Shown: positions 1 through 32,000 of the stretch, piece after piece
Numbering within the stretch: position 1 is the stretch's first letter
Layout of the letters: each line of letters opens with the position of its first letter
Origin: Vibrio vulnificus CMCP6
Lineage (GTDB): Bacteria; Pseudomonadota; Gammaproteobacteria; Enterobacterales; Vibrionaceae
DNA: 32,000 bases
Direction: 5' to 3'
Assembly (NCBI RefSeq): GCF_000039765.1
Contig: NC_004459.3
Location: forward strand, 300,001-332,000
Program-made: the position numbers and the translations under genes
Notes under the pieces: generated by a model
The model's input: the letters and a program-made list of their open reading frames with translations, nothing else
The model's database searches: none
Told to the model about the DNA's origin: nothing

Positions 1-1278
1 GATCTCTAGCGGACTGTCGTCTTCTTCATCTGGGCTACGAATATCCAGCACCACAGCGTGCTCTTCAATCGCTTGAACTTGCTCTACTTCTGGCGCTGCT
101 TGCGCCGACTCTTTCGCGATATCACGAATGTCCATTTGACGGGCATTGCGTACCACTTGTTCCAAGATATCGAAATTGAAGTTGGCTTCTTCCGCTTCGA
201 GCTTCTCTTTGACTGCTTTCACGGTTGGCTTCTTCGAAATCACGCCACAGTATTCTGGCATGGTTTTGGCGAAATCTTCGGTGCCGATGTCACGTGCAAC
301 TTTAATGATCTCGTCTTTATCCCAGTTGATTAGAGGACGTAGAATCAAACGATCGGTCACCACATCAATGTGGCGTAAGTTGGTCAAAGTTTGGCTTGAT
401 ACTTGGCCTAGGGCTTCACCAGTTACCAAAGCTTGAATATCAAACTTCTCGGCAACCATGCCAGCTGCACGCATGAACATACGTTTTAGCACAACGCCCA
501 TTTGACCGTCTTCAACCTTCTCTAAAATCTCCGCCACTACAGGCTCAAAATCAACAGAGATGAAGCGAACTTTGGCTGAAGAGCCGTATTTGTTCCACAA
601 GAAGTGAGCCACTTGTTTTACGCCGATTTCATGCGCAGGGCCACCCAGATTGAAGAAACAGTAATGCACTTTAGAGCCACGCTTGATGTGCAGATAGCTC
701 GAAACACCCGAATCAAAACCACCAGAGATCAGGCTCAGCAGATCTTCTTGCGTGCCCAGAGGGAAACCGCCAAGACCTTTGTGATGGGCCAAAATCTGGT
801 TCAGTTTGTCATCCACCACTTCAATCTTGATGGTAATGTCTGGGTTGTGCAGTTTGACCGAGGCGCTCTCGACCGATTGATTTAAGCCACCACCGACGTA
901 ACGCTCCAGCTCAATTGAGGTAAAGTCATGCTTACCACGGCGCTTAGCACGCACCACAAAGGTTTTGTTTTCAATGCGCTCGCGGCTGAGCTCCAACACT
1001 TGCTCATAGATGTCGTGCAGATCTTTAAAGCCAGATTGCTTCACTTCCAACACTTGCTGAATGCCAGGTGTCGTCGTCAAGATTTCGAGCACTTGTTGGT
1101 AATATTGATGGCTGTTAGCCGACACTTCGATATGATCGCGACGGTTAAAGACAGCCACAGATTCAGTGCGATTCTGAATAATGATTCGGATGTTGCTCTC
1201 AAGAATCTTGGTAAAGCGCTTACGTACCGACTCACTCTTTACAAAAATTTCTGGATGGGGCTTTACAATAAATTTCAT
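1..1278 (-). CDS. thiI: tRNA 4-thiouridine synthase / thiamine sulfur-transfer protein ThiI, partial (C-terminal roughly 50-60 aa lie beyond nt 1)
   Basis: Absent from the ORF track because there is no stop in the window. The reverse complement of 1201-1278 reads [26 protein letters not shown], which matches the ThiI N-terminus (E. coli [22 protein letters not shown]). The frame stays open for 426 codons to nt 1 and ends ..[20 protein letters not shown]. The + strand track ORFs at 58-1369 are antisense artefacts. Confidence 0.9.
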
Positions 1279-1373
1279 AGTTCAATTCGCAGTCTGTTGG
1301 CTATCAATTCACACCGCAGCTTGCACTAAGGTGTGGGACTTAGGGCGCAAGATTATACACGAATTATAACCAT

Positions 1374-1400
1374 AAAAAAGACGAGCATTTCTGCTCATCT
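1374..1400 (-). terminator. Rho-independent terminator after pomB
   Basis: The minus strand reads AGAUGAGCA-GAAA-UGCUCGUCU (one G-U pair) followed by UUUUUU. It lies 23 nt downstream of the pomB stop. Confidence 0.6.
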
Positions 1401-1422
1401 TTTATTCAACTGACGTACCCAA

Positions 1423-2376
1423 TTACTGGTCTTGAGGAATGGCTGGAATTTCATCACTATACAAAGGCTCACCTTGCATAATGCTGATTTCCACTCGGCG
1501 GTTTCTTGCTCGGTTTTCTTCAGTATCGTTATCGACCAGAGGATCGGTATCAGCCATGCCTCGCACCCGTAGGCGCTGATGAGAAAATCCGCGCACTTTT
1601 TCCATCTCTTGCGCCACCGAAACGGCACGTTGCGCAGAGAGATCCCAGTTAGAACGATAAAGCTCCGAATCAAGACGCTGATTGTCCGTGTGGCCTGAAA
1701 TCCGCACAATGCCAGGGACATCTTTCACCAACTCAGCAATTTGTCGCACTAGCGGGCGGAATTTCGGCTGCAAGAACGCAGAGCCTTCTGGGAAGGCGCC
1801 CTTCTCTCGCATGCGAATCACAATTTGCTGCCCCAAGTTTTCCACTTCAATCGCCCCTTGCTCTATTTCACGCTCAAGGGCCTTCTTGATGCTTTCCATC
1901 AGCGTTTCCATCTCTTTCGACATGGCTTCCGATTGCTGCTGTTGCTGTTGTTGTTCGGTATTTTGGTTGGTCTGGGTCGAGGTTTCAGGCGACTGCCCGC
2001 CCGTCATTTTGCCTTGGTCACGCTGAGTACCACCAGCACGATCCGACTCTCCCTCATGAAACTCTAAGGTTTGCTGGGTGATATCAATGGTTTGCTGCAT
2101 GATCACGTCAATCGGTGTCGGCTCTGGACGCCCCGGACGAAATTCTTGAGCGATGATGCTGGTGCCTTTGGGGATGTCTTTCACCTCAAGGCGGTTTTGC
2201 ACACCAAAGGCAAATTTCATTGAGCCTGCGATCTGTTTGAACTTCAGTACATCCATTTCCGAAAACGAAAGCAGCAGTACGAAGAAACACATCAACAGTG
2301 ACATCAAGTCAGCGAAGGTACCCATCCACAGAGGTAATCCGGGAGGGGGACAATCACATTTGCTATCGTCATCCAT
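1423..2376 (-). CDS. pomB: Sodium-type polar flagellar motor stator protein PomB (MotB family)
   Basis: The N-terminus MDDDSKCDCPPPGLPLWMGTFADLMSLLMCFFVLLL carries the conserved TM aspartate. The C-terminus has an OmpA-like peptidoglycan-binding region (SNWDLSAQRA...NRRVEI). It sits immediately downstream of pomA. The track start at 2379 is a GTG; the ATG at 2376 has GGGAG 8 nt upstream and matches Vibrio PomB N-termini as I recall them. Confidence 0.9.
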   Translation of the reverse strand: MDDDSKCDCPPPGLPLWMGTFADLMSLLMCFFVLLLSFSEMDVLKFKQIAGSMKFAFGVQNRLEVKDIPKGTSIIAQEFRPGRPEPTPIDVIMQQTIDITQQTLEFHEGESDRAGGTQRDQGKMTGGQSPETSTQTNQNTEQQQQQQQSEAMSKEMETLMESIKKALEREIEQGAIEVENLGQQIVIRMREKGAFPEGSAFLQPKFRPLVRQIAELVKDVPGIVRISGHTDNQRLDSELYRSNWDLSAQRAVSVAQEMEKVRGFSHQRLRVRGMADTDPLVDNDTEENRARNRRVEISIMQGEPLYSDEIPAIPQDQ

Positions 2377-2391
2377 CACATACTCCCGTGA

Positions 2392-3153
2392 TTAATCGTT
2401 GATATCGAGGGCACGCTTGCTCTCGTTGAGGTAGTTTTTCAAATAGCTGTCGATAACACGTGGGTTCTGGCCATCTTGGATCGCCAACACGCCGTCCATG
2501 ATCAAACGACGATTAAGGGTCTCTTGGTCGCGACGAAGCGCCAATTTATCCGCAATCGGGAAGAACACCATGTTCGACAAAATCGCACCGTAGAGTGTGG
2601 TCAAAAGCGCAACCGCCATCGCAGGGCCGATGGATTTGGGGTCATCCATGTTGGACAACATCGCCACCAGACCAACAAGGGTACCGATCATCCCCATCGC
2701 AGGCGCAACGTCACCAAACGCGCGAAACACGCCCGTTCCTTGCGTGTGACGTTCATCGGTCAGAGCAATGTCTTTCTGTAGTGCTGCACGCACCACATCG
2801 GCGTCGTGGCCATCCACCAACAAATCAATGCCTTTTTGCATGAAGCTGTTGGAGATCTCCATCTCTTCCAAGGCCAAGAAACCGCCTTTACGTGCCGCGT
2901 CCGCCATTTCGACAATTTTCGCAATCAAATCTTCTGGTTCATCGGCTTTGAACATGAAGGCTTTGCCCGCAATCTTCGCCGCGCCAAAAAATTGCCCCAT
3001 CGTAAACTTCATCAATACAACGAAGATTGAACCACCGACAACGATGAGGATTGAGGTTACATCGACGAACATCATGATGCTGCCGCCAAGAATCATCGCC
3101 ATCACGACGAAAGCAAGGCCACCTATCAAACCTAAAAGGGTTGCTAAATCCAC
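2392..3153 (-). CDS. pomA: Sodium-type polar flagellar motor stator protein PomA (MotA family)
   Basis: 253-aa four-TM MotA/TolQ/ExbB-family protein. It is near-identical over its length to Vibrio PomA as I recall it (MDLATLLGLIGG...KFTMGQFFGA..KIAGKAFMFKADEPEDLIAKIVEMADAARKGGFLALEEMEI). GTG start preceded by AGGAG. Confidence 0.92.
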   Translation of the reverse strand: MDLATLLGLIGGLAFVVMAMILGGSIMMFVDVTSILIVVGGSIFVVLMKFTMGQFFGAAKIAGKAFMFKADEPEDLIAKIVEMADAARKGGFLALEEMEISNSFMQKGIDLLVDGHDADVVRAALQKDIALTDERHTQGTGVFRAFGDVAPAMGMIGTLVGLVAMLSNMDDPKSIGPAMAVALLTTLYGAILSNMVFFPIADKLALRRDQETLNRRLIMDGVLAIQDGQNPRVIDSYLKNYLNESKRALDIND

Positions 3154-3208
3154 AAAGCACTCCTCATGCTATTTTCCGATTTACCGCAATATAAAGAGAT
3201 TATTTTCT

Positions 3209-3235
3209 TTATCGACAATGAGTAACGATCTTTTA
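3209..3235 (-). promoter_or_regulatory. Candidate sigma28 (FliA) promoter for pomAB
   Basis: The minus strand reads TAAAagat-N11-GTCGATAA against the enteric/Vibrio sigma28 consensus TAAAgttt-N11-GCCGATAA. That is one mismatch in the -10 element with correct spacing. It lies about 55 nt upstream of the pomA GTG. Confidence 0.6.
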
Positions 3236-3462
3236 GAAAAAACTTGGCCAACAAGTCACAATTTTGCCGCAAAGCGTCAAAATAAAGCCGTTACCCTTGA
3301 TTATTTCGATGAGGCGGCAAAGTGCCGGGCATCATCTCGAGGCTTTTTACAAGTTATAGCAAGTTTACTGCCATTTTAACGCTCACGGGCAACCTTTTTG
3401 TTAGCGAGTCAATATTCTCCTCCTTATTAACCTCATTTTCAGATAAATTTGCCCGCTTAAAT

Positions 3463-3491
3463 TTGACCAAGTCAGCGTGCTAAGGTAACTT
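3463..3491 (+). promoter_or_regulatory. Candidate sigma70 promoter for xseB-ispA-dxs
   Basis: TTGACC, 17 nt spacer, TAACTT, ending 30 nt before the xseB ATG. Pattern match only. Confidence 0.35.
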
Positions 3492-3520
3492 GCGGGCATT
3501 CTTTTAAAGGCAGAATAGAT

Positions 3521-3763
3521 ATGGCAACCAAGAAACCAGAAAACATGTCCTTCGAAGCAACCATCGAAGAATTGGACAATTTGGTGGATCAACTGGAAAA
3601 CGGTGATCTGGCTTTAGATGACGCTCTTAAGAAATTTGAGCGTGGGATCGCATTAGCCAGAGCCAGCCAAGCTAAACTAACAGAAGCAGAACAAAGAGTT
3701 AGCATTTTACTGAGCGACAGTGATGATGCTCCTCTCAGCGATTTCTCCACCTTGGCAGAGTAA
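3521..3763 (+). CDS. xseB: Exodeoxyribonuclease VII small subunit
   Basis: 80-aa protein with the typical XseB helical sequence (FEATIEELDNLVDQLENGDLALDDALKKFERGIALARASQAKL). Shows the conserved xseB-ispA-dxs order. Confidence 0.93.
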   Translation: MATKKPENMSFEATIEELDNLVDQLENGDLALDDALKKFERGIALARASQAKLTEAEQRVSILLSDSDDAPLSDFSTLAE

Positions 3764-3771
3764 TGTTTTAA

Positions 3772-4668
3772 ATGGATAACTCTATGATTGACGTCCTTGC
3801 GTCTTTTCAGCAGCGTAACAACCAACAACTCAATCTTTGGCTCGATAAACTGCCACACCAAAATCAAGCGCTGATCCAAGCGATGCGCTATGGATTAGTG
3901 TTAGGTGGAAAACGTGCTCGCCCATTTTTGGTGTATGCCACCGGTGAGATGCTTGGTTGCAGCCAAGAGCAGCTCGACACACCTGCGTCAGCGATTGAGT
4001 GTATCCATGCTTACTCTCTTATCCATGATGATCTGCCAGCCATGGATGATGATGAACTGCGCCGTGGCCAACCGACCTGCCATGTTAAATTTGACGAAGC
4101 CACCGCCATTTTAACCGGTGATGCTTTACAAACGCTCGCATTCACCATTCTCGCTGAAGGTACATTGTCTGCTGATGGAGAAACACAACGTGTTGCCATG
4201 ATCCAAGCATTGGCGCAAGCCTCTGGAGCGCAAGGCATGTGCATTGGTCAGGCGTTGGATTTGGCTGCGGAAAACCGCGCAGTCACGCTGGAAGAGTTAG
4301 AAGAGATTCACCGTAACAAAACCGGCGCTTTGATCCGTTGTGCGGTACGCTTAGGTGCCTTAGCAGCAGGCGAAAAAGGTTTGGCGATTTTGCCTCAGTT
4401 GGAGAAGTACTCCACGGCGATTGGGTTAGCATTTCAGGTGCAAGATGACATTTTGGATATCATTAGCGATACCGAAACGCTCGGGAAGCCACAAGGTTCT
4501 GACCAAGAACTCAACAAGAGTACCTACCCATCGCTGCTGGGTTTAGAAGGCGCAATGGAGAAAGCTCACACTCTGTTACATGAAGCACTTCAAGCTTTGG
4601 AAGCAATCCCATACAATACCCAACACTTAGAAGAGTTCGCCCGATACGTCGTCGAGCGCAAGAACTAA
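3772..4668 (+). CDS. ispA: (2E,6E)-farnesyl diphosphate synthase
   Basis: 298 aa. Contains both polyprenyl synthase Asp-rich motifs (LIHDDLPAMDDDELRRG and FQVQDDILD). The length and N-terminal region parallel E. coli IspA. Confidence 0.93.
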   Translation: MDNSMIDVLASFQQRNNQQLNLWLDKLPHQNQALIQAMRYGLVLGGKRARPFLVYATGEMLGCSQEQLDTPASAIECIHAYSLIHDDLPAMDDDELRRGQPTCHVKFDEATAILTGDALQTLAFTILAEGTLSADGETQRVAMIQALAQASGAQGMCIGQALDLAAENRAVTLEELEEIHRNKTGALIRCAVRLGALAAGEKGLAILPQLEKYSTAIGLAFQVQDDILDIISDTETLGKPQGSDQELNKSTYPSLLGLEGAMEKAHTLLHEALQALEAIPYNTQHLEEFARYVVERKN

Positions 4669-4688
4669 CACAATAAGCGCGCATACCT

Positions 4689-6554
4689 ATGACTCTTGAT
4701 ATTTCAAAGTACCCGACACTGGCACTAGCAGAAACACCCGATGAGCTGCGTCTCTTACCAAAAGAGACGTTGCCAACACTGTGCGATGAATTACGCACTT
4801 ACTTACTGAACTCCGTCAGTCAATCAAGCGGTCACCTAGCCTCTGGTCTTGGCACCGTTGAGCTTACGGTTGCCCTTCACTACGTTTACAACACGCCTTT
4901 TGATCAACTGATTTGGGATGTCGGCCATCAAGCGTACCCACACAAAATCCTGACTGGTCGTCGTGAACAAATGCCGACTATCCGTCAAAAAGGCGGCTTA
5001 CACCCTTTTCCATGGCGTGAAGAAAGTGAGTACGACACCCTGTCTGTGGGCCACTCTTCGACCTCGATCAGTGCAGCACTTGGTATGGCCATCTGCGCAG
5101 AAAAAGAAGGCCAAAACCGCAAAGTCGTTAGTGTAATTGGTGATGGCGCGATCACGGCAGGCATGGCGTTTGAAGCAATGAACCATGCTGGCGATGTACA
5201 CAGCGATATGCTCGTGATCCTCAATGACAACGAAATGTCGATTTCCGAAAACGTGGGCGCGCTTAACAACCATCTTGCTCGTGTCCTTTCTGGCAATCTT
5301 TATACCTCCATCCGTGAAGGTGGCAAGAAAGTGCTCTCTGGCGTGCCGCCGATTAAAGAGCTGGTTCGTCGTACCGAAGAGCATCTTAAAGGCATGGTGG
5401 TTCCGGGCACCCTTTTCGAAGAACTGGGTTTCAACTACATTGGCCCGATTGATGGCCACGATGTGGTGGAGCTGGTCAAAACCCTGAAGAACATGCGCGA
5501 GCTAAAAGGCCCGCAGTTCTTACATATCATGACCAAGAAAGGCAAAGGTTATGAGCCTGCCGAAAAAGATCCGATTGGCTATCACGGTGTGCCAAAGTTC
5601 GATCCTGCCCATAATAGCCTGCCGAAAAGCAGTGGTGGTAAGCCAAGTTTTTCCAATATTTTTGGCGATTTCCTTTGTGACATGGCCGCGCAAGATCCAA
5701 AACTAATGGCGATCACTCCAGCCATGCGTGAAGGCTCCGGCATGGTGCGTTTCTCTAAAGAATACCCAGAGCAATATTTCGATGTGGCGATTGCAGAGCA
5801 GCACGCAGTGACACTGGCTACCGGGATGGCCATTGGCGGCTACAACCCGATTGTGGCGATTTACTCGACGTTCTTGCAACGCGGCTATGACCAACTGATC
5901 CACGATGTGGCAATCATGAACCTGCCTGTGATGTTCGCGATTGACCGCGCTGGTTTGGTGGGCGCAGATGGTCAAACTCACCAAGGCGCGTTCGATTTAA
6001 GCTACATGCGCTGTATTCCAAACATGGTGATCATGGCGCCAAGCGATGAGAACGAATGCCGCCAAATGCTCTATACCGGCCACAAACATCAAGGACCGAG
6101 CGCGGTGCGTTACCCTCGTGGCAATGGCATGGGCACGCCTATCGAATCTGAATTTACCGCGCTTGAGATTGGTAAAGGCCGCTTGGTTCGCCAAGGCGAA
6201 AAGGTAGCCATTCTGAGTTTCGGCACCTTTTTAGCCAATGCGCTTGAAGCGGCAGAGGCATTGAATGCGACCGTTGCAGACATGCGTTTTGTTAAACCTC
6301 TTGATGAAGCACTTCTTCGTCAATTGGCCAACGAGCATGATGTGCTCATCACGATTGAAGAAAACGCCATTGCCGGTGGTGCGGGTGCGGGCGTGATCGA
6401 GTTTATGATGCAAGAAAAGATCATGAAACCAGTCTTGAACCTTGGTCTACCAGATAAGTTCATTCATCAAGGTACTCAAGAAGAGTTGCATGAAGAACTC
6501 GGCTTAGATGCCAAAGGCATTGAACAAGCGATTCGCCACTATCTTGCAAAATAA
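4689..6554 (+). CDS. dxs: 1-deoxy-D-xylulose-5-phosphate synthase
   Basis: 621 aa. Has a TPP-binding GDG(X)nNDN motif ([20 protein letters not shown]...[10 protein letters not shown]) and is colinear with E. coli Dxs (620 aa). Confidence 0.97.
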
Positions 6555-6573
6555 AGTAAAGACGAACAGACAC

Positions 6574-6606
6574 AAAAAAGGGATTGGCAAAGCCAATCCC
6601 TTTTGT
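6574..6606. terminator. Bidirectional rho-independent terminator between convergent dxs and pgpA
   Basis: GGGATTGGC-AAA-GCCAATCCC (6580-6600), flanked by an A-run on the left and a T-run on the right. Confidence 0.75.
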
Positions 6607-6622
6607 TTATGCCTTATCTGGC

Positions 6623-7126
6623 TTATAGCCAACCAGCAAAATACCCTAGCACATAGAGAGAAATGGCAGACATCACCCCTGCGACAATGTCATCCAGCAT
6701 TATGCCTAACCCACCATGCACACGCTTATCCAACCAGCCAATCGGCCAAGGTTTGACCATATCGAAGAAGCGGAACAATACGAACCCTGCGCCTACCCAT
6801 TTCAACTCAGAAATGGGAATTTGCAACGCAGGCATGATGGTCATGGTGATCCAAAAGCCAGCAAACTCATCCCAGACAATCGAGCCGTGATCGTGCACAC
6901 CCATGTCATCTGACGTCACCTGGCAAATTTTAATACCGACTAAACAAGCAGCGAGAACAATCACCAAATAGACAGGAAGAGGCAATGGAGCGAAAACCAA
7001 AAACAGAGGAATGGATGCCAACGTCCCCATGGTGCCAGGGATAATCGGCGATAAGCCACTGCCAAACCCCGTTGCCAATAAATGCCAAGGATTATTTAAA
7101 GAAATTTTATCAAGTGGATTGTTCAT
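6623..7126 (-). CDS. pgpA: Phosphatidylglycerophosphatase A
   Basis: 167-aa hydrophobic protein with PgpA signatures (GFGSGLSPIIPGTMGT..., DEFAGFWIT, FRFFDMVKPWPI). Shows the conserved thiL-pgpA adjacency. Confidence 0.9.
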   Translation of the reverse strand: MNNPLDKISLNNPWHLLATGFGSGLSPIIPGTMGTLASIPLFLVFAPLPLPVYLVIVLAACLVGIKICQVTSDDMGVHDHGSIVWDEFAGFWITMTIMPALQIPISELKWVGAGFVLFRFFDMVKPWPIGWLDKRVHGGLGIMLDDIVAGVMSAISLYVLGYFAGWL

Positions 7127-7131
7127 GGTGA

Positions 7132-8100
7132 TTACGCCTTAAAGTGGTCAAAGCCACTCAAATCCCAGTTTAATTTTGTGCCATCATCATGGAGTTCAAA
7201 AAAACCATGTGGACGAATTTGCCCGATACACGTCACTTTGCAACCAACGTGTGCCAAGGCACTTTCGATTGTTCCTCTTGCCTCTTCGGGCACGGTAAAA
7301 CAAAGCTCGTATTCTTCGCCGCTGGTCAGCGCATATTGAAGTGCCATTTCGCGCTCGGTCAAAAAAGAGAGCAGTTCAGATGAAATCGGCAGCTTAGAGA
7401 CATCCAGGCTAACACCAACCTGAGAGCGGTTTAAGATGTGCCCTAAATCCGCAATTAAGCCATCGGAGATATCGATCGCCGCCGAGGCTAATCCGACCAA
7501 CGCTTGCCCTGCTAAAATCCGCGGCATACTCATATAGTGCGCTTTTTCTAGCGCTTGTGCGGCTGGGCGAGTACGCAAGTTGCTATCGAGAATCACATCC
7601 AATCCCGCCTTTGCATCGCCTAGCGTCCCCGTAACAAACACATAGTCGCCCGGTTTGGCACCACTGCGCGTGATCGCTTTCCCTTCAGGGACAAACCCTT
7701 GCACCGTCATGGTCAAACTCAGTGGACCTTTCGTCGTGTCACCACCAATGAGCTGTATGCCGAAGTAATCCGCCAGCTTAAAAAAACCATCACAAAAGGG
7801 AGCCAACCAGGCTTCGTCGGCTAGCGGCATAGTCAGAGCAAATGAGACCCACGCAGGTGTTGCCCCCATGGCCGCCAAATCGCTGATGTTCGATGCTAGC
7901 GCCTTATGCGCCACCCAAGCGGGATCGGCATCGGCTAAGAAATGAGTGCCACATACTAGGGTATCGGTGCTAATGGCAATTTGCACGTTGCTTGGTGGCT
8001 TAACTAGCGCGCAGTCGTCTCCAGCGGCTAGGTGTACATCTTTACGTTGTGCCTGACGGCCAACGAAGTATTTTTCAATCAGATTAAACTCGCCTGACAT
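7132..8100 (-). CDS. thiL: Thiamine-monophosphate kinase
   Basis: From the ATG at 8100 the protein reads MSGEFNLIEKYF...GDDCALV, which parallels E. coli ThiL (MACGEFSLIARYF...GDDCALL). 322 aa. The track's 12-codon N-terminal extension was removed. Confidence 0.9.
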   Translation of the reverse strand: MSGEFNLIEKYFVGRQAQRKDVHLAAGDDCALVKPPSNVQIAISTDTLVCGTHFLADADPAWVAHKALASNISDLAAMGATPAWVSFALTMPLADEAWLAPFCDGFFKLADYFGIQLIGGDTTKGPLSLTMTVQGFVPEGKAITRSGAKPGDYVFVTGTLGDAKAGLDVILDSNLRTRPAAQALEKAHYMSMPRILAGQALVGLASAAIDISDGLIADLGHILNRSQVGVSLDVSKLPISSELLSFLTEREMALQYALTSGEEYELCFTVPEEARGTIESALAHVGCKVTCIGQIRPHGFFELHDDGTKLNWDLSGFDHFKA

Positions 8101-8166
8101 CAAAATCCTTTCCTTTGTTATAAAAAAGGCCAGCATTGTGCTGACCTTTTCGTTATTCAGTGACGC

Positions 8167-8634
8167 TTATTTTTTGCGTACGTGCGGTGCGGCTTTATCA
8201 AGCACACCGTTGACAAACTTGTGGCTGTCTTCAGCGGCAAAAACTTTAGCCAGTTCAATCGCTTCGTTAATCACAACTTTGTAAGGTACGTCTTCACGGC
8301 GAGTCATTTCGTACATCGCCAAACGTAACAACGCCAGTTCCATCATATCCAAATCTTGCATTGGACGAGAAACGTAAGGGCGAATCTTACTATCCAGTTC
8401 GGTGTGGCTTAGAACAACACCGGTCAACAAGTCGCGGAAGTATGCTACGTCAGTCTCCGGAGCTGCTAGTGCAGGCTCAGCAGCACGATGCTCTTCTTCA
8501 TCATACTTTTCGCCAGCCAAAAACTGAGCTTCGATAGTGGCAACATTTTCTTTAGTAATTTGCCATGAATAGATTGCTTGTAAAGCGAATTGACGTGCGT
8601 TACGACGTGCGGCTGGTTTCACACTGGCCCCCAT
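8167..8634 (-). CDS. nusB: Transcription antitermination factor NusB
   Basis: [19 protein letters not shown]...[13 protein letters not shown] closely parallels E. coli NusB. The ATG at 8634 overlaps the ribH stop by 1 nt. An alternative GTG at 8622 has GGGGG 5 nt upstream and would give MKPAARR, exactly like the E. coli N-terminus. Confidence 0.9.
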
Positions 8635-9104
8635 TAGGAATCAATTTCAGAAAGAACGTTTATCATCTCAAGTGCGCTCAGTGCAGCTTCTGCACCTTTG
8701 TTACCAGCCTTGGTTCCTGCGCGTTCAATAGCTTGATCGATAGTATCAACGGTCAATACGCCAAATGCCACTGGAATACTAAATTCAAGAGACACTTGTG
8801 CTAGACCTTTATTCATTTCACTACAAACATAGTCGAAGTGTGGTGTACCACCACGGATCACTGAGCCAAGAGATACAATCGCGTCGAACTTACCTGTTTT
8901 TGCTACGCGCTGAGCCACTAGAGGTAGTTCAACAGCACCAGGACAACGTACAACGGTGATGTTGTCTTCACTGACTTGACCGTGACGCTTCAAAGTGTCG
9001 ATGGCACCAGACAATAGACTTTCGTTAATAAAACTGTTGAAACGAGAAATAACGATAGCAATTTTTGCGTTTGGCGCAGGGAAGCCACCCTCGATCACTT
9101 TCAT
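8634..9104 (-). CDS. ribH: 6,7-dimethyl-8-ribityllumazine synthase
   Basis: From the ATG at 9104 the protein reads [42 protein letters not shown], which parallels E. coli lumazine synthase. 156 aa. The track's N-terminal extension was removed. Confidence 0.93.
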
Positions 9105-9144
9105 AAGCCTTCCTTTAACTATGTTCATCAAGTGAGAATCGCCG

Positions 9145-9153
9145 GATTCTAGC
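9145..9153 (-). promoter_or_regulatory. Candidate extended -10 promoter element (TGcTAGAAT) for ribH-nusB-thiL-pgpA
   Basis: The minus strand reads TGCTAGAAT about 40 nt upstream of the ribH ATG and downstream of the ribBA terminator. No good -35 element. Pattern match only. Confidence 0.35.
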
Positions 9154-9229
9154 ACAATTTTGTGAGCAATATCTAATGGTATTTCGCCACGAAATACTGC
9201 CTTACAGCGAAGAGATAAGTCGAATTAGG

Positions 9230-9270
9230 GGAGAAAAATAAACGCAGAGTTATTTTCGCTGCGTTTATTT
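9230..9270 (-). terminator. Rho-independent terminator immediately after the ribBA-type gene
   Basis: 11-bp stem AATAAACGCAG / CTGCGTTTATT (9237-9247 and 9259-9269). On the minus strand it is followed by UUUUUCU. It starts 11 nt after the stop codon. Confidence 0.65.
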
Positions 9271-9280
9271 AGAAGTGGTG

Positions 9281-10390
9281 TTATTCACACACATACTCAA
9301 CAACATTCAAACCAAAACCGCCAAGGGCATGGTATTTCTTGTTGCTGGAAGAAAGTAGACGCATGTCGTGCACACCTAAGTCTGCAAGAATTTGCGAGCC
9401 GACACCAACACGACGTGAAGTGCCCTGCTTCTTAGCCAATTTAGGCGCCTCTTCTTTGTCTTGAGCTTCAAACATTTTGACGCGATGGATCAGCAGCTCA
9501 GGCGACTCTTCATTCCCTAGAATCACCAAAACGCCCCCTTCTTGGCCAATACGCTTCATCGCTTTATCAAGCGTCCAACTGCGCTCAGCATTGCGATCGC
9601 TGCGCAGTAAATCGGTAAAGGTGTCTTGTAAGTGAACACGAACCAGTGGTGTTTGATCACCCATCGTACCTTTACGCAAAGCAAAGTGAATTTGATTATC
9701 AATGGTGTCGCGGTAGGTCACGAGATCAAACTCACCAAACTCAGTGGGTAGCTTGCACTCAGCAACGCGCTCAATCGTGGTTTCCGTGTTGTTTCGATAC
9801 TCAATCAAATCGGCAATGGTGCCAAGTTTGAGACCATGCTGCTCAGCAAACACTTCCAAATCAGGGCGGCGCGCCATGGTGCCATCGTCATTCAGAATTT
9901 CAACGATAACAGAGGCTGGTTCGAAACCCGCCAAACGAGCAAGGTCGCAGCCCGCCTCAGTATGCCCCGCGCGAGTCAACACGCCACCATCTTGCGCGGC
10001 TAATGGGAAAATGTGCCCCGGTTGCACCAAGTCTGCCGCTTTAGCTTCTTTTGCGACTGCCGCTTGCACGGTACGAGCACGATCCGCTGCTGAAATACCG
10101 GTTGTCACGCCTTCCGCCGCTTCAATGGAAACGGTGAAGTTGGTAGTGTATTGCGCGTTGTTATCTTGCACCATTGGTGGTAATCCAAGACGCTGGCAAC
10201 GCTCTTTGGTCATAGTCAAACAGATCAAACCGCGACCATATTTGGCCATAAAATTGATGGCTTCTGGCGTAATGTGCTCCGCCGCCATAATCAAATCACC
10301 TTCGTTTTCGCGGTCTTCATCGTCCATTAAGATGACCATTTTGCCCAAACGAATGTCTTCAATGATCTCTTGGGGTGTACTGATTGGCAT
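9281..10390 (-). CDS. ribBA: 3,4-dihydroxy-2-butanone-4-phosphate synthase fused to a degenerate GTP cyclohydrolase II-like domain (RibBX-type 'RibBA')
   Basis: The N-terminal half matches RibB ([28 protein letters not shown]). The C-terminal half aligns to RibA, but the zinc-binding region reads [22 protein letters not shown] where E. coli RibA has [22 protein letters not shown]. Start set at the ATG at 10390 ([10 protein letters not shown]). Confidence 0.88.
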
Positions 10391-10487
10391 AGCGATATTT
10401 CCTGTCAATTTAAGCGCTAAAACGCTGATAGACACTAGTCTGATTCATCGTTACCGAGTGTCAACCTGTGGGCTAACATTCTGTGAA

Positions 10488-11144
10488 CTAAGCAAAACCA
10501 TTCTGTTGCAAGAATTCCATGGTGATGCGGGACTCGTCATTGGATTGTGCTTGTTGACCAAGTAGCAAACGTTCCATGTAACGAGCAAGAACATCCACTT
10601 CCAAGTTAACTTTGCGCCCCACTTGGAAATCATTAATCGTGGTTTCGTCCCCCGTATGAGGAACGATGGTGAGTTTAAACGCATTCTTGCGTAGATCATT
10701 CACGGTCAAACTGATCCCATCAACGGTGATTGAGCCTTTTTCCGCAACGTATTTACTCAAGCTCTCAGGCATTGCGACCCAAAACTCGATAGCACGACCA
10801 ACCTGATTACGCTCAACAATTTCACCAACGCCATCCACATGGCCAGAAACAATATGCCCGCCAAAACGGGTGGTAGGCAGCATCGCTTTCTCGAGATTGA
10901 CCTTGTCACCCACTTGATAATTGGCAAAGCCCGTTTTCTTTAAAGACTCTAACGAGAGATCGGCACTGTAATGACGGTCTGAAAAATCAATCACCGTCAG
11001 GCAAACACCATTCGTGGCAATACTGTCGCCCAACTTAACGTCCGACATATCGAGCTTGCCTGTGTTAACCGTTACGGTAATGTCTTCCCCTCTTGGGGTA
11101 ATCGCAGCCAAGGTTCCAACTGCTTCGATAATTCCTGTGAACAT
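10488..11144 (-). CDS. ribE: Riboflavin synthase (alpha chain)
   Basis: MFTGIIEAVG... and the internal duplicated lumazine-binding repeat (second repeat GHIVSGHVDGVG) are typical of riboflavin synthase. 218 aa. The start codon lies 1 nt after the ribD stop. Confidence 0.92.
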   Translation of the reverse strand: MFTGIIEAVGTLAAITPRGEDITVTVNTGKLDMSDVKLGDSIATNGVCLTVIDFSDRHYSADLSLESLKKTGFANYQVGDKVNLEKAMLPTTRFGGHIVSGHVDGVGEIVERNQVGRAIEFWVAMPESLSKYVAEKGSITVDGISLTVNDLRKNAFKLTIVPHTGDETTINDFQVGRKVNLEVDVLARYMERLLLGQQAQSNDESRITMEFLQQNGFA

Positions 11145-11145
11145 A

Positions 11146-12252
11146 TCAACTTTCTTTTGCTTTGATGTGTGCAATGATGCGGATATCCGGCCCAACCATT
11201 CGCACATCTTTAATGTCTAAATCGATCACTTGCGACATGGCTTGCAAACCCAGCGCACCCATCAATCCACGTCCATCGCTGCCCATCAGTTTTGGGGCAA
11301 GGTAAACAATCAGTTCGTCCACCAACTGGTGTTTTATCAGTCCAGCGGCCAGCGTTGCTCCCGCTTCAACCCAAAGATGGTTAATTAACTGCGTTTGACT
11401 CAGTTGCGCGAACAGTTGCGGCAAATCGATCTGTCCGTGCTCATCCAAAGGTGCAGGGAGATCGCCTTTGGGACCAACAATGAGTCGCTCACCCTCGGTT
11501 TGGTAAAGTTTTAGCTCCGGCGAAAGCTCGGCTTGTCTGTCTAACACAACACGAGTGGGCTGACGCAGCTGCTCTTGCGGTAAAGCGCGTTGCACAGATG
11601 AAGGTAACTCGGACCAACGAACATTAAGAGACGCATTGTCAGCGAGCACCGTTTTACTGGTGGACAAAATCGCCCCTGATTGCGCCCGAAAACGTTGCAC
11701 ATCTCGGCGAGCTTGTGGAGAGGTGATCCACTGACTCTTGCCATTGGCTAAAGCCGTTTGACCATCGAGGGACGCGGCCATTTTGAGTTGAACAAACGGC
11801 ATGCCCATTTTCATTCGCTTAATAAAAGCAGGATTCAGTGCTTCTGCTTCTGCTTGAAGTAGGCCCACCGATACCTCGATCCCTGCCTCTCGCAACATGG
11901 CAAAACCTCTCCCCGCGACTTGGGGGTTTGGGTCTTCCATTGCACACACCACTCGGCTTACCCCAGCTTTAATTAAGCCTTCCGCACACGGGGGCGTTCG
12001 ACCATAGTGTGAACAAGGCTCTAGCGTGACATAAGCGGTCGCACCTTTGGCTTTGTCACCAGCCATGCGCATCGCGTGCACTTCCGCATGAGGCTCGCCA
12101 GCGCGAAAGTGAAAACCTTCTCCGACAATTTCGCCGTCGCGCAGTAAGACACAACCAACATTAGGATTAGGTGCGGTGGTATAGAGGCCGCGTTTCGCCA
12201 AAGCAATGGCGCGCAGCATCATTTGTCTATCGATTGCAGTAAATTCCGACAT
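11146..12252 (-). CDS. ribD: Bifunctional diaminohydroxyphosphoribosylaminopyrimidine deaminase / 5-amino-6-(5-phosphoribosylamino)uracil reductase
   Basis: 368 aa. Has the CDA-type zinc motif HAEVHAM...PCSHYGRTPPC followed by the reductase domain. Shows the conserved nrdR-ribD order. Confidence 0.93.
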   Translation of the reverse strand: MSEFTAIDRQMMLRAIALAKRGLYTTAPNPNVGCVLLRDGEIVGEGFHFRAGEPHAEVHAMRMAGDKAKGATAYVTLEPCSHYGRTPPCAEGLIKAGVSRVVCAMEDPNPQVAGRGFAMLREAGIEVSVGLLQAEAEALNPAFIKRMKMGMPFVQLKMAASLDGQTALANGKSQWITSPQARRDVQRFRAQSGAILSTSKTVLADNASLNVRWSELPSSVQRALPQEQLRQPTRVVLDRQAELSPELKLYQTEGERLIVGPKGDLPAPLDEHGQIDLPQLFAQLSQTQLINHLWVEAGATLAAGLIKHQLVDELIVYLAPKLMGSDGRGLMGALGLQAMSQVIDLDIKDVRMVGPDIRIIAHIKAKES

Positions 12253-12271
12253 GGTGAACCGTTACCTTGCG

Positions 12272-12721
12272 TTAATCTTCCAATCTGGCGATTTCCTCAC
12301 CAAATTCACGAATATCTTCAAAACTACGGTATACGGAAGCAAAGCGAATATAGGCCACTTTGTCTAAATCTTTGAGCTGTTCCATCACCAAGTTGCCGAT
12401 CATTTTGCTCGGCACTTCACGCTCGCCAGTGGCACGTAATTTGGATTTGATCATGCTGATCGCCAATTCAATTGCATCGGCACTGACAGGACGTTTCTCT
12501 AAAGCACGCTGAATACCACCAACCATCTTGTCTTCATTGAACGGCTCACGGTTGCCATTGGATTTGATCACCTTTGGCATTAACAACTCCGCGGTTTCAA
12601 ACGTGGTAAAACGTTCGTTACAGGCGAGGCACTGACGACGGCGACGTACTTGATGACCATCGGCCACCAAACGCGAATCAATTACTTTGGTGTCATTTTC
12701 TGAACAGAAAGGACAATGCAT
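12272..12721 (-). CDS. nrdR: Transcriptional repressor NrdR
   Basis: [19 protein letters not shown]...[12 protein letters not shown] zinc ribbon plus an ATP-cone. 149 aa. The ATG at 12721 is preceded by GGGAGG. The track's TTG extension was removed. Confidence 0.93.
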
Positions 12722-12852
12722 ATCACCTCCCAATGATGCATAGATCCATCTGCACGCTATTGCGAATATCCGTGGTAATACAGCGCATCACGGCGGCAAA
12801 GCAGGTGCAGAACTTGCGGCTAGTTTAGCGGAATTGCTAGGCCGAATAAAAC

Positions 12853-12877
12853 AAAAAGGGGCGTGATGCCCCTTTTT
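12853..12877 (-). terminator. Rho-independent terminator after proA (symmetric A/T flanks)
   Basis: AAAAA-GGGGC-GTGAT-GCCCC-TTTTT, 45 nt downstream of the proA stop on the minus strand. Confidence 0.75.
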
Positions 12878-12921
12878 CAAAACGGTTTAGACCGGATATG
12901 TTAACTCAAACTCGATTACGC

Positions 12922-14172
12922 TTACGCGCGTGAAAGGTAATTCGCCTTGCCAACCCATTTGTAACTGGTTAACTCTTCTAATCCCATTGGACCACGTGCG
13001 TGCAATTTCTGAGTAGACACCGCCACTTCTGCGCCCAAACCAAATTGTGCGCCATCGGTAAAGCGTGTCGATGCGTTGACATACACCGCCGCAGAGCCCG
13101 CCGAGTTGATAAACAACTCAGCATTTTGCAGATGGTTCGTCATGATGGCATCAGAGTGACTCGCGTTATGTTCACGCATGTGGTCGATCGCTTCTTGCAC
13201 ATCCGCAACCACTTTAACTCCCAGCGTGTAACTCAACCATTCGGTATCAAAATCACCATCACTCGCATCACGCACCTGTTCAGCTTTAGTCATGTACGCT
13301 TTGGCTTTTGGCTCAACAACAAAAGTCACTTTGCCATTGAGTTTTGCCACCAGCATCGGAAGAAACTGCTCTGCGATACGCTCATGAACAAGTAAGGTAT
13401 CCAGCGCATTACAAGCGGAAGGACGCTGAGCTTTTGCATTCTCCACCACATCCACGCTTTTCGCGAGATCAGCCGTTTCATCAACAAAAATATGGCTGAT
13501 ACCGAAACCACCAATGATCACAGGGATGGTGCTGTTCTCTTTACACATTTTGTGCAGCCCCGCGCCACCACGAGGGATGATCATGTCAACGTAATCGTCC
13601 AGTTTCAGCAATTGAGTGACCAGCTCACGATCCGGTTTTTCAATGTACTGCACCGATGCCGCTGGCAAGCCAGCTTTCGCTAACGCCGATTGAATCACCT
13701 TCACCAACTCCATGTTGGAGAAGAAGGTTTCTTTTCCGCCACGTAGGATGCTCGCATTGCCGGTTTTTAGGCACAATGCCGCGATGTCGATAGTGACATT
13801 TGGGCGCGCTTCGTAAATCACACCAACCACGCCAAGCGGCACACGACGGCGTGACAGCTGCATGCCATTTTCCAACACTTTACTGTCGATTTCGCTACCG
13901 ACCGGATCCGTTAGGCTGATCACGTTACGTACATCGTTGGCGATGCCATTCAAGCGAGATTCATTCAAAAGTAAACGATCCAGCATCGCTTCGCTCAAAC
14001 CCGCTTGTCGACCGAGTTCGATATCTTTGCTGTTTGCCGCCAAAATATCCGCCGCATTCGCTTCAAGTTCATCCGCAATGATGGCCAATGCTTTGTTCTT
14101 TTGCGCCGTAGAAGCGGTGGCAAGCTGAAAAGCAGCATCTTTTGCCGCTTTGCCTAATGTGATTAAATCCAC
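12922..14172 (-). CDS. proA: Gamma-glutamyl phosphate reductase
   Basis: 416 aa and colinear with E. coli ProA ([58 protein letters not shown]). GTG start preceded by AGAGGA. Confidence 0.95.
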
Positions 14173-14202
14173 TTTGTTGTCCTCTTTGATTCTGGTGAGC
14201 GA

Positions 14203-15341
14203 CTATTCTTGAATGACAACCATGTCGTCACGGTGAATCACTTCTGAACCATAGTCATAGCCCAGAATCGAAATAATGTCTTTGCTGTGCTTACCGGCAA
14301 TTTTCGCCATATCTTGGTTGGAATAACTCGCAATACCTCGCGCAACCAAATGGCCTTGTGCATCCGTTACACGGACCACTTCACCACGAGAAAACTCGCC
14401 AAGTACTTTGGTCACCCCTTTCGCCAACAAACTGCTGCTTTTTCGACCACGGCTTTCACCGCACCTTGGTCAATCACAATATCACCAGAGGCCGCAGGGC
14501 CAGCGAGAATCCAACGCTTGCGGTTTTCCAACGCCTCTTCACAAGGCAAGAAACGGGTTCCTTGAGGGGCTGGGCTCAACGCATCAAAAATGACATTTTG
14601 ACCACGGCCTGCCGCAATGATGACTTCAATGCCAGCACGACGCGCAATGTCCGCAGCTTGGAGCTTTGTTGCCATCCCACCAGTACCTAATGTTGTACCG
14701 CTGCCACCAGCAATTTTACGCAAAGTATCGTCAATGACTTTAACTTCTTTGATCAGCTCAGCATTGGGATCTTTACGCGGATCGGCGGTATACAAGCCTT
14801 TTTGGTCTGTCAGCAACAGTAGTTTATCAGCACCACATAAAATGCCCACCAACGCAGAGAGGTTGTCGTTGTCACCCACTTTGATTTCGCTCGTGGCGAC
14901 GGCGTCATTTTCATTAACGACAGGGATAATGCCGTTATCCACTAACGCGTTAATCGTATCTCGAGCATTGAGAAAACGTTCGCGATCTTCGAGATCCGCT
15001 CGAGTGAGCAACATTTGGCCAATTTTGATGCCATACAGTGCAAATAACGATTCCCAAGTTTGAATCAACTGACTTTGCCCAACCGCAGCAAGCAACTGTT
15101 TGCTTGCCATCGCATTGGGCAGCGCGGGGTAACCTAAGTGCTCACGTCCAGCGGCAATCGCGCCTGACGAGACGACCACCACAGAGTGGCCTTGTTTTTT
15201 TAACTCTGCACATTGGCGCGCAAGCTCAACCATATGAGCGCGATCTAACGCTAATGTACCACCGGTCAATACACTGGTTCCAAGCTTCACAACAATAGTT
15301 TTTGGTTGAGAAGCTGCGACGCTTTGTTGATTCGTTGTCAT
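14203..15341 (-). pseudogene. proB: Glutamate 5-kinase with its reading frame broken by a 1-nt frameshift (or sequencing error) between the kinase and PUA domains
   Basis: Two adjacent track ORFs together make one ProB. ORF 14412-15392 holds the amino-acid-kinase domain (start MTTNQQS at 15341; [15 protein letters not shown]). ORF 14203-14430 holds the PUA domain ([20 protein letters not shown]...HRDDMVV). The span 14203-15341 is 1139 nt, which is not a multiple of 3. The frames switch at GAAAAAGCAGCAGTTTGTTGG (minus strand), where adding 1 nt restores ..VEK(G/S)[12 protein letters not shown]. coli has [14 protein letters not shown] there. Confidence 0.85.
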
Positions 15342-15411
15342 GATGTCTTCTGAAATGAAACACAAAAATAGAGAAGATGTTTTAACAATCAAATGAAGAA
15401 TTCACAAGCAG

Positions 15412-15437
15412 AAAAGGTGCGAAAATCGCACCTTTTT
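15412..15437 (-). terminator. Rho-independent terminator after crl (symmetric A/T flanks)
   Basis: AAAA-GGTGCG-AAAAT-CGCACC-TTTTT, 28 nt downstream of the crl stop. Confidence 0.7.
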
Positions 15438-15464
15438 GATTTAGGTAGTTCCAAGAGGATGAAA

Positions 15465-15854
15465 TCAGACAAATTCCACAGACTGCTCGTGATACGCCAC
15501 GCTTAGCTGAAAATTTTCTTCCAAGGTTTTGACTAATTTGAGGTGAAAACAGTTCTGGGTTTTGTTCACTTCTTCAAGTGCATTTTTAGGAATAGCCAAA
15601 TCGAGCCAGTTCCCTTCAACATCATATTTTCCAATATGATAGTTTGCTGTAAAGCCTCCCTCAGTCGCTTCCAGCTCCATCCACCAGCCCCAAAACTCGC
15701 GCAACTCTGGTGATTTTCGATCATCAATACAAACAGACAAGCAATCAAAGTAGTAAAGCCCTTCCTTAGATTGAGGGTCTCTCAAGTAAGGCCCCATCGC
15801 TCGCAATTTTGCCAATAAACGATTGTGGGTAGGGTTGTTCGTCACTTCTGACAT
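15465..15854 (-). CDS. crl: Sigma-S (RpoS)-binding holoenzyme assembly factor Crl
   Basis: [43 protein letters not shown] parallels E. coli Crl ([43 protein letters not shown]). The ATG at 15854 is preceded by GGAGA. 129 aa. Confidence 0.92.
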
Positions 15855-15959
15855 GTGAATCTCCATTTTCTTCAATGTTAAGAATGACAATAATTTTTAT
15901 TTATCATGAGCTTAAATTTTCAGGCTCATATATCACTCTTGACTAAATTAGGAGATTTG

Positions 15960-17207
15960 TCACCTTAAGAGTTCATCTTCCAGCCACTTTATCGCTAAAT
16001 CGAGGGATTGCTCATATCCTTGTGTAATTGTTTTGGAACTGATTTTCTTCGCTTTTCCATAAGTGCTAAAAAAAGCAACCATCTGATTATCCGAATATGG
16101 CGAGACCGGATCCCCTTCTAAGCTCATCGCCAAGATAGGCACCTTGGTTTTACGACTGCTCAAAAAGCCTTGTACTTTCAGTGACCACGCGGCCATTTGC
16201 CCCGATAAGCTGTAAATATCTACCACACTCTTACCTAAACGCGAGGCTAAGACATCGAGATACATCTTCGGCATTTGCTGCAATTTCTGTGGGGAGGCAA
16301 AAATATCATGAATAGGTGCGCCTAAGATAACGCACGCTTTGATCTTTTCTTGCTCAAGGAACGAGAGCCTCACCATGGCGTTACCGCCAAAACGAAAGCC
16401 GATCAAACCCACTCGATGATGATCGACATAAGGAATAGAGAAAAGCTCGTTCAACACCGCTTGGTGAAGGCGACTGTAATCCTCCGTTAATGGGTATTTT
16501 GAGCTGTACCCCACCGATGGCATGTCTACTGTCAACATGGCAATATCGTGCTTGGCAAGGTGATCTCGAAATAGACGCCACATGTCGGTTTGCAGACTGT
16601 CTAATCCCGCACTCACAATAACCACAGGATGCGGTTTATCCGTATTGGTCAGATGCAAGTGCGCGGTGATCTTCCCTTTCTCAAATGGGATCTCGAGCTG
16701 CTTAATGATGTATTTGCTTTTTTTCGCGGCTTCAAGATAAGCGCTGTTGGCCAAAACTTGTGCTTGAATGGCCAAATTATCGCTCTTGAGGTGTGGGTAA
16801 CCTGCGATGCTGTAACACAAGGATGCGGAGAAGAGCGCTTCCGATGCTGCTTCATTCGTCATCTCACCGGCACGCTTTTGATGCTCCATACCGAGCCTCG
16901 TCCATTCATAAGCCCAGTTACCACTGTGATATCCCATCACCGTATCGAGCCATTGCTCATCAGTGCGTGAATGTTTGGAAGAGGCAATACGAGCCAATAC
17001 TTGTTCTTGCTCAATAGGATCGACACCTTGCCACACCCATTGCAAGCGACGAAGGTTGCGATACCAAGAAAAACCATTCTTCTCTTTAATTTCATCAAGT
17101 AAGGATTGGCTGGTCGGCATGTATTGAGTCAATGCCGAGGTTTCTTTGGCTTGCTTATGTTTGACAAATAGCGTTTCTGACAGGTTTTTGCTGACTTCTT
17201 CTGACAT
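15960..17207 (-). CDS. frsA: FrsA (fermentation/respiration switch protein; alpha/beta-hydrolase fold esterase)
   Basis: From the ATG at 17207 the protein reads MSEEVSKNLSETLF..WYRNLRRLQWVWQGVDP..GNWAYEW, which parallels E. coli FrsA (ANLSETLF..WYRMINRLMWIWRGIDP..GNWIYEW). 415 aa. Shows the conserved gpt-frsA-crl order. Confidence 0.92.
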   Translation of the reverse strand: MSEEVSKNLSETLFVKHKQAKETSALTQYMPTSQSLLDEIKEKNGFSWYRNLRRLQWVWQGVDPIEQEQVLARIASSKHSRTDEQWLDTVMGYHSGNWAYEWTRLGMEHQKRAGEMTNEAASEALFSASLCYSIAGYPHLKSDNLAIQAQVLANSAYLEAAKKSKYIIKQLEIPFEKGKITAHLHLTNTDKPHPVVIVSAGLDSLQTDMWRLFRDHLAKHDIAMLTVDMPSVGYSSKYPLTEDYSRLHQAVLNELFSIPYVDHHRVGLIGFRFGGNAMVRLSFLEQEKIKACVILGAPIHDIFASPQKLQQMPKMYLDVLASRLGKSVVDIYSLSGQMAAWSLKVQGFLSSRKTKVPILAMSLEGDPVSPYSDNQMVAFFSTYGKAKKISSKTITQGYEQSLDLAIKWLEDELLR

Positions 17208-17321
17208 ATTCGGGCTCAGAGTGACATTCCAAAAGACTAAAAAACAAATACGGCTCAGTGGCTTAATACTCTTTCCATGCAAGAGTGTGTGCGCCTAAAA
17301 GCCAAATCAGTATAACAGTAT

Positions 17322-17349
17322 AAAAAAAAATGACCCGTAAAAGGGTCAT
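17322..17349 (-). terminator. Rho-independent terminator after gpt
   Basis: ATGACCC-GTAAAA-GGGTCAT. On the minus strand it is followed by a run of nine U. It lies 21 nt downstream of the gpt stop. Confidence 0.8.
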
Positions 17350-17369
17350 TCTCTCAACAAAATCAGGAT

Positions 17370-17834
17370 TTACTTCTGCTTTCGGTTTACTGGTTCAGCG
17401 TAAGCCAATGCCATATCCCATGGCTGCTCAATCCAAGTATCTTGAGCGATGTCGACGACATAATCATCCAACAACTCTTTACCAGAAGGTTTTGCACAAA
17501 CCGCAATCAGTTTCGCTTTAGGGTACATTTCACGCAGTTTACGCGCGGTGTCACCGCTATCAACTAGATCTTCAACGATTAGGTAGCCTTCGCCGTCACC
17601 TTCCGGTGCTTTCAGTACAGTCATATCACGTTGATGATCGTGGTCATAGCTGGAAATACAGATGGTGTCGACATAGCGAATACCTAGCTCACGAGCCAGA
17701 ATAGCCCCAGGAACCAAACCACCACGGCTCACTGCCCAAATGCCTTTCCATTGGTCTGCTGGCATCTGTTTTTCAGCAAGTTGACGGCAGTAAGTTTGCA
17801 TGGCGTCCCAGGTAATAACGAATTTGTTGCTCAT
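17370..17834 (-). CDS. gpt: Xanthine-guanine phosphoribosyltransferase
   Basis: 154 aa. [20 protein letters not shown]... and the PRPP-binding loop [13 protein letters not shown] are colinear with E. coli Gpt. Confidence 0.95.
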
Positions 17835-17882
17835 TGTAATAACCTAATTATTTGAAAAATCTATTGTCCCAAACAGACAACA

Positions 17883-17904
17883 GGCTCTCATAAAGATGAG
17901 AGCC
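17883..17904 (-). terminator. Possible terminator hairpin after the purine permease gene
   Basis: 9-bp stem GGCTCTCAT-AAAG-ATGAGAGCC. The downstream minus-strand tract CUGUUGUCUGUUU is only moderately U-rich. Confidence 0.45.
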
Positions 17905-17978
17905 CGAAACGTAACAGAAAGTTTGGGTATCGAGCTGCGCAAACGATTATTCTACCGGAACGCAACTCTAAAAGCTAT

Positions 17979-19268
17979 TTAAGCCACCAGATACTTGATG
18001 ATAAAAATAGCCGACATAATCCAGACGCTGAGTGAAACATCACGCCCTTTTCCGCTGAACAATTTAATGGCAGCGTACGCGATGAAACCTAAAGAAATCC
18101 CTTCTGCAATCGAGAAAGTCAGTGGCATCAGCAAGCATGTCACAACAACAGGAGCCGCCTCGGTTAAGTCGCGCCAATCAATGCTGACCAATCCAGAAAG
18201 CATCAAAATTGCCACGTAGAACAGGGCACCCGCTGTTGCGTACGCGGGAATCATGCCTGCCAGTGGTGAGAAGAACAGTGCCAATAGGAATAGCACACCC
18301 ACGACAACCGCCGTTAAACCTGTACGGCCACCAGCCGCCACACCAGAGACACTTTCGATGTAAGACGTTGTGTTTGATGTCCCTAGTAGCGCACCTACAG
18401 AAGTCGCTGTTGAGTCAGCCAGCAGTGCTTTGTTCAAACGTGGCAGTTTGCCATCTTTCTCAATCAGGTTCGCTTTGGTTGCAACACCCACGAGCGTGCC
18501 CGCTGTGTCGAACAAGTCAACGAACAAGAAAGCAAACACCACTGAAATCATGCCTACTTCAAATACCGCAGAGAAGTCCAGTTGCATGAACGTAGGCGCA
18601 ATACTTGGTGGGGTTGACATCACACCCGCCCATTGGACATCACCAAACACCAAACCAAGTGCCGTCACAGCTAAGATCGCAATCATTACTGCCCCTTTCA
18701 CACCACGGTGAACCAGTGCAATAGTCAAAAAGAAACCAAAAGCCGCCAGAGCTGGTGCGAGAGAAGTGATATCGCCAAGAGAAACAAACGTCGCAGGATT
18801 ATCAACAACAATGCCTGCATTTTTCAGAGCAATGAACGCAAGGAACAAGCCGATACCCGCTGAGATCCCCGTTCTCAAAGAGAGCGGAATCGAGTTGATG
18901 ATCCACTCACGAATTTTGAAGATGCTCAACAGGATAAAAAGCACACCCGACACAAATACGGCCGCCAATGCGACTTGCCAGGTGTATCCCATTCCCAGAA
19001 CAACCGCGTAGGTAAAGAAGGCATTTAAGCCCATACCTGGCGCCTGTGCGATTGGGTAGTTGGCAAGTAGACCCATAATGAAACAGCCAATTGCTGCGGC
19101 AAGACAGGTAGCAACAAACACGGCACCACGGTCCATTCCCGCATCAGCTAGAATCGCTGGGTTAACAAAAATGATGTAAGCCATCGTCAAGAAGGTAGTA
19201 ATACCTGCAATGATCTCAGTGCGCACATTTGTGCCATGTTCGCTGAGTTTAAATAGCCTTTCGAGCAT
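17979..19268 (-). CDS. NCS2/AzgA-family purine (adenine/hypoxanthine/guanine) permease
   Basis: 429-aa polytopic membrane protein. The N-terminus LERLFKLSEHGTNVRTEIIAGITTFLTMAYIIFVNPAIL is typical of the AzgA-like branch (E. coli AdeP/GhxP/AdeQ group). Substrate cannot be assigned from sequence alone. Confidence 0.88.
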   Translation of the reverse strand: MLERLFKLSEHGTNVRTEIIAGITTFLTMAYIIFVNPAILADAGMDRGAVFVATCLAAAIGCFIMGLLANYPIAQAPGMGLNAFFTYAVVLGMGYTWQVALAAVFVSGVLFILLSIFKIREWIINSIPLSLRTGISAGIGLFLAFIALKNAGIVVDNPATFVSLGDITSLAPALAAFGFFLTIALVHRGVKGAVMIAILAVTALGLVFGDVQWAGVMSTPPSIAPTFMQLDFSAVFEVGMISVVFAFLFVDLFDTAGTLVGVATKANLIEKDGKLPRLNKALLADSTATSVGALLGTSNTTSYIESVSGVAAGGRTGLTAVVVGVLFLLALFFSPLAGMIPAYATAGALFYVAILMLSGLVSIDWRDLTEAAPVVVTCLLMPLTFSIAEGISLGFIAYAAIKLFSGKGRDVSLSVWIMSAIFIIKYLVA

Positions 19269-19290
19269 GATCGAATCCTGTAAAGGTAAA

Positions 19291-19306
19291 AAGTAAACGG
19301 TTGCGT
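19291..19306 (-). promoter_or_regulatory. PurR-box-like operator in front of the purine permease gene
   Basis: The minus strand reads ACGCAACCGTTTACTT against the PurR consensus ACGCAAACGTTTGCGT (3 mismatches, central CG kept). It lies 23 nt upstream of the ATG and 16 nt downstream of a TATAAT at 19323-19328. Confidence 0.55.
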
Positions 19307-19608
19307 AATCGATTGGCTGCAGATTATAAAGTTATCAAATAACAAATTCCAGATAGATTTTTCACTCTAATAAAGATTTCTCGCTGGATTATGAAACCAA
19401 TTCAGCAAGAAAAATTAGCCGCTATTATTTTTCCTTTAAGAAACAACCAGAAAAAACAGGGGCTTTAGAAGATAAACTGAAGAATAAATCGACAATGTCG
19501 TAAACTTACACGGAATAACGAGGAAAAATTGCAGAGTTTACATGTAAGAAATGCGGCGGATTCGATTGGTTTCGGAAGTGAGGTCTGTTCTCGTATCACT
19601 AATATTGA

Positions 19609-19642
19609 GAAAACAAAAAAACGCCACTCAATTTGAGTGGCG
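19609..19642 (-). terminator. Strong rho-independent terminator (minus strand only) inside the permease-pepD intergenic region
   Basis: CGCCACTCA-AAT-TGAGTGGCG (19622-19642). On the minus strand it is followed by UUUUUUUGUUUUC. The plus-strand side has no U-tract, so it terminates a minus-strand transcript coming from higher coordinates. Confidence 0.85.
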
Positions 19643-19733
19643 GTAGAATCATGTCAGTTCGATTACTGAAAGAAAATTCCAATTTAGGGGTGAACAAATC
19701 GTTCGGGGGTCACATGCACTTGGTTAGCGTACG

Positions 19734-19823
19734 TTACTTGTAACCAAAGCTTGTTGGGTATGCAAAGTTGCTGGTGTAAACAGAGTTGTTTGTCCAAAAC
19801 ATTGCAGATGCTAAACCTTTCAT
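19734..19823 (-). CDS. 29-aa small protein, MKGLASAMFWTNNSVYTSNFAYPTSFGYK (VcdP-like candidate)
   Basis: Below the ORF-track cutoff. ATG at 19823 is preceded by AAGGTGA with 5-nt spacing, and the TAA stop is at 19734-19736. It is followed about 90 nt later by a strong terminator. The size equals the 29 aa reported for VcdP, but I cannot recall that sequence to confirm identity. Confidence 0.55.
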   Translation of the reverse strand: MKGLASAMFWTNNSVYTSNFAYPTSFGYK

Positions 19824-19933
19824 AACTATCACCTTATTAAATCAATTAAACACGTTTGATTTCTCGGTTCCTTGGAGGCGATAAACGGACTCATCCTTTG
19901 AGCATTTTGTCTTCGCTTTAGAAGTTGGTTACA

Positions 19934-19961
19934 AATATACCACCAAGAAATTTTATTACAA
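19934..19961 (-). promoter_or_regulatory. Candidate sigma70 promoter for the small-ORF transcript
   Basis: The minus strand reads TTGTAA, 16 nt spacer, TATATT, immediately downstream of the CRP-like site. Pattern match only; other start sites nearer the ORF are possible. Confidence 0.3.
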
Positions 19962-19968
19962 TACTTTT

Positions 19969-19984
19969 AGTGATTAAAATCACA
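19969..19984. promoter_or_regulatory. Near-consensus CRP (cAMP receptor protein) binding site
   Basis: AGTGA-ttaaaa-TCACA against the consensus TGTGA-N6-TCACA (9 of 10 core positions, correct 6-bp spacer). It lies in the AT-rich divergent region between the small-ORF unit and pepD. Confidence 0.7.
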
Positions 19985-20276
19985 TAAATTTCATTTAATG
20001 ATCTATATCAAGTTAATTTGGTAATTAAATTACAGAATTATCAAACTCAAAATAGGTTAAGTTACAGAGCATAACCAACCAATTGAGTAAGCGCTGACAG
20101 CGATGTTCACATTCTGTGACAGTGCACTTGTAAACAGCCTGTGACTGGCACTACTCGGCTCTGCTTGCAAGTGATATCCTTGCTCACAACTTATTATCTG
20201 CTGAACCCACAACCATCTAATCTACTGGGCTAACAGCAGTGCCATCATCCGGCAAACCTAGAAAAAGGAGTCATCT

Positions 20277-21749
20277 GTGTCTGAGTTCCATTCTGAAATC
20301 AGTACCTTATCACCTGCTCCACTTTGGCAGTTTTTTGATAAGATTTGTTCTATCCCACACCCATCAAAGCATGAAGAAGCCCTTGCTCAGTACATCGTCA
20401 ACTGGGCGACGGAGCAAGGTCTAGACGTCCGTCGCGATCCAACCGGCAATGTGTTTATTAAAAAGCCTGCGACACCAGGCATGGAAAACAAAAAGGGTGT
20501 TGTTCTTCAAGCGCACATCGACATGGTGCCTCAGAAAAACGAAGACACTCAACACGACTTCGCCACCGATCCTATTCGTCCATACATTGACGGTGAGTGG
20601 GTGACCGCAGAAGGTACGACGCTCGGTGCGGATAATGGAATTGGCATGGCTTCCTGCCTTGCGGTGTTGGCCTCAACAGAGATCAAGCATGGTCCAATTG
20701 AAGTACTGCTAACCATTGATGAAGAAGCGGGCATGACGGGTGCTTTTGGTTTGGAAGCGGGTTGGCTAGAAGGCGACATTCTTCTTAATACCGATTCTGA
20801 ACAAGAAGGTGAAGTCTACATGGGCTGCGCAGGCGGTATCGACGGCGCGATGACGTTTGATATTCAACGCGAAGCGGTTCCTGCGGGCTTTATTACTCGT
20901 CAGTTAACGCTAAAAGGCTTAAAAGGCGGTCACTCAGGTTGTGACATCCACACTGGCCGCGGTAACGCAAACAAACTGATGGCACGTTTCCTTGCTGGCC
21001 ATGCACAAGAATTGGATCTGCGTTTAGTAGAGTTCCGCGGTGGTAGCCTGCGTAATGCGATTCCTCGTGAAGCATTCGTCAAAGTGGCGCTGCCTGCAGA
21101 AAAACAAGATAAGCTTGCTCAACTGTTTGACTACTACACTGAACTTCTAAAAACCGAGCTCGGTAAAGTGGAAACCAACATTGTCACGTTTAACCAAGCG
21201 GTTGATGTGGAAGCTGGTGTATTGACGAATGCTGATCAACAACGCTTTGTCGCTGCATTAAATGCTTGTCCAAACGGTGTCATTCGCATGAGCGATGAGA
21301 TTGAAGGTGTGGTTGAAACGTCGCTTAACGTGGGTGTAATCACCACTGAAGAGAACAAAATCACCGTATTGTGCTTGATCCGTTCACTGATCGACTCAGG
21401 TCGCAGCCAAGTGGAAAGCATGCTGACATCAGTAGCGGAACTGGCAGGTGCACACATCGTGTTCTCTGGCGCTTACCCAGGTTGGAAACCGGATGCTGAT
21501 TCTGAAATCATGGCGATCTTCCGTGATATGTACGAAGGCATTTACGGTCACAAACCGAACATCATGGTCATTCACGCGGGCCTAGAATGCGGCCTATTCA
21601 AGAAACCTTACCCTGACATGGACATGGTGTCATTTGGCCCAACGATTAAATTCCCGCACTCTCCAGATGAAAAAGTGAAGATTGACACGGTACAACTCTA
21701 CTGGGATCAAATGGTGGCGTTACTGGAAGCGATTCCTGAAAAGGCGTAA
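20277..21749 (+). CDS. pepD: Cytosol non-specific dipeptidase / aminoacyl-histidine dipeptidase PepD (M20 family)
   Basis: 490 aa. GTG start preceded by AAAAAGGAG. Carries M20 metal-ligand motifs (QAHIDMV, GADNGIGMA, TIDEEAGMTGA) and is colinear with E. coli PepD. Confidence 0.93.
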   Translation: MSEFHSEISTLSPAPLWQFFDKICSIPHPSKHEEALAQYIVNWATEQGLDVRRDPTGNVFIKKPATPGMENKKGVVLQAHIDMVPQKNEDTQHDFATDPIRPYIDGEWVTAEGTTLGADNGIGMASCLAVLASTEIKHGPIEVLLTIDEEAGMTGAFGLEAGWLEGDILLNTDSEQEGEVYMGCAGGIDGAMTFDIQREAVPAGFITRQLTLKGLKGGHSGCDIHTGRGNANKLMARFLAGHAQELDLRLVEFRGGSLRNAIPREAFVKVALPAEKQDKLAQLFDYYTELLKTELGKVETNIVTFNQAVDVEAGVLTNADQQRFVAALNACPNGVIRMSDEIEGVVETSLNVGVITTEENKITVLCLIRSLIDSGRSQVESMLTSVAELAGAHIVFSGAYPGWKPDADSEIMAIFRDMYEGIYGHKPNIMVIHAGLECGLFKKPYPDMDMVSFGPTIKFPHSPDEKVKIDTVQLYWDQMVALLEAIPEKA

Positions 21750-21761
21750 CACGATAAAAAC

Positions 21762-21789
21762 AAAGGGCGCGAAACTCGCGCCCTTTCTG
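21762..21789. terminator. Bidirectional rho-independent terminator between convergent pepD and the lipoprotein gene
   Basis: AAA-GGGCGCG-AAACT-CGCGCCC-TTT (stem 21765-21771 and 21777-21783). Confidence 0.75.
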
Positions 21790-21805
21790 TCTCGTTCACT
21801 ATCGA

Positions 21806-22345
21806 TTAAGCACGATTTTGCGCGTAAGCCGCTAGCTCATCCATTGAAGTTTGTGCAACCACTTCACCATCAATGTAGTACGTCACGAAATCACCTTCAC
21901 GTACACCGGTCAATATCGCTTTTTCACCATTGTTGTAGGTGATGTCCATTTGAACGGTATTTTCGTCGATCTGCTGCATCATACCTTGCTCAATGATACG
22001 GTTGTTCGTTAACGGCGCAATCGGTGCAGTTGTTAGCGACTTGTCTAGTTGGTGGTTCACATCAATGTAAGTGTCCATCTTAGTGTCAAAGATGTGTGGC
22101 TTGCCGTTTAGAGGGTTTTTGCCCGTCCAGAATTCCAGTGAGTTAAACACAATGTAGTCTGCTGCAATCGCCACACCGTATACTGGCGCCAACAACATGT
22201 TTAGACCACCACGAGCATAACGGTTGTCTACAGCTTTCAGGTTGAAGCCCATAACATAACCCGTTACTGCATTGCTACCTACACAGCCAGACAATGCCAT
22301 TGCTGCTACAGATAATGCCACGACTTTAGTGATCGTCTTTTTCAT
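21806..22345 (-). CDS. DUF3332-type lipoprotein, function unknown
   Basis: 179 aa. Has a signal peptide with lipobox MKKTITKVVALSVAAMALSGC. The conserved NRYARGG..LLAPVYG...FNS.EFWTG stretch is what I associate with DUF3332 lipoproteins. ATG preceded by GAGGT. Confidence 0.8.
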   Translation of the reverse strand: MKKTITKVVALSVAAMALSGCVGSNAVTGYVMGFNLKAVDNRYARGGLNMLLAPVYGVAIAADYIVFNSLEFWTGKNPLNGKPHIFDTKMDTYIDVNHQLDKSLTTAPIAPLTNNRIIEQGMMQQIDENTVQMDITYNNGEKAILTGVREGDFVTYYIDGEVVAQTSMDELAAYAQNRA

Positions 22346-22662
22346 ATTTACCTCGAATGTAATTTGGAGAACAGGAATTGGGGGCGCATATTAGCGCAGA
22401 TAAAAACCATCCTCAAAGTAGGAAAATTCTGTGCTGCTAAAGCAATCTCAAAATTAAGACTCTTTACATAACAAGGTCATATACCAAAACAAGACACATT
22501 GAGCGATTAAATTTCAATCAGCCAAAATTAACAACCTATCGACAAAAATCAGAGAAAAGTCAGTGAACGATTAGCGATTTTTATCGTAATCTTAATAAGG
22601 TCGAATGGTTTCACCTTAGCTGCGTTGTTAGAGTCAGTGGAACAGCAAATACAGGAAGTAGT

Positions 22663-23721
22663 ATGGTTCGTATCAAGAAAAACAAAGTGTTCGAGATCTT
22701 AGGGCACAAAATTCCCCCCGCACAACGGTTAGAGATAGAGCTCGATGCGGCGCAGCTTTACACCCACTCTCCTCTTTCGATCCCGATTGAGATCATCAAT
22801 GGACGCAATGCTGGCCCTGTACTGATGATCAACGCTGCAATACATGGTGATGAACTCAATGGCGTTGAGATTGTTAGACAACTGATTAACAGCCTCGATC
22901 CCAACCAAATCAAAGGTACCGTTATTGCCGTTCCAATCGTGAATGTGTTCGGGTTTATTCATAAATCTCGCTATCTGCCGGACAGACGCGATCTCAACCG
23001 CTGTTTTCCCGGTAGTGAAAAAGGCGCACTGGCTTCACGCATGGCACATACCTTCTTTAGTAATGTGGCCCTAAGAGCCGACTATATTCTTGATCTTCAC
23101 ACCGGAGCCATCCATCGAACCAATTTGCCTCAAATCCGTGCCAATTTGAGTAATCCAGAAACGTTGAGAATAGCCAAAGCCTTCGGCGCGCCCGTTATCA
23201 TCGATTCAGCCCTTAGAGATGGTTCCATTCGCTCCGAAGCTGAAAAATGCGATATTCCCGTACTAACCTATGAAGCTGGCGAAGCGCTCAGATTTGATCC
23301 TCTCTCCATTAGTGCCGGAGTGCTCGGTGTTAAACGCGTGATGCAAGCTATTGGCATGCTCCGAGCCAGTCGAAAAAAATTGCCTCAACCTGTCATCGCT
23401 AAGTCCACCAGTTGGGTACGAGCATCAGGAAACGGCATTTTGCGTACCGTGGTCAACTTGGGCGCCAAAGTTGAAAAAGGGGAAACCTTAGCCTATATCA
23501 GTTCACCGCTGGGCCATGATGAAGTGGAGTTGAAAGCCCCGAAAGGTGGCATTGTGATTGGCCAACAAACACTGCCTCTGGTTAATGAAGGAGACGCTAT
23601 TTTTAATGTGGCTTACTTCCGTCAAGATGACGAAGTCGTCGAGCAAGTGGTAGAAAGCTATATTGAAGAGCTCGTTGAAAGTGACATTGACTTGATCACC
23701 ACAGGGCAAATCCCCCTTTAA
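22663..23721 (+). CDS. Succinylglutamate desuccinylase/aspartoacylase (AstE/AspA, M14-like) family zinc hydrolase, substrate unknown
   Basis: 352 aa. Family motifs are present: GPVLMINAAIHGDELNG (HxxE zinc ligands), RDLNRCFPG, and LDLHTG (third His ligand). ATG preceded by AGGAAG. Confidence 0.82.
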   Translation: MVRIKKNKVFEILGHKIPPAQRLEIELDAAQLYTHSPLSIPIEIINGRNAGPVLMINAAIHGDELNGVEIVRQLINSLDPNQIKGTVIAVPIVNVFGFIHKSRYLPDRRDLNRCFPGSEKGALASRMAHTFFSNVALRADYILDLHTGAIHRTNLPQIRANLSNPETLRIAKAFGAPVIIDSALRDGSIRSEAEKCDIPVLTYEAGEALRFDPLSISAGVLGVKRVMQAIGMLRASRKKLPQPVIAKSTSWVRASGNGILRTVVNLGAKVEKGETLAYISSPLGHDEVELKAPKGGIVIGQQTLPLVNEGDAIFNVAYFRQDDEVVEQVVESYIEELVESDIDLITTGQIPL

Positions 23722-23742
23722 CCTTTTTTCGCTACAATACGT

Positions 23743-23767
23743 TGGCTCATGCTATTGACGTGAGCCA
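23743..23767 (+). terminator. Hairpin after the AstE-family gene (weak terminator candidate)
   Basis: TGGCTCA, 11-nt loop, TGAGCCA, 22 nt after the stop. No clear U-tract follows. Confidence 0.3.
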
Positions 23768-23851
23768 TACATATCATTACACGAAATAAATTGAACGGCG
23801 TTTTATTGATATTTACCATCACTGGATTATTGATATAGCCGCCGAGTCACT

Positions 23852-24316
23852 ATGATGTTTCGTTCCATTCTTTCTTTTGTCGCTTTGTTGTCACTGCCAA
23901 GCATGGCACAACATACCCAAACACCGGATCTCGCCCACTACCTGCAACAGCATTTTGAAGCCAATCAGGATCCGAGTCAGGACAGAATGACACAAACGGA
24001 AAACCTATCGACATCGCTTGATCTGGACGCAGGGAAGGAAAACATCGAATGGACCTTAGATCGTGGAGCGAATCGCATCAACTGCGACATGCTGGTCTCT
24101 CAATCAGGTCAAGAGCCCCACTTTGACTATGGCGAAGCCAAAGATCTTTCTGATGGTTTGCAACACTTCGACTTACCAAAACGCAAAAGCGAACAAGAAT
24201 ATTACCGCAATCAAGTCAACAGCAATACGCCGGGATTAATCCCTAGTAGCAAGCAGTTTGCCGCCCCTGCGGCGGGAGACTTCCATGTTTCACTCTCCTC
24301 AGATTGCTTCAACTAA
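23852..24316 (+). CDS. Secreted hypothetical protein (154 aa)
   Basis: Has a predicted Sec signal peptide MMFRSILSFVALLSLPSMA-QHTQ. The mature part is hydrophilic with two Cys. I recognise no family. It is followed by a strong terminator. Confidence 0.6.
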   Translation: MMFRSILSFVALLSLPSMAQHTQTPDLAHYLQQHFEANQDPSQDRMTQTENLSTSLDLDAGKENIEWTLDRGANRINCDMLVSQSGQEPHFDYGEAKDLSDGLQHFDLPKRKSEQEYYRNQVNSNTPGLIPSSKQFAAPAAGDFHVSLSSDCFN

Positions 24317-24338
24317 CCTAGGTAAAACGCATAAATGC

Positions 24339-24372
24339 AAAAAGCCCCGATGTGTGAGCATCGGGGCTTTTT
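24339..24372. terminator. Bidirectional rho-independent terminator between convergent genes
   Basis: AAAAA-GCCCCGATG-TGTGAG-CATCGGGGC-TTTTT (stem 24343-24352 and 24359-24368). Confidence 0.85.
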
Positions 24373-24393
24373 CAAACAGTATCCAGCAGACGA

Positions 24394-24699
24394 TTACTCT
24401 TCGTCATCTTCTTCAACATCGCGAGCGCGACGTTGTTCTGCTTTACGTAGTTTTGCGCTCAACGCTTCAGCATCGCGCTCTTTGCGTTGCTGAGCTTTAC
24501 GCTCGTTGCGCTCGGCTTGGTTTTTAACAAAACCAGCGAGTTCAGCTTCTGCCCACGCTTGAGCAGCCGCTTCAGAGTCAAAACCCATTTGACGTTTTGA
24601 AACAACAGTTTTACGAGAGGTTACTTGACGAGTAATCTCAGCCGCCCAACCTTCACGTTTCTCAGTCACGCGGATGGCAAATTTTTGGTTTTTAGACAT
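24394..24699 (-). CDS. Small highly charged hypothetical protein (101 aa; possibly DUF3622-type)
   Basis: From the ATG at 24699 (AGGAA upstream) it reads MSKNQKFAIRVTEKREGWAAEITRQV... followed by a Lys/Arg/Glu-rich helical tail ending DVEEDDEE. The track's 23-codon extension lacks an SD. The family assignment is from memory and is uncertain. Confidence 0.65.
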   Translation of the reverse strand: MSKNQKFAIRVTEKREGWAAEITRQVTSRKTVVSKRQMGFDSEAAAQAWAEAELAGFVKNQAERNERKAQQRKERDAEALSAKLRKAEQRRARDVEEDDEE

Positions 24700-24796
24700 G
24701 TCAGATGTTCCTAAGGGATTGTAAAGGGATTCAAGCCATCCCTTGGCAAGCGGCGTATTAGACCACAATTATTTGCGATTGGCTATTGGCTCACTG

Positions 24797-24830
24797 ATAA
24801 AAAAACCGCCAGAGAAACTCTCTAGCGGTT
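24797..24830 (-). terminator. Rho-independent terminator after purL
   Basis: Imperfect hairpin ACCGC(c)AGAG-AAA-CTCT(cta)GCGGT. On the minus strand it is followed by UUUUUUU. It lies 29 nt downstream of the purL stop. Confidence 0.65.
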
Positions 24831-24858
24831 TATTCAGTATCACATTATTTCAATCGGA

Positions 24859-27800
24859 TTAGCCTAGATTTTTGCGTGCGTTTTGGAACATACGCATCCA
24901 CGCGCCATTTTCACCCCAACCTTCTGGTGCCCATGAGTTCGCTACGGTGCGGAAGACACGCTCTGGGTGCGGCATCATGATGGTTACGCGACCATCTTTT
25001 GTCGTCAAACCGGTAATCGCATTTGGTGAACCATTCGGGTTGTTCGGGTATTGCTGTGTTGGATTTCCTAGGTTATCAACAAAGCGGACCGCAACGGTGC
25101 CCGATGCTTCAATCGCAGCGAGATGTTGAGCATCGCGTACTTCCACGCGACCTTCGCCGTGCGAAACAGCGATAGGCATACGAGAGCCAGCCATGCCATC
25201 AAAGAAGACGGAATCCGATTTCTGTACTTCGACTAGGCTAAAGCGTGCTTCAAAACGCTCTGATTCGTTGCGAACGAAACGTGGCCACAAGTCGGCACCT
25301 GGGATCAATTCTTTCAAGTTTGAAAGCATCTGACAGCCGTTACATACACCCAGTGAGAAGGTGTTTTCACGATTAAAGAAGGCTTGGAACTGCTCACGTG
25401 CTTGCGCATTAAAGAGCACAGATTTCGCCCAACCTTCACCCGCACCTAATACATCACCGTACGAGAAACCACCACAAGCCACTAGACCATGGTACTCATC
25501 CAGCACTGCTTGACCCGTCAGAATGTCACTCATGTGGATGTCAGTCGCTTCAAAGCCAGCACGGTCAAACGCTGCTGCCATTTCAACGTGAGAGTTAACC
25601 CCCTGCTCACGCAGGATCGCCATCTTAGGTTTCGCGCCTTTCGCGATATAAGGAGCTGCGATATCTTCATTCACATCAAAGCTTAGAGATACATTCAGAC
25701 CTGGGTCTGAATTGTCTTTCTTCGCTTCAAACTCTTGGTCTGCACACGCTGGGTTATCGCGCAGTGCCTGCATCTTATGCGTCGTTTCCGCCCAGATAAC
25801 ACGCAAATCTGTGCGTGAACGTTCCAGTATCACAGCATCACCAGAGCGAATCACAAAGTTGTCTGAAGCATCAATTGCACCAATTACGTGTGAACACGCT
25901 TCTAGACCATTTGCCGCCAACGTCGACAGCACGGAATCCAATTCATCGTTCTTAACTTGAACAACCGCACCGAGCTCTTCGTTAAATAACGCAGCCAGAA
26001 CATCGTCACCCAACGCAGCGATATTCGCGTTGACACCGCAGTGACCAGCAAATGCCATCTCTGCAAGCGTCACCAATAGGCCACCATCCCCTTTATCGTG
26101 GTACGCAAGCAATTTGTCTTGACGAACCAGAGCTTGCATCGCATCGAAGAAGCCTTTCAACTGTTCTGCGTTGTCGACGTCAGCCGGTTTATCACCCAAT
26201 TGCTTGTAAACCTGAGCCAGCGCCGTAGCACCTAGGCGGTTCTTACCGTTGCCAAGGTCAACAAGAACAAGTGAAGTCTCGCCTTTGTCGGTACGCAGCT
26301 GAGGAGTAATGGTTTTACGTACATCTTCAACACGAGCAAACGCGGTGATGATCAGAGACAGTGGAGAAGTCACTTCTTTCTCTTCACCGTTCTCATTCCA
26401 CTTGGTCTTCATTGACATTGAGTCTTTACCAACAGGGATAGTAAGACCTAATGCAGGGCACAGTTCTTCACCCACCGCTTTCACCGCTTCGTAAAGACCC
26501 GCGTCTTCACCTGGGTGACCTGCTGGTGACATCCAGTTTGCCGACAGCTTAATGCGCTTGATATCGCCGATGTCAGTCGCTGCGATGTTAGTGAGAGACT
26601 CACCAACGGCTAGACGAGCTGACGCGCCAAAATCAAGCAGCGCAACAGGCGTACGTTCACCCATAGACATCGCTTCACCGTGGTACGTATCGTAGCTGGC
26701 AGCTGTTACTGCACAGTTTGCAACTGGCACCTGCCACGGACCGACCATTTGGTCGCGCGCCACTAAGCCTGTGACGGTACGGTCACCAATGGTGATCAAG
26801 AAAGTTTTTTCAGCCACGGTTGGAAGACGAAGTACACGATCCACCGCTTCATTAAGTTCGATGCCATCACGCGTCATCGCTGGGCTGTCCACTTTGAGTG
26901 TGGTTGCTTCACGGTGCATCTTTGGTGGTTTGCCAAGCAGAATGTCCATTGGCATATCAATCGGTGTATTGTCGAAGTGCGCATCTTCCAGCGTTAGGTG
27001 ACGCTCTTCCGTTGCCACACCGACCACGGCGTATGGCGCACGCTCACGTTTACAGATTGCATCAAATGCCGCCATGTTTTCTGGTGCGACCGCGAGCACA
27101 TAACGCTCTTGAGATTCGTTACACCAGATTTCCAATGGGCTCATTCCCGGTTCATCGTTTGGTACATCGCGCAGCTGGAACTTACCACCACGCTCACCAT
27201 CATTGACCAATTCGGGTAACGCATTTGAAATACCACCTGCGCCAACATCGTGAATAAACGCGATTGGGTTGTTGTCGCCAAGCTGCCAACAGCGATCGAT
27301 CACTTCCTGACAACGGCGTTCCATCTCTGGGTTTTCACGCTGTACCGAAGCAAAATCCAGATCTTCGGCCGACTGACCTGATGCCATAGACGAAGCGGCA
27401 CCACCACCCAGACCAATGTTCATCGCCGGGCCACCCAGTACGATTAAGCTCGCACCGACAGGGATCTCTTTCTTCTGCACGTGTTCATCACGAATGTTAC
27501 CCATACCACCAGCAATCATGATTGGCTTGTGGTAGCCACGCACTTCTTCACCTGCGTGTGACGTCACTTTCTCTTCGTAAGTACGGAAGTAACCAAGGAG
27601 GTTTGGACGACCAAATTCATTGTTGAATGCCGCGCCACCAAGCGGGCCTTCTAGCATGATGTCAAGGGCGTTGACAATACGACCCGGCTTACCAAAATCG
27701 GTTTCCCATGGCTGTTCAAAGCCAGGAATGCGCAAGTTCGAGGTGGTAAAGCCAACCAGACCCGCTTTTGGCTTGCCGCCAATACCGGTTGCGCCTTCGT

Positions 27801-28752
27801 CACGAATTTCACCACCAGAACCGGTGGAAGCACCTGGCCATGGTGAAATTGCGGTTGGGTGGTTGTGCGTCTCTACCTTCATCAAGATGTGTGCATCTTC
27901 GTGATGGTAGTTGTATTGACGCGTTTCTGGATCGGGGAAGAAACGACCCACTTTTGAACCCGTCATTACCGCCGCGTTATCTTTGTAGGCAGACAGCACG
28001 TGATCTGGCGTTGTTTCAAAGGTATTTTTGATCATCTTAAACAGCGATTTTGGCTGTTCCACACCGTCGATCGTCCAATCGGCGTTAAAGATCTTGTGAC
28101 GACAGTGCTCAGAGTTGGCCTGAGCAAACATCATAAGTTCGATGTCATTTGGATTACGGCCAAGCTTAGTAAAGTTCTCCACCAAGTAATCAATTTCATC
28201 TTCTGCCAATGCTAGGCCAAGTGAAACGTTGGCTTCTTCAAGCGCGAGACGACCTCCAGAAAGGATATCCACCTGAGTCATTGGTGCAGGCTGCGCAACG
28301 CTGAACAATGCCGCTGCCGCTTCTAGATCACCAAATACCGCTTCCATCATACGGTCATGAATAATGCTTTTTACGATGTCGATTTGTACGCTAGAAAGCT
28401 CTGAAGACGACTCAACATAGTACGCCGTGCCGCGCTCTAAACGCTTCACTGCGTTAAGGCCACAGTTTTGTGCAATGTCTGTCGCTTTTGATGACCAAGG
28501 AGAGATGGTGCCAGGACGAGGAGTGACCAGCAATAAGAGACCTTGAGGCTCGTGCTCTTCGATAGTTGGGCCGTAAGTAAGAAGTTTCTCTAACTTTTCT
28601 AGCGCTTCTGCGTCTAACTCAGAGGTCAAATCCGCAAAGTGCATAAACTCGGCGTAAATGCCCGTTACAGGCAGATCTTGTTCACGACAAAGTTCCAGTA
28701 GTTTATTAACTCGAAACTCAGAAAGAGCTGGGGAGCCACGCAAAATTCTCAT
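24859..28752 (-). CDS. purL: Phosphoribosylformylglycinamidine synthase (large, single-chain)
   Basis: From the ATG at 28752 it reads [19 protein letters not shown]..., 1297 aa, colinear with E. coli PurL (1295 aa). It includes the C-terminal glutamine amidotransferase Cys (LGVCNGCQM). The track's 58-codon N-terminal extension was removed. Confidence 0.96.
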
Positions 28753-28860
28753 GTGCTTAGGTCTCTTATGCAATTGATTAAGGTGATATTGGAATAAATT
28801 CAGTGGGTTATACTGTTTTACTTCGAACTTATGCCGATTGCACCTCTCTGTTGCGGGCGC

Positions 28861-28890
28861 ATTATATAGCAATTGTTTTTGTGATGTAAC
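28861..28890 (-). promoter_or_regulatory. Candidate sigma70 promoter for purL
   Basis: The minus strand reads GTTACA, 18 nt spacer, TATAAT (perfect -10 at 28861-28866), about 110 nt upstream of the purL ATG and directly downstream of the PurR box. Confidence 0.45.
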
Positions 28891-28895
28891 ACCAA

Positions 28896-28911
28896 AAGCA
28901 ACCGTTTGCGT
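28896..28911. promoter_or_regulatory. PurR-box operator upstream of purL
   Basis: The minus strand reads ACGCAAACGGTTGCTT against the consensus ACGCAAACGTTTGCGT (2 mismatches). It lies 5 nt upstream of the putative -35. purL is a classical PurR-regulon member. Confidence 0.7.
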
Positions 28912-29049
28912 CACTTTTTTTGTCAAATTTGAAATACAACCAAAATGTCGTCGCTAAGAAAAGGTGTACAATTTTGCCTATCGCTTTTTCTTTGCCTACC
29001 TTGCCCGCTTTGATATAAAGAGACGAATCGATTTTTGAGAGCAGACTTG

Positions 29050-30639
29050 ATGCCAATATTTAATCTTCACCAACTACGTAACTTTCTGTTTATTATCGCG
29101 ACAACGCTGTTTTTATCAGCGTGTCAGATTGAATCAAAGCCCACTAGCGAGCTTGATCAGATCAAACAGAGAGGTGTACTCCGTGTCGGCACTCTCAATA
29201 ATCAACTCTCTTATTACATCGGTCCTGATGGCCAAACTGGTTTAGATTACGAACTCGCTCGCCAGTTTGCAGATGAACTTGGCGTCAAACTTGAAGTGAA
29301 AGTGGCTTTTCGCCAAGCCGAGTTGTTCCCCATGCTCAAACGCGGAGACATCGACCTCATCGCCACCGGTCTCAACCAGACCCCAAGAGCGATTAAACAA
29401 TTTCGCCCCGGCCCAAGTTATTATTACGTCAGTCAAGTCGTGGTGTACAAAAATGGTGCCCTACGCCCACGTAACTTAAAACAGTTAGTCGAATACCAAA
29501 ACGCCAAAACCGCCTCCGAAGATGAAGCCGAAGCGAGTAACAATGCGGCTGCCAACACTCTGCAAGTAGTGAAACAATCACAAAATGTGACGTTGTTGAA
29601 ATCGCTACAGAGCGATTACCCAGAGCTGCAATTTACCACCGTCTCTGATGCCGATAATTATGATTTGCTTCGCCGTGTCTCAACTGGGGAGCTGAGGTTT
29701 GCCATCAGCGATTCTATCGAATTATCACTGGCTCAACGTCTCTACCCCGATTTAGCCACCGCATTTGAAGTCACCGAAGATCAACCTGTTTCTTGGTTTG
29801 TTCGCCGTTCACCGGATGAATCTTTGTATGCGCTGATGATTGAGTTTTTCGGCAACATTAGCCAATCTGGCGAACTTGCACGCCTAGAAGAAAAATACAT
29901 TGGCCACATTGGCAGCTTCGATTATGTGGATACGCGCGCCTTTATCCGTGCGTTGGACAATAAATTACCCAAATGGGCTCCTTTATTTGAGCAATATTCT
30001 GCAGAATTTGACTGGCGCTTAATTGCCGCTCTGGCGTACCAAGAATCACATTGGAATCCCCTCGCGAAATCGCCGACCGGTGTGCGCGGTATGATGATGC
30101 TGACGTTGCCGACTGCGCAAAGTGTTGGGGTAAAAAACCGCTTAGACCCAGAGCAGTCTATCCGCGGTGGCGTTGAATATCTGCGTCGTATTGTCGCTCG
30201 TGTACCTGAATCGATCCCTCAACATGAGAAAATCTGGTTTGCTTTAGCATCCTACAACGTTGGCTTTGGTCATATGATGGATGCACGCCGTTTAACCAAA
30301 CGACAAGGTGGCGATCCAGATTCTTGGGGAGATGTGAAAGAGAGACTGCCGCTATTAAGACAGAAGAAGTATTTCAGCCAAACTCGCTACGGTTATGCCC
30401 GTGGAGACGAGGCGAAAAATTACGTTGAGAATATCCGCCGCTACTACCAAAGCATCATTGGTCATGTGGGACAAAACTCTCTGATTGCGAGCGATCAAGA
30501 GGGCGAAATTCAAGTGATCCCGCCACTCGAAAACAGTGAGCTAGTGGCAGCTAGCGACATTGACGCTGCAGAAAACGAAGCTCTGTCGCCAGATGTCGGT
30601 GTCAGCCAAGCGACACTCACCACAGAAGTCCAACCTTAA
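29050..30639 (+). CDS. mltF: Membrane-bound lytic murein transglycosylase F
   Basis: Has a signal/lipobox-like N-terminus (LFIIATTLFLSAC), an N-terminal periplasmic solute-binding-like domain, and a C-terminal SLT domain with the catalytic Glu in AYQESHWNP. Shows the conserved purL/mltF/tadA neighbourhood. The start is ATG 29050 (preferred) or TTG 29035. Confidence 0.9.
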   Translation: MPIFNLHQLRNFLFIIATTLFLSACQIESKPTSELDQIKQRGVLRVGTLNNQLSYYIGPDGQTGLDYELARQFADELGVKLEVKVAFRQAELFPMLKRGDIDLIATGLNQTPRAIKQFRPGPSYYYVSQVVVYKNGALRPRNLKQLVEYQNAKTASEDEAEASNNAAANTLQVVKQSQNVTLLKSLQSDYPELQFTTVSDADNYDLLRRVSTGELRFAISDSIELSLAQRLYPDLATAFEVTEDQPVSWFVRRSPDESLYALMIEFFGNISQSGELARLEEKYIGHIGSFDYVDTRAFIRALDNKLPKWAPLFEQYSAEFDWRLIAALAYQESHWNPLAKSPTGVRGMMMLTLPTAQSVGVKNRLDPEQSIRGGVEYLRRIVARVPESIPQHEKIWFALASYNVGFGHMMDARRLTKRQGGDPDSWGDVKERLPLLRQKKYFSQTRYGYARGDEAKNYVENIRRYYQSIIGHVGQNSLIASDQEGEIQVIPPLENSELVAASDIDAAENEALSPDVGVSQATLTTEVQP

Positions 30640-30650
30640 GAGCAGAAGTG

Positions 30651-30707
30651 GAGCGATTTTTGTAAAAGTCGATTGCTTTTTATCGGCAACTTTATCTAAA
30701 ATCGCTC
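30651..30707 (+). repeat. 10-bp inverted repeat just after mltF (possible long-loop terminator structure)
   Basis: GAGCGATTTT (30651-30660) and AAAATCGCTC (30698-30707) are separated by 37 nt and followed by TTCTGAATT. The function is not established. Confidence 0.3.
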
Positions 30708-30897
30708 TTCTGAATTAAGCTAAGCGGACCACTTCGGTCGTTCTAAATCTTAGCGTCACTTTCCAAGCGTCAAGCTTGTACTGAAAGAGTTCATATTTAG
30801 CCACCCCAAAGACTGCTCTTAAAGCCAAGGCTCTAAAGAATGCGGAGACGTTATCGTCGTCGTTAAGGGGATTATTTATCGTCAGTAGGAGGTCGTT

Positions 30898-31035
30898 GTG
30901 TTAAGACGTCGCGTCCAATCCAAACGCCTGAACAAAACTGTAGCGGCTAACCGACGTAAACGTAAGTTAGCGAATACAAAAAGAAAAATTAGCGCTCGCA
31001 ATCGCATTTTTGTGCACCTTGTGAACCACGCTTAA
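30898..31035 (+). CDS. Candidate 45-aa extremely basic small protein, (M)LRRRVQSKRLNKTVAANRRKRKLANTKRKISARNRIFVHLVNHA
   Basis: Below the ORF-track cutoff. GTG start with a consensus AGGAGG Shine-Dalgarno 5 nt upstream (30888-30893). About 40% Arg/Lys. TAA stop at 31033-31035, followed by a 10-bp stem-loop. No convincing promoter was found by eye. Confidence 0.45.
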   Translation: MLRRRVQSKRLNKTVAANRRKRKLANTKRKISARNRIFVHLVNHA

Positions 31036-31044
31036 TTGATGAGT

Positions 31045-31074
31045 AAACATCTGCACCATGAAACGCAGATGTTT
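31045..31074. other. 10-bp perfect stem-loop between the small basic ORF and convergent tadA
   Basis: AAACATCTGC, 10-nt loop, GCAGATGTTT. There is no U-tract on either strand, so it is not a canonical intrinsic terminator. Confidence 0.5.
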
Positions 31075-31085
31075 GCTACTACTCT

Positions 31086-31631
31086 CTACTTTTCTTCCTC
31101 GTCCACATCTTCATGATCACTTTGAGTCTGCTGCTCCTTCTTCAACGCCTTGATCTCTTTTCGACGGCGCTTAAAAAAGGCCTGTAACTGCTCACGACAT
31201 TCCAACTCTAACAATCCTTTTTCGATGGTTGCGTAGTGATATGCCGCTTGACTAGAAAACAGATCGAGTACCGTCCCTGCCGCCCCCGCTTTCAAATCAG
31301 GAGCACCAAAGACAATGCGTTTCACACGGCTATGCAGCAGTGCGCCCGCACACATTGGGCAAGGCTCTAAGGTGACGTACAACGTGGTGTCAAGCAGACG
31401 ATAGTTACCCAGACTCTGCCCAGCTTGGCGTAAGGTCTGTATTTCTGCATGGGCCGTTGCATCATGTTGACCAATCGATTGATTCCACCCTTCAGCAATC
31501 ACTTCGCCATCTTTGACCAGTACCGCGCCAACAGGCACTTCCCCTTCACTTTCAGCAATCGCGGCAAGCTCAATCGCTCTGCGCATAAAAACTTCATCTT
31601 GAAGTGAAAAGGGTTGATGTGTCTCTGCCAT
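31086..31631 (-). CDS. tadA: tRNA adenosine(34) deaminase
   Basis: 181 aa. Has the CDA zinc motif HAEIQTL...PCPMCAGAL and is colinear with E. coli TadA, with a slightly longer charged C-terminal tail. Confidence 0.93.
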   Translation of the reverse strand: MAETHQPFSLQDEVFMRRAIELAAIAESEGEVPVGAVLVKDGEVIAEGWNQSIGQHDATAHAEIQTLRQAGQSLGNYRLLDTTLYVTLEPCPMCAGALLHSRVKRIVFGAPDLKAGAAGTVLDLFSSQAAYHYATIEKGLLELECREQLQAFFKRRRKEIKALKKEQQTQSDHEDVDEEEK

Positions 31632-31667
31632 GTTTACCTCTATCGTCTGGGTTGGGGATTATAGCGG

Positions 31668-32000
31668 TTATGCGGCTGCAGATAAATGTTGTGCCAGATG
31701 ATCCACCAGCAAACGAACTTTCGGCGATAAATGTCGATTGTGTGGATACAGCGCCCAAACCCCTTCACGATCATCACGAAAATGCGCCAGTACTTCGATA
31801 AGTCGCCCTGCGTGCAAGTGCTCATCAACGTAGTAATCCGGTAACTGAACCAAACCAATCCCTTTCAGAGCGGCATCCAATAGCACAACACCACTAGAGC
31901 AACGAATACGCCCATTCACTTTAATGGAACGACCTTGATGATTCTCTTTGAAACGCCAATGATCGTGGGTACCGATCAGGCAGTTGTGTGACGACAAATC
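31668..32000 (-). CDS. LysR-family transcriptional regulator, partial (only the C-terminal effector-binding part is in the window)
   Basis: The C-terminal sequence ...SSGVVLLDAALKGIGLVQLPDYYVDEHLHAGRLIEVL...WALYPHNRHLSPKVRLLVDHL is typical of LysR substrate-binding domains. The frame is open through nt 32000. Confidence 0.8.
   Translation of the reverse strand, partial: DLSSHNCLIGTHDHWRFKENHQGRSIKVNGRIRCSSGVVLLDAALKGIGLVQLPDYYVDEHLHAGRLIEVLAHFRDDREGVWALYPHNRHLSPKVRLLVDHLAQHLSAAA

What the first reader, a model, noticed from the sequence alone, without database searches (positions are those of the whole stretch)
19609..19927. Hidden small gene in the 1-kb permease-pepD gap: 29-codon ORF, C-rich 3' region and strong terminator (VcdRP-like dual-function RNA?)
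The only long gap in this tightly packed core region (19269-20276) is not empty.

What the sequence shows on the minus strand:
- An SD-led (AAGGTGA) 29-codon ORF at 19734-19823, encoding MKGLASAMFWTNNSVYTSNFAYPTSFGYK. It is aromatic-rich and not hydrophobic, so it does not look like a type I toxin.
- A roughly 90-nt untranslated 3' segment carrying CCCCC and CCCC motifs. The first sits in the loop of a GUGA/UCAC stem, the classic look of an sRNA seed that pairs with G-rich ribosome-binding sites.
- A textbook intrinsic terminator (9-bp GC-rich stem plus U7).

From memory of the literature, V. cholerae encodes a CRP-repressed dual-function RNA, VcdRP. Its 29-aa peptide VcdP activates citrate synthase, and its RNA part represses PTS sugar-transporter mRNAs. 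The size, architecture and adjacent CRP site all fit. I cannot confirm sequence identity or the genomic location without a search.

Standard annotation pipelines and the supplied ORF track miss this locus.
Basis: partly seen in the sequence, partly recalled or inferred. Interest (0 to 1): 0.7.

Follow-up and report, generated by a model that had tools for sequence, protein, structure and literature searches.

The report
Known Vibrio dual-function RNA vcdRP

Summary
On the minus strand there is a promoter with a CRP box, a 29-codon ORF behind a Shine-Dalgarno sequence (19823-19734), a 91-nt 3' region and a strong terminator. Together they predict a transcript of about 312 nt (19926-19615).

It is the ortholog of V. 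cholerae vcdRP (Venkat 2021):
- The peptide passes NCBI's curated equivalog model NF053523.1 'small protein VcdP' (62.5 bits, cutoff 50).
- The gene order matches vc2278 / vcdRP / vc2279 (pepD).
- V. cholerae sequence taken from the paper's oligos aligns collinearly and puts the ATG at +104, as published.
- The CRP box matches the ChIP-seq-bound V. cholerae site at 15 of 16 positions.
- Of 80 pepD-anchored Vibrio and Aliivibrio loci, 75 carry the ORF and 74 have it intact. pN/pS is 0.42 in frame and 1.0-1.2 out of frame.

The V. vulnificus ortholog is already published.

- The functional, invariant seed is the second C-run (19690-19687).
- The CCCCC run and the GUGA/UCAC stem are not conserved.
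- Annotation pipelines now have a model for VcdP.

Modest extras:
- An invariant 5' leader is predicted to sequester the vcdP Shine-Dalgarno sequence.
- Two Vibrio lineages kept the RNA part but lost vcdP.

The parts
19969..19984 (-). CRP-binding box TGTGATTTTAATCACT, centred about 50.5 bp upstream of the inferred TSS
   Evidence: It is the only TGTGA-N6-TCAC site in the window. It matches 15 of 16 positions of the reverse complement of the ChIP-seq-bound V. cholerae site GGTGATTAAAATCACA in VC2278<>VC2279. The half-sites are about 90-100% conserved across species.
19934..19961 (-). Sigma-70 promoter: -35 TTGTAA (19961-19956), 16-nt spacer, extended -10 TGgTATATT (19942-19934)
   Evidence: Found by the promoter scan. 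The -35 box is essentially invariant and the -10 box is highly conserved. It aligns with the V. cholerae promoter rebuilt from oligos KPO-1283, KPO-2112 and KPO-1219, at 45 of 54 positions.
19615..19926 (-). Predicted primary vcdRP transcript, about 312 nt (306 nt in V. cholerae)
   Evidence: The TSS is placed at 19926 by homology to the 5' end of the V. cholerae construct oligo KPO-1219. This puts the ATG at +104 and the stop at +193, exactly as published. The 3' end is the terminator T-run. The TSS and length are inferred, not measured here.
19911..19924 (-). 5' hairpin 1 (CUUC / GAAG)
   Evidence: Three of its 4 pairs show compensatory changes across species, for example GUUGA/UCAAC and GCUG/CAGC.
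19858..19909 (-). Near-invariant 5' leader block. It holds hairpin 2 (19903-19889) with GGA in its loop, a second GGA (19871-19869) and the anti-SD-like AUCGCCUCC (19882-19874).
   Evidence: It has the lowest diversity of any long stretch (0.105, against 0.248 for the ORF). The hairpin 2 stem covaries. AUCGCCU (19882-19876) is predicted to pair with the SD AGGUGAU: it appears in the centroid fold and in the RNAalifold consensus, with probability 0.92 in the window. Its function has not been tested, and the literature I read does not discuss it.
19829..19835 (-). Shine-Dalgarno AAGGTGA of vcdP
   Evidence: GGTGAT is invariant in all 73 aligned sequences.
19734..19823 (-). vcdP ORF: 29 codons plus TAA, encoding MKGLASAMFWTNNSVYTSNFAYPTSFGYK
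   Evidence: It scores 62.5 bits against NCBIfam NF053523.1 VcdP, whose cutoff is 50. It matches V. cholerae VcdP at 22 of 28 aligned residues, including SVYT. The ORF is intact in 74 of 75 homologous loci. pN/pS is 0.42, against 1.2 and 1.0 in the shifted frames.
19705..19709 (-). Lineage-specific CCCCC run (not the conserved seed)
   Evidence: It is present only in the window and in L001 (V. floridensis). Most species read GA--CTCGAAC at this position.
19691..19704 (-). Small hairpin GAAC-N5-GUUC immediately 5' of the seed
   Evidence: It is in the MFE and centroid folds. 92.9% of cells are paired, but covariation is weak, with only 1 of 4 pairs changed on both sides.
19679..19699 (-). VcdR base-pairing region AUUUGUUCACCCCUAAAUUGG. 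The CCCC seed is at 19690-19687.
   Evidence: The CCCC run is invariant in 73 sequences. The region matches V. cholerae oligo KPO-2109 (TTTTGTTACCCCTAAATTGG) at 19 of 19 positions with a 1-nt insertion. The seed is unpaired in the predicted folds. [quoted passage not shown]
19655..19668 (-). Pre-terminator hairpin (CAGU / ACUG)
   Evidence: All 5 pairs show compensatory changes across species.
19615..19642 (-). Rho-independent terminator: stem CGCCACUCA/UGAGUGGCG followed by U7
   Evidence: Found by the terminator scan. 98.7% of cells are paired and 4 of 9 pairs show compensatory changes.

Best explanation
Window 19984-19615 (minus strand) is the ortholog of the Vibrio cholerae dual-function RNA gene vcdRP (formerly vcr082; called VvdRP in V. 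vulnificus).

How it most likely works:
- A sigma-70 promoter with an adjacent cAMP-CRP box drives a transcript of about 312 nt. The transcript is made when cAMP-CRP is low, that is, when glucose is available.
- The middle of the transcript is translated into the 29-aa peptide VcdP. In V. cholerae, VcdP binds citrate synthase (GltA) and raises its activity.
- The 3' part (VcdR) is an Hfq-dependent sRNA. RNase E releases it as shorter isoforms. [quoted passage not shown]

Shown here: sequence identity, synteny, purifying selection on the ORF, invariance of the seed, and covariation-supported hairpins.
Inferred by orthology from V. cholerae experiments: transcription, CRP repression, translation, GltA binding and the target set.
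For: 1. Family model. The peptide scores 62.5 bits against the NCBIfam equivalog NF053523.1 'small protein VcdP' (cutoff 50). V. cholerae VcdP scores 68.
2. Location. The paper places vcdRP between vc2278 and vc2279 on the minus strand. VC2278/VC2279 are annotated 'membrane protein, putative/pepD'. The window has permease (17979-19268, minus), the element, then pepD (20277-21749, plus), with gpt upstream.
3. Architecture. With the TSS at 19926, set by homology to oligo KPO-1219, the ORF spans +104 to +193, exactly as published. The predicted length is 312 nt against 306 nt.
4. Direct sequence comparison. V. cholerae fragments from the oligo table align collinearly: promoter plus TSS 45/54, leader 19/20, SD plus start 41/48, seed 19/19.
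5. Peptide. VcdP matches at 22 of 28 aligned residues. This includes SVYT, the residues changed to alanine in the paper's VcdP* mutant.
6. CRP box. It matches the ChIP-seq-bound V. cholerae site at 15 of 16 positions.
7. Conservation. Of 80 pepD-anchored Vibrio and Aliivibrio loci, 75 carry the ORF and 74 have it intact at 27-34 aa.
8. Coding selection. Codon-position diversity is 0.213, 0.197 and 0.339. pN/pS is 0.42 in frame, against 1.2 and 1.0 out of frame.
9. RNA features. The CCCC seed is invariant in 73 sequences. The structure is 96.6% paired, against 34-45% in slid controls, and has 133 doubly changed cells against 32 in shuffles.
10. Prior publication. The V. vulnificus ortholog is in the published alignment, and its expression was measured as VvdRP.
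Against: - All function is carried over by orthology.
- The peptide differs from V. cholerae VcdP at 6 of 28 aligned positions. It also lacks Asn2 and has an extra C-terminal Lys.
- The seed context has a 1-nt insertion (UUCACCCC against UUACCCC).
- The one expression study in V. vulnificus reported induction in glycerol and no change in glucose, the opposite of V. cholerae. Its authors caution that media and methods differ.
- I could not retrieve the ptsG, nagE, treB and ptsH 5' regions of this genome, so seed-target complementarity was not checked.
- Rfam 15 has no family for this RNA, so no RNA-family test was possible.
Confidence: 0.96

Rival explanations
1. The small ORF plus terminator is a leader-peptide attenuator of the downstream permease gene on the same strand, not an independent gene.
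For: The element and the permease are both on the minus strand. The terminator (19642-19615) lies upstream of the permease start at 19268.
Against: - 346 nt separate the terminator from the permease start.
- That stretch carries its own TATAAT (19328-19323) and a PurR-type box (19306-19293).
- The TATAAT and PurR-type box are also conserved in loci that have lost the small gene entirely, L056 and L074.
- No alternative anti-terminator pairing appears in the folds.
- In V. cholerae the RNA accumulates as a discrete, Hfq-bound, trans-acting sRNA.
Confidence: 0.02
2. It is a purely non-coding sRNA, and the 29-codon ORF is fortuitous and untranslated in this organism.
For: - The non-coding parts (leader, seed, terminator) are at least as conserved as the ORF.
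- Some lineages (L041, L058, L054) have lost or interrupted the ORF while keeping the seed.
- The SD is predicted to be largely paired.
Against: - pN/pS is 0.42 in frame, against 1.0-1.2 in the shifted frames, and third-position diversity is elevated.
- The ORF is intact in 74 of 75 loci, with conserved start, length and SD.
- The peptide passes the curated VcdP HMM.
- Translation and GltA binding were shown in V. cholerae with an SPA tag, a GFP fusion and co-immunoprecipitation.
Confidence: 0.03
3. It is a type I toxin-antitoxin or other small-toxin locus.
For: It is a small ORF with a strong SD in an intergenic region, and its mRNA is structured.
Against: - The peptide is aromatic and polar with no hydrophobic helix (read directly from the sequence).
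- It is a single-copy core gene at a fixed syntenic position across Vibrio and Aliivibrio.
- No antisense promoter or terminator was found in the scan.
- It matches the VcdP family.
Confidence: 0.01

Closest known systems
VcdRP (Vcr082) of Vibrio cholerae, Venkat et al. 2021 EMBO J (PMC8672173); its V. vulnificus ortholog was studied as 'VvdRP' (PMC9737408)
   Same: - Same genomic slot (permease/VC2278 - vcdRP - pepD/VC2279) and same strand.
- CRP box identical at 15 of 16 positions.
- Same -35 and extended -10 boxes.
- ATG at +104 and stop at +193.
- VcdP family peptide with SVYT retained.
- CACCCC seed followed by UAAAUUGGAAUUU.
- Rho-independent terminator.
- Similar length, 312 nt against 306 nt.
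   Different: - The peptide lacks Asn2, has an extra C-terminal Lys and differs at 6 of 28 aligned residues.
- There is an 11-nt insertion after the stop codon.
- An extra CCCCC run (19709-19705) is shared only with V. floridensis.
- The seed context has a 1-nt insertion.
- The pre-terminator hairpin differs in sequence but keeps its pairing.
- The reported carbon-source response in V. vulnificus differs from V. cholerae.
SgrS/SgrT of enterobacteria
   Same: It is a dual-function RNA with the small ORF upstream of a 3' base-pairing region that represses PTS transporter mRNAs. In some lineages the ORF is lost while the seed is kept. The paper reports this for sgrT, and it is seen here for vcdP in L041 and L058.
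   Different: There is no sequence relationship. SgrS is activated by SgrR under sugar-phosphate stress, not repressed by CRP. SgrT blocks PtsG, whereas VcdP activates citrate synthase.
Spot 42/SpfP and AzuCR/AzuC of E. coli
   Same: They are CRP-repressed dual-function RNAs of carbon metabolism. AzuC, like VcdP, is a peptide of under 30 aa that activates a metabolic enzyme.
   Different: The sequences are unrelated. In both, the coding and base-pairing regions overlap, whereas in VcdRP they are separate. The protein partners also differ: CRP for SpfP and GlpD for AzuC.

Membership tests
VcdRP dual-function RNA / VcdP small protein | Encodes a peptide belonging to the VcdP family | tested here: met
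   It scores 62.5 bits against the NCBIfam equivalog NF053523.1, above the curated cutoff of 50. It matches V. cholerae VcdP at 22 of 28 aligned residues. That sequence was rebuilt from Appendix Fig S3 and from oligos KPO-2090, KPO-2085 and KPO-4716.
VcdRP dual-function RNA / VcdP small protein | Located between the VC2278 (membrane protein/permease) and VC2279 (pepD) orthologs, on the strand opposite to pepD | tested here: met
   The window has permease 17979-19268 (minus), the element (minus), then pepD 20277-21749 (plus). The paper and Bradley 2011 give the same arrangement. The position is the same in 75 of 80 loci.
VcdRP dual-function RNA / VcdP small protein | Conserved 3' base-pairing sequence ending in four consecutive cytosines, upstream of a Rho-independent terminator | tested here: met
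   CCCC at 19690-19687 is invariant in 73 sequences. It is identical in context to V. cholerae oligo KPO-2109 apart from a 1-nt insertion. It is unpaired in the folds. The terminator was found.
VcdRP dual-function RNA / VcdP small protein | Transcript architecture: about 306 nt, with the ORF at +104 to +193 | tested here: met
   With the TSS set at 19926 by homology, the ATG is at +104, the stop at +193 and the length is 312 nt. The TSS is inferred, not measured.
VcdRP dual-function RNA / VcdP small protein | Promoter with a CRP-binding site; transcription repressed by cAMP-CRP | tested here: inconclusive
   The site is present and matches the ChIP-seq-bound V. cholerae site at 15 of 16 positions. 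Repression itself cannot be tested with these tools. The V. vulnificus qPCR data are ambiguous.
VcdRP dual-function RNA / VcdP small protein | ORF is translated and under selection as a protein | tested here: met
   Selection: pN/pS is 0.42 in frame against 1.0-1.2 out of frame, and 74 of 75 ORFs are intact. Translation itself cannot be tested here.
VcdRP dual-function RNA / VcdP small protein | VcdP binds and activates citrate synthase GltA | not testable with these tools
   This was shown only in V. cholerae. The residues changed in the paper's VcdP* mutant (SVYT, 15-18) are conserved in the window peptide.
VcdRP dual-function RNA / VcdP small protein | [quoted passage not shown] | not tested
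By homology, the 5' ends of the V. cholerae 87-nt and 71-nt isoforms correspond to window 19699 and 19683.
Rfam RNA families | Match at gathering score to a curated covariance model | tested here: not met
   No Rfam 15 family matches the element. The best hit was Hrs12 at 27.3 bits against a gathering score of 70, and it rests on terminator resemblance only. Rfam appears to have no VcdRP model.

The most novel reading that the evidence does not exclude
The near-invariant 5' leader (19909-19858) may be an undescribed cis-regulatory module. It would decide whether the transcript acts as vcdP mRNA or is left to serve as VcdR sRNA.

- AUCGCCU (19882-19876) is predicted to sequester the vcdP Shine-Dalgarno sequence.
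- Two invariant GGA motifs resemble CsrA-type binding sites. One sits in the loop of a hairpin whose stem covaries.
- The leader and the ORF were lost together in two lineages that kept the promoter, seed and terminator.

These points are consistent with the leader serving the coding function.
Probability: 0.25. Interest if true: 0.5.

Novelty: already known. Interest (0 to 1): 0.15.

Why it matters
For the scan, this is a positive control. A tool-less reader recognised a real, experimentally characterised dual-function RNA from raw sequence alone. Biologically it adds little, because VcdRP, its conservation in Vibrio and its V. vulnificus ortholog are all published, and NCBI already has an HMM for VcdP.

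Two by-products go modestly beyond the seven-species alignment of the original paper and bear on how dual-function RNAs split their two roles:
- The 5' leader is the most conserved part of the gene and is predicted to mask the vcdP ribosome-binding site.
- At least two Vibrio lineages have become 'VcdR-only', as happens with SgrS/SgrT.

Tried and rejected
- **Rfam.** A gathering-threshold scan of the whole window and a permissive scan of the gap found no family for the element. The Hrs12 hit (27.3 bits against 70) is only terminator resemblance.
Rejected: 72% of cells paired, no better than shuffles, and the C-run is not conserved.
- **Leader decay in L054.** I tested whether the leader of L054 (vcdP with a premature stop) is unusually decayed, as a sign that leader and ORF are coupled. 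It is not. It has 4 mismatches, fewer than mediterranei-clade sequences (L060-L066, L071, L073) that have intact ORFs, so I dropped the argument.
- **Exact look-up of the peptides in the protein collection.** The window and V. cholerae peptides are absent. Only the common 28-aa form is present, as a 'hypothetical protein'.
- **Machine-read VcdP sequence in Appendix Fig S3** (…GNEFYPRSEFY). I treated it as misread and corrected it from oligos KPO-4716 and KPO-2085 to …GNFAYPRSFGY.
- **Local alignment of oligos KPO-2110 and KPO-2040.** These gave spurious placements in the window, because the pre-terminator hairpin varies in sequence.
- **Literature link between VcdRP and CsrA.** Only general reviews turned up, with no direct data.
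- **Attenuator and toxin readings.** Considered and rejected; see the rival explanations.

Full report
**1. Observation**

- The ORF runs from ATG at 19823 to TAA at 19736-19734 and encodes MKGLASAMFWTNNSVYTSNFAYPTSFGYK.
- AAGGTGA at 19835-19829 precedes it.
- A 91-nt untranslated stretch follows, containing CCCCC (19709-19705) and CCCC (19690-19687).
- The terminator has a stem at 19642-19622 (9 pairs, 6 G-C, loop of 3) and seven T at 19621-19615.
- The same scan finds one sigma-70-like promoter on this strand: TTGTAA at 19961-19956, a 16-nt spacer and TATATT ending at 19934, with TG upstream.
- TGTGATTTTAATCAC at 19984-19970 is the only CRP-type box in the 32-kb window.

The flanking genes are a xanthine phosphoribosyltransferase (17370-17834, minus), a 429-aa permease (17979-19268, minus) and a PepD-type dipeptidase (20277-21749, plus).

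**2. Identity**

The paper describing VcdRP (Venkat et al. 2021, PMC8672173) gives these features:
- The gene lies between vc2278 and vc2279 on the negative strand.
- The transcript is 306 nt, with the ORF at positions 104-193.
- The RNA binds Hfq, is processed by RNase E and is repressed by CRP.

An independent paper annotates VC2278/VC2279 as 'membrane protein, putative/pepD', which is the window's gene order.

The paper's oligonucleotide table gives exact V. cholerae sequence.
- The 5' end of the expression construct, AGCTTCGCTAGCGAAGAG, aligns with window AACTTCTAAAGCGAAGAC starting at 19926. This puts the window ATG at +104 and the stop at +193, as published, and gives a predicted length of 312 nt.
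- Other fragments align collinearly: promoter plus TSS 45/54, leader 19/20, SD plus start 41/48, and seed TTTTGTTACCCCTAAATTGG 19/19 with a one-base insertion.

V. cholerae VcdP is MNKGLSSAMFWNQHSVYTGNFAYPRSFGY. I rebuilt it from the machine-read Appendix Fig S3 and corrected it from the oligos. The window peptide matches at 22 of 28 aligned residues. It keeps SVYT, the residues changed to alanine in the paper's VcdP* mutant.

NCBIfam holds a curated equivalog model for 'small protein VcdP', NF053523.1. The window peptide scores 62.5 bits against a cutoff of 50.

The CRP ChIP-seq study of V. cholerae lists a bound site, GGTGATTAAAATCACA, in VC2278<>VC2279. Its reverse complement matches the window box at 15 of 16 positions.

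**3. Comparative evidence**

I anchored the search on PepD, which does not depend on the small gene. It returned 80 loci from Vibrio and Aliivibrio species. The closest, V. floridensis IRLE0018, is about 97% identical in DNA over 4.9 kb. The window therefore comes from the V. vulnificus/floridensis clade.
- A VcdP homolog lies about 460 bp upstream of pepD, on the opposite strand, in 75 of the 80 loci.
- The ORF is intact in 74 of those, at 27-34 codons.
- Diversity by codon position is 0.213, 0.197 and 0.339. Pooled pN/pS is 0.42 in frame, against 1.2 and 1.0 in the two shifted frames. The ORF is therefore under selection as a protein.
- In the 73-sequence alignment A1, the CCCC seed, GGTGAT of the SD, and much of the leader and terminator are invariant.
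- A six-helix structure is 96.6% paired, against 34-45% when the partners are slid. It has 133 doubly changed cells against 32 in shuffles, with 0 of 500 shuffles reaching that number.
- Compensatory changes occur in all 5 pairs of the pre-terminator hairpin, 3 of 4 in the 5' hairpin and 4 of 9 in the terminator.

**4.
Most species read GA--CTCGAAC there.
- The proposed GUGA/UCAC stem is no better than shuffles. The folds predict a GAAC/GUUC hairpin instead, which leaves both C-runs unpaired.
- The conserved, experimentally defined seed is the second run, at 19690-19687.
- The claim that annotation pipelines miss the locus is out of date, given NF053523.1. The common 28-aa form is even deposited as a hypothetical protein.
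- Rfam has no family for the RNA.

**5. Mechanism**

By orthology, cAMP-CRP bound at 19984-19969 represses the promoter. When glucose is available the RNA is made.
- VcdP is translated and activates citrate synthase.
- The 3' part, probably after RNase E cleavage, uses the CACCCC seed with Hfq to block translation of PTS mRNAs. By homology to the V. cholerae 87-nt isoform, the cleaved form would start near 19699.

Only sequence-level facts are shown here. All biochemistry is inferred from V. cholerae. The single V. vulnificus expression study found the RNA expressed, but with a different carbon-source response.

**6. Novelty**

This is already known. The V. vulnificus sequence is in the published alignment, and the ortholog has been named VvdRP.

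**7. What goes slightly beyond the literature**

First, the leader block 19909-19858 is the most conserved long stretch of the gene, with diversity 0.105 against 0.248 for the ORF.
- It contains a hairpin (19903-19889) whose stem covaries and whose loop always keeps GGA.
- It contains a second GGA at 19871-19869.
- It contains AUCGCCU (19882-19876), which pairs with the SD AGGUGAU in the centroid fold and in the RNAalifold consensus.
- That helix has probability 0.92 in the window and a median of 0.62 across species. Only 3% of leader shuffles leave the SD as buried.
- Five of the 7 pairs never vary and none shows a compensatory change, so covariation can neither support nor refute the helix.
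- The papers I read do not discuss the leader.

Second, the gene has been modified or lost in some lineages.
- V. plantisponsor (L058) and a Vibrio MAG (L041) keep the CRP box, promoter, seed, hairpin and terminator. They have lost the leader, the SD and most of vcdP.
- L057 holds a decayed remnant.
- V. pectenicida (L056) and V. profundum (L074) lack the locus.
- L054 has a premature stop in vcdP.

This qualifies the paper's statement that the ORF and the seed are conserved together in all tested species.

Noticed in passing
L058:2699-3500 (V. plantisponsor) and L041:2173-3015 (Vibrio MAG), minus strand: These are 'VcdR-only' versions of the locus. The CRP box, promoter, CACCCC seed, pre-terminator hairpin and terminator are retained. 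The conserved leader, the SD and most of vcdP are gone, leaving a 16-codon or frameshifted remnant. This is analogous to sgrS without sgrT, and it was not seen in the 7-species alignment of the original paper.
   Followed up: partly
L056, L074, L057, L054 (upstream of pepD): V. pectenicida (L056) and V. profundum (L074) have no vcdRP at all; their permease-pepD gaps are 422 and 363 bp against a median of 1021 bp. L057 has a decayed remnant with neither CCCC nor an intact terminator. L054 has TGG changed to TAG at codon 10 of vcdP, with the seed intact.
   Followed up: partly
window 19858-19909 (minus): The 5' leader is more conserved than the ORF. It has a covarying hairpin with an invariant GGA in its loop, a second GGA, and AUCGCCU predicted to pair with the vcdP SD (P = 0.92). 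It may be a translational switch or a CsrA-type site. The papers I read do not mention it.
   Followed up: partly
window 19705-19709; L060-L066, L071, L073 (pre-terminator hairpin loop); L058 and L041 (remnant ORF): Extra C-runs have arisen independently in different lineages: CCCCC in the window and V. floridensis, UACCCCAAU in the loop of the pre-terminator hairpin of the mediterranei clade, and CACCCCACAC in the VcdR-only loci. They may be additional seeds. This was not tested.
   Followed up: no
window 19293-19306 (minus) and 28896-28911: A PurR-type operator, ACGCAACCGTTTAC, lies just downstream of a TATAAT (19328-19323) in front of the permease. It is also conserved in loci without vcdRP. 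A second, palindromic PurR-type box sits at the start of the 1355-codon ORF at 24859-28926, which is purL-like by size only. The pattern has 3 matches against 0.22 expected by chance.
   Followed up: partly
window 10193-10293 (+): There is an Rfam gathering-score hit to V_AS9 (Vibrio antisense RNA AS9): 66.2 bits against a threshold of 50.
   Followed up: no
window 19565-19612 and downstream of 21749: The window and V. floridensis L001 are 97% identical across gpt, the permease, vcdRP and pepD. The alignment breaks for about 47 nt just downstream of the vcdRP terminator and ends right after the pepD stop. The 179-aa ORF at 21806-22345 is therefore not shared at that position.
   Followed up: no
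L010:2829-3154; L035, L044, L047 (between vcdP stop and seed): L010 encodes a 34-aa VcdP, produced by a tandem duplication of FVYPTS. L035, L044 and L047 carry an insertion of about 70 nt between the stop codon and the seed region.
   Followed up: no
window 17370-17834 (minus): The gpt-like protein scores 334.8 bits against the NCBIfam 'exception' model Tet(34), a xanthine phosphoribosyltransferase. This is just under the 345 cutoff, so it is an ordinary Vibrio Gpt and not a called resistance gene.
   Followed up: no
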